Origin: an uncultured Porphyromonadaceae bacterium
Lineage (GTDB): Bacteria; Bacteroidota; Bacteroidia; Bacteroidales; Muribaculaceae
Assembly: GCA_947177035.1 (NCBI GenBank)
Contig: CAMWSS010000009.1
Coordinates: 1,566-65,565 of the forward strand
Reading direction: 5' to 3'
DNA: 64,000 nt
In this document: piece by piece, positions 1 through 64,000 of the stretch
Numbering within the stretch: the first letter of the stretch is position 1
Layout: the number at the start of each line of letters is the position of its first letter
The notes under the pieces: generated by a model
Told to the model about the DNA's origin: nothing
Database searches by the model: none
What the model saw: the letters and a program-made list of their open reading frames with translations, nothing else
Program-made: the position numbers and the translations under genes

Positions 1-1194
<1,194 letters not shown>

Positions 1195-1262
1195 TCCCCC
1201 TCTCTCGCTCACATAATCAGCAATCATCAGGACCTGACGGAATCATCGAGTTCCGCCAGGTC

Positions 1263-1655
1263 TTATTTCTGGAGCGAGATCACATACTGGCCGTCAGGCT
1301 CGCCGACCATGCCGACAGCCTGAACCGGAGCGATGTCCATGTAGCTGACCGTCTGATTTCCAGCAACAGAGATCAGCTCACATCCAAGCGCGTCTTCAAT
1401 TTTAGAGATGGTCTTCAGACCAAGGTTCTCCCGGCCGCCCAGAATCTTGGTGATCTGGGCCGGAGTCACTCCCATCAGATCCGCAAGCTGTTTTTGGGTC
1501 ATGTTGCGTCTGCGCAGCTGGCGACGGATTTCCAGGGCCAGATGCATTGACCGGCGCATCCAAGAGGCGTTTTCGTCAATGTTTCTGATTTCGGCCGCCT
1601 CGGCGTCTGACATCGGGATCGCGATTCGTTGTATAGGGGAGATTTTGTCTGTCAT
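1263..1655 (-). CDS. XRE-family helix-turn-helix transcriptional regulator (antitoxin-like position)
   Basis: Central HTH MTQKQLADLMGVTPAQITKILGGRENLGLKTISKIEDALG. It lies 36 nt downstream of the 187-aa orphan gene on the same strand. Confidence 0.8.
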   Translation of the reverse strand: MTDKISPIQRIAIPMSDAEAAEIRNIDENASWMRRSMHLALEIRRQLRRRNMTQKQLADLMGVTPAQITKILGGRENLGLKTISKIEDALGCELISVAGNQTVSYMDIAPVQAVGMVGEPDGQYVISLQK

Positions 1656-1691
1656 ATCAATTTGAGTAGTGTTTAGATTATAGGATGAAAA

Positions 1692-2255
1692 TCATATATC
1701 ATCCTGTAGATAAATGTCATTGTCTATAAGAAAACGCTTTGTCGAATCGATTTTCTTAAACACATGAGTAGAAAGATCCGGATCATTCTGGATAGAGTCC
1801 GCCAGTTTGATACCTCCGTCAACTATAACATAGCCACCGTCTTTCAGAGCGATTGCATATAGTCTGAGAAAAGACGGATAGCAGGGGCCATAGGCCTTTG
1901 ACGGAACAAGTTCCCATACATTTTTGTACGGACCATCAAGCGGTTGAAACAATTCTGTAAAACTAAAAGGATATTCGGTCCTTTTCCCAGAAATTATGTC
2001 ATTGATCATACCAACCATTTCAAATGCCTCGTCAACAATGCGGTGGGCGCAAGCGAAAATGCTATCTTCCGACGATGAAAAACCATGTCGTCGCCAAAAC
2101 GGATGATCCAGCATAGTTGCATAGTTGGTCAAATAATCGATAACATAATCAAGGTCTGTTACCGAACTCAGGAATTGGCTATATTCATTTTTTTCTTTGC
2201 CGTCAAAACGAACGGCATATAGCCCTGATTTTAATGATATTGTTATAATATCCAT
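1692..2255 (-). CDS. Hypothetical protein (187 aa), AT-rich orphan; the C-terminal segment is faintly RelE/ParE/Gp49-like
   Basis: I place the start at ATG 2255 because a -7 box (2277..2284) overlaps the TTG at 2279. Spot GC counts are about 37-40%, against about 60% in the flanks. The C-terminus FLRLYAIALKDGGYVIVDGGIK recalls the beta-hairpin of RelE/Gp49 toxins. Confidence 0.55.
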   Translation of the reverse strand: MDIITISLKSGLYAVRFDGKEKNEYSQFLSSVTDLDYVIDYLTNYATMLDHPFWRRHGFSSSEDSIFACAHRIVDEAFEMVGMINDIISGKRTEYPFSFTELFQPLDGPYKNVWELVPSKAYGPCYPSFLRLYAIALKDGGYVIVDGGIKLADSIQNDPDLSTHVFKKIDSTKRFLIDNDIYLQDDI

Positions 2256-2276
2256 GTGATAAACATTTTTACGGCG

Positions 2277-2284
2277 CAAAGATA
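2277..2284 (-). promoter_or_regulatory. Bacteroidota-type -7 promoter box (TATCTTTG on the minus strand)
   Basis: Exact TAnnTTTG match 21 nt upstream of ATG 2255. Confidence 0.5.
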
Positions 2285-2342
2285 CTGCAAAATTTACCCA
2301 CAGGCAAATTTTACGGCATCATTTTTTACTTTTAGGTAAAAA

Positions 2343-3302
2343 CTATTTTCGGTGGTGGTGGCGGTAGAGCTGCCAGGAGTTGATTACGTTGTGCCAGATG
2401 CTGTAGAATCCGCCGACAATTGCCGTGATGGGGCTGAAAAACGTGTAGCCGATCCAGATGGCGAGCACGGTGTTTTTCTGGCCGAGCGACTGACCGGCGG
2501 TGACAGCGTCGCCATAGCGGCGGCCGATCATGCGCCCGAGGGCAAACTGAATCACGCAGCAGATGAGCGACACGGCCACGAGCCAGAGCTGGGTGGAGAG
2601 GTGGACGGTGGTGTGGACGATGCTGCGGGCCGTGACGGCCAGGGCAAGCGCCAGAGCCACGGTCCAGAGCCAGAATGAGACGCCGGAGACCCTGGTCAGA
2701 GCGGCGTGGAGCGACGGCAGGAAGCGGCGCACCAGAGCCGCCGCAGCCAGCGGCATGAGCAGCAGCGGGAAGACTTTGCCGAGAATCAGCAGCGCTGAAG
2801 TGACGACGTCGGCACCGGGAGCGGGATGGACAAGCGGCACCAGCGCAGGAATGAGCAGGGCCGCCGCCAGGTTGATCAGAATCGTGTAGGCGGTGATGCC
2901 TTCGACGTTGCCTCCGAGGCGGCCGGTTATGACGGCGCCGGCGGTGGCCGTCGGGCAGATCAGGCAGATCATCGCCCCTTCAAGCACGACGCGCAGGCCG
3001 CTGTGGGGCATGGAGATGAGCAGGGCGCCGATCGCGGCAAACGACCCGGCCTGGAAGAGAAGCAGGGAGAGATGCCAGGGGCGCAGGCGCAGGTCGCGCA
3101 CGTTGACCTTGCAGTAGGTCAGAAACAGCATAGAGAAGATTAGCAGCGGCTGCACCAGAGCCACCGCCCGGCCGGCCAGGCCGTGGATGGATGCGGGGAC
3201 CGGCAGCGCGGAATAGAGAAAATAGCCCGTCACGCCGGCGAGCATAGACACTATCAGCGCCCAGTCTTTAAGAAACCTGAGAAGCGACTTGTTGTAATCC
3301 AT
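2343..3302 (-). CDS. Polytopic membrane transporter, bile acid:Na+ symporter (BASS/SBF)-like
   Basis: 319 aa with about 10 hydrophobic helices and a GQKNTVLAIW-type motif. It is the last gene of the DUF4301-FNT operon. Confidence 0.5.
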   Translation of the reverse strand: MDYNKSLLRFLKDWALIVSMLAGVTGYFLYSALPVPASIHGLAGRAVALVQPLLIFSMLFLTYCKVNVRDLRLRPWHLSLLLFQAGSFAAIGALLISMPHSGLRVVLEGAMICLICPTATAGAVITGRLGGNVEGITAYTILINLAAALLIPALVPLVHPAPGADVVTSALLILGKVFPLLLMPLAAAALVRRFLPSLHAALTRVSGVSFWLWTVALALALAVTARSIVHTTVHLSTQLWLVAVSLICCVIQFALGRMIGRRYGDAVTAGQSLGQKNTVLAIWIGYTFFSPITAIVGGFYSIWHNVINSWQLYRHHHRK

Positions 3303-3332
3303 AGCCGCAAAGGTACGAAATAAAATCGGAGT

Positions 3333-4121
3333 TCAGCGATGGTGGAGGTAGGTATGGACGGCGCCGACCAGAAGGGCGCCACCGACGATGTTGCCGAGGG
3401 TGGCGGGGATGAGGTTGGCGGTCAGCATCTGTGAGATCGTCACGTCGGCACCCTCCAGCATGCCGGCGGGGATGAAGAACATGTTGGCGATGCAGTGTTC
3501 ATAGCCCAGAACGACGAAGGCCATTACCGGAAACCAGCAGCCGAGCACCTTGCCGGCCATGGAGCGGCTCGACATGGCAAGCCACACTGCGGCGCAGACA
3601 AACCAGTTGGCGCCGATGCCTTTGAGAAACACCGTGAGCCACGGCATCGACACCTTGGCTTCGGCAATGGATATGACGGCCGAATGCCACGGATCGGCGG
3701 CCGTGAGCCCGGGCATCCACACCATGAAGCATGTGAAGGCCAGGGCGCCGATGAAGTTACCGGCCCAGACCAGAATCCAGTTGCTCCAGACCCACCCCCA
3801 GGCATATTGGCGGCGAAGCGCGCCGGGCACGAGCATGGCGTTGTTGCCGGTGAACAGTTCGGCGCCGAGCACCACCACGAGGATCAGCCCGACGGGGAAT
3901 GTGGCGCCGCTGACAAGGCGCTGAAGCGCGGGATTGCCCGCCGATGCCTCGGGGAGTCCGAAGCCGGCGGTTACGGAAAGGATGCCGCCCATGGCGATGT
4001 AGGCGCCGGCAAGCATGGTCATCAGCAACATTCGCAGCGGGCGGCGCTGAAGCGCCACCTTGGCCCTGCCGGCAGCGACTGCTGCCTGCAGGGTTTCGGG
4101 GGGAGTCAATACGTCTTTCAT
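3333..4121 (-). CDS. Formate/nitrite transporter (FNT) family channel
   Basis: FNT signatures GAELFTGN, GANWFVCAAVW and YEHCIANMFF. Its ATG overlaps the upstream stop (ATGA). Confidence 0.9.
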   Translation of the reverse strand: MKDVLTPPETLQAAVAAGRAKVALQRRPLRMLLMTMLAGAYIAMGGILSVTAGFGLPEASAGNPALQRLVSGATFPVGLILVVVLGAELFTGNNAMLVPGALRRQYAWGWVWSNWILVWAGNFIGALAFTCFMVWMPGLTAADPWHSAVISIAEAKVSMPWLTVFLKGIGANWFVCAAVWLAMSSRSMAGKVLGCWFPVMAFVVLGYEHCIANMFFIPAGMLEGADVTISQMLTANLIPATLGNIVGGALLVGAVHTYLHHR

Positions 4122-5647
4122 TCAGGTTGATGGGTCGGGCGAAGCAGATCGTTGACCGTCTTGACCGGGTTGAATGTCGAGGCGGGAACTTCGACAAACA
4201 CGGTGCTCCAGTCGCTCATGGCTCCGTTCCAGAGTCCGGGAAGCTCAAGGGCCTGCAGTTCGCGGCCCTGGGCCGATTTCTGAGAGATGAATCCGGTTGC
4301 GGCGTCAACGTAGGCCGGCAGGTCGTAAGGCTTGCCGGAGGGGTTTTGTATGTAGCAGACCAGGTCGACAGGGTTGAAGTGTGTGGCCTGGGCAAGCATC
4401 TGTTTGTATTCAGGCACGGAAGTGTCGATCTGATGGCTTTCGAGAATCTGTGGCGAGGATGAACCGTCGGGGTTGTCGGCCAGGAAGGGGCCACCGCCGG
4501 GTTCGCCTTCGTTGACCACCATGCCGCACACGCGCAGCGGGCGGTCGAGCTTGGCGCGGATAAATTGCTGAAGATCGGCGTCGTTCATCACCTTCATGCG
4601 CGGGTCGCGCACCTGGAGAGTGTCGTGGAGGAAGGCGATCATCTCGCGCACCTGGGCGTCGGTGGCGTTGCCGCCGTCGAGCACCGTCAGATATTCGGCG
4701 ATCTTGTCGTGCACCTGGATCATGTAGCCGGCCAGAATCTGCTTCCATTCCACAGTGGGCTGGCGCAGATGGTCGGGCACCACGTTGTCGATGTTTTTGA
4801 TGAACACCACGGCCGAGTCTATGTCGTTGAGATTCTGGATCAGAGCGCCGTGGCCGCCGGGGCGGAACAGCAGCGATCCGTCGGCCTGGCGGAAGGGAGC
4901 GCCGTCGGGGTCGGCGGCGATGGTGTCGGTGCTGCCTTTCTGTTCGGAGAGGCTCACGTCGATGGTGATGCCGTATTTGCGCTCGGCGGCGGGAATCACT
5001 TCGGCAAGTTTGCGGTCAAAGAGCTGGCGGTGGGCCGGGCTGACGGTGAAGTGCAGCATCAGGGTGCCACCGGGAGCCACGGCTGTGGCGGCGCCTTCGC
5101 TGATCTGCTCCTCGACGGGAGTGTGGGCCGCGGAGCCATAGCTGTGGAAGGCAAGCAGTCCCTTGGGGAGCTGGCCGTAATTGAGGCCCGAACCGCCGAT
5201 GATGCCGGAGATCACTTCCTTGTATCGTCCTTCGGCGCAAAGGGCGTCGACGTTCTTGCCATAGGCTTCGACACACAGACGGTCAAGCGCCGGATAGAAA
5301 GCGAAATCATGAATACGCGCGATCACTTCGGCCACGTCGCTTCCGGGCACCGGAGCGCCATCAGGGCCGTCGACATAGGCAAACAGCGACTTGAACATGC
5401 GCGAGGCAGCGCCGCTGGCCGGCACGAACTTGCAGGCGCGGCCGCCGTCGGCCAGATATTGCTGCCAGCGGGCCTTGGCCGACTCCTGGCGCGACGAGTC
5501 GAGCTGCACGATTCCGTGGCCTGGAGTGGCCGAACCGTGGAGCGTCAGATATGGAAAACCAGTTTTGAACCGCGACAGTTGCAGTTCGGCCTGCTCGGGA
5601 GTTATACCCTTGGCAGACAAAAATTTGAGATCACTTTCGTTAAACAT
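4118..5647 (-). CDS. DUF4301-family protein (predicted nucleotidyltransferase/UDPGP-like fold)
   Basis: 509 aa. The N-terminus MFNESDLKFLSAKGITPEQAELQLSRFKTGFPYL matches my recollection of DUF4301 N-termini. No search was run. Confidence 0.55.
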   Translation of the reverse strand: MFNESDLKFLSAKGITPEQAELQLSRFKTGFPYLTLHGSATPGHGIVQLDSSRQESAKARWQQYLADGGRACKFVPASGAASRMFKSLFAYVDGPDGAPVPGSDVAEVIARIHDFAFYPALDRLCVEAYGKNVDALCAEGRYKEVISGIIGGSGLNYGQLPKGLLAFHSYGSAAHTPVEEQISEGAATAVAPGGTLMLHFTVSPAHRQLFDRKLAEVIPAAERKYGITIDVSLSEQKGSTDTIAADPDGAPFRQADGSLLFRPGGHGALIQNLNDIDSAVVFIKNIDNVVPDHLRQPTVEWKQILAGYMIQVHDKIAEYLTVLDGGNATDAQVREMIAFLHDTLQVRDPRMKVMNDADLQQFIRAKLDRPLRVCGMVVNEGEPGGGPFLADNPDGSSSPQILESHQIDTSVPEYKQMLAQATHFNPVDLVCYIQNPSGKPYDLPAYVDAATGFISQKSAQGRELQALELPGLWNGAMSDWSTVFVEVPASTFNPVKTVNDLLRPTHQPE

Positions 5648-5676
5648 GGCTTATGAGGGATTAGGTTATAGTAATG

Positions 5677-5684
5677 CAAATATA
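5677..5684 (-). promoter_or_regulatory. -7 promoter box (TATATTTG on the minus strand) for the DUF4301 operon
   Basis: Exact TAnnTTTG match 29 nt upstream of ATG 5647. Confidence 0.5.
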
Positions 5685-5760
5685 GAACAATTTCGGCAAA
5701 ATTTCGGCAGAATCACAGATTTATTTAACAGATCAGCAAAGAAAGCAGCATAAATTTTAG

Positions 5761-5768
5761 TAACTTTG
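5761..5768 (+). promoter_or_regulatory. -7 promoter box (TAACTTTG) for the Alg14/Alg13-like pair
   Basis: Exact match. It sits only 5 nt before GTG 5774, which favours ATG 5807 as the real start. Confidence 0.5.
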
Positions 5769-5806
5769 CCGACGTGAAACGACAGAACGACAGCCGACGC
5801 CCGATC

Positions 5807-6265
5807 ATGGCAGTGGCCTCTCTCGGAGGCCACTGGATGCAGTTGTTGCGGCTGTGTGGCGAGCTGGAGGAGATTTCGCCGGTGTGTTATGTGTCAACCA
5901 ACGTCGGCGCCGCGGCCATGCTTCAGCCTGGCGCCACGCTCGACGTGGTGGCCGACTTCAGCCGCAACGAACTCTGGCGGCTGCCGGCCGTGGTGTGGCG
6001 GATGTGGCGCATCATACGCCGCCGCAGGCCGTCGGCCATAGTCACCACAGGCGCCGCGCCTGGACTCATCGCCGTGGCCGTCGGGCGCATGTGCGGATGC
6101 CGCACGCTGTGGATCGACAGCATCGCCAACGCGGCAACCCTGAGCGGCTCGGGAAAGGTGGCGAAATATCTGGCCCACAAAACGTTCACCCAATGGCCCG
6201 CACTGGCCGGAGATGGTGTGGAATATCACGGCAACACTTTCGGGATGGAGGCCGGACGCAGATGA
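5807..6265 (+). CDS. Alg14-like/PssD-like glycosyltransferase membrane-anchor subunit
   Basis: MAVASLGGHWMQLLRL...IVTTGAAPGLIAVAVGR...WIDSIAN is typical of Alg14/PssD/Cps14F. The stop overlaps the next ATG (ATGA). Confidence 0.75.
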   Translation: MAVASLGGHWMQLLRLCGELEEISPVCYVSTNVGAAAMLQPGATLDVVADFSRNELWRLPAVVWRMWRIIRRRRPSAIVTTGAAPGLIAVAVGRMCGCRTLWIDSIANAATLSGSGKVAKYLAHKTFTQWPALAGDGVEYHGNTFGMEAGRR

Positions 6266-6729
6266 TTCTGGTGACTGTAGGCACCCAGCTGCCATTTGAC
6301 AGGCTGATGCGCATGTTTGACGAGATCGCGCCGGAACTCGGCGGCGAGGAGATCGTGGCGCAGTCATGCCAGGGTTCATACACTCCACGCCACTTCGCGA
6401 CCGAACGCTTCATCGAGCCGGAACGCTTCGAGCAGCTGATGAACCAGGCCAGGGTCGTGGTGGCCCACGCCGGCATCGGCACCATCCTCTCGGCCATGAA
6501 ACGCGGCAAGCCGCTGGTTGTGGTGGCCCGGCGCGGAGACCTCGGCGAGCACCGCAACGACCATCAGGTCGCCACGGCGCGCTATCTGGCCGACAGCGCC
6601 TCGGTGGCTGTGGCCGACGACGCGGAGTCGCTGCGGAAGCTGATTGCCGAAGCTCCGGTGCCCAATCCCCTGCCCGACCGCCCCGCCCGGTCGCTCGTCA
6701 GAGCCGCCGCCCAAGCCCTCGGACTGTGA
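6262..6729 (+). CDS. Alg13-like/PssE-like glycosyltransferase catalytic subunit (Glyco_tran_28_C type)
   Basis: MILVTVGTQLPFDRL...VAHAGIGTILSAMKRGKPLVVVARRGDLGEHRNDHQ. This is the in-frame C-terminal part of track ORF 5854..6729. Confidence 0.85.
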   Translation: MILVTVGTQLPFDRLMRMFDEIAPELGGEEIVAQSCQGSYTPRHFATERFIEPERFEQLMNQARVVVAHAGIGTILSAMKRGKPLVVVARRGDLGEHRNDHQVATARYLADSASVAVADDAESLRKLIAEAPVPNPLPDRPARSLVRAAAQALGL

Positions 6730-6741
6730 GAAAAACCAACA

Positions 6742-6769
6742 GCGGGCCGGATCTTGCGATCTGGCCCGC
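6742..6769. terminator. Hairpin between convergent genes (12-bp stem, 4-nt loop)
   Basis: GCGGGCCGGATC-TTGC-GATCTGGCCCGC, with one G:U pair. A T-run (GTTGGTTTTTTC) follows on the minus strand only. Confidence 0.5.
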
Positions 6770-6798
6770 CGACAGACAAAGGTCGTTTACAGCGTAAG

Positions 6799-7314
6799 TT
6801 ACGGTTTTGTGTAGGTGTTGCCGCTGTCCTTTCCGGTGAAGATCTGCTCGCCGCAGATACCGGTTTCGACGTCGGCCTCCTCCTCTGTTCCGTCGGAATA
6901 ACGGATAGTGCCCTTTTTCTTATTATCGGACGAGAAGAAGACCTTGAAGATGACGTAAAGCAGCAGACCGGCAAGCAGGATGAGCGTGGCCCACATGGCA
7001 AGGAAGAATGCAATGTTGGTCATCACGATCAGATAGACGCAGTAGCCGATGCGTCCGCCCCATCCGCCAAAAGCCTTGATGGTGTCCAGACTCACATAGA
7101 TCACCCAGCCGAAAATGGCGGCAAGGCCGACTCCGGCAATGACGTTGAGCGCCGTTTCGTTAACATTGCACATCTGGCAGACAAACACCAGAAGACTGAG
7201 TGCCACTGAAGCGATAAACGCCGTGCAGATAGAGCCGCCTGTGTGTGATTCGTGTGTGGGGTTGACACGCCGGAATATGGCGTTGTCCATTTTGTCAAGA
7301 AAATTAAGCTGCAT
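6799..7314 (-). CDS. Hypothetical integral membrane protein (about 4 TM helices, acidic C-terminal tail)
   Basis: 171 aa. It is the last gene of a tightly spaced four-gene minus-strand operon. I recognise no family. Confidence 0.6.
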   Translation of the reverse strand: MQLNFLDKMDNAIFRRVNPTHESHTGGSICTAFIASVALSLLVFVCQMCNVNETALNVIAGVGLAAIFGWVIYVSLDTIKAFGGWGGRIGYCVYLIVMTNIAFFLAMWATLILLAGLLLYVIFKVFFSSDNKKKGTIRYSDGTEEEADVETGICGEQIFTGKDSGNTYTKP

Positions 7315-7335
7315 GATATTTTGTGTTTTTAATGA

Positions 7336-8964
7336 TTACTGGCGGGCGTTGTAGATCTCCTTCACCTCGTCGGGAGTGAGGATGCGGGTGTCGTACATAC
7401 GGAAATTGTCGATGGTCATAGACGGGACTTCAAGCCGGCTGGCAACCTCGCACTCACCGCCGATCACAAACGCCTTGGTCATGTCGCTTTCCCCCAGATT
7501 GGTGGTCAGATCCTCGTTGATCACGCCCACCTTGCGGCCGTCGACATAGAGAGTCTTGGTCCAGTCAGTGTAGCGGCTCTCATAGTCGGCCGTGATGACA
7601 ATGTGATGCCAGTTGTTGTCGGCGATGTTGGGGTGGCTGAAATAATGGCTCGGTTTATTGTATTGATAGCGGTTTTCATAATCGCTGGCAATGAATCCGA
7701 GCTTTCCGCCGTTCATGCTGAGAGTGAAGCGGTTGCGATTGTCGGACGACGGCGAGTAGAAAATCAGGCCGTCACTCAGATCCTTGACCCAGAAGCTGAC
7801 GGAGAAGAGCTTGCTGTGGATCAGATTGTAAGGGATCTGCACTCCGCTTTTATAGGTTTTGGAGAATTTGATGCCCTGGCCGTCCACACCGTCAACATAC
7901 TGCGGCGCGTTCTCCTCGTAACCGTGATAGTCATTGGCCGAGTCGTCGCAGTTGCCGTCAAACCTATAGTAGGCACACAGGCCCATCTTCACGACCACGT
8001 CGCCGGGATTCACTCCAGGCTCGTCGCCGCCACCGATGTTGCCTCCGTTGTTGACGTTGGCGGTCACGAGCACACTCTGGTCCCTGATTCCGTCAGAGAT
8101 CACAAAAGTGCCCATATATTCTCCCTGGATGCTTGCACGGTCAAGAGTCACGACAACGGTCGTGGCCCCGCCGGCAGGCACAGCGCCCTGCGACGGCGAA
8201 AGAGTCAGCTGATCGGGCACCTCGCGCGACGACCACGACAACATTGCCGCGCCGGTGTTGCGTATGGTCAGCGACAGATTTCCGGCCACAGTGCCGAAGT
8301 CGAGACGGGAAGGCTCGACCACCATTTCAGAGGTGGCACCAGCGGGCGACACGCTCACGCTCACAGGAAAATCATCGCCAAAGGCATGGATGTTGACAAT
8401 TGCGGTGCGCGGCTCGGCCACATAGCTGCGGTCGACGGAGAAAGTGATGCTCTGAGTGCGGCCGGCGTCGATGCTGCCGCTGATCTGCGAGGCGCTGAGC
8501 CAGGGGTTATAACCCAGGTCGAGACTCCAGTCGGCGGCCACATTGCCGTTGTTGCGCACGGTGACGCTCATCGACGTCTGCATCGTGCCGAAATTAAGCG
8601 ACGAAGGCGACACCGTGATGGCGGCGTCTGCAGCCTCGCGCTCAATGGTCATGTATATCTCGGTTGTCAGACCGGCCTCGATGTCGACATAGCGCGTGTC
8701 GGTGACATAACCGCTCTTGGAAACCTGCACCTGATATGAATCAGGAATCAGATCATTGAACCGGAAGGCGCCGTCGATGCCGGTGACATAGCTGCGTCCA
8801 AGCGCAGGGATCGACACAGTCACGTTGCTGACGGGGTCGTTGCCTTCATAAACCACTCCGGTCAGAGAGCCGCGTGTGTCTTTCGGCTCCTCGGTGCAGG
8901 CCGTCACGGCCAGCATGGCCACAAGCCCCATTAAAAATGATAACAGAGTTTTGATAATCTTCAT
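7336..8964 (-). CDS. Lipoprotein: CarboxypepD_reg-like domain, two BACON-like Ig domains, and a C-terminal LamG (Laminin_G_3) domain
   Basis: Lipobox LAVTAC. GSLTGVVYEGNDPVSNVTVSIPALGRSYVTGIDGAFRFNDL marks the CarbPepD_reg domain. Two repeats have W...WLSAS/LTLSPSQG patterns. The LamG part shows FSVSFWVK...NWHHIVITAD...LYVDGRKVG. Confidence 0.75.
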   Translation of the reverse strand: MKIIKTLLSFLMGLVAMLAVTACTEEPKDTRGSLTGVVYEGNDPVSNVTVSIPALGRSYVTGIDGAFRFNDLIPDSYQVQVSKSGYVTDTRYVDIEAGLTTEIYMTIEREAADAAITVSPSSLNFGTMQTSMSVTVRNNGNVAADWSLDLGYNPWLSASQISGSIDAGRTQSITFSVDRSYVAEPRTAIVNIHAFGDDFPVSVSVSPAGATSEMVVEPSRLDFGTVAGNLSLTIRNTGAAMLSWSSREVPDQLTLSPSQGAVPAGGATTVVVTLDRASIQGEYMGTFVISDGIRDQSVLVTANVNNGGNIGGGDEPGVNPGDVVVKMGLCAYYRFDGNCDDSANDYHGYEENAPQYVDGVDGQGIKFSKTYKSGVQIPYNLIHSKLFSVSFWVKDLSDGLIFYSPSSDNRNRFTLSMNGGKLGFIASDYENRYQYNKPSHYFSHPNIADNNWHHIVITADYESRYTDWTKTLYVDGRKVGVINEDLTTNLGESDMTKAFVIGGECEVASRLEVPSMTIDNFRMYDTRILTPDEVKEIYNARQ

Positions 8965-8996
8965 AAATAACTGGTTAGATGTTTTAAAGCTTGTTT

Positions 8997-9890
8997 TCAG
9001 AAACCGATCGAAAGAGCCAGTCCGGCACCAGGCATGCCGCAGGGATCAGCCATCGGCACCGGAGCGAGCGAAAACGACGCGCTCTTGCCGCGGCTCACCT
9101 TCACCTGCCGGCGTCCGGGCGCCACAGCGGCATCAATGAGGTTATAGACATAGAGCGCAGCGCCGACGCCGATGCAGACGTTGCGCACGTTGCGCCAGTC
9201 GGTGGAGCGCTTGTTATAGAAGTCGAAATCACGCGGATACTCGACGCACTTGTTGGCATAGGAACTGCGCAGCGCCTCGGCTGCGATGATTCCCGCGCCA
9301 CAGACCACCGCGCCGCCCATGATCAGACCGCCCTTCACGTTGGAGCCTTTGTAGAACTGTCCGGCACCGGGAATCAGCGACATGAACACCGGGCCTGCGC
9401 CATAGCGCGAAGTCAGGGTGATGCGGTCGGAATAACTGCCGGCGGACGCATTCTGGTCATTGACCGTATAGAGCTGAGTGACAGTATATACACCGTTTGC
9501 ATGCTCCCAATATTCGTCGGCCACGCGAGTGGTCAGAGTGATCTGCTTGCCGCGCTCCTTACACTGCATTGAATACGACTGCGACGCCGTCGAAGTGCGT
9601 GAGCCGCCCGAAGTGCGCGATGCAGTCTTGTCGACGCTCACAGTGCTGGTGATCTCCAGACCGCGCTCATGTTCGAGCCTGGCAGTGAGATTCACAAGCG
9701 CCCGCTGGCGGGCTTCGTCGAGAGTGGCTCCGCGACCCTGAGCCGAAACAAACACATAGCCGGGCGATTTGGCCGACGGAACAGCCGAAACCATCCATCG
9801 GGGCTTCAGCCTGTCGGATTTCTCAGCCGCCAGACACGAAACCGATGCCACGATCAGAAAAACACAGATAGATAACAGTTTACGCAACAT
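8997..9890 (-). CDS. Hypothetical envelope protein: signal peptide, LPP20-like N-terminal domain, DUF5683-like hydrophobic region (PGAGQFYKG)
   Basis: 297 aa. SLIPGAGQFYKGSNVKGGLIMGG resembles DUF5683/TM2-type segments. The protein ends in ...LALSIGF. Confidence 0.5.
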   Translation of the reverse strand: MLRKLLSICVFLIVASVSCLAAEKSDRLKPRWMVSAVPSAKSPGYVFVSAQGRGATLDEARQRALVNLTARLEHERGLEITSTVSVDKTASRTSGGSRTSTASQSYSMQCKERGKQITLTTRVADEYWEHANGVYTVTQLYTVNDQNASAGSYSDRITLTSRYGAGPVFMSLIPGAGQFYKGSNVKGGLIMGGAVVCGAGIIAAEALRSSYANKCVEYPRDFDFYNKRSTDWRNVRNVCIGVGAALYVYNLIDAAVAPGRRQVKVSRGKSASFSLAPVPMADPCGMPGAGLALSIGF

Positions 9891-9902
9891 TGCCTCCGGT
9901 CA

Positions 9903-10547
9903 TTATCTGCTTCCGTTCTGTCGACTCTGACGCATGGCCCTCAGCTCGTCGGCATAACTGCGGCGGAACTGCTCGGCATTAAATTCCACGTTCTGACGTT
10001 CGTCGTCAGACAACACAGTGGCGCCGATCACCTTCTCGACCTCTTCGGAGGGAACGCTGATGCAGACAGCACACTCATAAGTGCCGTCGCCAAGCCGATA
10101 ACGCTTGGAGCAAATGATGCGACAATTCTCGAGAGTCTGCTCAGCCATGGAGCCTACATCCTGCTTGATATCTGACTCCGAGGCTGTGCGACCGTTTGAT
10201 TTGACCTTGGCCCTGTAGCCTTTCATCACACTCAGAGTCAGCGACTCGATCTGGGAAGCCATCTCGGCTTTGGCAAAAAGCACGGCCTGCTGGCGGGCAA
10301 AGTCTCTGTCTTCGTCGACTGCCGACGCATAGGCACGCAATTCCGAGGCCGGAGCGTCGATGGCCATTTGCTCGCATTCATCGATCTGCTCTTCAACCTT
10401 TGTCACCATACGGGTGCCGGTGTTGCCGGCTCCGGTGTAATCGGGATAAGAAGCCACAGGGACTTTACGTGAAGAACCGCATGACGATAAAGCCGCTACC
10501 AACAAACCGAAAGCGCCGACAATCGTGATAATAGAAACTGATTTCAT
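9903..10547 (-). CDS. LPP20-like lipoprotein (214 aa)
   Basis: I place the start at ATG 10547, giving MKSVSIITIVGAFGLLVAALSSCGSS (lipobox). The track ORF start at 10610 lies inside the promoter/operator region. Confidence 0.6.
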   Translation of the reverse strand: MKSVSIITIVGAFGLLVAALSSCGSSRKVPVASYPDYTGAGNTGTRMVTKVEEQIDECEQMAIDAPASELRAYASAVDEDRDFARQQAVLFAKAEMASQIESLTLSVMKGYRAKVKSNGRTASESDIKQDVGSMAEQTLENCRIICSKRYRLGDGTYECAVCISVPSEEVEKVIGATVLSDDERQNVEFNAEQFRRSYADELRAMRQSRQNGSR

Positions 10548-10610
10548 AAAAACAAAAATGTGGTGCATTAAATAAATTTTGTGTATGTTATTGTGGTGTG
10601 GTGTGTTCAT

Positions 10611-10629
10611 AATCTCTTGGCAAGAGATT
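10611..10629. promoter_or_regulatory. Perfect 19-nt palindrome AATCTCTTG-G-CAAGAGATT (candidate operator or 5'-UTR hairpin)
   Basis: 9-nt arms around one central base. It lies just downstream of the minus-strand -7 box at 10641..10648. Confidence 0.5.
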
Positions 10630-10640
10630 TATGTTTGGCG

Positions 10641-10648
10641 CAAAGTTA
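10641..10648 (-). promoter_or_regulatory. -7 promoter box (TAACTTTG on the minus strand) for the envelope operon
   Basis: Exact TAnnTTTG match about 94 nt upstream of ATG 10547. Confidence 0.5.
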
Positions 10649-10770
10649 TGAAAAAAACGGCAATATTTTAAATTTTGACGAAAAAATCGCACGATAACCG
10701 TGTGTTTTTGTCGTTTTTGTCGATGTGTCAATGTGCTTTTTTCTGATTGCCAATAATATCCGTGCAGAGT

Positions 10771-10791
10771 TTCTCTCTTGCCAAGAGAGAA
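10771..10791. promoter_or_regulatory. Perfect 21-nt palindrome TTCTCTCTTG-C-CAAGAGAGAA (second copy of the same core)
   Basis: 10-nt arms. It shares the core TCTCTTG-S-CAAGAGA with 10611..10629. The centres are 161 bp apart. Confidence 0.5.
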
Positions 10792-10985
10792 TGCATTGAT
10801 TTGGTTATCATGCCGTCAAGCATCTCTACTCTGTGCATTGACAACATCCGGCTGGCGCCACTGCCCGAATGTGGGCCACAGCACACACAGCAATTGCCGG
10901 CAGAACTCATCACGATTTGGCGGTGTGGGGAATTTTAAGTAATTTAGCGCCGCAAACCAACACGAAAACGAAAACACCCATTACC

Positions 10986-12071
10986 ATGGATAATCTTCAT
11001 CGATATTGCGTTATTATGTGTGGCGGCGTCGGATCCCGCTTCTGGCCTTCAAGCCGCGCCTATCGCCCAAAGCAATTCATCGACTTTTTCGGCACCGGTC
11101 ACTCGCTGCTGCAAATGACCTATGAACGTATGCTCGCGTTTGTGCCGTCAGACCATATATTCCTGGTCACCAACGCAGACTATGCCGACATCATACATGA
11201 ACAGTTGCCTGACGTCGCTGACGACCGGCTGCTGCTCGAGCCTGCACGACGCAACACCGCGCCATGCATAGCATGGGCCGCACACCACATCAAAGCCATC
11301 GACCCCGAGGCTTCGATGATCGTGACCCCCGCCGACCACATGATCACCCGCGAAGCTGAATTCCAGCGCGCACTGAACGCCGCCTTCGATTATGTGGAGC
11401 GTAACGAAGTGCTGCTCACCCTCGGCATAGCCCCTCACTGCCCGGAAACCGGCTATGGCTACATCCAGATGGGACCCCACATCGTCAACGACTTCCACCA
11501 GGTAAAAACCTTTACTGAGAAGCCAAATGCGGAACTGGCCAACGTGTTCTTGCAAACGGGCGAATTTCTCTGGAACTCAGGCATTTTTCTCTGGACTGCC
11601 GATGCCCTGCTGAAAGCTCTGGCACAACACGTGCCCGATATTGCCCAGCGCTTTGACTCCGGCGTCGGACTGTATGGCACCGAGGCCGAAACAGAATTCA
11701 TCAACCGCGAGTTCGCGGCATGTCCGGGAGTGTCGATCGATTGCGCGCTCATGGAAAAGGCCCGCAACGTGGTGGTGGAGCGCGTCGGGTTCGGATGGAG
11801 CGACCTCGGCACATGGGGTTCGCTGCGCGACAATTCCCCTCGGAGCAGCGACGGCAACGTGAACCACGGATGCCATCTGCTGACCTACGACACCACCGGC
11901 ACGATATTCAAAGTGGCCGACAGCAACAAACTTGTGGTCGTGGACGGCCTGAAAGACTATGTGGTGGCCGATGCCGGCGATGTGTTGCTGATATGCCCGC
12001 TGGCCAATGAACAACTCATAAAACAATATGTCAACGACGTCAAGCAGCGGCTTGGCAACAAATACATCTGA
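10986..12071 (+). CDS. manC: Mannose-1-phosphate guanylyltransferase (GDP-mannose pyrophosphorylase, no isomerase domain)
   Basis: MDNLHRYCVIMCGGVGSRFWPSSR (the nucleotidyltransferase G-loop) and the overall ManC-like length. The start is taken at ATG 10986. Confidence 0.85.
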   Translation: MDNLHRYCVIMCGGVGSRFWPSSRAYRPKQFIDFFGTGHSLLQMTYERMLAFVPSDHIFLVTNADYADIIHEQLPDVADDRLLLEPARRNTAPCIAWAAHHIKAIDPEASMIVTPADHMITREAEFQRALNAAFDYVERNEVLLTLGIAPHCPETGYGYIQMGPHIVNDFHQVKTFTEKPNAELANVFLQTGEFLWNSGIFLWTADALLKALAQHVPDIAQRFDSGVGLYGTEAETEFINREFAACPGVSIDCALMEKARNVVVERVGFGWSDLGTWGSLRDNSPRSSDGNVNHGCHLLTYDTTGTIFKVADSNKLVVVDGLKDYVVADAGDVLLICPLANEQLIKQYVNDVKQRLGNKYI

Positions 12072-14587
12072 TGAAGAGACTTCTGAAACGTCCCTCCGTG
12101 TGGGGAACAATTGTATCTCTGGCGATAATCGCCATCGTGGCGTTCGCCTATTTTTATCCCGACGCATCGGCCGGACGCGTGCTGAACCAGCCCGATATGC
12201 TCCAGGGAATGGCCATCGGCCAGGAAACGAAAGCTTATGCCGAAGCAACAGGCCACACTTCCTACTGGACCAACTCGCTGTTCGGCGGCATGCCGACGTT
12301 CCAGATCTCTCCATCCTACCCCTCCACCCGACTGTTCAGCTGGATCACAACGGTCTATGGCCTTGGACTGCCGGCGCCGTCCAACCTGCTGGCAATGATG
12401 ATGATCGGCATGTTCATATTGCTGTCGGCAATGCGATGCCGCTGGCCTTTGGCTCTGCTCGGATCTGTGGCATGGGCATTCTCGTCATATTTCATCATCA
12501 TCATCGGCGCAGGCCACATATGGAAATTCGTGGCCCTGGCATACGTGCCGCCGACAATAGCGGGCCTGGTGCTGATCTATCGCGGCAGGCTGCTGCTCGG
12601 AGCCGGAACCGCATCACTGGCCATGATGATGCAGATCGCCAGCAACCACGTGCAGATGAGCTATTATTTCGCATGGGTCATGGCCGGATTCGTGATCGCA
12701 TATGGCATAGAAGCCTGGCAATCACGACAGATGAGAAAATGGGCGGTCGGCACCGCAGTGCTCGCCGGCTCCATGATGCTGGCCGCGGGAGCGAACCTGC
12801 CGAATCTCTACAACACCTATGAATATTCCAAGCAGACCATCCGCGGACGCCACTCCGAACTGACTCCGCTCCATCCCGCGGCAGCCGGCGACGCCTCCTC
12901 GGGACTCGACCGCTCATATATCACACAATATTCCTATGAGCCGGCCGAAACATTCACCCTTCTGATTCCCAACGTGAAGGGCGGAACGTCGTCGGCATCG
13001 CTGGCATCTACCGACGCCGGCAAAGAGCTGATGCGCGCTGACCGCAGCGGACAAATGACTCTGTTGCAGATCTTTTCGCAATATTTCGGCGGAGAGGAGG
13101 GCACCTCCGGACCCGTGTATGCCGGAGCCATCATCGTCGCGCTGTTTCTGTTCGGCGCCATAGTCGTGCGCGGACCGCTGAAGTGGGCGCTGCTGATTCT
13201 GACCGTGCTCTCGGTCTTCCTGTCATGGGGTCGCCACATGATGTGGTTCACCGACCTGTTTATCGACTGGGTGCCTATGTATAACCGCTTCCGCACGGTG
13301 GAGAGCATCCTGGTCATCGCCGAATTCACGCTGCCGCTGCTTGCCGTGCTCGGCCTGCGCGAACTTTTTGCCGCCACAACGGCCGACAAACGCAAAGCGA
13401 TGCTCAGGCCGCTGGCATGGAGCTTCGGCATCTGCCTGGCTTTCTGCCTGCTGGCGGTGATCTGGCCCGGACTCTATGGCCAGGCCGTCATGGGCAAGGG
13501 AGATCTGCGCATGATCAGCCTCTACACCGAAGCCGGCGCACTGCCGGCCGGCTTCTCGCTCACCCAGCTGCCTGAAGTGGCCAATGCGGTTGAAAGCATC
13601 AGGCTGCAGATGGTCAGCGCCGACGCCCTGCGCTCGATGCTCTTCATCGGCATCGCGATGATAACGCTTCTGGCGTTCATCAAAAACAAAATCAGCGCGG
13701 CTGTGACAGTGGCCATTGTCGGAATAGCCGCCATGACCGACCTCTATGGCGCCGACAAGCGATATATCAACTCGGAATCATTTTCTGAACCGCGGCAGGC
13801 CGGCACATTCACCCCCAGCGCAGCCGACAGGGCCATTCTTGCCGACACCGATCCGCACTACCGCGTGCTCGATGTGGCCCAGTTCAGCGCGGCGGCGCCC
13901 TCGTTCTTCCACAAGAGCATCGGCGGATATCATGCCGCCAAACTCACCCGCTATCAGGACCTGATCGAACGCCAGATCATTCCGGGACTCCAGTCCGGAA
14001 ATCTCAACGCGATCAACATGCTCAACGCTAAGTATATAATCACCGACCCCAACGCAGCTCCGGTGCTCAATGACAGCGCCCTCGGCAACGCATGGTTTGT
14101 CGGCAACGTCAGCTATGTGGATTCGGCCGACGACGAAATGGCCGCGCTCGACGTGATCGACCCGGCAACAGAAGCGGTTGCGGCCCGGGAGTTCGCCGAC
14201 GTGTTAGGCGCCGCAACTCCGGCAGATTCCACCGATGTGATCACCCTGACGGACTATGCTCCCGACCGGCTGACATATCGCTCACGCAGCGCGTCAGGCG
14301 GCGTGGCCGTGTTCTCCGAAGTCTACTTCCCCTGGGGCTGGAAAGCCACTGTCGACGGCGAGGAAACGCCTGTTGCCCGCGTGAATTACGTGCTGCGCGC
14401 AATGCGCCTGCCTGCCGGCGAACATGAAGTGGTGATGACCTTTGATCCGCGCTCCATCCACGTGACCGATACCGTGGCAACCGCCTCGGCCGGCCTCATC
14501 TATCTGATCATGATCTCGGGCATCGCCGGCGCCATGATCTGCTATCGCCGGCGCGGCTGCAAGCTGACGGAGGAGGAAAAGTGCTGA
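12071..14587 (+). CDS. YfhO-family polytopic membrane protein (GT-C-like glycosyltransferase)
   Basis: 838 aa, with many N-terminal TM helices, a large C-terminal extracytoplasmic domain and a terminal TM. The ATG overlaps the manC stop (TGATG). Confidence 0.6.
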   Translation: MKRLLKRPSVWGTIVSLAIIAIVAFAYFYPDASAGRVLNQPDMLQGMAIGQETKAYAEATGHTSYWTNSLFGGMPTFQISPSYPSTRLFSWITTVYGLGLPAPSNLLAMMMIGMFILLSAMRCRWPLALLGSVAWAFSSYFIIIIGAGHIWKFVALAYVPPTIAGLVLIYRGRLLLGAGTASLAMMMQIASNHVQMSYYFAWVMAGFVIAYGIEAWQSRQMRKWAVGTAVLAGSMMLAAGANLPNLYNTYEYSKQTIRGRHSELTPLHPAAAGDASSGLDRSYITQYSYEPAETFTLLIPNVKGGTSSASLASTDAGKELMRADRSGQMTLLQIFSQYFGGEEGTSGPVYAGAIIVALFLFGAIVVRGPLKWALLILTVLSVFLSWGRHMMWFTDLFIDWVPMYNRFRTVESILVIAEFTLPLLAVLGLRELFAATTADKRKAMLRPLAWSFGICLAFCLLAVIWPGLYGQAVMGKGDLRMISLYTEAGALPAGFSLTQLPEVANAVESIRLQMVSADALRSMLFIGIAMITLLAFIKNKISAAVTVAIVGIAAMTDLYGADKRYINSESFSEPRQAGTFTPSAADRAILADTDPHYRVLDVAQFSAAAPSFFHKSIGGYHAAKLTRYQDLIERQIIPGLQSGNLNAINMLNAKYIITDPNAAPVLNDSALGNAWFVGNVSYVDSADDEMAALDVIDPATEAVAAREFADVLGAATPADSTDVITLTDYAPDRLTYRSRSASGGVAVFSEVYFPWGWKATVDGEETPVARVNYVLRAMRLPAGEHEVVMTFDPRSIHVTDTVATASAGLIYLIMISGIAGAMICYRRRGCKLTEEEKC

Positions 14588-15099
14588 TCCCGACTCGGAT
14601 TCTCACAGCGCGTCTGCGGCGATGGCGCACCGGACTCGGCTTCGGCGTGCACTCTCCATTTGCATATTACTTCATCACGCGGGTGCTGCGCGAGCGGTTG
14701 CCATATTATGATTTTGAGAGACTTCCCGAAATCAGCGGCCGGCAGATCCGCATCCGCAACGCCAGGATGATCTATCGGCTATCGGCCTTTTTCAGACCTG
14801 ACACCGTCTATGTAGCGGGCGAACACTCCGAAGCGGCGCTCGCGATCGTGACGCTGGCCCATCCGTCGGCCAGAGCGGTCTCAACGCCCGAAACTGCGCA
14901 GATGGCCATATATGCCGGCAGCGACACCACTCCCGCCGCAGCAGCCAGGGAGGTGACGGTGATTCTCAGCGCAGACTCCGACGCAATCAGCGGCTTCAGG
15001 ACTTCGCTATCAGAAGGGATGACGTTCTTTAATTCAAAAACAGCCGTGGCGGTGATCCGCCACGGCCTGCCTCGACAAGATTTCTGTCTTAAATTCTAA
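14581..15099 (+). CDS. Hypothetical protein (172 aa) resembling a shortened class-I SAM-methyltransferase-like family (GVHSPFAY motif)
   Basis: GTG start overlaps the yfhO end by 7 nt. GFGVHSPFAYYFITRVL recalls N-termini of a Bacteroidota methyltransferase-like family. I see no glycine-rich SAM motif. Confidence 0.45.
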   Translation: MLIPTRILTARLRRWRTGLGFGVHSPFAYYFITRVLRERLPYYDFERLPEISGRQIRIRNARMIYRLSAFFRPDTVYVAGEHSEAALAIVTLAHPSARAVSTPETAQMAIYAGSDTTPAAAAREVTVILSADSDAISGFRTSLSEGMTFFNSKTAVAVIRHGLPRQDFCLKF

Positions 15100-16404
15100 T
15101 CACTCGGCTGAATATCCGAGCGAAGTTATGGCGTCGACCACCGTCTGGCGGTCGGCGTCGCCCTCCACGGTGACAATGCCCGACTGGAGATCGACGTTCA
15201 CGCTCTCCACTCCGGAAAGCGCCGCCACAGCCTTCTCCACGTTGGCGCGGCAGTGATTGCACATCATGCCTGAAACTTTGATTTTCATTACTGTATCGTT
15301 TATTATTGGTTGCTGACTGGAGGAATCGGAATGCCCGTGGGAGTGATGGCCTATGTGGCGGCGGAAAAGACCTGCGGCCAGCAACACACACATGATGATG
15401 CCGCTAACGGTTTCCACCCACGGAGTTTCCGGCGCGGCATGGACCGTGCATCCGGCGTGAGCGCCAGCCGCGACGGGAGCGACGGCAAACCATGATGCCG
15501 GAAGCAGATAGTCTATGGCCAGGCCGAAGGCAATGGCGCCGGCAATGATCGATCCGACATAGACCGCCGTGACGCGGCGGCCAAGCACGCGGCTCACCAT
15601 CAGAATCGAAGCGATATTCGTGGCGGGGCCGGCCATGAGCATTACCAGAGCGGCACCCGGCGTCAGCCCTTTCATCACAAGCGCCATGGCAATCGGTATG
15701 GAACCGGTGGCACAGAGATACATGGGCACCGAAACAAGCAGCACCAGAAGCATGCCGAGCAGAGGCATCGACGAGAAACGGGCAAAAAAGTCGTCGGGCA
15801 CGGCCATGGTGATAACCGTGGCTATCACAAGCCCGAGGAGCAGCCACAGGCCCAGATCCTGAAGCATTTCGCCGAATCCATAGCTCAGCATGGTCCGGCA
15901 ACGCTGCCAGAAGGAGCGCTTTGCCGACGGAGTCTGTTCGGTCACGCCGCAACAGCCCCCATCACACGACTCAGCCGCAACGTCGGCCGGCAATGACCGG
16001 CCCGACGAGCGATCGGCCGCGACACCACCGAAAATGGCGGTGATCAGAGCCGCGACAGGTCTCACCACTGCAAAGGGAAGCCCCATCATGGAATATGTGG
16101 CGGCGATCGAGTCCACTCCGGTCTGCGGGGTGGCGATCAGAAAGGAAACGGTGGCGCCTTTCGAGGCTCCTTCGCGGCGCAGAGCCATGGCCGTCGGAAT
16201 CACGCCACACGAACACAGCGGCAGCGGCACGCCAAACATCGCGGCCTTGGCCACCGACCAGAAGCCAGGGCGGCCAAGATGGCGGTTATAGAACGAAGCC
16301 GGCAAGAAAGCATGAAGCATTCCGGCAAACAAAAACCCGAGAAGCAGGTAGGGGGCCATTTCACAGAGCATGGCCCAGAAAGTGGCTAAGAATTCTGTTA
16401 TCAT
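15100..16404 (-). CDS. SO_0444-type metal (Cu/Zn) permease fused to a C-terminal heavy-metal-associated (HMA) domain
   Basis: Polytopic permease with PLPLCSCGVIP and a Cys-rich loop SCDGGCCG. The C-terminal MKIKVSGMMCNHCRANVEKAV is an HMA CxxC fold. Confidence 0.75.
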   Translation of the reverse strand: MITEFLATFWAMLCEMAPYLLLGFLFAGMLHAFLPASFYNRHLGRPGFWSVAKAAMFGVPLPLCSCGVIPTAMALRREGASKGATVSFLIATPQTGVDSIAATYSMMGLPFAVVRPVAALITAIFGGVAADRSSGRSLPADVAAESCDGGCCGVTEQTPSAKRSFWQRCRTMLSYGFGEMLQDLGLWLLLGLVIATVITMAVPDDFFARFSSMPLLGMLLVLLVSVPMYLCATGSIPIAMALVMKGLTPGAALVMLMAGPATNIASILMVSRVLGRRVTAVYVGSIIAGAIAFGLAIDYLLPASWFAVAPVAAGAHAGCTVHAAPETPWVETVSGIIMCVLLAAGLFRRHIGHHSHGHSDSSSQQPIINDTVMKIKVSGMMCNHCRANVEKAVAALSGVESVNVDLQSGIVTVEGDADRQTVVDAITSLGYSAE

Positions 16405-16457
16405 ACTGCAAAATTAGCCACAGAAAGATGCAACCGCGTTGCGTTTATCGCGAAGTG

Positions 16458-17111
16458 TCAGAAAAGATAGGCCACGCGGAACTGCCAGCCCGAGCATGTG
16501 GCCGAGAAATCCTTGAGCAGGCGCGTCTTCAGCACATAGGTCATGCCCCACGTGTAGCCGAAGCTGACCTGATAGTGCTTGAAAAGCTCCAGACCGCCGC
16601 CGACCGTCAGCCCGAGATCGCCGCCGGAAAACGCAAACGCCTTGCGGTCGCCGGCCTTTACCGGCGAATGGCCGAGCTGGATGTTGAAGTCGGGACCGCC
16701 ATACACAAACGGCGCGAGAATCTCTTCAAAACCGTTCATGCGCGTCCACTTGAAGCGCAGATGAACCGGAATCTGCAGATTGTGGATCAAGGTCTTCTCG
16801 TTGCCGAAGCCGGCGATGCCGAGTTCCGGACATCCTGCCCATATGGGACGCTGGCCAAGATTGACGCTGGCGCCATTCATATAATACAGCAAACCGAAAT
16901 CAATGCCGATACCTATGCCCGGAAACATCATCTCGGCCTGCAGACCGGCATGACCCCCAAACTGTTTTGTCACGTCGACAAGATCCTGTTTGAAATGAAA
17001 GTTGGTCACATTGCCGCCGATCAGCGGACCATAACGGAACTGGGCACTGGCTGTCATGGCGGCGCATACCAACGCCACAGCCAAAAATATCGAACGAAGC
17101 AGATTCTTCAT
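16458..17111 (-). CDS. Small outer-membrane beta-barrel (porin-family/OmpW-like) protein
   Basis: Signal peptide ending ASAQ, alternating beta-strand pattern, and C-terminal ...FRVAYLF. It lies 53 nt upstream of the permease gene. Confidence 0.65.
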   Translation of the reverse strand: MKNLLRSIFLAVALVCAAMTASAQFRYGPLIGGNVTNFHFKQDLVDVTKQFGGHAGLQAEMMFPGIGIGIDFGLLYYMNGASVNLGQRPIWAGCPELGIAGFGNEKTLIHNLQIPVHLRFKWTRMNGFEEILAPFVYGGPDFNIQLGHSPVKAGDRKAFAFSGGDLGLTVGGGLELFKHYQVSFGYTWGMTYVLKTRLLKDFSATCSGWQFRVAYLF

Positions 17112-17138
17112 TTAATTATCATTTGGGTTATTATCGTG

Positions 17139-17146
17139 CAAAATTA
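17139..17146 (-). promoter_or_regulatory. -7 promoter box (TAATTTTG on the minus strand) for the OMP-permease operon
   Basis: Exact TAnnTTTG match 27 nt upstream of ATG 17111. Confidence 0.5.
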
Positions 17147-17271
17147 AGCAAACTTATTTAAATGACAAAATCAATCTTTTACACTCCTCCGGCCAAACAG
17201 CCAATCTAACAAAATGAAACACATTTTAGCTTTTTTTCATCAATTTGCTTGCCACTTCCAAAAAATATGCC

Positions 17272-17279
17272 TAAATTTG
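17272..17279 (+). promoter_or_regulatory. -7 promoter box (TAAATTTG)
   Basis: Exact match about 140 nt upstream of ATG 17419. Confidence 0.5.
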
Positions 17280-17322
17280 CAGCCGGAGCCATCACTCGGA
17301 ATTTACGGTCAGACATACTTTT

Positions 17323-17365
17323 CATCACACACTCTCTCCGCCTTCCAGGCGGCGCGGGGGTGATG
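17323..17365 (+). other. Predicted 5'-UTR hairpin
   Basis: CATCAC...CCGCC-TTCCA-GGCGG...GTGATG. The outer 6 bp and inner 5 bp pair, with a pyrimidine/G-rich interior. Confidence 0.3.
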
Positions 17366-17418
17366 TTTATGGCTTGTCTCGAAACTTCAAACGAAACTAT
17401 TATATCACTTATTAGCCT

Positions 17419-18900
17419 ATGAAATCTATCTTTACTCTGACAATCAGCTCTCTGATTGCATTGACAAGTGTGTTTCAGTCCGCAGCCGCATCGCCGGTAA
17501 AGCGCCAGGCCCTGAAGCCGGTTGAGACAACCGACAAGGTGCCTGCGGCGACATTGTCCGAAACCGACGGCGAAGAGTCGGAATATGAATGGACATCTCT
17601 TGGAATGGGACGATTTACCGACGGCCTGGCCGGCGCTCTCTACTTCTCATCAATGACATGGGAAGTCGAAGTCGAGCAAAACGCCGCCAACCCCGCCCTC
17701 TACCGCATGGTCAACCCTTATACGAACGGAAATTGCCCGTGGAACGCCGACGGCCAGTATTCGACCGACGCGGCCGTCATGCACTATGTGGTGTTCGACA
17801 CATCCGACCCTAAAGCCGTAACCATCAAGTCAGATGGCAACGTCCGCGTCAATTTAGGAGTGACAGTCTCAAGCACAGATGGCGAATGCCAGCTCTACAA
17901 CAACGTTGCAAAAGGCAAATTCAACAACTCCATCATACGATTTGAAAACAACGCTCTGGCAGTCACGACCGCAAACGACCAGGGCGCGTATTATGCCGAA
18001 ATGACCAAGCTGGCACTGCCGGGCGCACCGGACTATGACGTGACCCTCACCGTCGACCATCACTGCTATGCCAGCAACCACGTCAAATTCTCGATCAGCG
18101 GAGCAAAGGATGCCGCACAAATACGCAGCATCACCTATGCCAAGCTGTACACCAATCCGTCCAACTATTTCGACCAGGCTTTCGACACCGCCGAATCAGC
18201 AGAGACCGGTGACTACGAAATGAGTCTGCCCGAACAAGGATGGTACACCATATTTGTCGGCGCATTCGACAATCAGGGCAATCTGATGAGCGCCACCGCA
18301 GCCCCCGTCTACGCCTTCGTCCACAACGAAAAGGAATGGAAGGAACTCGGCTATGGAGTGTTCAACGACGACTCATTCACCACGATTTATGAAATCGACG
18401 AGCCTGTGGAAGCCTATGAGGTGAAAGTCTACGAAAACCGCGAGACTCCCGGACTGTACCGCATTGAAAACCCGTATGCGTCACATCCGCTGGCTCTCAA
18501 CAACACAATTGCGCTGCACCCCGACCATCAACACTATCTCGACATCGACGCATCAGACATCGGAGACGTGAAAATCGAAGAGCAGCCGCTCGGATTCAGC
18601 TTCAACAACGAAAAGATGTCACTGCGCTCCATCGCCTCGGGAACTCTCACAAGCGAAATCATCCGGTTCCCGACGCGCGGACTGGCCGTGAGAATCGACA
18701 ACAGCAGCTTCTATGCCAATCTATACGGCCGCTTCACGCTGAAACTTCCTGACCCGACGGCAATCACCGAGGTGTCGGCCGACAACACCGCGGGCGACCT
18801 CGAAGAAAAAGCGATCTTCGACCTGCAGGGACGCCGGCTGCGCTCTGTGCCCGCCCACGGACCTTACATCGTCGGCGGACGGGTCGTGATCTCCCGCTGA
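17419..18900 (+). CDS. Secreted protein with an internally duplicated ~220-aa module and a T9SS C-terminal sorting domain
   Basis: It has a signal peptide. The repeats are EYEWTSLGMGRFTD...ALYRMVNPY and EKEWKELGYGVFND...GLYRIENPY. The C-terminus FDLQGRRLRSVPAHGPYIVGGRVVISR is T9SS-CTD-like. Confidence 0.7.
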   Translation: MKSIFTLTISSLIALTSVFQSAAASPVKRQALKPVETTDKVPAATLSETDGEESEYEWTSLGMGRFTDGLAGALYFSSMTWEVEVEQNAANPALYRMVNPYTNGNCPWNADGQYSTDAAVMHYVVFDTSDPKAVTIKSDGNVRVNLGVTVSSTDGECQLYNNVAKGKFNNSIIRFENNALAVTTANDQGAYYAEMTKLALPGAPDYDVTLTVDHHCYASNHVKFSISGAKDAAQIRSITYAKLYTNPSNYFDQAFDTAESAETGDYEMSLPEQGWYTIFVGAFDNQGNLMSATAAPVYAFVHNEKEWKELGYGVFNDDSFTTIYEIDEPVEAYEVKVYENRETPGLYRIENPYASHPLALNNTIALHPDHQHYLDIDASDIGDVKIEEQPLGFSFNNEKMSLRSIASGTLTSEIIRFPTRGLAVRIDNSSFYANLYGRFTLKLPDPTAITEVSADNTAGDLEEKAIFDLQGRRLRSVPAHGPYIVGGRVVISR

Positions 18901-18931
18901 CAGCCCTATTGACCGGACAACATCCGCATCA

Positions 18932-18980
18932 CAGCTCCCTTCGACCGCATTCCATCATGCCGAAGGGGGCTGATTTTTTA
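18932..18980 (+). terminator. Rho-independent terminator
   Basis: CAGCTCCCTTCG / CGAAGGGGGCTG stem (one G:U pair), 17-nt loop, followed by ATTTTTTA. Confidence 0.65.
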
Positions 18981-19004
18981 TTTTGCAGGGCTGACGAAAA
19001 GTTG

Positions 19005-19012
19005 TAACTTTG
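19005..19012 (+). promoter_or_regulatory. -7 promoter box (TAACTTTG) for pepO-slyD-rsmF
   Basis: Exact match 29 nt upstream of ATG 19042. Confidence 0.55.
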
Positions 19013-19041
19013 CAGTAATCAACCAAAAATGTATAACAGAT

Positions 19042-21081
19042 ATGAAACTGACAAAATTTGCATTCGCAATGGCAATCACATTGACAGGATGCACCTCTCA
19101 GAGCGAACACCTGAAGAGTCTGAATCCTGATTATTTCGACAAAAACACCCCCGTCGGCGAAGACTTCTACATGCACGTGAACCGCGGATGGCTGGAAGCC
19201 CACCCGCTCACCGACGAATTCGCCCGATACGGCAACTTCAACATCCTGGCCGACACAGCCGAAGTGCGCGTCAGAGACCTCGTGCTCGGACTCGGAGCGA
19301 CAAACCCTGAAAAAGGCTCCGTGGCCCAGAAAGTCTCGACCATCTACGAACTCGGCATGGACTCCGTCCGCCTCAACGCCGAAGGCGCAACCCCCATCCT
19401 GGCCGACCTCAAACGCATCGAGGAAACAGGCCACGACCAGATGGAAGACCTCTTCATGTGGATGCACGCCAACTATGCCAGCCCGTTCTTCGGCGCCGGC
19501 CCGATGGAAGACCTCATGAACTCCAACGCCTATGCCATGTATGTCAGCGCAGGCGGCATGGGACTCGGCGACCGCGACTACTACCTGCTCGACGACGAAC
19601 GCAACACTCAGGTGCGCGAAGCCTACAAGACCCTCATCGCAACCCAGATGCAGAATGCCGGCTACAGCGCCGATGACGCCCGCCGCATCGTCGACAACGT
19701 GATGAAGATCGAAACCGCTCTGGCTGAAAAAGCCTGGACACGCGAACAGAGCCGCAACATTCCCGCCCAGTATAACCCCCGCACCATGGAGGAACTGAAA
19801 CAGATGTATCCCACAATGAACTGGGAACGCTTCTTCCCCGAAACCATGGGCATCGACTCGGTCGGACAGGTGATCGTCACTGAAATCGAACCGGTGGGCC
19901 GCGGAGTGGAACTGCTGGCAAAAAGCACCGACCGCGAACTCAAAGACTACTATCTCTGGAAATACGTCAGCCAGGCATCGTCGGCTCTGAGCGACGACTT
20001 CACCAACGCCAACTTTGAATTCAGCAAGGTGATGAGCGGCGTCAAAGAGATGCGTCCCCGCTGGAAACGCGCCCTCGGCACAACCGAAGGACTGCTCGGC
20101 GAAGCCATCGGCGAACTCTATGTCGAGAAATACTTCCCCGAATCCTCCAAACAATACATGGTGGAACTGGTGGAAAACCTGCGCACCGCACTCGGACAGC
20201 ACATTGACCAGCTCACCTGGATGAGCGACTCGACCAAAGCCAACGCCCACAAGAAACTCGACACCTTCACCGTGAAGATCGGCTATCCCGACAAGTGGAA
20301 AGACTATAGCTCGATGACCATCGATCCGGCCCTCTCATATTACGAAAACATCCACAACGCATCCATGTGGCACCAGCGCGAACAGCTGGCCAAGTGGGGC
20401 AAACCTGTCGACAAGACCGAATGGAGCATGACGCCGCAGACCGTCAACGCATATTATAACCCGATGGCCAACGAAATCGTGTTCCCCGCCGCAATCCTGC
20501 AGGCTCCCTTCTTTGACCCCGAAGCATCCGACGCCGAAAACTATGGCGGCATCGGAGTGGTTATCGGCCACGAAATGACCCACGGATTCGACGACCAGGG
20601 CCGCAACTTCGACGCCGAAGGCAACATGACCAACTGGTGGACCGAAGCCGACGCCGAAGCATTCGAGAAGCTGGCACAGGGACTCGTTGAACAATACAGC
20701 GCCTATGAAGTGATGCCCGGACTGTTCGGCAACGGCCAGTACACCCTCGGCGAAAACATTGCCGACCAGGGCGGCCTGCGAGTGGCCATGACTGCATTCC
20801 TCGCCGCACAGGACAAGAAAGGCGTCGACATCAACTCCGACAAAGCCCTGATCGACGGCCTGGCTCCCATGCAGGTATTCTATATGAACTATGCCAACCT
20901 CTGGGCACAGAACACCCGCCCCGAAGAAGTGAAACGCCTCACTGTCGGCGACGTGCACTCGCTCGGCGAAGCCCGCGTCAACGTGGCTCTGCGCAATCTC
21001 GCGCCCTTCTTCGAAGCATTCGGCATCAAGGAAGGCGACAAAATGTATCGCCCCGAAGCAGAACGCGTCATCATCTGGTAA
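19042..21081 (+). CDS. pepO: M13-family zinc metallo-endopeptidase (PepO / endothelin-converting-enzyme-like) lipoprotein
   Basis: Lipobox LTGC, zinc motif VIGHEMTHGFD, and the downstream ENIADQGG motif. Confidence 0.9.
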   Translation: MKLTKFAFAMAITLTGCTSQSEHLKSLNPDYFDKNTPVGEDFYMHVNRGWLEAHPLTDEFARYGNFNILADTAEVRVRDLVLGLGATNPEKGSVAQKVSTIYELGMDSVRLNAEGATPILADLKRIEETGHDQMEDLFMWMHANYASPFFGAGPMEDLMNSNAYAMYVSAGGMGLGDRDYYLLDDERNTQVREAYKTLIATQMQNAGYSADDARRIVDNVMKIETALAEKAWTREQSRNIPAQYNPRTMEELKQMYPTMNWERFFPETMGIDSVGQVIVTEIEPVGRGVELLAKSTDRELKDYYLWKYVSQASSALSDDFTNANFEFSKVMSGVKEMRPRWKRALGTTEGLLGEAIGELYVEKYFPESSKQYMVELVENLRTALGQHIDQLTWMSDSTKANAHKKLDTFTVKIGYPDKWKDYSSMTIDPALSYYENIHNASMWHQREQLAKWGKPVDKTEWSMTPQTVNAYYNPMANEIVFPAAILQAPFFDPEASDAENYGGIGVVIGHEMTHGFDDQGRNFDAEGNMTNWWTEADAEAFEKLAQGLVEQYSAYEVMPGLFGNGQYTLGENIADQGGLRVAMTAFLAAQDKKGVDINSDKALIDGLAPMQVFYMNYANLWAQNTRPEEVKRLTVGDVHSLGEARVNVALRNLAPFFEAFGIKEGDKMYRPEAERVIIW

Positions 21082-21102
21082 TACCTAATCACGCAGACAA
21101 TT

Positions 21103-21690
21103 ATGGAAACTATTAAAGAAGGACAATACGTCGCCCTTGGCTATGACCTCTATGAAGTGGCCGCCGACGGAACACAGACCATCGTCCACACAACCGACGA
21201 GAAAAACCCCGAACAATTCGTGTTCGGGCTCACTCCGGGCATGATCCAGCCGCTCGAAAAAGCAGTGGAAGGCCTGAGCGAAGGAGACAAATTCGACGTG
21301 ACCGTAAAAGCGGCCGACGCGTTCGGCAACTATGATTCCGAACAGATCGTCGCCCTGCCCAAAGACCTGTTTGAGGTCGACGGCAAGTTTGACTCCGGCC
21401 GCGTCAGAATCGGCGCCGCTGTCCCGATGATGACTGCCGACGGATTTCAGGTCATGGGCAAAGTGCTTGAAATCGGCTCCGACGAAGTGAAAATGGACTT
21501 CAACCACCCGCTCGCAGGCAAGGACGTGCGCTTCAGCGGCACCATCCTCACCGTGCGTCCGGCCAGCGCCCAGGAGATCGCCGCGGTCAACGGCGGCGGA
21601 TGCGGAGGCTGTGGCGGCGGATGCGGCGACGGAGGTTGCTGCGGAGGCGACAACGGCGGCTGCGATAACGGCTCCTGCTGTGGCAACTGA
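21103..21690 (+). CDS. slyD: FKBP-type peptidyl-prolyl isomerase SlyD with a Cys/Gly-rich C-terminal tail
   Basis: FVFGLTPGMIQPLEKAVEGLSEGDKF and DFNHPLAGKDVRFSGTILTVR. The tail is GGGCGGCGGGCGDGGCCGGDNGGCDNGSCCGN. Confidence 0.85.
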   Translation: METIKEGQYVALGYDLYEVAADGTQTIVHTTDEKNPEQFVFGLTPGMIQPLEKAVEGLSEGDKFDVTVKAADAFGNYDSEQIVALPKDLFEVDGKFDSGRVRIGAAVPMMTADGFQVMGKVLEIGSDEVKMDFNHPLAGKDVRFSGTILTVRPASAQEIAAVNGGGCGGCGGGCGDGGCCGGDNGGCDNGSCCGN

Positions 21691-22906
21691 ACGAAAACTT
21701 CCGGAGGAGTTCTGCCGGCGCATACTGACCCAGACTCCTCCCATTCCTGATCCGCAGGGATTGCTCGATGCACTGTCATCGGGCAGTCCCTGCGTGGCTG
21801 TCAGACACAACCGGCGCAAGGGCGGCCGGCTCCCCGACGGAGCCGACTCAGTGCCATGGTGCGGACTCGGCGAATACCTGCCCGAACGCCGTCAGTTCAC
21901 GTTCGATCCGGCATTTCATCAGGGACGCTATTACGTGCAGGACCCCTCGTCGATGAGCATAGCCGCCGTTATCGAATCGCTCGGACTGACCGGCCCCGTG
22001 GCATATCTCGACGCATGCGCGGCCCCCGGAGGAAAAACCACCGCGGCCATCGACGCCCTGCCCGAAGGCAGCTTCGTGGTGGCCAACGAATATGATTCCT
22101 CACGCGCCGAAGCTCTGATCGAGAACATCACCCGCTGGGGCGCCACCGACGTGGCCGTCACAGTTGGTCCGACAGACCGCCTGGCATCCTATGGCGCCGA
22201 AACATTTGACGTGATCGCCGCCGACGTGCCCTGCTCAGGCGAAGGAATGATGCGCAAGGAAGCGCGTGCCGTCGAACAGTGGACTCCGGAACTGGTGGAA
22301 CAGTGTGCGGCGCTGCAGCGCGAAATAATCGGCAATCTGTGGCCCATGCTCCGCCCGGGAGGCTACCTTATCTACAGCACATGCACGTTCTCCCCCCAGG
22401 AAAATGAAGAAAACGTGGAGTGGATCTGCAACCGATTCGGCGCCCTGCGGATGCCGCTCCCGTTCGGACAGGCCGAGGGAGTGGCCGACGGTCACTTCTA
22501 TCCCCATCTGGTGCGGGGCGAAGGCCTGTTTATGGCGCTCCTGCGCAAACCAGGCGAACCATTGTCGCCCAACCCGACGGTCAACGAGAAGAAACTGCGT
22601 AAGGCCACCAGAGTGGCGATATATGGAGTGGAACGCACCGAGGCCAAAGGTCGTGACATGATTCCGACCCACCGCGCGGTGCTCGCCACCGACTGGCAAC
22701 GCGGATCGCTGCCCGAAGCCGAAGTCGACACCGACACCGCCCTGGCCTTCCTTCACCGCGACGCCATAACCCTGCCCGACACAACTCCGCGCGGCATCGT
22801 CGTGCTGACCTATGGCGGACTGCCCCTCGGCCTGGTGAAAAACCTCGGCTCCCGCGCCAACAATCTCCTGCCAAAGCAACACCGCATTCTCTCGCGACTG
22901 CACTGA
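21680..22906 (+). CDS. RsmB/RsmF-type (NOL1/NOP2/Sun) rRNA cytosine-C5 methyltransferase
   Basis: DACAAPGGKTT, DVPCSGEGMMRK and YSTCTFSPQENE. The start is uncertain: the frame has no ATG after the slyD region, so I propose GTG 21680, which overlaps slyD by 11 nt. Confidence 0.8.
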   Translation: MATERKLPEEFCRRILTQTPPIPDPQGLLDALSSGSPCVAVRHNRRKGGRLPDGADSVPWCGLGEYLPERRQFTFDPAFHQGRYYVQDPSSMSIAAVIESLGLTGPVAYLDACAAPGGKTTAAIDALPEGSFVVANEYDSSRAEALIENITRWGATDVAVTVGPTDRLASYGAETFDVIAADVPCSGEGMMRKEARAVEQWTPELVEQCAALQREIIGNLWPMLRPGGYLIYSTCTFSPQENEENVEWICNRFGALRMPLPFGQAEGVADGHFYPHLVRGEGLFMALLRKPGEPLSPNPTVNEKKLRKATRVAIYGVERTEAKGRDMIPTHRAVLATDWQRGSLPEAEVDTDTALAFLHRDAITLPDTTPRGIVVLTYGGLPLGLVKNLGSRANNLLPKQHRILSRLH

Positions 22907-23012
22907 CCCCCATATCAGACAAAAATTCACAGACATCTGACCGGGCGAACGCAAATATTGAAATCTCAGAGGCTTTAAAAGCCACATTTGCCAAGCCTAC
23001 TCATTATCTATC

Positions 23013-23050
23013 AGCCGATTATGCTTTTAAATGGCATAATCGGCTTTTTC
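23013..23050 (+). terminator. Rho-independent terminator
   Basis: AGCCGATTATGC-(loop)-GCATAATCGGCT, a perfect 12-bp stem followed by TTTTT. Confidence 0.8.
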
Positions 23051-23064
23051 TCCGAAAAAATTCG

Positions 23065-23072
23065 TAACTTTG
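23065..23072 (+). promoter_or_regulatory. -7 promoter box (TAACTTTG) for the ybeY-mnmG operon
   Basis: Exact match downstream of the terminator and about 80 nt before ATG 23153. Confidence 0.5.
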
Positions 23073-23152
23073 GGGGAACAAAAAGCAGACACTCATGGCC
23101 GACCAACGTATGGACATGAGCGCTTTTGCTGTTTTATAATCCAGACAATCGC

Positions 23153-23581
23153 ATGAATATCAACTGGTTAACAGAACGAGTGGAATTTCCGGCCGACATT
23201 GACAAGGAGCGCTGCATGCGCTGGCTCGATGCCGTGGCGGCTGCTCACGGCAAAATCTGCGGCACACTCACCTACATTTTCACCGACGACGAGGGAATAC
23301 TGAAAGTGAACCGCGAATTTCTGCAACACGACTATTACACCGACATCATCACCTTCGACTACAGCAAGCGCCGGATGGTGAGCGGCGACATATACATATC
23401 GCTCGACACCGTCCGCAGCAACGCCGCGCAGTTTTCCACCGACCCGGTGCGCGAACTGCACCGCGTGGTGGCCCACGGACTGCTCCACCTGTGTGGAATC
23501 GACGACAAAGGCCCGGGCGAACGAGAAATCATGGAAGCCCACGAAAACGACGCATTAAATCTGCTTGACCGGACATTATGA
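23153..23581 (+). CDS. ybeY: rRNA maturation endoribonuclease YbeY
   Basis: HRVVAHGLLHLCGIDD zinc motif. I prefer ATG 23153 to TTG 23126. The stop overlaps the mnmG ATG. Confidence 0.9.
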   Translation: MNINWLTERVEFPADIDKERCMRWLDAVAAAHGKICGTLTYIFTDDEGILKVNREFLQHDYYTDIITFDYSKRRMVSGDIYISLDTVRSNAAQFSTDPVRELHRVVAHGLLHLCGIDDKGPGEREIMEAHENDALNLLDRTL

Positions 23582-25434
23582 AATTTGACTTTGACGTGAT
23601 AGTCATCGGCGCAGGCCACGCCGGATGCGAGGCCGCACGCGCCGCCGCCACCCTCGGCAGCCAGACGCTGCTGGTGACCATGGACATGAACAAAATAGCG
23701 CAGATGAGCTGCAACCCGGCCGTCGGCGGAATCGCCAAAGGCCAGATTGTGCGCGAAATCGACGCCCTCGGCGGCGGAATGGGACTGATCACCGACGCCG
23801 CCACCATCCAGTTCCGCATGCTCAACCGCTCCAAAGGACCGGCCATGTGGAGTCCACGCGCACAGGCAGACCGCATGGCCTTTTCAGCCGCGTGGCGTCG
23901 CATGCTCGAACAGACCGAGCGGCTCTATATCTGGCAGGACTCGGCCACTGAATTCGTGATCAGAAACGGCGCCGTGGCCGGAGTGAAAACCGCCATGGGC
24001 GCCTGCTTCACGGCAAAAACCGTGGTGCTCACAGCCGGCACATTCCTCAACGGGCTGATGCACGTCGGCCGAGTGCAATGGCGCGGCGGCCGAGTCTCCG
24101 AACCGGCATCCACCGGACTGACCGAACAGCTCAGATCGCTTGGAGTGGCCACCGAACGCATGAAAACCGGCACCCCGGTGAGACTTGACTCCCGCACCAT
24201 CGACTTCAGCCTGTGCGAACCGCAATATGGCGACACAGACGGAGGAAAATTCTCCTATCTGCCCGAATCGCATGCAACGCTGCCGCAACTGCCCTGTTTC
24301 ACGCTCCGCACCAGCGAGGCAACCCACGAAATCCTGCGGGCAGGCCTGTCGGAATCGCCGCTCTACAACGGCCAGATACAAAGCATCGGCCCGCGTTACT
24401 GCCCCAGCATCGAAACCAAAATCGTCACCTTTGCCGACAAAACCGAGCACCATCTGTTTCTTGAACCGGAAGGCGCCGACACCACCGAATATTACCTCAA
24501 CGGATTCTCATCGTCGCTCCCGTTTGAAGTGCAGATGAAAGCGCTCCAGACCATTCCGGCCCTGCGGAACGTGCAGATATATCGCCCGGGATACGCCATC
24601 GAATACGACTTCTTCCAGCCGACTCAACTGCTCCACACGCTCGAGAGCCGCATCGTGGAGGGACTGTTCATGGCCGGACAGGTCAATGGCACCACCGGCT
24701 ATGAAGAAGCGGCCGGACAGGGCCTGGTGGCCGGCATCAACGCCCATGCCAAAGCCCACGGCACGGAAGCGCTCACCCTTGGCCGCGACGAAGCATATAT
24801 CGGAGTGCTGATCGACGACCTTATCACCAAAGGCGTCGACGAGCCATACCGCATGTTCACCTCCCGCGCCGAATATCGCATACTCCTGCGCCAGGACGAC
24901 GCCGACTCACGCCTCACCCCCATCGGCCACCGCATCGGACTGGCCTCCGACAGGCGCATGTCACTGCTGCGCGAAAAAGAAGAGCAGATCGACAGTCTGA
25001 TCGGCCAGCTCCGGGCCAAGAGCATCCGACCGGCCGACGCCAACGCCCTGCTATCATCAATCGGCTCGGCCGAAGTGAAACAGAGCGTGCGCGCCGCCGA
25101 CCTGATTCTCCGCCCCGGAGTCGACATGAACCTGCTGCGGCGCTTCATTCCCGACGTGGCCGGCGAATATTCCGGCGAAGTGACCGAAGCGGCCGAAATA
25201 CGCCTGAAATATGCAGGCTACATTGACCGCGAGCGCCAGCTGGCCGAACGCATGGGCAAACTCGATCACGTCACCCTGGCCGACAAGATTGACTACCTCT
25301 CGGTGACAGCCCTGAGCACAGAAGCGCGCCAGAAACTCGCAGCCCAACGCCCGCAGACCGTCGGCCAGGCATCGCGCATTCCGGGCGTTTCGCCAGCCGA
25401 CATCAACGTGCTGCTGTTGCTGCTCGGAAAATAG
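23578..25434 (+). CDS. mnmG: tRNA uridine-5-carboxymethylaminomethyl modification enzyme MnmG (GidA)
   Basis: FDVIVIGAGHAGCEAA FAD motif, with full-length collinear similarity to GidA. Confidence 0.97.
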   Translation: MKFDFDVIVIGAGHAGCEAARAAATLGSQTLLVTMDMNKIAQMSCNPAVGGIAKGQIVREIDALGGGMGLITDAATIQFRMLNRSKGPAMWSPRAQADRMAFSAAWRRMLEQTERLYIWQDSATEFVIRNGAVAGVKTAMGACFTAKTVVLTAGTFLNGLMHVGRVQWRGGRVSEPASTGLTEQLRSLGVATERMKTGTPVRLDSRTIDFSLCEPQYGDTDGGKFSYLPESHATLPQLPCFTLRTSEATHEILRAGLSESPLYNGQIQSIGPRYCPSIETKIVTFADKTEHHLFLEPEGADTTEYYLNGFSSSLPFEVQMKALQTIPALRNVQIYRPGYAIEYDFFQPTQLLHTLESRIVEGLFMAGQVNGTTGYEEAAGQGLVAGINAHAKAHGTEALTLGRDEAYIGVLIDDLITKGVDEPYRMFTSRAEYRILLRQDDADSRLTPIGHRIGLASDRRMSLLREKEEQIDSLIGQLRAKSIRPADANALLSSIGSAEVKQSVRAADLILRPGVDMNLLRRFIPDVAGEYSGEVTEAAEIRLKYAGYIDRERQLAERMGKLDHVTLADKIDYLSVTALSTEARQKLAAQRPQTVGQASRIPGVSPADINVLLLLLGK

Positions 25435-25491
25435 CGATTGTTTCACGTGGAACACAATAATCAGCCAATAAATCAACCAAATAAACATCAA

Positions 25492-26010
25492 ATGGAATAC
25501 ATCAAGCAACGCGTCCGCGACATCATGGACTATCCCGTCAAGGGCGTAATCTTCCGCGATCTCACCACAGTTTTCAAAGACCCCCGCGCCCTCCACATCA
25601 TCGGCTGGGATCTGGCGCAACTCTATCGCGACAAAGGAGTGACAAAAGTCTGCGGCATCGAGAGCCGAGGCTTTATCGGAGGCTCGATCCTCGCCTTTGA
25701 ACTGGCCGCAGGATTCGTGCCCATCCGCAAGCCGGGCAAACTCCCCGCCGACACCATCTCGGCATCATACGACAAAGAATACGGCAAAGACACGATCGAA
25801 ATCCACCGCGACGCGATCGGCCCCGACGACGTGGTGGTGATCCACGACGACGTACTTGCAACCGGAGGCACAATGGCCGCCGCCATCGACCTCATAAAAT
25901 CGATGAACCCCAAAAAGATCTACGTCAACTTCATTATCGAGCTGTCATATCTGAACGGACGCGACAAACTTCCCGACGACGTGGAGATCACCTCGCTGCT
26001 CAGCTACTGA
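25492..26010 (+). CDS. apt: Adenine phosphoribosyltransferase
   Basis: DYPVKGVIFRDLTTVFKD and the PRPP motif VVVIHDVLATGGT-like (VVVIHDDVLATGGTM). Confidence 0.9.
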   Translation: MEYIKQRVRDIMDYPVKGVIFRDLTTVFKDPRALHIIGWDLAQLYRDKGVTKVCGIESRGFIGGSILAFELAAGFVPIRKPGKLPADTISASYDKEYGKDTIEIHRDAIGPDDVVVIHDDVLATGGTMAAAIDLIKSMNPKKIYVNFIIELSYLNGRDKLPDDVEITSLLSY

Positions 26011-26044
26011 CCCACTGCCACGAGCAGGCCCGACACTTGAAACG

Positions 26045-27868
26045 ATGAAATACGACAAGCCGAAGGAGCTGACAGAAAAAATAGCGATACTGCCGACAAC
26101 CCCGGGCGTCTATACCTATTATGACGACCGGGGTAACGTCATATATGTGGGAAAGGCCAAAAACCTGAAACGACGCGTCAGCTCCTACTTCAACCGAACG
26201 CACGACGTGGTGCGCACCAACCTGCTGGTGCGCGCCATCGCCGACATGAGCTACATTGTCGTGCCGACAGAGCAGGACGCGCTCAATCTGGAGAACTCGA
26301 TGATCAAGGAGTACAAACCACGCTACAACGTGCTCCTCAAAGACGACAAATCATATCCGTGGATCGTGGTGACAAACGAACACTTTCCGCGGGTGTTTCT
26401 CACCCGACAGCGGCTCAAGGACGGATCGAAATACTTCGGGCCATACACCGACACGGCATCAGCCAAAACAGTGCTCGAACTGATCCGCCAGCTATATCCG
26501 GTGCGCACCTGCCGGCACCCCATCACCCCCGACTGGATCGACAGGGGCAAAGGGCGGCTCTGTCTGGAATATCACCTGAAAAAGTGTGAAGGATGCTGCG
26601 TCGGCAAAATCACCATGCAGCGATATGCCGGCTACATCGACCGCATACGCATGATCCTGCGTGGCGACACTGCCGAACTGCTGACGCATCTGGAAAACGA
26701 CATGAGCGCGCTCGCGGCCAGTCTGAAGTTTGAAGAAGCCCACGAAGTGAAGAAAAAATACGACCTGGTCAACCGTTACGAATCGAAATCGGTCATCGTC
26801 AGCCAGACTCTTGACCAGATCGACGTGTTCGGCATATCGGACGAAGGCGATAACGACGTGTATATCAACCACATGCACGTTCGCCGGGGAGCAGTCGTCA
26901 GGTCATTGACGCTCCACTATCGCCGCACCCTACAAGAGCCTGCCAGCCAACTGCTTAGCCTCGCCATAAGTGAAATCGCCGAACGTTTCGGGCCGAATTT
27001 CGACGAAGTAATCGTGGAAGAGATGCCCGACGCGGAGTTCCACGGCGTCGGATTCACCGTTCCGCAACGCGGCGACAAGGCCAAGCTGCTGGCCGTGTCA
27101 AAACAGAACGCCGCACAGAGCCGCACCGACGCCATCAAGCGTGCGGAGAAACTCGATCCGGAACAACGGGTGATGCGCGTGCTCAAAAAAATCCAGTCAG
27201 ATTTCCGCCTGCCCGAACTTCCGCGCCACATCGAGTGTTTTGACAACTCAAACATACAGGGCACCGATCCTGTAGCCTCATGCGTGGTGTTCCGCAACGC
27301 CAAACCGGCAAAAAAAGACTACCGCATTTTCAACATACAGACAGTCGAAGGCCCCGACGACTTCGCCTCGATGAAAGAAGCGCTCACCCGGCGCTACACC
27401 AGAATGATGCAGGAAGCGCCCGACGACCTGCCGCAGCTCATCGTCGTCGACGGCGGCAAAGGCCAGCTCTCGGCCGCGGTCGAAGCGCTCGAATCGATCG
27501 GCCTGCGCGGAACGATATCAGTGGTCGGCATAGCCAAGCGCCTTGAAGAAATCTACTTTCCGGGCGACTCCTATCCGCTCTATATCGACAAAAACTCCGA
27601 AACGCTGCGCGTGGTCCAGCACCTTCGCGACGAAGCCCACCGCTTCGGCATCACGCACCACCGCCAGCGACGCAGCCGCGGACAGATCAGAAGCGAGCTT
27701 GACTCGATTGCCGGAATCGGCCCAAAGACAAAAGAACTGCTTCTGAAAAATTTCCGCTCCGTCGCTGCCATACGCCAGGCCTCCGAAGCGCAACTATCCG
27801 AACTAATCGGACCGGCCAAAACCGGGCTTCTGCTGCGCCACTTCTCTGACAAACAACAATCCGAATGA
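26045..27868 (+). CDS. uvrC: Excinuclease ABC subunit C
   Basis: GIY-YIG domain (PGVYTYYDDRGNVIYVGKAKNLKRR), UVR domain, and C-terminal (HhH)2. Confidence 0.95.
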   Translation: MKYDKPKELTEKIAILPTTPGVYTYYDDRGNVIYVGKAKNLKRRVSSYFNRTHDVVRTNLLVRAIADMSYIVVPTEQDALNLENSMIKEYKPRYNVLLKDDKSYPWIVVTNEHFPRVFLTRQRLKDGSKYFGPYTDTASAKTVLELIRQLYPVRTCRHPITPDWIDRGKGRLCLEYHLKKCEGCCVGKITMQRYAGYIDRIRMILRGDTAELLTHLENDMSALAASLKFEEAHEVKKKYDLVNRYESKSVIVSQTLDQIDVFGISDEGDNDVYINHMHVRRGAVVRSLTLHYRRTLQEPASQLLSLAISEIAERFGPNFDEVIVEEMPDAEFHGVGFTVPQRGDKAKLLAVSKQNAAQSRTDAIKRAEKLDPEQRVMRVLKKIQSDFRLPELPRHIECFDNSNIQGTDPVASCVVFRNAKPAKKDYRIFNIQTVEGPDDFASMKEALTRRYTRMMQEAPDDLPQLIVVDGGKGQLSAAVEALESIGLRGTISVVGIAKRLEEIYFPGDSYPLYIDKNSETLRVVQHLRDEAHRFGITHHRQRRSRGQIRSELDSIAGIGPKTKELLLKNFRSVAAIRQASEAQLSELIGPAKTGLLLRHFSDKQQSE

Positions 27869-27889
27869 CAAAACATCGAAAATTATAAT

Positions 27890-27897
27890 TACCTTTG
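27890..27897 (+). promoter_or_regulatory. -7 promoter box (TACCTTTG) only 4 nt before ATG 27902
   Basis: Exact TAnnTTTG match. It implies a leaderless or near-leaderless mRNA. Confidence 0.4.
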
Positions 27898-27901
27898 CGA
27901 A

Positions 27902-28219
27902 ATGAATTCAGTTACTTTATTTCTGCAGGAATATCACCTGCTGGGACTCACCATCGGCCTGCTCACGTTTCTGGCAATCGGGGTGTGTCATCCTCTTGTG
28001 ATCAAAGGCGAATATTATTTCGGAACCAGATGCTGGTGGGCTTTTCTGATCACCGGTTGCGCATCGCTGGCCGGTGCCGTTATTGTCACCGACGTGCTCG
28101 GATCGTCGCTTCTCGGAGTGTGGGCCTTCAGCATGTTCTGGAGCATCAAGGAGCTGTTTGAACAACGCCAGCGGGTGGCCAAAGGCTGGTTTCCCGCCAA
28201 CCCTAAACGAAAAAACTAA
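27902..28219 (+). CDS. Small membrane protein (DUF4491-like)
   Basis: 105 aa with 3 hydrophobic helices. The family assignment is from memory only. Confidence 0.5.
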   Translation: MNSVTLFLQEYHLLGLTIGLLTFLAIGVCHPLVIKGEYYFGTRCWWAFLITGCASLAGAVIVTDVLGSSLLGVWAFSMFWSIKELFEQRQRVAKGWFPANPKRKN

Positions 28220-28222
28220 ATC

Positions 28223-29305
28223 ATGATTCCGGCATACGTATACTGGACTGTCCGTCCTGAAATATTCTCGATCGGCCCCTTCACTTTCGGCCCCGCGGCA
28301 ATCGGCATAGCCGCCCTGCTGCTGTTTATTCTGCTCATCGCCGACTTTATCGGCTGGCGACGCTCGCGCAACAAATGGGAAGCCGACCACAAAAAGGGAA
28401 CTCCCCCACCCTACCCCTGGGTCAACGCCGTCGTCATCGGCGGCATCATCTACTGGCTGCTCTCGGCCAACGCGAGCCGGGGCGGCATCGAGATCGGCCC
28501 CGTGGCAATGCGGTGGTACGGGCTGATGTTCCTGATCGGTTTCACGGCCGGCTACCTCATCGAGCGGCGCATCTACCGCCACGAAGGCGCTCCCGAGCAA
28601 TGGCTCACGACTCTGCTCATATGGGTCGTGGCCGGCACCATCATCGGCGCGCGTCTGGGCCACTGCTTCTTCTATGAGTGGGACTACTACAGCGCCCACC
28701 CCGAAAAGATCATAGCCTTCTGGGAGGGCGGCCTCGCCAGCCACGGAGGCACCATCGGAGTGATTCTTTGCATTTTCGGCTACAGCCGCTTCACCACCCG
28801 CAAGCCCGCTCTCTGGGCCTTTGACCGCATTGTGGTTCCGATCGCGCTGGTGGGCTGCCTGATCCGCATGGGCAATCTCTTCAATTCAGAAATCTTCGGC
28901 CATGCCACCACCCTGCCCTGGGGCTTCATGTTCCCGCTCAGCCGCGAATGGCAGCAGATCTATGCCCCGATGCAGGCCGCATGCCACCCGACCCAACTGT
29001 ATGAAGCAGGCTGCTACCTTCTGCTGTTTGCCGTGCTGATGCTGATGTATTGGCGCTATCACGCCGAACGCCGTCCCGGACTGCTGCTCGGCAGCTTCTT
29101 CATCGGCTGCTTCCTGCCGCGCATACTGATCGAATTCGTGAAAAACAATCAGGAAGCATTTGAAGACACCATGCTGCTCAACATGGGCCAGCTGCTCAGC
29201 GTGCCTTTCGTCCTGGCCGGAATCTTCTTCGTGTGGCGCGCCATGAGCCGCCCGGCAGTGAATGTGGAATATCCCGACAAATTTCCCGACCATGCAGCCA
29301 ACTGA
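28223..29305 (+). CDS. lgt: Prolipoprotein diacylglyceryl transferase
   Basis: RWYGLMFLIGFTAGYLI, GGLASHGG and HPTQLYE motifs. Confidence 0.85.
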   Translation: MIPAYVYWTVRPEIFSIGPFTFGPAAIGIAALLLFILLIADFIGWRRSRNKWEADHKKGTPPPYPWVNAVVIGGIIYWLLSANASRGGIEIGPVAMRWYGLMFLIGFTAGYLIERRIYRHEGAPEQWLTTLLIWVVAGTIIGARLGHCFFYEWDYYSAHPEKIIAFWEGGLASHGGTIGVILCIFGYSRFTTRKPALWAFDRIVVPIALVGCLIRMGNLFNSEIFGHATTLPWGFMFPLSREWQQIYAPMQAACHPTQLYEAGCYLLLFAVLMLMYWRYHAERRPGLLLGSFFIGCFLPRILIEFVKNNQEAFEDTMLLNMGQLLSVPFVLAGIFFVWRAMSRPAVNVEYPDKFPDHAAN

Positions 29306-30467
29306 CATGATCGCCGCAATAACGGCGACTGCGGCATTGCCGCCTGCCCTATGGCTTCTTTCGGCCTACCGCTCCCGCGTGGTCTCCGTGGGCCGTGCCA
29401 TACGCCACACCGCCGTCAGCCAGACGGCGTCGGTCAACGCGTCGGTCATAGTCCTGTCGGGCAACGACAGCGAAGCGCTCGAGCGCCTGCTTGACAGAAT
29501 ATTCAGCCAGAATTTCGACGGCCAGATGGAAGTCATCGTGGTCAACGACGGAAAAAGCGAAAACGTGAAAGACGTCGTGACCCGCATGCGAAACTCCCGG
29601 CGCGCCAACAATCTCCACATCACCTTCACTCCGCCCGAAACACGCAACGTGAGCCACCGCAAGCTCTCCATCACCCTCGGAGTGAAAGCCGCGCGCCATC
29701 CCGTGGCCGTGATAATCGACGAACAGTCGGCCATACCGTCCGACCGGTGGCTGACCGCCATGACGTCGCCCTTTGCCGACGAACAGATTCAGATCGTGCT
29801 CGGATCGGCGTTGCCTGATCCGGAGGCCGACATCAGCCCGAAAGGCTCCAAAGGCTACCGCGCGTTCACCCACGCGGCCGATGCCGTGGCGTGGCTGTCG
29901 GCCGCCCTGCGCCACTGCCCCTATCGCGGATGCGGAGGAAACATCGCCTATCGCCGCCAGCTGTTTTTCGACAACAAAGGGTTCAGCTCGGCGCTCAACC
30001 TGCGCGACGGCGACGACGACATCTTCATCAACCGCGTGGCCACGAGTTCCAACACCGCCGTGATGATCGCGCCCGAAGCCCTCGTCACCTACAGCTCGCC
30101 GACCTCACGCAGCGAATTCCGCAGCCGGCGGCCGCGCCGCTTCTTCACGGCCCGGCTCCTGCGCCGCTCCACTCCGCGCTTTTTCGGATTCAGTTCGGCC
30201 ATGGCCTGGCTCTTCACCCTGCTAACCGTCCTCTCCATCTCTCTCGCCATAATCAGCCGCGACTGGATCACCACCGCCGCGGCTGCCACGCTCGGCATCG
30301 GAGTCTGGCTCACACTGGCTCTGACATGGCGTTATACGATCAAGGCGATATGCGGCCGCAGACTGCTGCTCGCGCTTCCCCCGATGATACTTTTCAGACC
30401 GCTCACAAACATGCGCCACAAATGGCTCTCGCGATTGCGCGCCAAAGAATATTACACCTGGGGGTGA
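29292..30467 (+). CDS. Family-2 glycosyltransferase with N- and C-terminal TM segments
   Basis: ASVIVLSGNDSEALERLLDRIFSQNFDGQMEVIVVNDGKSEN is a GT2 signature. ATG 29307 is an alternative start. Confidence 0.75.
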   Translation: MQPTDMIAAITATAALPPALWLLSAYRSRVVSVGRAIRHTAVSQTASVNASVIVLSGNDSEALERLLDRIFSQNFDGQMEVIVVNDGKSENVKDVVTRMRNSRRANNLHITFTPPETRNVSHRKLSITLGVKAARHPVAVIIDEQSAIPSDRWLTAMTSPFADEQIQIVLGSALPDPEADISPKGSKGYRAFTHAADAVAWLSAALRHCPYRGCGGNIAYRRQLFFDNKGFSSALNLRDGDDDIFINRVATSSNTAVMIAPEALVTYSSPTSRSEFRSRRPRRFFTARLLRRSTPRFFGFSSAMAWLFTLLTVLSISLAIISRDWITTAAAATLGIGVWLTLALTWRYTIKAICGRRLLLALPPMILFRPLTNMRHKWLSRLRAKEYYTWG

Positions 30468-30534
30468 ACCAAGCACACGTCACATGAGTTTTTAGTTTAG
30501 AGGGTGTTTAACCATAAAACAAAAACGTTCAACA

Positions 30535-31488
30535 ATGACCAGAATCAAGACAAACCTGTTGGCCTCAGTTCTGCTATGCTCCGCCATGCATCTCCACGCC
30601 GACGTGGAACCGATCAAATACGGCAATATGGACAACTGGATCACCCGCGACATCAAAGAGTCCCGGCTCATCGGCGGCAAAACCAAAAGCATCTATGAAA
30701 TCGGACCGTCACAGCACTTTGACGGAGCAAGGGCCTACACCCCCATGGGAGGATCGCCATGGGCCACCAGCAACGTATATGCCAAAGTGATGGGCGTGGT
30801 GAAGACGTCAAACGCCGTGTTTCCCGAACAGAGAGGCAATGGCAGATGCGCGCGCCTGACCACCATACTCGAAAGCTGCCGCGTGCTCGGCATGTTTGAC
30901 ATCGAAGTGCTTGTGTCAGGCTCGATTTTCCTCGGTCAGATGATGGAACCGATCACCAACACCTCAAGCCCCTACAGCAAAATGGAGATGGGAGTGCCGT
31001 TCACCCGACGCCCCGTCGCCCTGCAGTTCGACTATAAACTCACCGACCCCGAATCAGGCACGCTCACCAAGGCCACCACAGGGTCAAAGAAAACATATCC
31101 CGGCCATGACAGCGCCGACGTGTTCATCTACCTGCAACGCCGCTGGGAAGACGCCGACGGCAACATACACGCCAAACGCGTCGGCACCGGGCGCGAACGC
31201 CTCCGCGGAAACACTCCGTGGACAAACGCCCACAGAATTCCGGTGATCTATGGAGACCCGACACAGAATCCGGCATATCGCCCATATATGGGACTGCTCA
31301 ACGGCGAGAAGGCATACTATGCCCGCAACTCCAAAGGAAAGATGGTGCCTGTGGAGGAAGAAGGATGGGACAGCGCCGACAGCACCCCTACACACCTGAT
31401 AGTCATGGCATCGGCCGGAAGCGGCAATGCCTATGAGGGCCAGCTCGGCATGGAGCTTTGCATCGACAACATCGCCCTGGTCTACTAA
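30535..31488 (+). CDS. Secreted PCMD-like (putative carbohydrate metabolism domain) protein
   Basis: Signal peptide followed by IKYGNMDNWITR... This is pattern recollection only. Confidence 0.4.
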   Translation: MTRIKTNLLASVLLCSAMHLHADVEPIKYGNMDNWITRDIKESRLIGGKTKSIYEIGPSQHFDGARAYTPMGGSPWATSNVYAKVMGVVKTSNAVFPEQRGNGRCARLTTILESCRVLGMFDIEVLVSGSIFLGQMMEPITNTSSPYSKMEMGVPFTRRPVALQFDYKLTDPESGTLTKATTGSKKTYPGHDSADVFIYLQRRWEDADGNIHAKRVGTGRERLRGNTPWTNAHRIPVIYGDPTQNPAYRPYMGLLNGEKAYYARNSKGKMVPVEEEGWDSADSTPTHLIVMASAGSGNAYEGQLGMELCIDNIALVY

Positions 31489-31550
31489 TAGGGTGTTACA
31501 AAGCGTATTGCGATGATCGTTCATCTCATTTTGCCCCAAAAACAAATACC

Positions 31551-32216
31551 ATGAAACGACTATTTTCAATCATCACACTTCTTGCTCTGATTCTGACTTC
31601 TCATGCGCAGATACAACGGCTCGACACACTCTCTGAACGCGTTTCGTCTCTTATCATAAGCACCGGTGAGATAAAGACCGGAAAGAACATACTCAACGCA
31701 AGTCCTAAGGAAATCATTGACACTCTTGATGATGGCTACAGGATTACAATGCTGTTCGACTGCGTGAACATCGGCAGAGTCCGCAATCAGAATGGGAAGA
31801 AAAAATTGGGATGGCGTGGTTTCGATCAATCCTATACGGGAGAACGCCCTACTCTGCCCCAAAAAGTCTTAACTTTAGACAAACCGCTCGGCGCAGACGT
31901 GGTCGTTGATGTCGAAAAGATGGACTATGTTGAATATCTGATTGATATGGCCGCTGCAGAGGAAGTTCAATTCCAAAATGAATCCAAGCCGATAAAGCCT
32001 ATAGGTAATTATGAAGGATTTTATCCTGAAAACCAATTTCAGCTTCAATTCATTGAACATATTCCGAAATCAGACAATGTTATAGTTTCAGTTACTCCTG
32101 TCTCATATAACCAGGCTACACAAATCATCAGAATTCCCTACAAAATTGTGTTCTCTCTGAAATTCACAGATGTGCCAACTCCGTCACCAGAGCCGGCGGA
32201 CCGGCGGATTCGCTGA
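31551..32216 (+). CDS. AT-rich orphan secreted protein (221 aa) whose C-terminal half resembles a peptidase-C25 (gingipain) propeptide
   Basis: Signal peptide MKRLFSIITLLALILTSHAQ. FYPENQFQLQFIEHIPKSDNVIVSVTPVSYNQATQIIRIPYKIVFSL resembles the gingipain propeptide FFPGE...VVNFAPLQYNPVTKTLRIYTEIVVAV. A spot GC count gives about 40%. Confidence 0.55.
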   Translation: MKRLFSIITLLALILTSHAQIQRLDTLSERVSSLIISTGEIKTGKNILNASPKEIIDTLDDGYRITMLFDCVNIGRVRNQNGKKKLGWRGFDQSYTGERPTLPQKVLTLDKPLGADVVVDVEKMDYVEYLIDMAAAEEVQFQNESKPIKPIGNYEGFYPENQFQLQFIEHIPKSDNVIVSVTPVSYNQATQIIRIPYKIVFSLKFTDVPTPSPEPADRRIR

Positions 32217-32235
32217 CTGGCGGTGACTCACACCT

Positions 32236-32243
32236 TAATTTTG
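32236..32243 (+). promoter_or_regulatory. -7 promoter box (TAATTTTG), distal copy
   Basis: TAATTTTGCG, repeated 27 bp downstream. Confidence 0.4.
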
Positions 32244-32262
32244 CGCTGACGGAATTTTTTGC

Positions 32263-32270
32263 TAATTTTG
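32263..32270 (+). promoter_or_regulatory. -7 promoter box (TAATTTTG), proximal copy for topA
   Basis: Exact match 30 nt upstream of ATG 32301. Confidence 0.5.
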
Positions 32271-32300
32271 CGATTTGAAACACAAGAAGCTTACCGACCC

Positions 32301-34661
32301 ATGCCCATAAAAAACCTGGTGATAGTGGAGTCTCCCGCCAAAGCGAAGACCATTGAAAAATTTCTTGGAAAAGACTATAAGGTCCTTTCCAGCTATGGCC
32401 ATATCCGAGATCTGGCCAAAAAAAGTTTTTCGCTGGAGGAAAACGCCGAAGGACGCCGCGATTTCACACCCAACTATGAAATTCCTGAAGAGAAACTCGA
32501 ACGCGTCAAAGAGCTGAAACAGGCGGCCGCAAGCGCCGAGACCGTGTGGCTCGCATCTGATGAAGACCGTGAAGGAGAAGCCATTGCATGGCATCTGAGC
32601 GAAGTGCTCGGACTCGACCCGGCCAAGACGCGACGCATAGTTTTTCACGAAATCACGAAAGACGCCATTCTCCACGCCATAGCCAACCCGCGCACCATAG
32701 ACCTTGACCGCGTCAATGCCCAGCAGGCACGCAGAGTGCTTGACCGCATAGTGGGCTTTGAACTGAGTCCCGTGCTCTGGAAAAAGATCAAGCCGGCCCT
32801 GTCGGCAGGCCGCGTGCAGTCAGTGGCAGTGCGTCTGATCGTTGAACGCGAACAGGAAATCAAGGACTTCAAGTCGGAAGAATACTTTCGTGTGACCGGC
32901 CGGTTCACAACGGCCGACGGCGCCACAGTGCGCGGCGAACTGAACCGCAGACTGCCCGACGAGGCTTCGGCCCGCGAGTTTATGAACGACTGCGCCGGAG
33001 CCAGCTTCAAAGTCAACTCCGTTAACGTGCGTCCGGCAAGAAAAAGCCCCGCGCCGCCTTTCACCACCTCGACCCTCCAGCAAGAGGCGGCCCGCAAGCT
33101 CGGATTCACCGTCAGCCAGACCATGAGCGTGGCCCAGCGCCTGTATGAGGCCGGACACATTACGTATATGCGTACCGACTCCGTCAACCTCTCGAACCTG
33201 GCCATAAACACCATATCGAAGGTGATCACCGACAAACTCGGCAAGGACTACCTTCACGTGCGCCACTACCACACCAGCTCGAAGGGAGCGCAGGAAGCCC
33301 ACGAAGCCATCCGCCCGACCTATGCCGACGTGGAGAGCATCGACGGCACACAGGCAGAGAAACGACTCTACACCCTGATACGCCGCCGTGCCATCGCATC
33401 GCAGATGGCCGACGCGGAAATCGAACGCACCACAGCCGAAATCGGCGTGAGCAGCCGCCAGGAACATTTCACCGCCCAGGGCGAAGTCATCAAGTTCGAC
33501 GGTTTCCTCAACGTTTATCTCGAAGGCCGCGACGACGACAGTTCCGACGAGTCGACACAAGACGGCAACCTGCCCCAGCTGTCGGCCGACCAGAGCCTCG
33601 ACTGCGCCGACATCACCGCAATGCAGCGCCACACTGTCCATCCCCCGCGCTTCACCGAAGCCGCACTGGTCAAGAAGATGGAAGATCTCGGCATCGGACG
33701 CCCGTCGACCTATGCCCCCACCATCTCCACAATCCAGCAGCGCGAATATGTGGAAAAGGGCAACCGCGAAGGCACCGAGCACCCGTTCACCGTGCTGAAT
33801 CTCTCGCCCGACGGCACCATCAGCACCGAAACCCGCACCGAAGTGCTGGGCGGCGACCGCGGAAAACTGCTGCCCACCGACATCGGCATCGTGGTCAACA
33901 CCTTCCTTGACGAATACTTCCCCGACATTCTTGACTATAATTTCACGGCACGCGTCGAAGAGAAATTTGACGAGATCGCCGAAGGAAAACTGCCTTGGCA
34001 GCAGGAAATCGGCGAATTCTACGCGCAATTCCACCCCGAAGTGGAAAAGGCCCTGAACATGCGCCTCGAACATCGCGTCGGCGAACGCATTCTCGGCGTT
34101 CACCCCGAATCAGGCAAGCAGGTGAGCGTCAAGATCGGACGATTCGGCCCGCTGGTGCAGATCGGCGACGCCGACGCCGAAGAGAAGCCGCAGTTCGCCT
34201 CGCTGCTCAAAGGCCAGAGTCTCGCCACGCTGACCCTCGACGACGCCCTGAAACTGTTTGAATTTCCACGCACAATCGGCGAATATGAAGGCAAAGACGT
34301 GACAGTGGCCATCGGACGCTTCGGACCTTATGTGAAACACGACGGACGCTTCGTGTCGATTCCGGCAAGCGTGGCTCCGGCAGCAATCTCGCTCGACGAA
34401 GCTATCGAGCTGATCGAGGCCAAACGCCAGGCCGAGAAAAACAAAATTATCAAGCTCTTTGACTCAGATCCTGAGCTTCAGATACTTAACGGACGCTTCG
34501 GACCATACATCTCGTATAAAAAAGAAAACTATAAAATTCCCCGCACGGTCACAACCCCCGCCGACCTGACCGAAGAGGAATGTCGCGAGATAATAGCCTC
34601 ACAGGCCGACAAACCGAAAAAGACCTCACGCAAAACAGCCTCCTCACGCAAGAAGCAATAA
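32301..34661 (+). CDS. topA: DNA topoisomerase I
   Basis: TOPRIM domain (LVIVESPAKAKTIEKFLG), active-site region YMRTDS, and C-terminal repeats. The start is ATG 32301. Confidence 0.97.
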   Translation: MPIKNLVIVESPAKAKTIEKFLGKDYKVLSSYGHIRDLAKKSFSLEENAEGRRDFTPNYEIPEEKLERVKELKQAAASAETVWLASDEDREGEAIAWHLSEVLGLDPAKTRRIVFHEITKDAILHAIANPRTIDLDRVNAQQARRVLDRIVGFELSPVLWKKIKPALSAGRVQSVAVRLIVEREQEIKDFKSEEYFRVTGRFTTADGATVRGELNRRLPDEASAREFMNDCAGASFKVNSVNVRPARKSPAPPFTTSTLQQEAARKLGFTVSQTMSVAQRLYEAGHITYMRTDSVNLSNLAINTISKVITDKLGKDYLHVRHYHTSSKGAQEAHEAIRPTYADVESIDGTQAEKRLYTLIRRRAIASQMADAEIERTTAEIGVSSRQEHFTAQGEVIKFDGFLNVYLEGRDDDSSDESTQDGNLPQLSADQSLDCADITAMQRHTVHPPRFTEAALVKKMEDLGIGRPSTYAPTISTIQQREYVEKGNREGTEHPFTVLNLSPDGTISTETRTEVLGGDRGKLLPTDIGIVVNTFLDEYFPDILDYNFTARVEEKFDEIAEGKLPWQQEIGEFYAQFHPEVEKALNMRLEHRVGERILGVHPESGKQVSVKIGRFGPLVQIGDADAEEKPQFASLLKGQSLATLTLDDALKLFEFPRTIGEYEGKDVTVAIGRFGPYVKHDGRFVSIPASVAPAAISLDEAIELIEAKRQAEKNKIIKLFDSDPELQILNGRFGPYISYKKENYKIPRTVTTPADLTEEECREIIASQADKPKKTSRKTASSRKKQ

Positions 34662-35617
34662 TGTCAATCAACGAAAAGCAGACAAAACTGCGGCGCGCCC
34701 CGTTCAAACCCGACGTGGTGCGCACATTCACAGTCACCGAAGGAGAGCCGACATCGCTGTTGGCCTTTGTGGAGACAAAATTTCCGGAACTGAAGCGCAC
34801 GCGCCTGAAGCAGATGTTCGCCCACCGTCAGGTCAAACTGAACCAGTCGGTCATGACCCAGTGCAACATGGACGTTACCCCGGGCGACACGGTCAACGTG
34901 AACCTGACGCGCGAATTCCGCGAATTCACCCACCGGCGACTGAAACTGATCTACGAAGACGAGCATATTCTGGTGGTGCATAAGGGCTATGGCCTGCTGT
35001 CAATGGCCGGCGACGGCCCTGAAAAGCAGGAAACCGCCTACTCCATTCTGCGTGAATATCTGAAAAAAGAGCATCCCGGCAACAAACTTTTCATCGTGCA
35101 CCGTCTGGACCGCGACACCACCGGCCTGATGCTGTTTGCCAAGTCACAGGAAGCCAAAGAGACCTTGCAGTTCAACTGGAACGCCATGGTGCTTGACCGG
35201 CGCTATGTCTGCGTCACCGAAGGGCGTCCGGAACCGGCCGAAGGAATCGTGCGCACACGCCTGATGGAAAATTCCCGCCATGAGGTCTACTCCATTCCCG
35301 AAGACTCCGATCGCGGACAGCTCGCCGTCACCCGCTACACCACCCTCGGCACCGGCCGCGCCGGCCTGTCGCTCGTGGAATGCCAGCTCGACACCGGACG
35401 CAAAAACCAGATACGCGTGCACATGAAAGAACTCGGCACCCCCATCAGCGGCGACCGCCGTTACGGCGGCCACGCCTCGCCGATACACCGCATGGCCCTC
35501 CACGCCCGCACTCTGCGGTTTATCCATCCGATTACGAGAAAAGAGATGAGCTTCACCACACCGGTGCCGTCATCGTTCACCCGCCTGACCGGACGGATTG
35601 ACAATCGGGAGGCATGA
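34661..35617 (+). CDS. RluA-family 23S rRNA/tRNA pseudouridine synthase
   Basis: HRLDRDTTGLMLFAK catalytic motif and GRKNQIRVH. The ATG overlaps the topA stop (TAATG). Confidence 0.85.
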   Translation: MSINEKQTKLRRAPFKPDVVRTFTVTEGEPTSLLAFVETKFPELKRTRLKQMFAHRQVKLNQSVMTQCNMDVTPGDTVNVNLTREFREFTHRRLKLIYEDEHILVVHKGYGLLSMAGDGPEKQETAYSILREYLKKEHPGNKLFIVHRLDRDTTGLMLFAKSQEAKETLQFNWNAMVLDRRYVCVTEGRPEPAEGIVRTRLMENSRHEVYSIPEDSDRGQLAVTRYTTLGTGRAGLSLVECQLDTGRKNQIRVHMKELGTPISGDRRYGGHASPIHRMALHARTLRFIHPITRKEMSFTTPVPSSFTRLTGRIDNREA

Positions 35618-37320
35618 ACTTTCCGCGCCGGCTTCTGATCACGGCCATCATCGCTCTTCAAGCTCTGACGTCCATGGCCATAGGCCGTGGATTCGGCTCG
35701 GATCTGTCGTCGGCGGAAGGTGTGCTCCAGCAACATCTCGATTCACTGTCGCTGGCCACCACAGCGTCAGACAGCATTGACATTATCTATGGCATGTTCG
35801 ACATGCTCCCGCCCGACAGACGTCCGGCAATGGGCCACGAACTGTATCGGCTGATCAAAGCCGAAGAAGGCTATGAAGGCGCCCTCGGAGTTTTGCGTCT
35901 GCTGACCCTTATATACAAGGACAACTCCGAAGCGCTGAATGCCATCATACACGAAATGAGAGGAATGCCTGAGTCCGACGAGCTTCAGGAGTCCATTCTT
36001 TTCGCCAGAATCTATCTGGCGGCCAATCAGGCGCGCGGCGAAAGCCCCGAGAGCCTGCGCGAAAAGATCACCGCCCTGATCACCGTCGACCAGAACCACA
36101 TCTCAGACCATTACGAGCGGCTGCTCCATATGTTCACAGTGTGTATGTATGTGCGCGAAATGACCCACGGCCCACTGCTGGCCGAGAACCTGCGCTATCT
36201 CAACCGCGAACTGCGCCACAGGCCACTCTCCACCTATGCCATACGCCGGCAATATGCCGACATGAAGGCCCAGATCTTCACCGAAAACGACGAAGCGGCC
36301 GATGCCGTCGAAGCAGACCGCGAGCTGCTGGCAGTGATCAACGGCATGGATTCGGAATATCGCGCCAGAGAACGAAGGCACTTGGCACTGCACTGGTTCC
36401 GCTATCGGGCATACACCCGTATGCTTCGCAACTTCGACGCCATATCCGACGAAGAGGCCCGGCGCTATTATGCTGAACTGAACGCGCTGGCCGATTCTCT
36501 TCCTGAAGTGCGCGCCGTCTACAACAGCTTCCGCTACCCCGATATTTTCTATCTGCTGAAAACCGGCAACCATGCCGCAGCTCTGCCTTTGCTGAAAAAG
36601 GCGCTCACCACCGAATCCGACATCTCACGCCGGCGCTTTCTGCTCAGACAGCTCATCGACGCGGCCCGCCAAACCGGCGACGACGCTCTGGCCCTGGCCT
36701 CGGTGACGGAATACAATCCGCTGCTTGAAAACTACATTCAACAGAAAATCAAGGAAAGCGAACAGGAGATCACAGTGAGCCACAACCTTGCGTCCGTGCG
36801 CAAGCAAGCCCTTGAAAATGAGCTGGAAATGCGCCGCGAGAAAGGCCATCGCCGCAACATCGCCCTTATCTGTTCGGCAATAGCCCTGGCATTGGCCCTG
36901 GCGGCCCTGATCCAGCTCAACATCATGATCAACCGCTGCCGCCACACCGAAAGCCAGCTGCGCAACACCAACAGCCATCTGACCCAGCGGCGCAACATCC
37001 TGAAAAACAGCACCGACGAAATGCTTCAGGCAGTCAATGAAGCCGAAAAGGCTCAACGCGACAAAACCACATTCATCCGATATATCTCCTCGACAATCTC
37101 CCTGTCGCTCTCCTCGATAATGGAATACGCCCATAAAATCATCAACGCCTCCGACCAGGATGAAACCTGCCGGCGCATTCTCCATCGGTTTGCCGAAGTC
37201 ATAGAAGACAATTCCGAACATCTGCGCCGATCCGCACGACATCTGAAAGCCCTGTCGCATGGAGAAGAATTCAGGCAGAACGGCGGCAAGGAGACTTTCA
37301 AACCGGATTCCGACAAATGA
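35614..37320 (+). CDS. Histidine-kinase paralogue lacking both the phospho-acceptor His and the ATPase domain (signal peptide, helical sensor domain, TM, coiled coil, degenerate DHp)
   Basis: Collinear with the 41247..43337 kinase. Its H-box position reads FIRYISSTISLSL, and the protein ends about 60 aa later. The ATG overlaps the rluA stop (ATGA). Confidence 0.75.
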   Translation: MNFPRRLLITAIIALQALTSMAIGRGFGSDLSSAEGVLQQHLDSLSLATTASDSIDIIYGMFDMLPPDRRPAMGHELYRLIKAEEGYEGALGVLRLLTLIYKDNSEALNAIIHEMRGMPESDELQESILFARIYLAANQARGESPESLREKITALITVDQNHISDHYERLLHMFTVCMYVREMTHGPLLAENLRYLNRELRHRPLSTYAIRRQYADMKAQIFTENDEAADAVEADRELLAVINGMDSEYRARERRHLALHWFRYRAYTRMLRNFDAISDEEARRYYAELNALADSLPEVRAVYNSFRYPDIFYLLKTGNHAAALPLLKKALTTESDISRRRFLLRQLIDAARQTGDDALALASVTEYNPLLENYIQQKIKESEQEITVSHNLASVRKQALENELEMRREKGHRRNIALICSAIALALALAALIQLNIMINRCRHTESQLRNTNSHLTQRRNILKNSTDEMLQAVNEAEKAQRDKTTFIRYISSTISLSLSSIMEYAHKIINASDQDETCRRILHRFAEVIEDNSEHLRRSARHLKALSHGEEFRQNGGKETFKPDSDK

Positions 37321-38990
37321 CGATGATGAAAGCAGGACGCCGACATATGATCCCGCGGATGGTTCTGGCGCTGCTTCTGGCGCTGGCCACTCCGGCCATG
37401 CGTGGCTCGGTCCACAAGATGGCACAGCCCGACACCCGCCTCAGGATGATCGAATCGCTGCCAGGCGCCCGGACAGCGACCGACAGCATCACCCTGCTCT
37501 ACAATATCTATGACCTTTCGTCAGGCGCGGCGGCCGACTCCGCCGCCAAACAGATCTATCGCGTGGCCCGCGCCAACCGTTACGACGAAGTGGCTCTCGA
37601 CATTCTCAGAGACATGGCTCAGGTCCACTCCGACAATGACTCCATACTCGCCCGCATACAGACGATAGCCGAAAACGAGTTTCCGGAAAGCAACCTGCAG
37701 AAGGAGACCATAATCTTCGTGAAAATATACCGCACATATCTCGAAACGGCCTACACTCCTGAAAAAGAGCTGAAAGAGAAGATCAGACAGATCATCAGCC
37801 GATATGGCGGATCATATTCCACCGACCCTTACGAACGCCTGATGCAGCAGTTTCTCCAGTGCATCTTCATCAGCCACGAAACACAGGGCACACTGCTGAA
37901 CCAATACATCAACGCCCTGGAGCGACAGCTGCGCAACATCCCGCGGCAATCCGACAAACTCACCGCGCGCCTATACCGCCAGAAAGCCTACTCATATACC
38001 GTCAATTCCGACTATAATCGCGCAGTGGAAGCCGACCGCAAACTGCTTGAGCTATACGACAAAATCGAGCGAGTCAACGCGGCCCAGGGGCGTCCTTACA
38101 GAAACCTTGACCGTTTCCGTCTCGGCTCGCTCACGCGCATGCTCTCCAACTATCCAGCGCTGAACGTCGGCGAGGCCGACAGCATCTATCTCGCCATCAA
38201 CCACATCAAGGCCAAGAATCCGTCATTGCAGTCCGACGGGAAAACGGACCAGGCAAAAATATTCGTCGACATGGCCCACGGCAACTATGCCGCCGCACTC
38301 GAACCGCTGCGGGCTTTGGCCGCCACCGAACTCGACCACATAGAGCGCCGGCATCTTCTCAAACAACTGATGATCGCCGCTGAAAACTGCGGCCGCGAAG
38401 ACGTGCTGCTGGAAGCGTCGGCCTCCTATGCCCGACAGATCGAAGCATATATCGACTCGAAAATGAGCGAATGCCTGCGTGAACTCCAGATAATCTTCGA
38501 CGTTGACCGCCTGCGCACCGACTCAGTGACCAGCGAGCTTCAGATCCAGAACGAAGTTGGCCACCGGCGCACCCTGATGCTGAAGATAATGGTGGCGCTC
38601 GCAATGACATCGGCCGCGCTCCTTGTGACCTTCATCATCCTCTACAGACGCTTCCGCCGCCTGTCGGAGCATCTGAAAACGGCCAACAAACGCCTCATTA
38701 CACAACATGAGGAACTTCACTCCCGCTCCGAAGAACTGCGCGCGGCCATAGCCGAGGCCACATATGCCGAACAGCAGAAAGCGTCGTTCATCCGCTACAT
38801 CTCGTCGACCCTGCTGTTGCCGCTGCACTCGCTTATGGAATATTCCCAGAAACTGATCGACTCATCGCGCGGAGACGCCAAGCCCTTCCTGCAACGCTTC
38901 GGCGAGGTGGTGCGCGAAAACTCCGAACAGCTACAAAACTTTGCCGCCCGCCTGCTCAGACTCTCACGTCAGGATCACGACACAGACTGA
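37317..38990 (+). CDS. Second histidine-kinase paralogue lacking the His and the ATPase domain
   Basis: Same architecture as 35614..37320. Its H-box position reads FIRYISSTLLLPL. The ATG overlaps the preceding stop (ATGA). Confidence 0.75.
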   Translation: MTMMKAGRRHMIPRMVLALLLALATPAMRGSVHKMAQPDTRLRMIESLPGARTATDSITLLYNIYDLSSGAAADSAAKQIYRVARANRYDEVALDILRDMAQVHSDNDSILARIQTIAENEFPESNLQKETIIFVKIYRTYLETAYTPEKELKEKIRQIISRYGGSYSTDPYERLMQQFLQCIFISHETQGTLLNQYINALERQLRNIPRQSDKLTARLYRQKAYSYTVNSDYNRAVEADRKLLELYDKIERVNAAQGRPYRNLDRFRLGSLTRMLSNYPALNVGEADSIYLAINHIKAKNPSLQSDGKTDQAKIFVDMAHGNYAAALEPLRALAATELDHIERRHLLKQLMIAAENCGREDVLLEASASYARQIEAYIDSKMSECLRELQIIFDVDRLRTDSVTSELQIQNEVGHRRTLMLKIMVALAMTSAALLVTFIILYRRFRRLSEHLKTANKRLITQHEELHSRSEELRAAIAEATYAEQQKASFIRYISSTLLLPLHSLMEYSQKLIDSSRGDAKPFLQRFGEVVRENSEQLQNFAARLLRLSRQDHDTD

Positions 38991-39049
38991 CAACACAGCC
39001 CTGACACGCCGCGGTTAAAGAATAATTTGGCAATGTGGGAAAAAAGGGT

Positions 39050-39057
39050 TATCTTTG
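39050..39057 (+). promoter_or_regulatory. -7 promoter box (TATCTTTG) for greA
   Basis: Exact match 89 nt upstream of ATG 39147. Confidence 0.5.
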
Positions 39058-39073
39058 CAGTGTAATCACAACG

Positions 39074-39116
39074 GAATCCCGCCAAGAACCACTCGGCCGG
39101 GGTTCATTATTTTTTA
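39074..39116 (+). terminator. Intrinsic-terminator-like hairpin plus U-tract inside the greA leader
   Basis: GAATCCCGCC / GGCCGGGGTTC: 10 bp with one bulge and one G:U pair, an 11-nt loop, then ATTATTTTTTA. It lies between the -7 box and the greA ATG. Confidence 0.55.
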
Positions 39117-39146
39117 TCTCTCAAAAAAACTAAAAAACTAATTGCC

Positions 39147-39617
39147 ATGGCAATAACCTACATGACCAAAGAGGGCTACAAGAAAAAAATGGAAGAGATA
39201 GCCTATCTTGAATCCGTGGAACGCCCCAGAATATCGGCTGCCATAGCTGAAGCACGCGACAAGGGTGACCTTTCGGAGAATGCCGAATATGATGCCGCGA
39301 AAGAGGCACAGGGCATGCTCGAAATGAAAATCGCCCAGCTGAAGGATCTTGTGGCCAACGCACGCATCCTCGACGAAAGCAAGCTCAACACCGAAGAAGT
39401 GCAGATCATGAACTGCGTCACTATAAAGAATCTGGCCAACGGAATGACAATGGAATACACCATTGTGGCTGACTCAGAGGCCAATCTGAAAGAGAAGAAA
39501 ATCGGCACTTCCACCCCGATCGCCAAAGGCCTGCTCGGCCACAAGACCGGCGATGTCGTGGAAATCACCGTGCCTGCCGGCCTGATGAAATTTGAAATAG
39601 TCAAAATCTCGTTCTGA
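39147..39617 (+). CDS. greA: Transcription elongation factor GreA
   Basis: 156 aa. The coiled-coil N-terminus carries DLSENAEYDAAKE. The C-terminal FKBP-like domain is present. Confidence 0.95.
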   Translation: MAITYMTKEGYKKKMEEIAYLESVERPRISAAIAEARDKGDLSENAEYDAAKEAQGMLEMKIAQLKDLVANARILDESKLNTEEVQIMNCVTIKNLANGMTMEYTIVADSEANLKEKKIGTSTPIAKGLLGHKTGDVVEITVPAGLMKFEIVKISF

Positions 39618-39637
39618 CCATAGTCAATTCTGTCCAT

Positions 39638-40024
39638 ATGAGCATTTTTTCAAAGATCGCCGCAGGCGAAATTCCGTCATACAAGGTGGCTGAAGATGCC
39701 GGACATTTCGCATTTCTCGACATCAACCCCATGGCGCCCGGACACACTCTGGTGATTCCGCGCCGTGAGGTGGACTATCTTTTTGATCTCCCGGCCGACG
39801 AATATGCCGCGCTGATGGAATTTGCCCGCAATGTGGCCTTAAAAATGAAGAAAGCCCTTCCGTGCAAGCGCATCGGAGTGGCGGTGCTTGGCATGGAAGT
39901 GCCTCACGCCCACATTCATCTGGTGCCGCTCCAGAGCGAGGCCGACATGGATTTCCGCGCGCCGAAGCTGAATCTTCCGGCCGAAGAGATGAAACGTATC
40001 GCCGACGCCATAGCAAAAGCCTGA
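39638..40024 (+). CDS. HIT-family (histidine triad) nucleotide hydrolase
   Basis: HAHIHLVP triad and the N-terminal IFSKIAAGEIPSYKV. Confidence 0.85.
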   Translation: MSIFSKIAAGEIPSYKVAEDAGHFAFLDINPMAPGHTLVIPRREVDYLFDLPADEYAALMEFARNVALKMKKALPCKRIGVAVLGMEVPHAHIHLVPLQSEADMDFRAPKLNLPAEEMKRIADAIAKA

Positions 40025-40025
40025 A

Positions 40026-41243
40026 ATGGCCGACATATACCAACTGCGCCGCCGCGGCACCGTGATCTTTCTGATCATCACGGTGGCCGTGGTGGCTGTG
40101 TTTTTGTGGATCAGCAACTCGCTTGTGAGAGATCTGGCCGCCCAGGAGCGCCAGCGGATGGAGATCTGGGCCGATGCCACCCGCGAGATCGTGAGCGCCG
40201 ATCCGTTCGGACCGACAGCAGGCACCGACATCAACTTTCTGCTCAAGATCATCGAGGCCAACCGCACGATTCCGGTGCTGGTGACCAACGATGCCGACAG
40301 CATTCTGCAACAGCGCAATTTCGATCTGCCGGAACCGACACAGTCGTTGCCGCCATGGGTGATCACTCCGGCCAACAAGGAGTTTCTGCACCGCAAGCTG
40401 GTCGAAATGAAGAAGGCGACCGACAACGTAATCCACTTCGACATCGCTCCCGGCGAAGTCCAGCATCTTTACTATGAGGACTCCCGCCTTCTGCAACGCC
40501 TGAGCCTGTATCCCTACGTGCAGCTCGCGGTGATGATAGCCTTTGTGGCGGTGGTCTACTATGCCGTCACCTCAAGCAAGCGCGCGGAGCAGAACAAGGT
40601 GTGGGCCGGACTCAGCAAGGAAACCGCCCATCAGCTCGGCACCCCGATTTCGTCGCTGATGGCCTGGACGGAGATTCTGCCGAATTATGGCGTGGACGCC
40701 GAGACCATGACAGAGATCAACAAGGACGTGCACAGACTCCACACCATAGCGTCGCGCTTCGGAAAAATAGGATCGGAACCGGCCATGGAGCACGCCGACC
40801 TGAACCGGGTGGTTGATTGTGCCGCCGACTATATGAGAGCGCGCATTTCGCGTGCAGTCAGTTTTGAGGTCGCTCTCTGTCAGGAGGCTCTGCCTGTGCG
40901 CCTGAGCGCACCACTGATCGAATGGGTGATGGAGAATCTGATCAAGAATGCCGTCGATGCCATGGAAGGCCACGGGCGGCTGAAAATCACCACTCTCCGT
41001 GAGGGCGACCAAGCGGTCATCGAGGTGACCGACAGCGGCCGCGGCATAGCGCGCCGTGATTTCAACTCTATTTTCAATCCGGGTTTCACGACCAAGAGCC
41101 GCGGATGGGGCCTCGGGCTGACTCTTGCCCGAAGAATCGTGAAGCAATATCACAGCGGACGCATATTCGTCAAGCATTCCGAGCCGGGGGCGGGCACCAC
41201 ATTCCGCGTCGAGCTGCGCCTGCAACCGTCGTCACCGCAGTGA
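40026..41243 (+). CDS. Two-TM sensor histidine kinase
   Basis: H-box ETAHQLGTPISSLMAW, N-box ENLIKNAVDA, G-boxes DSGRGI and GWGLGLTLA. Confidence 0.8.
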   Translation: MADIYQLRRRGTVIFLIITVAVVAVFLWISNSLVRDLAAQERQRMEIWADATREIVSADPFGPTAGTDINFLLKIIEANRTIPVLVTNDADSILQQRNFDLPEPTQSLPPWVITPANKEFLHRKLVEMKKATDNVIHFDIAPGEVQHLYYEDSRLLQRLSLYPYVQLAVMIAFVAVVYYAVTSSKRAEQNKVWAGLSKETAHQLGTPISSLMAWTEILPNYGVDAETMTEINKDVHRLHTIASRFGKIGSEPAMEHADLNRVVDCAADYMRARISRAVSFEVALCQEALPVRLSAPLIEWVMENLIKNAVDAMEGHGRLKITTLREGDQAVIEVTDSGRGIARRDFNSIFNPGFTTKSRGWGLGLTLARRIVKQYHSGRIFVKHSEPGAGTTFRVELRLQPSSPQ

Positions 41244-41246
41244 GAG

Positions 41247-43337
41247 TCAGCGGGGTATGGTGAAGATGAATCTCGCGCCGCCGGTGTAGGCGGTGTCGAG
41301 TTCCACGCTTCCGTGGAGCAGCGTGGCTATCAGCCGACACACCGGAAGACCGAGTCCATGACCTGACGAACTGTCGTCGGTGGTGAAACGGTTGAAAATT
41401 GTCTCCTCCTTGCCTTCGGGAACACCGCAACCGGTGTCGGTGACGGTGAACTTCACCTGATCGGGCATGATTTCATAGTCGAGCGTTATGGTGCCTGATT
41501 CCGTGAATTTGGCCGCATTGTTCAGCAGATTCAGCAGAACAACCTGAAGACGGTATGGATCGGTTTCGATCAGCACCGGCTCGGCATCTTTTTTCGGGAA
41601 CCGCAGGCTGACACCGGGCTTCAGATTGATTTTCACATTATCGAGCGAGAGCAGGCAGATTGACTTGATGTCGGTCGGCCGGATCTTCACCGTCATGCGC
41701 GTTGACTCCAGAAGCGAAAAATCCTGAAGATCCAGCACAAACGACTGGAGCATCAGGGTGTTGAGCTGCACCACACGCGAAAAATGGCTGAGATAATCAC
41801 GGCGGCTTTCGTCGGTGGAGTCGATGATCATCTGCGAATATTCGGTGATGGTGTTCAGCGGCGTTATGATTTCGTGACTTATATAGTTGATGAAATCCGT
41901 TTTGTTTTTTTCCGCCTCGCTGGCCTTGTCGCGCGCCGCGATAAGCCTGTCGCGCGTCGACCTGAGCACCTCGCTCTCGTGTTCGAGTTCGCGGTTTGAC
42001 TGCTTCAGGCTGGCCGACAGTCGCTTGAACCTGCGAAACAGCCCGACAAAGACCATCGCCACAATGATCAGGACGATCAAAGCGATCACGCTGATGTTGA
42101 TAACGATGTTTTTCAGCCGGTTGGATTCACGCTGACGTTCAAGTTCATTGACCGTGTTGCGGTCTTTCAGCCTGTTGACCTCATATATTATCTGCAATTC
42201 GCGATAGCGTTCGGCCGACTTGAGTTTGACAAAGTCTTCAAGCGATCTGGCATACTCCATTGATGTGGCAAGGCGTGCTTCAGAGTCGCCAAGCGCTTCG
42301 GCCGCCGTCATCATCAGTTGCAGATAATATCGGCGGCTGAATATGTCGGAACTCTTTTCAAGATTCGATTTTATGATCGGCATTGCCTTGGCATAGTCGC
42401 CGCGCTTCATGTAGATGCACATCTGCGGCTGGCGGTAATACTCCATGTCGGCACGCGCCGATTCATGCTTCGAAGCCACATCCTGAATCTGGCGGTAATA
42501 TTCTTCGGCCTCGCTGTCGGTCAGCGCCTGATAGTTTTTGAGAATTCTCCGGAGGCTGACATATCTGTTGAGGTCAAAGTTGCAGTACAGGCGTCCCTGC
42601 CGGCGATATTCCTCTTCCAGTTCATCCATTATGTCAAGCATCTTTCGGTCGGCTTCGATGGCTTTTCTGCTCTCGCCGTTGTTGGTATATGTGATTGCCT
42701 GCTGCAGATAGAGCCTGTTGCGTATCAGAAAGGTCGTGAGCGGCAGCATCGCCACATAGTGCTGAAGATCTGAGAAATACTCCATCAGCAGCTGTCCGTG
42801 TGTCTCGTTGCTGAGAAAGCTGCATATGGCAAAGAGCTGCGTCATCTGCTCATAAGGATCGTCGGCATCGCTCTTGCTGTATTCCTTGATCAGGTCGAGA
42901 ATTTTCTGCTGGCGCATATCCTCGGTCATCATCTTCGACATCTGTGCAGCCCGACAGACCCTGATGAACGCCAAGGTCTCCTTTTTGAGATTAGACTCCG
43001 GAAACGCCTTCATCCGGTCAAGCAGCCTGACCATCAGCGAGTCGTCGGCCTGATTGGCATTAGCCATCTGCCGGATCATGTCCATCACGACAGTGTCATT
43101 GCCGGTACGTTCGGCCAGAGCCATCAGCTGCGAGGCTGACTCGCTGCGTTCGCTGACGGAAGCTGAAAGGTCAAATATGTTGTAGAGAGCAATTATGCTG
43201 TCGGCAGAAGTCGTGACATTCGGCAAAGCAGTCATCAGGCTGTCGCGGATCTGCGTGCGCCTGAATCCGGACGCATCAGCCCCTATGGCGCATAAAGCGC
43301 ACATTAACAACACTATCAATGCTTTATACCTATACAT
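41247..43337 (-). CDS. Full-length sensor histidine kinase, parent-type paralogue of 35614..38990
   Basis: Signal peptide, helical periplasmic domain and TM. H-box FINYISHEIITPLNTITEY, N-box NLLNNAAKF, then DTGCGVP and GHGLGLPV. Confidence 0.85.
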   Translation of the reverse strand: MYRYKALIVLLMCALCAIGADASGFRRTQIRDSLMTALPNVTTSADSIIALYNIFDLSASVSERSESASQLMALAERTGNDTVVMDMIRQMANANQADDSLMVRLLDRMKAFPESNLKKETLAFIRVCRAAQMSKMMTEDMRQQKILDLIKEYSKSDADDPYEQMTQLFAICSFLSNETHGQLLMEYFSDLQHYVAMLPLTTFLIRNRLYLQQAITYTNNGESRKAIEADRKMLDIMDELEEEYRRQGRLYCNFDLNRYVSLRRILKNYQALTDSEAEEYYRQIQDVASKHESARADMEYYRQPQMCIYMKRGDYAKAMPIIKSNLEKSSDIFSRRYYLQLMMTAAEALGDSEARLATSMEYARSLEDFVKLKSAERYRELQIIYEVNRLKDRNTVNELERQRESNRLKNIVINISVIALIVLIIVAMVFVGLFRRFKRLSASLKQSNRELEHESEVLRSTRDRLIAARDKASEAEKNKTDFINYISHEIITPLNTITEYSQMIIDSTDESRRDYLSHFSRVVQLNTLMLQSFVLDLQDFSLLESTRMTVKIRPTDIKSICLLSLDNVKINLKPGVSLRFPKKDAEPVLIETDPYRLQVVLLNLLNNAAKFTESGTITLDYEIMPDQVKFTVTDTGCGVPEGKEETIFNRFTTDDSSSGHGLGLPVCRLIATLLHGSVELDTAYTGGARFIFTIPR

Positions 43338-43389
43338 CTTTTCATTCCACAGTAAAAGACCATTGCATGGTCAGGTTACAATCGTGAAA

Positions 43390-43397
43390 CAAAAGTA
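43390..43397 (-). promoter_or_regulatory. -7 promoter box (TACTTTTG on the minus strand) for the 41247..43337 kinase
   Basis: Exact match 52 nt upstream of ATG 43337. Confidence 0.5.
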
Positions 43398-43493
43398 GAC
43401 ATATTTTCATTACAAACCAAATAAAATTGGAACTATTTTGTGACATGACTGAAAAATGCCGTATATCCTACAATAAATATTCAGAATTTTGCG

Positions 43494-43501
43494 TAACTTT
43501 G
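43494..43501 (+). promoter_or_regulatory. -7 promoter box (TAACTTTG)
   Basis: Exact match 9 nt before ATG 43511. The mRNA is either leaderless or the true start is the in-frame ATG 43532. Confidence 0.45.
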
Positions 43502-43510
43502 CATTGATAT

Positions 43511-44062
43511 ATGCTCAGCTATTTACGGCATATGATTCAACTCATCCTCTCTCCCGCGCGTGGATGGGAGGATGTTGCCGCTCACCCCATACCCAGGAGT
43601 GAGGCGTTTCGCCGTGGCCTTATGCCCCTGATCGCGACATCGGGCCTGTCGGTGCTGTTTCGCGCGCTCTATCAGATCCATACGTCGTTTATCCATCTGA
43701 TTCCATACGCCGTTATCGGATTTCTGCAATATTTTCTCACATATCTGATAGCGCAGGTGGTTCTCACGGCTTATCTGCCGCGCATCACTTCCGACGGACG
43801 GGTCGACGAATACCGGCTGACCGTTTTCCTGTGTTTCGCCGTCGGGCTGATGAGCATGATCGGCATCCTGTCCAATCTGATGCCCATGACTCTGACTCTG
43901 GTCGAGTTTCTGCCGCTATATGTTGCGGTGGTCATGTTCAAGGGACGCGAATATCTTGGCGTCCGCTCCGACGTGGTCGGCGGCTATGCCGGCGCGACGG
44001 TGCTGTCAGTGATCATGCCGGTCTTTCTTTTCGAGTTCATACTCAACAAATTCATCTTATGA
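43511..44062 (+). CDS. Yip1/DUF1282-like integral membrane protein
   Basis: 183 aa with about 5 TM helices and the N-terminal [11 protein letters not shown] motif. Alternative start at 43532. Confidence 0.45.
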
Positions 44063-44511
44063 AATTCAAGGAAATCAACATAAAAAACCGACGTGCCACT
44101 TTTGACTATGCCATCGGTGACACCTTCACCGCCGGACTGGTTCTGACCGGCACGGAAATCAAATCGATACGCCTGGGAAAGGCGTCGCTCACCGACACAT
44201 TCTGCTATGTGGAACGCGGCGAAGTGTGGGTTAAAAACATGTATATAGCCGAATATTTCTACGGCACCTACAACAACCACCTCGAACGCCGCGACCGCAA
44301 ACTTCTGCTCAACCGCAAGGAGATCCGCCAGCTGGAAAAAGAGAGCCAGACGGCCGGTTTCACCATCGTGCCGCTCAGACTGTTCATCAACGAACGCGGC
44401 CTGGCCAAACTTGTGGTCGGCATAGGCAAGGGCAAAAAGGAGTACGACAAACGCCAGAGCATCAAAGAGCGCGACGACAAGCGCTCAATGGCGCGCTTCT
44501 TCCAGAAATAG
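44059..44511 (+). CDS. smpB: SsrA-binding protein SmpB
   Basis: [29 protein letters not shown]. The ATG overlaps the preceding stop (ATGA). Confidence 0.93.
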
Positions 44512-44559
44512 CAGAATCAACATCCCACCACCACCCTCTTTACTCACAAATACTGAATC

Positions 44560-47136
44560 ATGGTTCAATCCTCCGATTACTATAACCCTGAATATAACGG
44601 AGCCGAAAGCGAACCGGCCCGCCAGGAGGCAACACGGCCGAGCCAGGCAACGGCCGAGCCTAAAAACGCACCAGAGCCGCCAAAGCGACGGACTCCCCGC
44701 AAACCGGCCAGCCCCACCCGAAAAGCAGACCGCGGCTATGGACCGATCGCATTTTTTACCGACCGGCGTCTGAGGCTGTTTCTGGGAGTGGTGTGCCTGC
44801 TCATGGCGGCATTCGCGCTTGTCTCGACCGTGTCGTGGCTTGTCAGCGGCCATGTGGATCAGGCCAAAATCACCTACAACACCTCCGGACAGATCGTGGC
44901 CTTGGGCGACAAAGTGGCCAATGCCGGCGGCCCCGTGGGAGCCATGCTCGGCAACTTCCTGCTCACCGAAAGCCTCGGACTCGGCTCGCTGATACTGATA
45001 TTCTATGTCGGCGCGCTCGGCCTCAGACTGATCGGACAGTGGCACTTCAAGTTCTGGCCCATGACGTTCAAGTGCCTGCTGGTGTCGGTGTCTATGTCGG
45101 TCATTTTAGGGCTTCTCACGTTCAACAATGCCGGCTTCATCATGTGGGGAGGCTACCACGGCCACTATATCAACCAGCTGCTCATCGACTATTCGTCGGC
45201 CTTAGGAGCAATATGCGTGAGCATAGCCCTGGTGGCGCTTGTGGCCACCCTCTACCTCACCGAGCTCACACGCCTTTATATGGCCTATCGCCGAAGGATC
45301 AACGCCATACGCGAACGCCGCGCCGCCGAAGAAGAGCGCCGCGCCCGTGAACGCGCCGCCGTCGAGGCCGAAATGCAGACCCCGGCGCCAGTCGACGAAA
45401 CCGACGAGGAGGAACAACGCCCTGAACCAGCCACAGAGTCTGAAAACTCCGACCCGCTGGAATTTACGGATATGCCGGCCGAGGAACAGGATCTGCCTGA
45501 CGCCGACGACTCCGACAGCCTAATCGGCGAACCAGAAACCGAAATCTCATCCGGACTCACCGACTATTCCGACTCTCCTTTTCAGGTAACAGCCCATGAA
45601 ATAGAAGAAGCCGAAGTGATCACCACCGACACTTTCGACCCGACGGCCGAACTCTACAACTATCACTTCCCTTCGATAGAACTGCTGGAAGACCGCGCCG
45701 GCAACAAGGTGACGATCGACACCGAAGAGCAGGAAGCCAACAAAGAGCGCATAATCAAGGCGCTCGAGCAGTTCAACATCAAGATCTCGAGCATCAAGGC
45801 CACAGTAGGCCCGACAATCACCCTGTTTGAAGTGGTGCCGGCCGAAGGACAGCGCATCGCCGCCATAAAGCGCGTGGAAGAAGACCTGGCCCTGGCCCTG
45901 AAGGCGCAGGGCATACGCATCATCGCCCCGATTCCCGGCAAAGGAACCATCGGCATCGAAGTGCCCAACAACGACCCGCAGGTGGTTTCCATGAGGTCAA
46001 TCATCGCTTCGCGCAAATTCCAGGAAAGCCAATATGAGCTGCCCATGGCCATGGGAGCCACCATCAGCAACGAAGTCTTCATCGCAGACCTTGCCAAGAT
46101 GCCTCATCTGCTGGTGGCAGGCGCAACCGGCCAGGGAAAATCCGTCGGACTCAACGCCATCATAACCTCCCTGCTCTATAAAAAACATCCCGCCGAACTC
46201 AAATTCGTGCTCATCGACCCGAAGATGGTGGAATTCAGCCTCTACCGGGTGCTTGAACGCCACTATCTGGCCAAACTTCCCGACGAGGACGACGCCGTCA
46301 TCACCGACTACAACAAGGTGGTGGCCACGCTCAATTCACTGTGTGTGGAGATGGATCGCCGCTATGCTCTGCTGAGCATGGCCGGATGCCGCAACGTCAA
46401 GGAATACAACCAGAAATTCATCGCCAAACAGCTCAATCCGGGAAAAGGCCACCGCTTCATGCCCTACATCGTGCTGATTGTCGACGAGTTTGCCGACCTG
46501 ATCATGACCGCCGGCAAAGAGATTGAAAGCCCGATCTGCCGTCTGGCCCAGAAGGCCCGCGCCATAGGCATCCATGCGATCATAGCCACGCAACGCCCGT
46601 CGACCAACGTCATCACCGGCCTGATCAAAGCCAACTTCCCCGGACGAATCGCCTTCCGTGTGAGCCAGATGGTCGACTCGAAAACCATTCTCGACCGCTC
46701 AGGCGCGCATCAGCTCGTCGGCAAAGGCGACATGTTTTTCTCGACCAACGGCAACCTGGAGCGCGTGCAGTGCGCCTTTGTGGACACTCCTGAAGTCGAG
46801 GCAATCTGCCAGAGCATAGCCGACCAGCCGGGCTATGCCAACGCATATGAACTGCCTGAATACGTGCCCGACGTGCCCGAAGGCGGCGCGGCATCAGCCG
46901 GACAGCCCGGAAGTTCCTTTGACCGCGACCCGCTCTTTGAAGAGGCCGCACGGTTCATCGTCAGCAGCGGCACCTCAAGCACCTCGTCGCTCCAGCGCCG
47001 ATATTCGATCGGCTATAACCGCGCAGGCAAGATCATGGACCAGCTGGAAGCCTCCGGAGTGGTCGGCCCCGCCTCTGGAATGAAGCCTCGCGCCATACTC
47101 ATGGACATGATGGACCTGGACCAGATGTTTTCCTGA
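44560..47136 (+). CDS. ftsK: DNA translocase FtsK/SpoIIIE
   Basis: N-terminal TM domain, acidic linker, Walker A GATGQGKS, Walker B VDEFADL, and a gamma (winged-helix) domain. Confidence 0.95.
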   Translation: MVQSSDYYNPEYNGAESEPARQEATRPSQATAEPKNAPEPPKRRTPRKPASPTRKADRGYGPIAFFTDRRLRLFLGVVCLLMAAFALVSTVSWLVSGHVDQAKITYNTSGQIVALGDKVANAGGPVGAMLGNFLLTESLGLGSLILIFYVGALGLRLIGQWHFKFWPMTFKCLLVSVSMSVILGLLTFNNAGFIMWGGYHGHYINQLLIDYSSALGAICVSIALVALVATLYLTELTRLYMAYRRRINAIRERRAAEEERRARERAAVEAEMQTPAPVDETDEEEQRPEPATESENSDPLEFTDMPAEEQDLPDADDSDSLIGEPETEISSGLTDYSDSPFQVTAHEIEEAEVITTDTFDPTAELYNYHFPSIELLEDRAGNKVTIDTEEQEANKERIIKALEQFNIKISSIKATVGPTITLFEVVPAEGQRIAAIKRVEEDLALALKAQGIRIIAPIPGKGTIGIEVPNNDPQVVSMRSIIASRKFQESQYELPMAMGATISNEVFIADLAKMPHLLVAGATGQGKSVGLNAIITSLLYKKHPAELKFVLIDPKMVEFSLYRVLERHYLAKLPDEDDAVITDYNKVVATLNSLCVEMDRRYALLSMAGCRNVKEYNQKFIAKQLNPGKGHRFMPYIVLIVDEFADLIMTAGKEIESPICRLAQKARAIGIHAIIATQRPSTNVITGLIKANFPGRIAFRVSQMVDSKTILDRSGAHQLVGKGDMFFSTNGNLERVQCAFVDTPEVEAICQSIADQPGYANAYELPEYVPDVPEGGAASAGQPGSSFDRDPLFEEAARFIVSSGTSSTSSLQRRYSIGYNRAGKIMDQLEASGVVGPASGMKPRAILMDMMDLDQMFS

Positions 47137-47141
47137 ACAAT

Positions 47142-47711
47142 ATGAAAAAACTGCTTCTAATCATACTGACAGCGCTTGCTGCGACAGTCGCAGCAATGGC
47201 CGAGTCGATCATCGACCGCGCCACAAAGGCAGTGAAAAGCGCTCCGTCGCTCACGGCCACCTTCCGCATCAACGGATCCGACGGACGCCTCGTGATGTCG
47301 GGCGCATGCTTCAGACTCGAAGTGCCCCAGATGCAGACAGCTTTCGACGGCACCACGCAGTTCACCCTCAACGAAGCCGACTCCGAACTGACACTGACCA
47401 CCCCCACCCTCGAAGAAATAGCCGCCATCAATCCGCTGGCGTTCATCGGCAACCTGCGGTCGAGCTTCACCGCATCGACACTGTCCGACGGACGCATACG
47501 CTTCGTGCCCGCGGCCGACGGAACGGACCTGGAGGAGATCGTCACCGCCTTCGACTCCAAAACCGCAATGCCCGTCATCGTGACAATGAAGACCTCGGCC
47601 GGCGAAATCCTCATAGACCACATCAAGGTGACCAAAGGATCTCGCTCCATTCCGGCATCCTCATTCACCATAAAGCAAAACAAAGGAATAACCACCATAG
47701 ACTTACGTTAA
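47142..47711 (+). CDS. LolA-like outer-membrane lipoprotein carrier/chaperone
   Basis: Signal peptide, about 190 aa, in the position after ftsK typical of Bacteroidales, with a LolA-like beta pattern. Confidence 0.6.
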   Translation: MKKLLLIILTALAATVAAMAESIIDRATKAVKSAPSLTATFRINGSDGRLVMSGACFRLEVPQMQTAFDGTTQFTLNEADSELTLTTPTLEEIAAINPLAFIGNLRSSFTASTLSDGRIRFVPAADGTDLEEIVTAFDSKTAMPVIVTMKTSAGEILIDHIKVTKGSRSIPASSFTIKQNKGITTIDLR

Positions 47712-47729
47712 CCACGTTTTTTTACAACC

Positions 47730-48671
47730 ATGAACGAAACAAAGACGAAATGCCTGATCATCGGCAGCGGTCCAGCAGGCTACACAGCCGGCATCTACAC
47801 CTCGCGCGCAGGACTCAGCCCTATAGTATATGAAGGACTGCAGCCCGGCGGCCAGCTCACCACAACGACCGAAGTTGAAAACTTTCCCGGCTATCCCGAA
47901 GGAGTGACCGGCCCGCAGCTGATGGACGACCTCAAAAAACAGGCCATGCGCTTCGGAGCAGACATACGTCCGGGCCGCATCACCGAAGTCAGCTTCGACA
48001 CGCGTCCTTTCATCGCACGCGACGACAACGACAACCGCATCACGGCCGACACTGTCATCATCGCCACCGGCGCCTCAGCCATGTATCTCGGACTCCCTGA
48101 TGAAGAAAAATACATGGGACTCGGCGTCAGCGCCTGCGCCACATGCGACGGATTCTTCTACCGCGGCCGCAAGGTGGCCGTGGTCGGCGGAGGCGACACC
48201 GCTTGCGAAGAAGCCCTGTATCTGAGCAATCTCGCCACAAAGGTCTACATGATCGTGCGCAAGGACCACCTGCGTGCATCGAAGGTGATGCAGCAGCGCG
48301 TCATCGAAAAAGAAAACATCGAGATACTCTTCAACACCAACACAATCGGCCTGTTCGGCGAGGAATTCCTTGAAGGAGCGCATCTGGCCGAACACATGGG
48401 CACTGAAAACGAACGGAAGTTCGACATTGCCATCGACGGATTCTTCCTCGGCATCGGCCACAAGCCTAACGCATCGATATTCACCCCTGCCGTAGAGCTG
48501 GACGACCACGGCTACATCAGAACCTTCAACGGCACTACTGCCACATCAGTGGCCGGAGTGTTTGCCGCAGGCGACGTTGCCGATCCGCGCTACAAGCAGG
48601 CCATCTGCGCCGCAGGCTCGGGATGCCGTGCCGCTCTCGACGCCGAAACATACCTGCTCGAAAACAGCTGA
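47730..48671 (+). CDS. trxB: Thioredoxin-disulfide reductase
   Basis: GSGPAGYTAGIY, redox centre CATCDG, and GGGDTACEEA. Confidence 0.95.
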   Translation: MNETKTKCLIIGSGPAGYTAGIYTSRAGLSPIVYEGLQPGGQLTTTTEVENFPGYPEGVTGPQLMDDLKKQAMRFGADIRPGRITEVSFDTRPFIARDDNDNRITADTVIIATGASAMYLGLPDEEKYMGLGVSACATCDGFFYRGRKVAVVGGGDTACEEALYLSNLATKVYMIVRKDHLRASKVMQQRVIEKENIEILFNTNTIGLFGEEFLEGAHLAEHMGTENERKFDIAIDGFFLGIGHKPNASIFTPAVELDDHGYIRTFNGTTATSVAGVFAAGDVADPRYKQAICAAGSGCRAALDAETYLLENS

Positions 48672-48681
48672 CAACGTTGAA

Positions 48682-48741
48682 CAAAAAGCGCCGATATCTC
48701 CCCGTTAATATTTTTTAACTTTTGTAATATCGGCGCTTTTT
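48682..48741 (+). terminator. Candidate terminator with a long loop
   Basis: AAAAAGCGCCGATAT...ATATCGGCGCTTTTT: perfect 15-nt arms and an AT-rich 30-nt loop. Confidence 0.5.
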
Positions 48742-48742
48742 G

Positions 48743-48750
48743 TAATTTTG
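48743..48750 (+). promoter_or_regulatory. -7 promoter box (TAATTTTG) for the two-component operon
   Basis: Exact match 36 nt upstream of ATG 48787. Confidence 0.5.
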
Positions 48751-48786
48751 AGGCTCAAAATTAATCAATTACTACTATCTTTTCCG

Positions 48787-49497
48787 ATGAGAATAAAAAT
48801 TTTAGTTATTGACGACGAAGAATCGATCTGCGAAATACTCAAATATAACCTTGAAAAGGAAGGCTATGAGGTAGACACCGCCCTGTCGGCCGAGGAAGCG
48901 CTTGAAACCGATCTGCCGTCTTATTCGCTCTTTATCGTCGACATAATGATGGACCAGCTCAGCGGATTTGATTTTGCAAAACGCCTGAAAAACAACGACG
49001 ACGTGGAAAACACGCCTATCATCTTCTGCTCGGCGCTCTCAGGCGAAGACGACACGGTGATGGGCCTCAACATAGGTGCGGACGACTACATCACAAAACC
49101 GTTCAAGATTCCAGAAGTGCTGGCGCGCGTGCGCTCGGTGCTCCGCCGCAGCCACGTCACGCGCGACATTGCCCAGATACGCCGCGAAGGCCGCTATGAA
49201 TCCGACATCGTGTTCCACGGCCTGCGACTGAACCGCAACCGCAAAGAGTGCGTGATCGACGGACAGCCGCTGTCGCTCAGCCGCACCGAATTCGACCTGC
49301 TGCTGTTTTTCCTCACCCACCGCAACCGCATATACTCGCGCGAAGAGATCATCAACGAGGTATGGGACAAGAACGTGGTGGTCACAAACCGCACGGTCGA
49401 CACCAATCTGACACGCCTGCGCAAGAAGCTCGGCTCCTACGGCAAGCACATAGAAACCCGTGTGGGATTCGGCTATGGCTTCAACGAGACGGCTTAG
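48787..49497 (+). CDS. OmpR/PhoB-family response regulator
   Basis: The receiver domain (KILVIDDEESI...DIMMD) precedes a winged-helix domain (LSRTEFDLLLFF...VDTNLTRLRKKL). Confidence 0.9.
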   Translation: MRIKILVIDDEESICEILKYNLEKEGYEVDTALSAEEALETDLPSYSLFIVDIMMDQLSGFDFAKRLKNNDDVENTPIIFCSALSGEDDTVMGLNIGADDYITKPFKIPEVLARVRSVLRRSHVTRDIAQIRREGRYESDIVFHGLRLNRNRKECVIDGQPLSLSRTEFDLLLFFLTHRNRIYSREEIINEVWDKNVVVTNRTVDTNLTRLRKKLGSYGKHIETRVGFGYGFNETA

Positions 49498-50950
49498 ATA
49501 TCAGTGGAGACTGTTCATTCCGCTGGTGACAATGCTGTGGCTGATAATCGGCTGCATGGCATTCTATACCTATCGTAAAGAAAAACAATTCAAACTCGAA
49601 CGGATCGAATGGCAGCTCTCCAACATCAACCGCTCGATCATCGGAGCATACGACGGCGGAGAGAGCGACATCTCGGACTTCGTTCTGTTCATCGACAGGT
49701 TTTTCACCAACTCACTGTATGACGACATACACATCGCCGTCTACAACAGCTACGGACGTCTCATAGCCCAGAACGGGCCACAGAACGTCGACCTCTTCCC
49801 CCACACCTCCCACCTCACCCACGACGAAATAGAAAGCGCCAAACTCAGGCCATCGCCCATCGACCCGAACGAAATGCTCTTCTATTCGGCAATGCGCAGC
49901 TCCGACAACCAGATCTGCGTACACACCTCGATGCCCTACACCGTGGCGATTGCAAAAATTGTCGACTACAATCCGCTGATATGGCTGTTTGTGACAGTTC
50001 TCGGAATCATAGCCACCGTGATCTCATATCTGTCGACACTGCATCTGAGCCGCAGCGTCTATCTGCTGCGCGACTTCGCTCACCGCGCGGCCTCTGGCGA
50101 ACCGCTCCCCGACAAGATCATCGACGGCAACTTCCCCCACGACGAACTCGGAGAGGTGTCGCAACAGATCGTCAACATATACCGGGCCAAAGACAAAGCC
50201 CTCGCACGGAGCGAACACGAACACCTCGTGGCTCAACGCGCAATCGAAGAGAAAGCCCGCATAAAACGCCAGATGACCAACAACATAAACCATGAGCTGA
50301 AAACTCCCGTCGGCATCATCAAAGGCTATCTCGACACCATAATCTCCGACCCCGACATTCCGCCGTCGCTGCGCGACAGCTTCCTGAAAAAAGCCCAGGC
50401 CCACACCGACCGCCTCTCAGACCTGCTCAAAGACGTCAGCACCCTGACCAGACTTGACGAAGGATCAAACCAGGTGGAAATAAGCGATTTCGACTTCCAC
50501 GACCTGGTGTTCAGCCTGGCCTCCGACCTCGAAGTCTCAAAAATGGCCGGCGCAATGGAATTTACCTACAACATCCCGGCCGACTGCTGGGTGCAGGCAA
50601 ACTACAGCCTGGTGATGAACGCCATGTTGAATCTGGTGCGCAACGCCGCGGCATACTCCAAAGGCTCGCGCATCTCGCTCAACCTGATCGACCGCTCGGA
50701 AGTGGACTACACATTCTCATTTGCCGACAACGGCAACGGAGTGGCGGAAGAACACCTGCCCCACCTGTTTGAACGGTTCTATCGCGTCGACGAAGGCAGA
50801 GCGCGCAAAAGCGGCGGCACAGGACTCGGCCTGCCGATCGTGCAGATAACCTTCAACACCCTCGGTGGAAGCATCAGCGTGCGCAACGCCAGACCCCACG
50901 GACTCGAATTCATATTCACATTACCGAAAGGTAAAAATCCTAACTCATAA
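49475..50950 (+). CDS. Sensor histidine kinase (cognate to the preceding regulator)
   Basis: Two TM helices, H-box NINHELKTPVGIIKGY, N-box LVRNAAAYS, DNGNGV and GTGLGLPIV. ATG 49460 is an alternative start. Confidence 0.88.
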   Translation: MASTRRLRYQWRLFIPLVTMLWLIIGCMAFYTYRKEKQFKLERIEWQLSNINRSIIGAYDGGESDISDFVLFIDRFFTNSLYDDIHIAVYNSYGRLIAQNGPQNVDLFPHTSHLTHDEIESAKLRPSPIDPNEMLFYSAMRSSDNQICVHTSMPYTVAIAKIVDYNPLIWLFVTVLGIIATVISYLSTLHLSRSVYLLRDFAHRAASGEPLPDKIIDGNFPHDELGEVSQQIVNIYRAKDKALARSEHEHLVAQRAIEEKARIKRQMTNNINHELKTPVGIIKGYLDTIISDPDIPPSLRDSFLKKAQAHTDRLSDLLKDVSTLTRLDEGSNQVEISDFDFHDLVFSLASDLEVSKMAGAMEFTYNIPADCWVQANYSLVMNAMLNLVRNAAAYSKGSRISLNLIDRSEVDYTFSFADNGNGVAEEHLPHLFERFYRVDEGRARKSGGTGLGLPIVQITFNTLGGSISVRNARPHGLEFIFTLPKGKNPNS

Positions 50951-50965
50951 ATTTTTCTTACCTTA

Positions 50966-52192
50966 ATGGACGTACTCAGCCGATTTCTTGACTACGTGAA
51001 ATTCGACACCCAGAGTGACGAACTCACAAACATGACCCCATCGACCCCCGGTCAGCTCCATTTCGCGGAATATCTGAAAGAGCGAGTGGCCGAACTCGGC
51101 CTGACCGAAATAACGCTTGACGAAAACGGCTATCTGATGGCCACCCTCGAAGCCAACATCAGCGACAGAAACGTGCCGACAATCGGCTTCATAGCCCACC
51201 TCGACACATCGCCCGACATGAGCGGACGCCACGTCAACCCGCGCATAGTCAAAAACTACGACGGCACACCCATCACTCTGAATGCCGAACAAAACATCAT
51301 TCTCTCACCCGACGAATTTCCCGAACTGCTCCACTATGTCGGACAGGATCTGGTGGTGACCGACGGCACAACACTGCTCGGAGCCGACGACAAGGCCGGC
51401 ATAGCCGAAATCATGGCGGCTATGGAGTTCCTGAAAAACCATCCGGAAATCCCGCACGGCAAAATCCGCATAGCATTCAATCCCGACGAAGAAATCGGCC
51501 GCGGAGCGCATAAATTCAACGTCGACCAGTTCGGCTGCGAATGGGCATACACAATGGACGGCGGCGAAATCGGCGAACTGGAATACGAGAATTTCAACGC
51601 CGCAGTGGCAAAAGTAACCTTCAAAGGACGAAACGTGCACCCCGGATATGCGAAACACAAAATGATCAACTCGCTGCGTGTCGCAACCCAGTTTGCCATA
51701 ATGCTCCCGCGCTGGGAAACCCCCGAACACACCGAAGGCTATGAAGGATTCTACCACATGGTCGGAATGCAGGGTTCAGTGGAACAGACCGAACTGACCT
51801 ACATCATACGCGACTTTGACCGCGACCGCTTCGAACGCCGCAAAAAGGAACTGGAACACCTCTGCCGCAAGGTCAACAACGAATATCCCGGCTGCGCCTC
51901 GATCGAAATCAACAACCAGTATTTCAACATGCGCGAAAAGGTCGAACCCGTATCACACATTGTCGAAATCGCCGAACAGGCCATGAAAAACTCCGGCCTG
52001 ACACCGAAAGTGGTTCCGATCCGCGGAGGCACCGACGGCGCGCAGCTGTCGTTCAAGGGACTCCCCTGCCCCAACATCTTCGCCGGAGGTCTCAATTTCC
52101 ATGGACGCTATGAATTCGTTCCGGTGCCCTCAATGGAAAAAGCGGCCGAAGTAATCATTGAAATCGCCCGCCTCACAGCAGCACACAAGTAA
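50966..52192 (+). CDS. pepT: Peptidase T (tripeptide aminopeptidase, M20B)
   Basis: [32 protein letters not shown], and a PepT-like N-terminus. Confidence 0.9.
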
Positions 52193-52211
52193 CATTTTTA
52201 ATCTAACATTC

Positions 52212-54236
52212 ATGTTAAAAAAAATTCAGGGTATAGCATTTACCCTCGCATTGTCGGCATCACCGTCGTATGCCGACAATGCTTTTACGGTAGCACAGCC
52301 TGCACCCATTGACTTCCTACACACACTGCCGACGGCTCTCACGCCTCGTACCCAACCCCTCCGCTCGTCAACAACCGCGGCGAATCCCCACACCGGGACA
52401 AGCGACGAAATGACCATGGATTTCGGCTACTGCTATGATCCGGCAAGCGCAAGCGTGTTCACTGCCGGCGAAATTCAAAAATTCGCCATCTACATCCCGG
52501 CTGAAACCTGCAGACGCTATGCCGGAGCATCTGTGGATGCCGTTGTTCTCGCCAACGGTTGCATACCCAACGAAGACTATGCCGACTTCAAAGTGTGCTT
52601 CTACCACACACTTGATGACCCGGAGCCTTTCTACAGCTTTGACTCCAAAATGGAAGTGCGCAACCACTACGCATGGCGTGCACACGACCTGCCGGAACCA
52701 TTCATCATAGAAGCCGACAAACCATTCTACCTGGTTACAGAATGGCCTGTAAAATACTATGGCCCGTTTGATCAGGAAGATCCTGACAACAATTTCTTTC
52801 CATGCGCCGTCGACTGGGCAATGACACCCGATGACAAAGGATACTCCGATCTATGCTACTGCATTGACAGCTCGACTATCGGATCAGACAACGAAGTCTA
52901 TCGCTGGAACAACCTCGGAATGCTCTTCGGAAACAATTGCATGCGACTGCGGCTGCGCAGCAACAATCTGCCGATCAACGACATTTCGCCATCAAATCTG
53001 ACAGTGCCGTTGCGCATAATTCCCGACGAAGAATTTACCGGCACCGTAATCTTCACAAACTGGGGAGCCAACGAAGTGAGCGAATGCGTCTATTCCATCC
53101 AGATCGGCGACGACAAGCCGGTGGAATATCATGTCGACTTCTGCAAATCAGAAGACGAAGAGCCTCTCAGATTTCATGACTCATATAAAGTTGCGTTTAA
53201 TATCGCCACCACCAAGATGGGACCGAATCTGCCCGTCAGAGTCGATATCGTCTCCGTCAACAACCAGCCAGACGGCGATGCGTCAAACAACCAGTCGATG
53301 ACCGCCACACTGTCCATCACTGATGAAGACGGATTCGAACGCAACCTTTTTGTCGAAGAGTCAACCGGCACATGGTGCGGATGGTGCCCGATGGGAATCG
53401 AAGGATTCGACCAGATGCGCGAAGCGATTCCAGACCAATTCGTCGGCATGGCCATACACACAGGAACCGACCCCATGACTCCATGGGACGGATCGTTCGA
53501 TGAAGTCATCAACGCATTCCAGGGCGTCGCACCGACAATGTTCGTCAACAACGACCGCATAAACGTGGCCAATCCGTCACCTAAGAATCTGACAATAGCC
53601 TACAACGCAATGTGTTTCGATCCGGCCTACGTTGACATTGACATAAAAATGGTTTCCGCCACCTCCGACGCAGTGGAATTTGAAGTAAACTATGAATTTG
53701 CCGGCGAGGCCGACAACGAATATTCACTGATATATGCCGTCACTGAAGACAACGTTGGCCCATACCCGCAAAAAAACGACTTCCCCACAGGATACCAAGG
53801 AGATATGTTTGGCTGGGAGAAAAAAGACCCTATTGTTATGGTCAACTTCAATGACGTTGCCGTCACCCGCACGTATATCGACCAAGCCACCGTATTTCCC
53901 GACAAAATCGAAGGAAAAGTCAAATACACCGACAAAAACAAACTGATCATCGACAACGAAAGCCGGCCTCAGTCACGCAAAGAAGTCAAACCCGAAGACG
54001 TCAACATCATAGCCGCCGTGGTCAACAATCTCAGCGGATTGATTGAAAACTGCGCAATACGCAGAGCCGACTCCTTCACCTCCATCAATGCGGCATCCGT
54101 GCCGTCAGAATCCGACCTTGACACCGCGCCTGAATACTTCGACATCAACGGTCGTCAGGTGTCGCCTCACAACCTCCGCCCGGGCATCTACCTGCGGCGC
54201 CACGGTTCCGCCACCACAAAGCTGATGGTGCACTGA
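52212..54236 (+). CDS. T9SS-sorted surface protein with an Omp28-related thioredoxin-fold module (WCGWCP)
   Basis: Signal peptide from ATG 52212. VEESTGTWCGWCPMGIEGF has its CxxC at 53376..53387. The C-terminus FDINGRQVSPHNLRPGIYLRR...KLMVH is T9SS-CTD-like. Confidence 0.65.
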   Translation: MLKKIQGIAFTLALSASPSYADNAFTVAQPAPIDFLHTLPTALTPRTQPLRSSTTAANPHTGTSDEMTMDFGYCYDPASASVFTAGEIQKFAIYIPAETCRRYAGASVDAVVLANGCIPNEDYADFKVCFYHTLDDPEPFYSFDSKMEVRNHYAWRAHDLPEPFIIEADKPFYLVTEWPVKYYGPFDQEDPDNNFFPCAVDWAMTPDDKGYSDLCYCIDSSTIGSDNEVYRWNNLGMLFGNNCMRLRLRSNNLPINDISPSNLTVPLRIIPDEEFTGTVIFTNWGANEVSECVYSIQIGDDKPVEYHVDFCKSEDEEPLRFHDSYKVAFNIATTKMGPNLPVRVDIVSVNNQPDGDASNNQSMTATLSITDEDGFERNLFVEESTGTWCGWCPMGIEGFDQMREAIPDQFVGMAIHTGTDPMTPWDGSFDEVINAFQGVAPTMFVNNDRINVANPSPKNLTIAYNAMCFDPAYVDIDIKMVSATSDAVEFEVNYEFAGEADNEYSLIYAVTEDNVGPYPQKNDFPTGYQGDMFGWEKKDPIVMVNFNDVAVTRTYIDQATVFPDKIEGKVKYTDKNKLIIDNESRPQSRKEVKPEDVNIIAAVVNNLSGLIENCAIRRADSFTSINAASVPSESDLDTAPEYFDINGRQVSPHNLRPGIYLRRHGSATTKLMVH

Positions 54237-54257
54237 ACAATTCCGGTCTCAACTTTG

Positions 54258-54294
54258 CAGTCGGCCATCTGACACACGATCAGATGGCTGACTG
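54258..54294 (+). terminator. 15-bp hairpin downstream of 52212..54236 (no U-tract)
   Basis: CAGTCGGCCATCTGA-CACACGA-TCAGATGGCTGACTG, with one G:U pair. Confidence 0.4.
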
Positions 54295-54370
54295 TCAGCT
54301 TATAGCCAACACTTTGAGCGAGAGTGGACAACAGCTTGGATATTATTTTTGATGTTCCGGAAATTTTCGC

Positions 54371-54378
54371 TATATTTG
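54371..54378 (+). promoter_or_regulatory. -7 promoter box (TATATTTG) for PFOR
   Basis: Exact match 56 nt upstream of ATG 54435, in an AT-rich region. Confidence 0.55.
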
Positions 54379-54434
54379 CACCTATTAAATAAACATCTAT
54401 TATAATATAATTCCCCAAAAACCACCAACTTCAC

Positions 54435-57400
54435 ATGAGTAAAGAAAAAAAATTCTTGACCTGTGATGGTAACCAGGCCGCCGCCCACATAGCCTATATG
54501 TTCTCGGAGGTGGCTGCAATCTATCCCATCACGCCCTCATCGACAATGGCCGAGTACGTTGACGAGTGGGCCGCAGCAGGCCGCAAAAACATTTTCGGCG
54601 AAACAGTGCTGGTGCAGGAAATGCAGAGCGAAGGCGGCGCAGCAGGCGCAGTCCATGGCTCGCTGATGAACGGTGTGCTGACCAACACCTTCACCGCATC
54701 GCAGGGACTGCTGCTGATGATCCCCAACATGTATAAGATCGCCGGCGAAATGCTGCCCAGCGTGTTCCACGTCAGCGCCCGCACCATCGCCAGCCATGCC
54801 CTCAGCATCTTCGGTGACCATCAGGACGTCATGGCCTGCCGCCAGACCGGCTTCGCCATGCTGGCCGAAGGTTCCGTACAGGAAGTGATGGATCTGGCCG
54901 GAGTGGCTCACCTCGCCTCCATCAAATCGTCGATTCCATTCCTGAACTTCTTCGACGGATTCCGCACCTCACACGAAATCCAGAAGATCGAAATGATCGA
55001 ACAGGACGACCTGGCTCCCCTGCTCGACCGCGAAGCCCTGAGCAAATTCCGCAGCCGCGGACTCAGCCCCGAATCGCCCGAAGCACGCGGCATGGCCGAA
55101 AACTCCGACGTATTCTTCCAGCACCGCGAAGCCTGCAACAGCACCTATGCCGCTGTGCCTGAAATCGTGGAAGAATACATGGAGAAGATCTCGGCTATCA
55201 CCGGCCGCAAATACGGTCTGTTCAACTACTATGGCGCACCCGACGCCGAACGCGTCATCATCGCCATGGGTTCCGTATGCCAGGCTGCCGAAGAAGCCAT
55301 TGACCACCTGGTGGCCAACGGCGAGAAAGTCGGCATTGTCGAAGTTCACCTCTATCGTCCGTTCTCGGCCAAACACTTCCTTGCCGCCGTCCCCAAGACC
55401 GCAAAACGCATTGCAGTGCTCGACCGCACCAAAGAACCCGGCGCAAACGGCGAACCGCTCTACCTCGACGTGAAGGAATGCTTCTACGGCAAGGAAAACG
55501 CTCCGGAAATCGTCGGCGGACGCTATGCCCTTGCATCCAAGGACACAACTCCGGCAATGATCATCTCCGTGTTCGAGAACCTCTCGCTGCCTCAGCCCAA
55601 AGACCACTTCACAGTCGGCATCATCGACGACGTAACCTTCACCTCGCTGCCTCCCAAAGAAGAGCTGGCACTCGGCCACAAGAGCACATATGAAGCAAAA
55701 TTCTATGGTCTCGGCGCTGACGGCACAGTCGGAGCAAACAAAAACTCGGTGAAGATCATCGGTGAAAACACCAACAAATACTGCCAGGCATATTTCGCTT
55801 ACGACTCCAAAAAGTCAGGCGGCTTCACATGCTCGCACCTCCGCTTCGGCGACGCCCCCATACGCTCCACATATCTGGTGACAACGCCCAACTTCGTGGC
55901 ATGCCACGTGCAGGCATATCTCCACATGTATGACGTGACCAAGGGTCTGCGCGACGGCGGCACATTCCTGCTCAACACAATCTGGGAAGGCGAAGAACTT
56001 GCCGCCAATCTCCCCGCTAAGGTAAAACGCTACTTCGCCCAGCACGGCATCAAAGTCTACTACATCAACGCCACCAAGATCGCCCGCGAGATCGGCCTCG
56101 GCAACCGCACCAACACCATCCTGCAGAGCGCGTTCTTCCGCATCACCGAAGTCATCCCCGTCGATCTGGCCATCGAACAGATGAAGAAATTCATCGTCAA
56201 GTCATATGGCAAGAAAGGCCAGGACGTTGTCGACAAGAACTATGCTGCCGTTGACCGCGGCGGCGAATACAAGCAGCTCGCCATCGATCCCGCATGGGCA
56301 TCTCTGGCCGACGATCCCGCCACCCCCAACAACGATCCGGAATTCATCAACCGCGTTGTCCGTCCCATCAACGCACAGGACGGCGACAGCCTCACCGTCA
56401 AGGACTTCATTGACCGTCCGGACGGAGTCTGGGCACAGGGCACCGCAAAATATGAAAAACGCGGCGTCGCTGCCTATGTTCCCGCATGGAATCCTGAAAA
56501 CTGCATCCAGTGCAACAAGTGCGCGTTTGTCTGCCCCCACGCCGCCATACGTCCCTTCGTGCTCACTGCCGAAGAACAGGCAGCCGCTCCCTTCGGCGCT
56601 GATCGCCTGATCCCCGCCATCGGCAAGACCTTCGCCGGCATGAGCTTCATCCAGAGCGTCGACGTGCTCGACTGTCTCGGCTGCGGCAACTGCGTTGACG
56701 TATGCCCCGGCAAGAAAGGCGTCAAGGCTCTCGAAATGCAGCCCCTGGAAAGCCAGATGTTTGAACAGGACGAATGGAACTACTGCATCAACCACGTTGA
56801 ATCAAAACAGCATCTGGTCGACATCATGCAGAACCCCAAGAACTCACAGTTCGCCACCCCCTACTTTGAATTCTCGGGCGCATGCTCTGGCTGCGGCGAA
56901 ACTCCTTACGTCAAACTCATCTCGCAGCTCTATGGCACCCGCGAGATGGTGGCCAACGCAACCGGCTGCTCATCGATCTACTCCGGATCAGTACCTTCGA
57001 CCCCCTACACCTTCAACGCCAAGGGCCAGGGTCCCGCATGGGGCAACTCCCTGTTTGAAGACTTCGCCGAATTCGGCCTCGGCATGAACATCGCCAACGA
57101 GAAGATGCGCGAACGCGTGACTGCTCTTGTTGAAAAAGGTCTCCAGTGCTCATGCTGCTCCGACGAACTCAAGGCACTCTTCGCCGAATGGCTTGAAGTC
57201 AAGAACGACGGCCCGCGTTCACGCGAAGTTGCCGACAAGATCATTCCGATGATCGAAAAATGCGGATGCGACATCTGCCGCGAACTCACCGAACTCAAGG
57301 GCTACCTCGTCAAGCGCGCCCACTGGATCATTGCCGGCGACGGCGCTGCCTACGACATCGGCTTCGGCGGTCTTGACCACGTGCTCGCTTCAGGCAAGGA

Positions 57401-57998
57401 CGTCAATGTGATCGTTGTCGACACCGAAGTTTACTCCAACACCGGCGGCCAGGCATCGAAGGCCACTCCGGTCGGAGCAATCGCCAAATTTGCCGCCGCA
57501 GGCAAACGAGTGCGCAAAAAAGACCTCGGCCTGATCGCATCGACCTATGGTTACGTATATGTGGCCCAGGTGGCTATGGGTGCCGATAACGCCCAGACCC
57601 TCAAAGCCATCCGCGAAGCCGAAGCTTATGACGGACCGTCGCTGATCATCGCTTACGCTCCCTGTATCAACCACGGCCTGAAATCAGGCATGGGCAAGAG
57701 CCAGGAAGAAGAGCGTCGCGCGGTTGAATGCGGCTACTGGCACCTCTGGCGCTATAATCCCGCACTCGAGGAAGAAGGAAAGAACCCCTTCACTCTCGAC
57801 AGCAAGGATCCGCAGTGGGACAAGTTCGAGGAATTCCTGAAAGGCGAAGTGCGCTTCGCATCAGTCCTCAAGGCATATCCCGACCAGGCTTCAGAACTCT
57901 TCGCTGCCGCAAAGGCCAACGCACAGTGGCGCTACAACAACTATCGCCGCCTGGCCCGCCAGCAGTGGGGCATCGATCCTGACGAAAGCGCAAAGTAA
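54435..57998 (+). CDS. nifJ: Pyruvate:ferredoxin (flavodoxin) oxidoreductase
   Basis: 1187 aa. Two 4Fe-4S motifs (CIQCNKCAFVCP and CLGCGNCVDVCP) and a TPP domain (GDGAAYDIGFGGLDH). Confidence 0.97.
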   Translation: MSKEKKFLTCDGNQAAAHIAYMFSEVAAIYPITPSSTMAEYVDEWAAAGRKNIFGETVLVQEMQSEGGAAGAVHGSLMNGVLTNTFTASQGLLLMIPNMYKIAGEMLPSVFHVSARTIASHALSIFGDHQDVMACRQTGFAMLAEGSVQEVMDLAGVAHLASIKSSIPFLNFFDGFRTSHEIQKIEMIEQDDLAPLLDREALSKFRSRGLSPESPEARGMAENSDVFFQHREACNSTYAAVPEIVEEYMEKISAITGRKYGLFNYYGAPDAERVIIAMGSVCQAAEEAIDHLVANGEKVGIVEVHLYRPFSAKHFLAAVPKTAKRIAVLDRTKEPGANGEPLYLDVKECFYGKENAPEIVGGRYALASKDTTPAMIISVFENLSLPQPKDHFTVGIIDDVTFTSLPPKEELALGHKSTYEAKFYGLGADGTVGANKNSVKIIGENTNKYCQAYFAYDSKKSGGFTCSHLRFGDAPIRSTYLVTTPNFVACHVQAYLHMYDVTKGLRDGGTFLLNTIWEGEELAANLPAKVKRYFAQHGIKVYYINATKIAREIGLGNRTNTILQSAFFRITEVIPVDLAIEQMKKFIVKSYGKKGQDVVDKNYAAVDRGGEYKQLAIDPAWASLADDPATPNNDPEFINRVVRPINAQDGDSLTVKDFIDRPDGVWAQGTAKYEKRGVAAYVPAWNPENCIQCNKCAFVCPHAAIRPFVLTAEEQAAAPFGADRLIPAIGKTFAGMSFIQSVDVLDCLGCGNCVDVCPGKKGVKALEMQPLESQMFEQDEWNYCINHVESKQHLVDIMQNPKNSQFATPYFEFSGACSGCGETPYVKLISQLYGTREMVANATGCSSIYSGSVPSTPYTFNAKGQGPAWGNSLFEDFAEFGLGMNIANEKMRERVTALVEKGLQCSCCSDELKALFAEWLEVKNDGPRSREVADKIIPMIEKCGCDICRELTELKGYLVKRAHWIIAGDGAAYDIGFGGLDHVLASGKDVNVIVVDTEVYSNTGGQASKATPVGAIAKFAAAGKRVRKKDLGLIASTYGYVYVAQVAMGADNAQTLKAIREAEAYDGPSLIIAYAPCINHGLKSGMGKSQEEERRAVECGYWHLWRYNPALEEEGKNPFTLDSKDPQWDKFEEFLKGEVRFASVLKAYPDQASELFAAAKANAQWRYNNYRRLARQQWGIDPDESAK

Positions 57999-58033
57999 TG
58001 TGATTTCACTCCTGTTTTAATCCACGAATCACC

Positions 58034-58077
58034 AGAGCGCGGCTTCTCCAACATCAGGAGCCGCGCTCTCTCTTTTC
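58034..58077 (+). terminator. Rho-independent terminator after nifJ
   Basis: AGAGCGCGGCT...AGCCGCGCTCT 11-bp stem followed by CTCTTTTC. Confidence 0.6.
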
Positions 58078-58100
58078 AAACTACACATTATTTTTATAGC

Positions 58101-58733
58101 ATGGCTATGATTTCCACACAGGCACAACTTGAAACAGCTGCGCTCGACTATGGGCTTCTACCCTTCTTTGCAAACCATATACCTGAATTTTCAGTTGAGG
58201 AAATGGCCGCGCCGGGAATGCTATTCGGCGAAACTTCCGACGATTATGGATGCTGGGAATGGAAAGGGCCGGTGATACGAAAACAAACCACCGCCTATGG
58301 CAAATTTTTCCGCCGCAAGGCAGGATTCGTCGCACGACAGCTTTTGCCCGACTTCATCAACTACCGGCGGGCCGCCTACCCCATTCTGTCAGGTTCGCCT
58401 GAAGAACAGATAATCTCACTGTTCAGACAACACGACTGCCTGACATCCACAGAGCTGAAACGGCAGATGCCAGGACAAAAAATCGAAACGCCGCTGCAAA
58501 GACTCCAGATGGGACTATGGCTCATCATTGCGGATTTTGAATACAAAATAAGTGCCGCCGGACAGCGCTATGGCTGGGGAGTGGCACTCTACACCACACC
58601 CGAAATCTGGTTCGGCAACGAAATCACCGTCTGTCAGCGCCAGCCGATGGAATCATTTCGCAGCATCTGCACGGACCTGAGCCGACGTCTGCCCGACGCC
58701 CCTTTGCAGGCCATCGAGAAACTGCTCCGCTGA
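58101..58733 (+). CDS. Hypothetical protein, possibly AlkZ/YcaQ-related winged-helix protein
   Basis: LLPFFANHIPEFSVEEM...WEWKGP...AYGKFFRRKAGFV. The assignment is recollection of a pattern only. Confidence 0.35.
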   Translation: MAMISTQAQLETAALDYGLLPFFANHIPEFSVEEMAAPGMLFGETSDDYGCWEWKGPVIRKQTTAYGKFFRRKAGFVARQLLPDFINYRRAAYPILSGSPEEQIISLFRQHDCLTSTELKRQMPGQKIETPLQRLQMGLWLIIADFEYKISAAGQRYGWGVALYTTPEIWFGNEITVCQRQPMESFRSICTDLSRRLPDAPLQAIEKLLR

Positions 58734-58754
58734 CTGCCACATTGCCAGCCAGTT

Positions 58755-59687
58755 TCAGTATGTCACATTAAACTTCGGAAGAAGGCGGAGCGGGCGCCAG
58801 CTTTCTTTCGACAGACGCAGGCCTGAATCGCCGGCACAGTCCTGACGGTTGACTATGGCCAGCGCCGGACAAAGCTCTTTCATTTCCTTGCAAAAAAGAT
58901 GGGCCACAGTCTCGCCTGCTCCGCTTACATTGTGGTCGGCTTTCTCAACATGAGTGTGCAGAGTGTCGCCCTTGATCTCTCCGACCGTAAATGCCACCAC
59001 ACGCCCTGAATTATCCGTGAGCATACGTCCCGTCATATACGGACCGAAAGCGTCCCAGCGGGCAAGCAGACCCTCCACAGCGCCATATTCGGCGGCGCCC
59101 ATACGTGAACCGTCGTGACCGAGACGTGCGAGCAGCCCAATGCATTGCGCCGGATCGATGTCAGTGAAGCGAAAACCGGCATTGTCGGCGATAAAACGGT
59201 TCACGTGGTTGCGCTTACGCTTCATGGCATTGCCGCCAAGGGTTGCGAAAGAATCAATCGAATATATATAGTCGCTCCAGTCAGGCCCGAGTTCCTCGAC
59301 TCTTGAACACCCCACTTCGGCAAAAAGATGAAGCCGGTCTTCGGGAATGGCGCTGAAACGCAGCGGATGATGAAGCGACGCCAGAAGACGCACTGCACGC
59401 GCCACGCTTTCTTCCGGCCCGAGCGGCAGAGAGAACGCCGGAATCGCGAGATTGTTTTCCTGTCGGCCGCGTATCAGCAATATTCCGTCGGCCTCGCATA
59501 ATTCATAGCCGAAAAAACCGACCCATAGATATATACCGCCGATGGTATAGTCGCAAGTGCGTGAATCGGTCAGTTGAAGATAATGTGCCACCAATGGCAG
59601 ATGGCATGTCTCTATTTTCTGAAAATCAAGACGTCTGACCGCCGATGGCGGCGATGCGGGTGCTGTTGTGGTCAATATCTGTATCAT
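58755..59687 (-). CDS. DUF2156-like (lysyl-phosphatidylglycerol-synthase C-terminal, GNAT-fold) protein
   Basis: 310 aa. DSRTCDYTIGGIYLWVGFFGYE...LPLGP pattern. No membrane (flippase) domain. Confidence 0.5.
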   Translation of the reverse strand: MIQILTTTAPASPPSAVRRLDFQKIETCHLPLVAHYLQLTDSRTCDYTIGGIYLWVGFFGYELCEADGILLIRGRQENNLAIPAFSLPLGPEESVARAVRLLASLHHPLRFSAIPEDRLHLFAEVGCSRVEELGPDWSDYIYSIDSFATLGGNAMKRKRNHVNRFIADNAGFRFTDIDPAQCIGLLARLGHDGSRMGAAEYGAVEGLLARWDAFGPYMTGRMLTDNSGRVVAFTVGEIKGDTLHTHVEKADHNVSGAGETVAHLFCKEMKELCPALAIVNRQDCAGDSGLRLSKESWRPLRLLPKFNVTY

Positions 59688-59721
59688 AACATCCTATTAA
59701 CCATCATGGCCGGCAAATGGT

Positions 59722-60480
59722 TTACATCTCCTTCAGATCACGGATCAGGGCGGCATAACGCTCCACGCAGTCGGCGACATAGCGTTTTCCTTTTTCGGCA
59801 GAAGCGAGCGAAGGATCGCCGATGCCGGTATCGTCGGTCACCTTAAGCCAGTTTCGCGGAATCCATGCTGTTTTCCGGCGCAATTCCTCCGATTCCCACG
59901 GACGCGACGCTCCGGGACCAGCAGTCAGAATGTCAACCAGCTCAGGATGGAAGTGCATCATGACAGAAGTTTCCAGCTCGTCGGCATGGTCGCCTGGATT
60001 TGTGAAATACTCCTTGGCAGGCAACACGGCAAACCAGTCGCTCACCGCTATTATGAAATCAGGATAATCGACAGCCAGATCGCGGATCATCGGTTTAAAT
60101 GAATTTCCGCCATGACCGTTGACTATCAGCAGGCGTCTGATTCCCTGATGGGCGAGCGAGCCGACAATATCCGTCAATATGGCACGCTGCGTGTCATAAC
60201 GGTAATGAATGCAGAATGGAAGATCGCGCTGTCCGGGATTCTGTGCACCCATGGCCACAGGCGGAAGCACCATGGCCTCCACTCCGAAGCGTTCGGCCGC
60301 GACGGATGCGGCCTGCAGTGCCACAGCCTGCGAGAGCAACGCGTCGGTCAGATACGGCAAATGAAGATTGTGTGGTTCGGTGGCCCCCCAAGGGAGTATG
60401 GCCACGTCATATCTGCGCTGCCTGACTGTTCCGAAATTAGTGACTGAAAGATCTCGCGGATTATTTTTGTTTTCCATCAT
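59722..60480 (-). CDS. Creatininase-family amidohydrolase
   Basis: AILPWGATEPHNLHLPYLTD, LLIVNGHGGN and DHADELETS. Confidence 0.75.
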   Translation of the reverse strand: MMENKNNPRDLSVTNFGTVRQRRYDVAILPWGATEPHNLHLPYLTDALLSQAVALQAASVAAERFGVEAMVLPPVAMGAQNPGQRDLPFCIHYRYDTQRAILTDIVGSLAHQGIRRLLIVNGHGGNSFKPMIRDLAVDYPDFIIAVSDWFAVLPAKEYFTNPGDHADELETSVMMHFHPELVDILTAGPGASRPWESEELRRKTAWIPRNWLKVTDDTGIGDPSLASAEKGKRYVADCVERYAALIRDLKEM

Positions 60481-62196
60481 TTATTCTTCATTATTATCTG
60501 GCTTGATCAGAAGCAGTTCATGCCATTCCGGCGGATATGTGAATATGGAGTCGGGCGATAACGGACGCAACACTTCATACCACGCGAATTTGGGCAGACG
60601 GAACAGTGATCTCTTTGCCAGGTAGAGCGGAGTGACGGTTCCCGATGTCTGGTCCCACATATGCGCCCTTTCAAGTTCATTTTTGCCGAATGTGGCCGAA
60701 AGGAATGAAGACGTCACATTGGCCACCTTATTGTAGGTCGAGTCGTTTTCAACAGGCAGCATTATTCCCTGCACCGATCCGTTGACGTCGAGCCGGCTCA
60801 GATGGCCGTCGGCCATAAAGGCGATCATTTCCCGGCCGCTCAACTGGTTGAAGTAGTCGCTTTCAATGTGTTCGGCCATGAATGCAAACTGCGGCAGGTG
60901 AGCGCGATCCACTGTCGAGTCATTCATATAGACATGGATCACGTTGCCGAAAATCTGCCGGTTGTCACTCCAGACCACAGGGTGTATGTCCATTCTCAGA
61001 GTGGAATCGGACTGCACGAATGTCATCGAGTCACACACACCCTGTATGTCACGGCGGAAGAATCTCACTCCCGGATGTGCGATCATCAGGCGGGTAGTGT
61101 CGGTCTGCCCCGCAGCACTGTCGGGCAACACGGTGAATGCGCGTATGGTCTCGGCATGAAGATAGAGAGTGTCGGTTCCGGAATATTCCAGAGCGCGCGC
61201 GCGTCCTGTGACAAACGCACTGTCGGTGCGCTCGTTGAAAAATCCATATTCACCCTCCAGAGTGACCTGTCGGGCCGAGTCAGTAAGAGACATCATGCCG
61301 AACGCCTCGCCGAAACCGAGTTCGCGGTCATAAAACAGAGTATCGCCTGTCAGGGTGTTGCCGCGGTAGGTGCGCACGGTCGAGCGCTCATATAGCCACG
61401 CACGTGAAGTATTGGTGTCAAACATTCCGTTGTCGGTGTATATGACGCCGTCTTTTGTGACGATGCGCGACGGACACGTGATCGTGGCCAGGCGTGATTC
61501 CGTGTTGTATATCAGAGTGTCGGTATACAGATGCATGGAGTCGCCTGAATCGGAGATTCCGTCAAGCACCACATGGCGATAGAAGCTCGCGTCTTTTGTT
61601 GAAGGAGAATATTCTCCTTCAATGGATTCAAGAGTGTTGTGAGGATCGGAAAGAACACCTCCGACCTCATAATATCCGAGCGACAGTCCGAGATCATAGT
61701 TCAGAACGGTGGTGACGAGCGTCACGTCGCGGTTGATGAGTCTGACTCTTGAGTCAACATCATAATCGTCGGCATATATGGTGGCCAGCTCACGCGATCC
61801 GGAATATTCGAGGCGGTCACCATAGAGAAACAGAGTGTCGCCCTGCTGCATATGCACGTTGCCGAACGCCTCCATTGAATCGGCGGTGGCCGAGGTGTAG
61901 AAACAGGCGCTGTCGCAATACATCAGCATATCTCCGCGCCGGAACACCACATTTCCGATCAGGATCTGTCCGTCGGGCACCGCCGGATTCGCCACAAGCG
62001 AGTCGGCCTGTTCCAGGAACACGCGTCCGGGAGTGTGGCGGTCAACGTCGGGAATCGTCGGCACGATCGGCTTTCCGGCATCGGGATCAGGCGGCAGCTG
62101 GGTGTGCGACGGGCGTTGTGCGGTGGCGGCCACAATCGCGGCCATCGCGGCAAATATCAGTGGAGGGAGACGATGAAGCTTGTTACTTCCGGGCAT
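60481..62196 (-). CDS. OstA-like (LptA/LptD N-terminal-type) periplasmic protein
   Basis: GNVVFRRGDMLMYCDSACFY...AFGNVHMQQGDTLFLYGDRLEYSG. I place the start at ATG 62196, giving signal peptide KLHRLPPLIFAAMAAIVAATAQ and overlapping the surA-like stop. Confidence 0.65.
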   Translation of the reverse strand: MPGSNKLHRLPPLIFAAMAAIVAATAQRPSHTQLPPDPDAGKPIVPTIPDVDRHTPGRVFLEQADSLVANPAVPDGQILIGNVVFRRGDMLMYCDSACFYTSATADSMEAFGNVHMQQGDTLFLYGDRLEYSGSRELATIYADDYDVDSRVRLINRDVTLVTTVLNYDLGLSLGYYEVGGVLSDPHNTLESIEGEYSPSTKDASFYRHVVLDGISDSGDSMHLYTDTLIYNTESRLATITCPSRIVTKDGVIYTDNGMFDTNTSRAWLYERSTVRTYRGNTLTGDTLFYDRELGFGEAFGMMSLTDSARQVTLEGEYGFFNERTDSAFVTGRARALEYSGTDTLYLHAETIRAFTVLPDSAAGQTDTTRLMIAHPGVRFFRRDIQGVCDSMTFVQSDSTLRMDIHPVVWSDNRQIFGNVIHVYMNDSTVDRAHLPQFAFMAEHIESDYFNQLSGREMIAFMADGHLSRLDVNGSVQGIMLPVENDSTYNKVANVTSSFLSATFGKNELERAHMWDQTSGTVTPLYLAKRSLFRLPKFAWYEVLRPLSPDSIFTYPPEWHELLLIKPDNNEE

Positions 62197-63553
62197 CACG
62201 TTTGAGCCAGTTGTGACGGAACTGGCAGTTTTTCCATCCGTCTTCGATGCGCACATAGGTGTTGGCTATCTTGTTTTCAAGCCATTCGTCGATGATGCGC
62301 TGACGTTCGGAGTTTTCAAACATATTCTTGATATCCTCATAGTCGTCGGCCAGATTCGCCCTGTGTGGCTCAAGCCGCGATTTGAGTCTGACAATCGCCA
62401 CAACGTCGGAGTGGGTCTTCGGATCCTCCATCACGAAGGGACGCGAAATCTCGCCCGGTTTCAGGCCATCGACAGCAATGGCTACCTCCTGGGGCAGCTG
62501 ACGCATTTCGAAATATGAGGAGAAGTTTTCAGAGTTGACCATCGTTCCGTGGTTTCGTCGAGTGTCCTTGTCGGATGAAATCAGCGGCACAGCTTCGTCA
62601 AACGTGAACAGCCCGTCGACAATGTCGGTCCGGATAGAGTCCAGACGGGCCATCGCGTTGTTGAGCGATTCTTTTGTCGGGGTGGCGCGCAGCAGAATGT
62701 GGCGAGTGTTAACCCTGTCGCCACGCTTTTCTATGAGCTGGATGATGTGGTAGCCGAAAGCACTCTCCACGACGGCCGACGCACGCTTCGGATCATTGAG
62801 ATTGAAAGCGGCTGCGGCATAGGCCGGATCCAGTCCGGTGCGCGGCATGAAACCGATCTCTCCACCACGGTTTGCCGATCCGGCATCGTCGCTGTAAAGC
62901 ACAGCCAGAGTGGAAAATTCGGCCTGTCCGGAGTTAACTCTTTCGGCATATGAGCGCAGACGGTCTTTGATGTCGTCGATCTGCTGCTGGGGAATCACAG
63001 GGGTCTGCGTGAGAATCTGCACCTCCACTTTGGTCGGAATCACAGGCAGCGAGTCGACCGGCAGTGAATTGAAATATCGGCGCACGGCAGCTGGCGTGAT
63101 CTTTATGTTGTCAGTGAGTTTATCCTGCACCATTCCCACGCGATAGGAATTGGTCATCTGAGTCGCGAGCCACTGGCGTATTTCCGGCAATGGCTTGTGC
63201 AGTATCTCTTCGAGTTTCTGTCGTGAACCGGCGGAGATCAGCCAGTCGTTGATTCGCGAATCGACTTCGGCCGCCACACGTCCGGCAGTTACCTCGATCG
63301 TGTCGAGATCGGCCTGATGAAGAAACAGACGCTGTATGGCCATCTGCTCCGGTATGACGCAGTAAGGATCGCCGTCAAATTGCTGACGATCCTGAAGAGC
63401 CTGGATATAAGCTTCTTCCACTTCTGATTTCCATATCGGCTGATCACCGATCATCCACACCACCTCTTCGGCCACATTGTCGGAAGCGGCACTTGCAGTC
63501 ACAGCGGCAGCAATGAAAACCGCACTGCCTATTAGAATGTTACGTAGTTTCAC
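62183..63553 (-). CDS. SurA-like periplasmic chaperone / parvulin-type peptidyl-prolyl isomerase
   Basis: Signal peptide and the PpiC domain (GGEIGFMPRTGLDPAYAAAAFNL...GYHIIQL). I prefer GTG 63553 because a -7 box overlaps the TTG at 63580. Confidence 0.8.
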   Translation of the reverse strand: MKLRNILIGSAVFIAAAVTASAASDNVAEEVVWMIGDQPIWKSEVEEAYIQALQDRQQFDGDPYCVIPEQMAIQRLFLHQADLDTIEVTAGRVAAEVDSRINDWLISAGSRQKLEEILHKPLPEIRQWLATQMTNSYRVGMVQDKLTDNIKITPAAVRRYFNSLPVDSLPVIPTKVEVQILTQTPVIPQQQIDDIKDRLRSYAERVNSGQAEFSTLAVLYSDDAGSANRGGEIGFMPRTGLDPAYAAAAFNLNDPKRASAVVESAFGYHIIQLIEKRGDRVNTRHILLRATPTKESLNNAMARLDSIRTDIVDGLFTFDEAVPLISSDKDTRRNHGTMVNSENFSSYFEMRQLPQEVAIAVDGLKPGEISRPFVMEDPKTHSDVVAIVRLKSRLEPHRANLADDYEDIKNMFENSERQRIIDEWLENKIANTYVRIEDGWKNCQFRHNWLKRDARK

Positions 63554-63577
63554 GCGTAAAAATAATTTGTTAACGCG

Positions 63578-63585
63578 CAAAGTTA
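63578..63585 (-). promoter_or_regulatory. -7 promoter box (TAACTTTG on the minus strand) for the surA-like operon
   Basis: Exact match 24 nt upstream of GTG 63553. Confidence 0.5.
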
Positions 63586-63638
63586 CGAAAAAATGCCGAC
63601 TTTCACTCTCTTATAAGTTTTTTTAATAAAACAACCCT

Positions 63639-64000
63639 TCAGGAGGGATTGAATTCAGAGTGCAGACGCCTGAAGCGTTCAAGATTGTCAGGACCGAAGC
63701 GGAGCATTGACTTTTCGACCTGTTCCAGAGTTTTGCGTTTCATCGCTCCCGACTTCGAGTAGAATTTATCGGCGTAACACACCAGCCGCTCCAGCAGCGT
63801 TTCCGGCACCAGCGGCGGCAGCCCGGTGCCGGTGTGTCGTTCGGCCACACGCGCCCAGCTCTCGGGCATTCCTTCCCGACGGAGCAGTTCCGCGCCAAGC
63901 GGTCCGTGTTCGATATAAGGCGCTGATCCGTGGCAGTCAATGTCGGGGGCGTCGGTCAGAAATATTCCGATGTCGTGAAGCATCGCGGCCGCGCGTATTT
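63639..64000 (-). CDS. HD-domain phosphohydrolase, C-terminal part (5' end lies outside the window)
   Basis: MLHDIGIF...HGPLGAELLRREG...AERHTGTG. The frame stays open to the window edge. Confidence 0.7.
   Translation of the reverse strand, partial: IRAAAMLHDIGIFLTDAPDIDCHGSAPYIEHGPLGAELLRREGMPESWARVAERHTGTGLPPLVPETLLERLVCYADKFYSKSGAMKRKTLEQVEKSMLRFGPDNLERFRRLHSEFNPS

Follow-up and report, generated by a model that had tools for sequence, protein, structure and literature searches.

Two tandem genes from a mouse-gut Muribaculaceae genome, A and B, very probably encode maintained, non-catalytic sensors derived from a histidine kinase. They lie together with an intact paralogue, the kinase K, in the window, the whole stretch of 64,000 nucleotides that was analysed (Table 1). 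At a probability of about 0.5, the best explanation as a whole is that the two proteins are non-catalytic sensor subunits acting via their retained DHp hairpin. Their signalling or regulatory action probably involves no phosphorylation chemistry carried out by the proteins themselves.

Table 1. Positions of the genes and motifs discussed in the text, numbered from the first nucleotide of the window
Feature	Position	Strand	Remarks
Two Bacteroidetes-type -7 promoter motifs (TAnnTTTG)	32236..32270	+	ahead of topA
topA (DNA topoisomerase I)	32259..34661	+	first in chain topA-rluD-A-B; Pfam labels in syntenic locus L006
RluA/RluD-type pseudouridine synthase gene (rluD)	34661..35617	+	ORF; stop overlaps A start (ATGA, 35614-35617)
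Gene A	35614..37320	+	ORF, 568 aa; truncated His-less sensor paralogue
TM segment of A	36856..36930	+	residues 415-439; hydrophobic stretch in sequence
Degenerate H-box of A, FIRYISSTISLSL	37072..37110	+	Ser493, Thr494 in place of His-Glu
DHp helix 2 of A	37171..37257	+	from alignment; ends 20 residues before protein end
Gene B	37317..38990	+	ORF, 557 aa; truncated His-less sensor paralogue, architecture as in A
TM segment of B	38574..38645	+	residues 420-443; inside one continuous predicted helix 361-516
Degenerate H-box of B, FIRYISSTLLLPL	38787..38825	+	Ser497, Thr498 in place of His-Glu
DHp helix 2 of B	38880..38966	+	model helix 522-552; ends 7 residues before protein end, at DHp/CA boundary
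HK2	40026..41243	+	405-aa AtoS/NtrB-like orphan kinase, convergent with K; context, partnership with A/B only putative
Gene K	41247..43337	-	intact 696-aa paralogue with HisKA and HATPase_c; orphan kinase
N, G1 and G2 ATP-binding boxes of K (LLNLLNNAAKFT, VTDTGCGVP, GHGLGLPVC)	41337..41537	-	
H-box of K, FINYISHEIITPL	41856..41894	-	His488; identical across five K orthologue genes

An earlier note on this DNA had described A, B and K as collinear proteins, and the coordinates and lengths it gave for the three frames were correct. Its proposal depended on the similarity to K being significant. BLASTP alignments were found to run over the full length and to be highly significant throughout (A-K, 28% identity, E 2e-68; B-K, 35%, E 6e-99; A-B, 33%, E 1e-72). 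A is composed of a signal peptide or anchor, a TPR-like periplasmic domain, one TM segment, a coiled coil, a DHp hairpin and a short tail. As read from the sequences, the N-termini of A, B and K look like signal peptides and each protein has a single TM segment. The start of B overlaps the stop of A (ATGA), and an alternative start 10 codons downstream, used by a near-identical NCBI homologue, would give 547 aa.

The structure model of B (mean pLDDT 80) comprises a 17-helix periplasmic domain followed by a continuous TM/coiled-coil/DHp helix, and by this model the sensor domain is a periplasmic TPR-like solenoid. Searched against the PDB, it matched best with TPR proteins that bind proteins or peptides, LbcA (7rqf), AimR and Rap among them; these fold matches, with E about 1e-3 and a TM-score below 0.45, are weak and generic. 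At the cytoplasmic end, the DHp hairpin of HK853 (PDB 2c2a/3dge, chain residues 14-84) is matched over its full extent by a B-clade profile, with E about 1e-3. A Pfam search recovered HisKA in B only below threshold (E 0.012) and HATPase_c in neither A nor B. The arrangement had been thought to match no described family; likewise, no Pfam or NCBIfam family covers A or B, homologues are labelled 'hypothetical protein' in the sources, and no paper describing the family was found.

K is the full-length kinase that the earlier note had read it to be, with Pfam matches to HisKA (1.3e-6) and HATPase_c (6e-24) and with its H, N, G1 and G2 boxes located. A and B had been said to lack the entire ATPase domain and to stop about 60 residues past the H-box; beyond that 13-residue box, A has 69 further residues and B 54. 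The overlap of the A stop with the B start, together with the 156 bp from the B stop to greA, leaves no room for an ATPase remnant. In addition, tblastn of the K CA domain against the window and six related loci found only K, HK2 and other unrelated kinases. Judged from these sequences, the truncation is clean, falls where DHp helix 2 ends, and has left no CA remnant in the seven loci.

Ser-Thr at the former His-Glu position is invariant in 13 genes, where three Ser and four Thr codons are used. The earlier note had read a Ser-Ser-Thr replacement in both copies. The last two residues stood, while the preceding Ser is Ala in two B orthologues, so that only the Ser-Thr pair is fixed. Elsewhere in the family, in clades of full-length proteins that lack the His, the residue at the old His position is not fixed and may be N, S, G, D, Y or R. 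A conserved His in a shifted register, a possibility raised by the note, was searched for and found in DHp helix 1 of neither clade. Within the B clade a single cytoplasmic His is invariant, H464; it sits 33 residues upstream, in the coiled coil, and four of the five A proteins examined have Arg there. Moreover, A of this genome has Ser in place of the conserved DHp Pro at H+5, and in B the phosphatase motif has lost its H+4 Thr as well. Judged from sequence, A and B can neither bind ATP nor autophosphorylate on His, and the ExxT phosphatase motif is missing from both.

The dN/dS of A was 0.13-0.20 and that of B 0.11-0.20, with values of 0.11-0.13 in the comparison with a 90%-identical relative and of 0.14-0.20 in that with a 70%-identical one. 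K lies somewhat lower (0.08-0.10), the neighbouring genes range from 0.01 to 0.10, and the DHp region of B gave 0.064. At every locus examined, neither frame is interrupted (532-576 aa; A orthologues 559-576 aa), down to 42-50% identity, and orthologues as distant as 49% identity have kept their length. The best-conserved segment of A and B is DHp helix 1, with a within-clade identity of 0.68-0.70 versus 0.56-0.57 for the periplasmic domain. The idea of maintained pseudo-kinases is borne out by the open frames across orthologues, the purifying selection and the invariant Ser-Thr.

A decaying pair of pseudogenes, that is, truncation-inactivated kinase remnants still open by chance, was also considered. 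The missing acceptor His and catalytic domain would inactivate a canonical kinase, and the dN/dS of A and B is somewhat above that of K. Nevertheless, it is far below 1, and the orthologues are free of the frameshifted HATPase remnants that would mark such decay. With the frames open in all loci examined, codons varying at invariant residues and operon coupling kept, this reading is ruled out. A plain pseudogene of the same family, P0056, in which a HisKA ORF is followed 4 bp on by a separate HATPase_c ORF, is unlike A and B.

In the tree, all short forms make up one clade (bootstrap 100) that divides into A and B (100 each), which supports the earlier surmise that the loss predates the A/B duplication. 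The sister group of the short forms is K plus P0013, with a bootstrap of 94 on sensor and DHp columns and of 23 on the periplasmic domain alone. The ancestor of A and B would be a K-like HisKA-type histidine kinase. A single event, or a closely spaced series, would have removed its CA domain exactly at the DHp/CA boundary and swapped the phospho-acceptor His-Glu for Ser-Thr, with duplication coming after. Across the sequences compared, A and B are conserved in length and motif over a genus-level clade of Muribaculaceae. Another complete gene of the family, P0135, ends just after the TM helix.

The topA-rluD-A-B chain was found in six contigs with stop and start codons overlapping or closely spaced, the topA stop and rluD start overlapping here as TAATG (34659-34663). 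After the motif pair ahead of topA, the next TAnnTTTG on the plus strand is at 39050-39057, ahead of greA; the scan of the window gave 33 matches against 14 expected by chance. The A-B and K blocks are adjacent in the window, L001 and L006, and in GCA_964555345.1 A-B (L002) and a K orthologue (L011) co-occur on different contigs. L009 has a lone B-type short gene together with K, and in L007 and L008 A-B has other genes downstream. Linkage of A-B to K is not conserved; each block is fixed in its own neighbourhood, and the HK2-K pair is kept in six loci. No receiver domain adjoins A, B or K, in line with the earlier note, the nearest (48748..49497) being paired with its own kinase (49460..50950).

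Experimental precedents for DHp-mediated, phosphorylation-independent action are RetS-GacS (PMC8498467), the CA-less ChrS (PMC9491836) and the HOS domain (PMC6899989). In Pseudomonas aeruginosa, RetS, a kinase-family protein not acting as a kinase, controls the intact kinase GacS through a DHp-DHp interface that mimics the homodimer (PMC8498467), which is the nearest mechanistic parallel to a putative action of A or B on K. Unlike A and B, RetS keeps its His, receiver domains and a full, ATP-blind catalytic domain; its sensor domain is of another kind, and its sequence is unrelated to the family. ChrS_CA-fs of Corynebacterium glutamicum is likewise a kinase truncated in or after the DHp that retains a biological effect, one that needs the DHp and the intact paralogue HrrS but not the acceptor His, and its interaction with HrrS was undetected in BACTH (PMC9491836). 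However, it is a laboratory frameshift with the His present and not a conserved natural gene. The HOS domain of RpBphP1 is a C-terminal two-helix DHp homologue without kinase function; in the dimer its helices make up a four-helix bundle, and it serves as a protein-binding output (PMC6899989). In contrast to A and B, RpBphP1 is a soluble photoreceptor with PAS9 upstream and the repressor PpsR2 as partner (PMC6899989), from another phylum, with no sequence relationship, TPR sensor or tandem pair.

As described in PMC4211667 and the discussion of PMC9491836, Caulobacter DivL is a histidine-kinase-derived protein with Tyr for the acceptor His that regulates the kinase CckA without phosphotransfer, its ATPase domain and acceptor residue being dispensable. 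It differs from A and B in phylum, domain make-up and a CA domain kept and repurposed to sense DivK~P. SkiA/pXO2-61 and pXO1-118 of Bacillus anthracis are presented in PMC5862856, which cites White et al. 2006, as truncated paralogues of a sensor kinase that keep the sensor and interfere with the pathway of that kinase. They are plasmid-borne sensor domains of another fold, without DHp. The Bacteroidales kinase FimS of Porphyromonas gingivalis has a TPR-motif periplasmic region suggesting a protein signal (PMC5706477). It resembles K and the A/B ancestor at the level of architecture, and differs from A and B in being a full kinase whose gene goes together with that of its regulator, FimR (PMC5706477).

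On the preferred reading, the TPR-like solenoid of A and B would bind a ligand, probably a peptide or protein, and the continuous TM/coiled-coil helix would pass the resulting change to the DHp hairpin as a protein-protein interaction output. That output passes through the hairpin is judged somewhat probable. Hairpins would assemble as A-A, B-B or A-B four-helix bundles and would engage an intact kinase such as K, in hetero-oligomers of the RetS/GacS type, or the response regulator of that kinase. K or its pathway is a tentative choice of target, on the doubtful side. K orthologues are 67-81% identical overall and 97% identical in DHp helix 1, which is consistent with several interaction partners. 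However, DHp helix 2 is more alike between A and B (identity 0.42) than between either and K (0.25-0.27), so self- or cross-association of A and B fits better than pairing with K. Paralogous kinases usually evolve away from heterodimerising, which also counts against such pairing.

A rather unlikely possibility is that K is irrelevant and that the DHp-like hairpin opens on ligand binding, as likened to the HOS domain, to bind a partner other than a kinase or response regulator, such as a transcription factor or enzyme. The A-B block fixed behind topA-rluD and unlinked to K in other genomes, and a helix 2 diverged from K and common to A and B, agree with it. The strict keeping of Ser-Thr despite lost catalysis suggests a new contact surface, and a DHp homologue without His or CA does act as a binding output (PMC6899989). 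Nevertheless, no candidate partner gene is conserved beside A-B; the downstream genes vary among loci, and the conserved upstream ones encode housekeeping enzymes.

It appears unlikely that A and B are periplasmic scaffolds or adaptors of LbcA type, whose solenoid docks envelope proteins while the TM helix and hairpin serve merely as an anchor and a dimerisation device. The solenoid is confidently modelled, its best matches bind proteins or peptides, and the family has complete genes such as P0135; yet those matches are weak, and a cytoplasmic helix 1 more conserved than the periplasmic domain, with its invariant Ser-Thr, is hard to square with a mere anchor. Phosphorylation of the invariant Ser or Thr, making A and B substrates and relays, is highly improbable. 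The donor could be a Ser/Thr kinase or an intact or His-less paralogue whose catalytic domain acts in trans, and many relatives have kept their ATP-binding boxes intact while lacking an acceptor His themselves. Ser-Thr is invariant across two clades only about 30% identical while drifting in full-length His-less relatives. This reading is purely inferential. Only two residues of the motif are fixed, and HisKA-type catalytic domains are not known to phosphorylate DHp Ser or Thr.

A and B belong among a known kind of protein, the pseudo-histidine kinases. In the wider family, 34 of 125 sampled full-length relatives (about a quarter) lack the His and retain ATP-binding motifs, a pattern that hints at signalling between paralogues. 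As sensor subunits, A and B would tune the phosphorylation output of a K-type kinase.

The tandem genes A and B, which encode truncated sensor proteins, and the gene of the intact kinase K are paralogues and lie on the strands first described (table below). BLASTP aligned the three proteins over approximately their entire common length, with 28% identity between A and K (E 2e-68), 35% between B and K (E 6e-99) and 33% between A and B (E 1e-72). In K, Pfam found both the dimerisation and histidine-phosphotransfer hairpin (DHp; HisKA) and the catalytic ATP-binding domain (CA; HATPase_c), the latter with its N, G1 and G2 boxes, and many NCBIfam kinase models matched residues ~440-695. When compared with class I HisKA kinases, A and B share a homologous DHp but have neither the acceptor His that defines histidine kinases nor a CA domain, HATPase_c being absent from both in the Pfam search. 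The match of B to Pfam HisKA was sub-threshold (E 0.012) and A had no match to this model. A profile of the B clade matched the DHp of HK853 in crystal structures over chain residues 14-84 (E ~1e-3), that is over the whole hairpin, which indicates that the DHp hairpin has been kept complete.

Coordinates of the sensor genes and of other features discussed (positions in the window unless a related locus is named)
Feature	Coordinates	Strand	Length
topA-rluD-A-B	32236-38990	+	
Overlap TAATG	34659-34663		
Overlap ATGA	35614-35617		
A	35614..37320	+	568 aa
A residues 487-499	37072-37110		
Overlap ATGA	37317-37320		
B	37317..38990	+	557 aa
B His464	38706-38708		
HK2, AtoS/NtrB-like kinase	40026-41243	+	405 aa
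K	41247..43337	-	696 aa
OmpR/HisKA pair	48748-50950	+	
OmpR-type regulator	48748..49497	+	249 aa
HisKA kinase of the pair	49460..50950	+	496 aa
P0013 (full-length relative)	L003 3868-5985		705 aa
P0056 (split relative)	L013 2095-4227		569 aa and 139 aa
P0135 (short relative)	L014 1303-2697		464 aa
Locus with a single B-type gene	L009 1464-4754		

At the H-box, K reads FINYIS-H-E-IITPL, A reads FIRYIS-S-T-ISLSL and B reads FIRYIS-S-T-LLLPL. The replacement of His by Ser and of Glu by Thr in both tandem copies, as reported in the earlier note, was recovered throughout the alignment, in A, in B and in each of the 13 orthologous genes examined. All A and B orthologues carry (S/A)-S-T at this position, and across the 13 genes the Ser replacing His is encoded by three codons and the Thr replacing Glu by four, the amino acids remaining constant. 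The ExxT/N phosphatase motif of HisKA kinases includes a Thr at H+4, and this Thr is replaced by Leu or Ser in the A and B clades. Both proteins stop directly past DHp helix 2, after which A has 20 further residues and B has 7. By their sequence, the two proteins are unable to bind ATP or to be phosphorylated at the canonical His, and they are devoid of the phosphatase motif.

No conserved His was found in a shifted register, as the sole invariant cytoplasmic His of the B clade, H464, belongs to the coiled coil and has no conserved counterpart in the A clade. It lies 33 residues ahead of the H-box position and is invariant in 9 of 9 B-clade proteins; of the five A proteins examined, four have Arg at the same position and one, the representative P0019, has His, and K has Ser. 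Another particularity concerns A itself, whose residues 487-499 contain SLSL, SLPL being the form in all A orthologues and in the other members of the family; the conserved DHp Pro was changed to Ser by a lineage-specific CCG to TCG substitution.

The possibility that A and B are pseudogenes is ruled out by their dN/dS, their constant length and the lack of CA remnants. Pairwise dN/dS (Nei-Gojobori) against L001, a 90%-identical relative, was 0.131 for A, 0.111 for B and 0.088 for K, and 0.01-0.10 for the flanking genes. Against the 70%-identical relative L006, the values were 0.16-0.20 for A, 0.14-0.20 for B and 0.08-0.10 for K, and dS approaches saturation in the most distant pairs. A orthologues measure 559-576 aa and B orthologues, down to 49% identity, 532-559 aa. 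The gap between B and greA measures only 156 bp, and tblastn with the catalytic domain of K as query found no remnant near A and B in the window and in six related loci. A contrasting case is offered by P0056, in which a HisKA ORF with intact His ends 4 bp ahead of a second ORF that encodes HATPase_c and which represents either a split or frameshifted kinase or an error of assembly. Hence, the claims of the earlier note that the catalytic domain was lost and that A and B are intact, maintained pseudo-kinases both hold. A and B have no catalytic competence yet are kept by selection, as is the case of pseudo-histidine kinases.

The AlphaFold2 model of B, built on a 27-sequence alignment, has a mean pLDDT of 80. 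It starts with a hydrophobic helix, followed by a 17-helix periplasmic solenoid at residues ~40-358 (pLDDT ~90) and by a continuous helix spanning residues 361-516 that includes the TM segment (~420-443) and DHp helix 1; a turn, helix 2 (522-552) and the C-terminus complete the protein. Foldseek searches of the PDB with this model returned generic TPR-type matches only, namely LGN, LbcA, AimR, RapI and Pex5 (E ~1e-3, low TM-scores), from which a specific ligand of the B sensor is not inferable. Weak Pfam TPR matches were also obtained for K and its relatives. As modelled, the sensor of the A/B family adopts a TPR-like solenoid fold, the typical ligands of which are peptides or proteins.

In every clade, conservation peaks at DHp helix 1, with within-clade identities of 0.70 in B, 0.68 in A and 0.97 in K; the periplasmic domain of A and B reaches only 0.56-0.57. 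In B, the dN/dS of the DHp region is 0.064. Helix 2 of the DHp is 42% identical between A and B, versus 25-27% to K. This conservation pattern along with the invariant Ser-Thr argues that the cytoplasmic hairpin of A and B is functional rather than a mere anchor. The pattern is equally compatible with self-association of A or B, with A-B pairing or with another partner.

An exhaustive phmmer search with B matched 440 representatives, the majority being kinases of ~700 aa with the same sensor domain. Neighbour-joining trees on Kimura-corrected identities, restricted to the best 150 of these 440 matches, grouped the short forms in one clade that divides into an A and a B subclade, with K and P0013 nearest. 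The short forms were monophyletic with a bootstrap of 100 on the sensor and DHp columns and 65 on the periplasmic domain only, and the A and B subclades each obtained 100 with both sets. Grouping of the short forms with K and P0013 was found with a bootstrap of 94 and 23, respectively, so that the sister link to K specifically would have its basis mainly in the cytoplasmic part. Since the short-form clade is bootstrap-backed and splits into A and B, a single loss that took place before the A/B duplication is well supported, which is in line with the order of events proposed from the sequence at first reading.

The distribution of A and B corresponds to a narrow Muribaculaceae clade, Muribaculaceae also being the label of the closest protein matches of the window (G+C ~56%). 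It comprises two loci from the reference-genome scan and about ten 90%-identity clusters, the other gene contexts having been obtained by exact-protein look-ups. No Pfam or NCBIfam model covers A and B, which are 'hypothetical proteins' in the source databases, and nothing specific to their family in Muribaculaceae or Bacteroidetes was found in the literature, in agreement with the initial statement that no such family is described. PF19904 (DUF6377), a family from Bacteroidetes whose proteins combine TPR and TM with a C-terminal region, was considered and dropped: A, B and K had no match at E up to 1, three distant relatives only scored 18-22 bits on the TM/coiled-coil region for a cut-off of 36.7, and the literature on DUF6377 was uninformative.

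The wider family was surveyed by aligning the representatives P0012-P0159 with A, B and K. Among the best 150 of 440 matches, 34 of the 125 full-length representatives (27%) have no H-box His, and in nearly all of these the N, G1 and G2 ATP-binding boxes are still present. At least 16 separate lineages have lost the His; among them are old clades with 11 and 7 representatives, whose residue at that position drifts. Two clusters of His-less full-length proteins, with 55 and 83 members, include isolate sequences and are therefore real genes; P0029, an abundant His-less full-length relative, lies on a contig of insufficient length to be informative about its gene context. About eight of the same 125 show the reverse situation, with the His kept and degenerate ATP-binding boxes. 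They include P0013, which apart from the K orthologues is nearest to K and is also present in L004 and L005; it combines the SHE H-box seen in K with degenerate N and G1 boxes (LLTSAAKRT, FTATQMEIP); two SNF-family transporter genes flank it and no regulator was found nearby. Finally, P0135 is a complete internal gene whose product ends just past the TM helix and is thus sensor-only, with a 346-aa gene devoid of Pfam match 219 bp downstream. Other matches of ~416-502 aa are perhaps of the same type.

The stop of A overlaps the start of B, and such overlaps link topA, the pseudouridine synthase gene rluD (RluA/RluD-type), A and B in a chain. The Bacteroidetes -7 motif TAnnTTTG has 33 matches in the window against 14 expected by chance, mostly shortly upstream of gene starts. 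Plus-strand matches precede topA and are then absent until just before greA, and it is therefore likely that topA-rluD-A-B forms one transcription unit. A scan for sigma-70 promoters and intrinsic terminators, which is ill-suited to Bacteroidetes, gave nothing above chance. A likely operon common to a membrane sensor pair and topoisomerase I is unusual. The order topA-rluD-A-B is also found in L001, L006, L002, L007 and L008, that is in six contigs with the window. In L009 (GCA_029068955.1), rluD is followed by one B-type short gene without A-B pair, and an AAA_15/AAA_21 ATPase gene and a 197-aa gene are inserted between the B-type gene and greA, which suggests that A is dispensable or was lost in at least one lineage.

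K belongs to a conserved block of its own, greA-HIT-HK2-K(convergent)-yip1-smpB-ftsK. The A-B and K blocks lie side by side in the window, in L001 and in L006, and are carried by different contigs, L002 and L011, in assembly GCA_964555345.1. A-B and K thus co-occur, in 4-5 genomes, without conserved linkage; most loci are metagenome contigs, from which the absence of a gene from a genome is not inferable. HK2 and K are convergent with 3 bp between their stops, the greA-HIT-HK2/K arrangement is kept in six loci and neither kinase gene is adjoined by a regulator. In the window, tblastn with four approximate receiver queries found no receiver gene adjoining A, B or K, as the earlier note had stated. 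The nearest regulator, of OmpR-type, was set aside as a partner because it overlaps the start of its own HisKA kinase gene. These two genes, which lie downstream of trxB and at a distance of 5.4 kb from K, form a cognate two-component pair of the ordinary kind.

A plausible mechanism is that A and B act as non-catalytic sensor subunits. A ligand bound to the periplasmic solenoid would signal along the continuous helix as far as the DHp hairpin, whose interactions would constitute the output. Candidate partners would be K, the regulator of K, each other or something beyond two-component signalling; for an interaction with K, the evidence is indirect and consists of the co-occurrence in 4-5 genomes. 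Several precedents render such a mechanism plausible. RetS inhibits GacS via a DHp-DHp interface that mimics the homodimer (PMC8498467), and CA-less ChrS works through its DHp with the paralogous kinase HrrS in a His-independent manner (PMC9491836). According to the work on DivL as cited in the latter paper, neither the His position nor the ATPase domain of this protein is needed. A further case is the HOS domain of RpBphP1, which is homologous to the DHp, has neither His nor CA and acts as the protein-binding output (PMC6899989).

A and B resemble DivL and RetS in principle as pseudo-histidine kinases, but these have a CA-like domain and A and B have none at all. With HOS they have in common a C-terminal DHp homologue without His and CA; however, HOS is found in a phytochrome/PAS9 context with a PpsR-type repressor, whereas A and B contain no PAS or phytochrome domains and differ from RpBphP1 by their architecture made of a signal peptide, a TPR-like periplasmic domain, a single TM and a coiled coil. 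As judged from the model, the A/B family shares a TPR-type helical-repeat periplasmic sensor with the FimS-like TPR-sensor kinases of Bacteroidales. The likeness concerns the sensor architecture; FimS has an adjacent cognate regulator, FimR, in contrast to A, B and K. Accounting for these comparisons, A and B are rated as a naturally kept tandem pair derived from a TPR-sensor kinase by duplication and reduced to sensor and DHp.

Complementary degeneration among paralogues is the pattern expected if the family signals as hetero-oligomers. A further, rather unlikely reading is that kinase functions are split among paralogues assembled as hetero-oligomers, A and B being dedicated to input in a combinatorial 'split kinase' network in which Ser-Thr would serve as contact or acceptor site. 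Members with sensor and DHp only, with His and degenerate boxes, with boxes and no His, and with sensor and TM only would then represent its various components.

Histidine kinases are usually pictured as self-contained homodimers and, to our knowledge, the few known exceptions such as RetS and DivL came from genetics in model organisms. A and B provide a natural, selection-kept sensor pair reduced to the input module and the dimerisation hairpin, and they originate from the abundant and little-studied gut Muribaculaceae. The practical value is modest pending a phenotype or a partner for A and B. If they act on the intact paralogue or its regulator, they would constitute a compact natural case of a DHp hairpin used alone as signalling output and of multi-input networks built through gene duplication and subsequent domain loss. 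Beyond this pair, the recurrent loss of the His or of the ATP-binding site would make the family well suited to the study of signalling between kinase paralogues.
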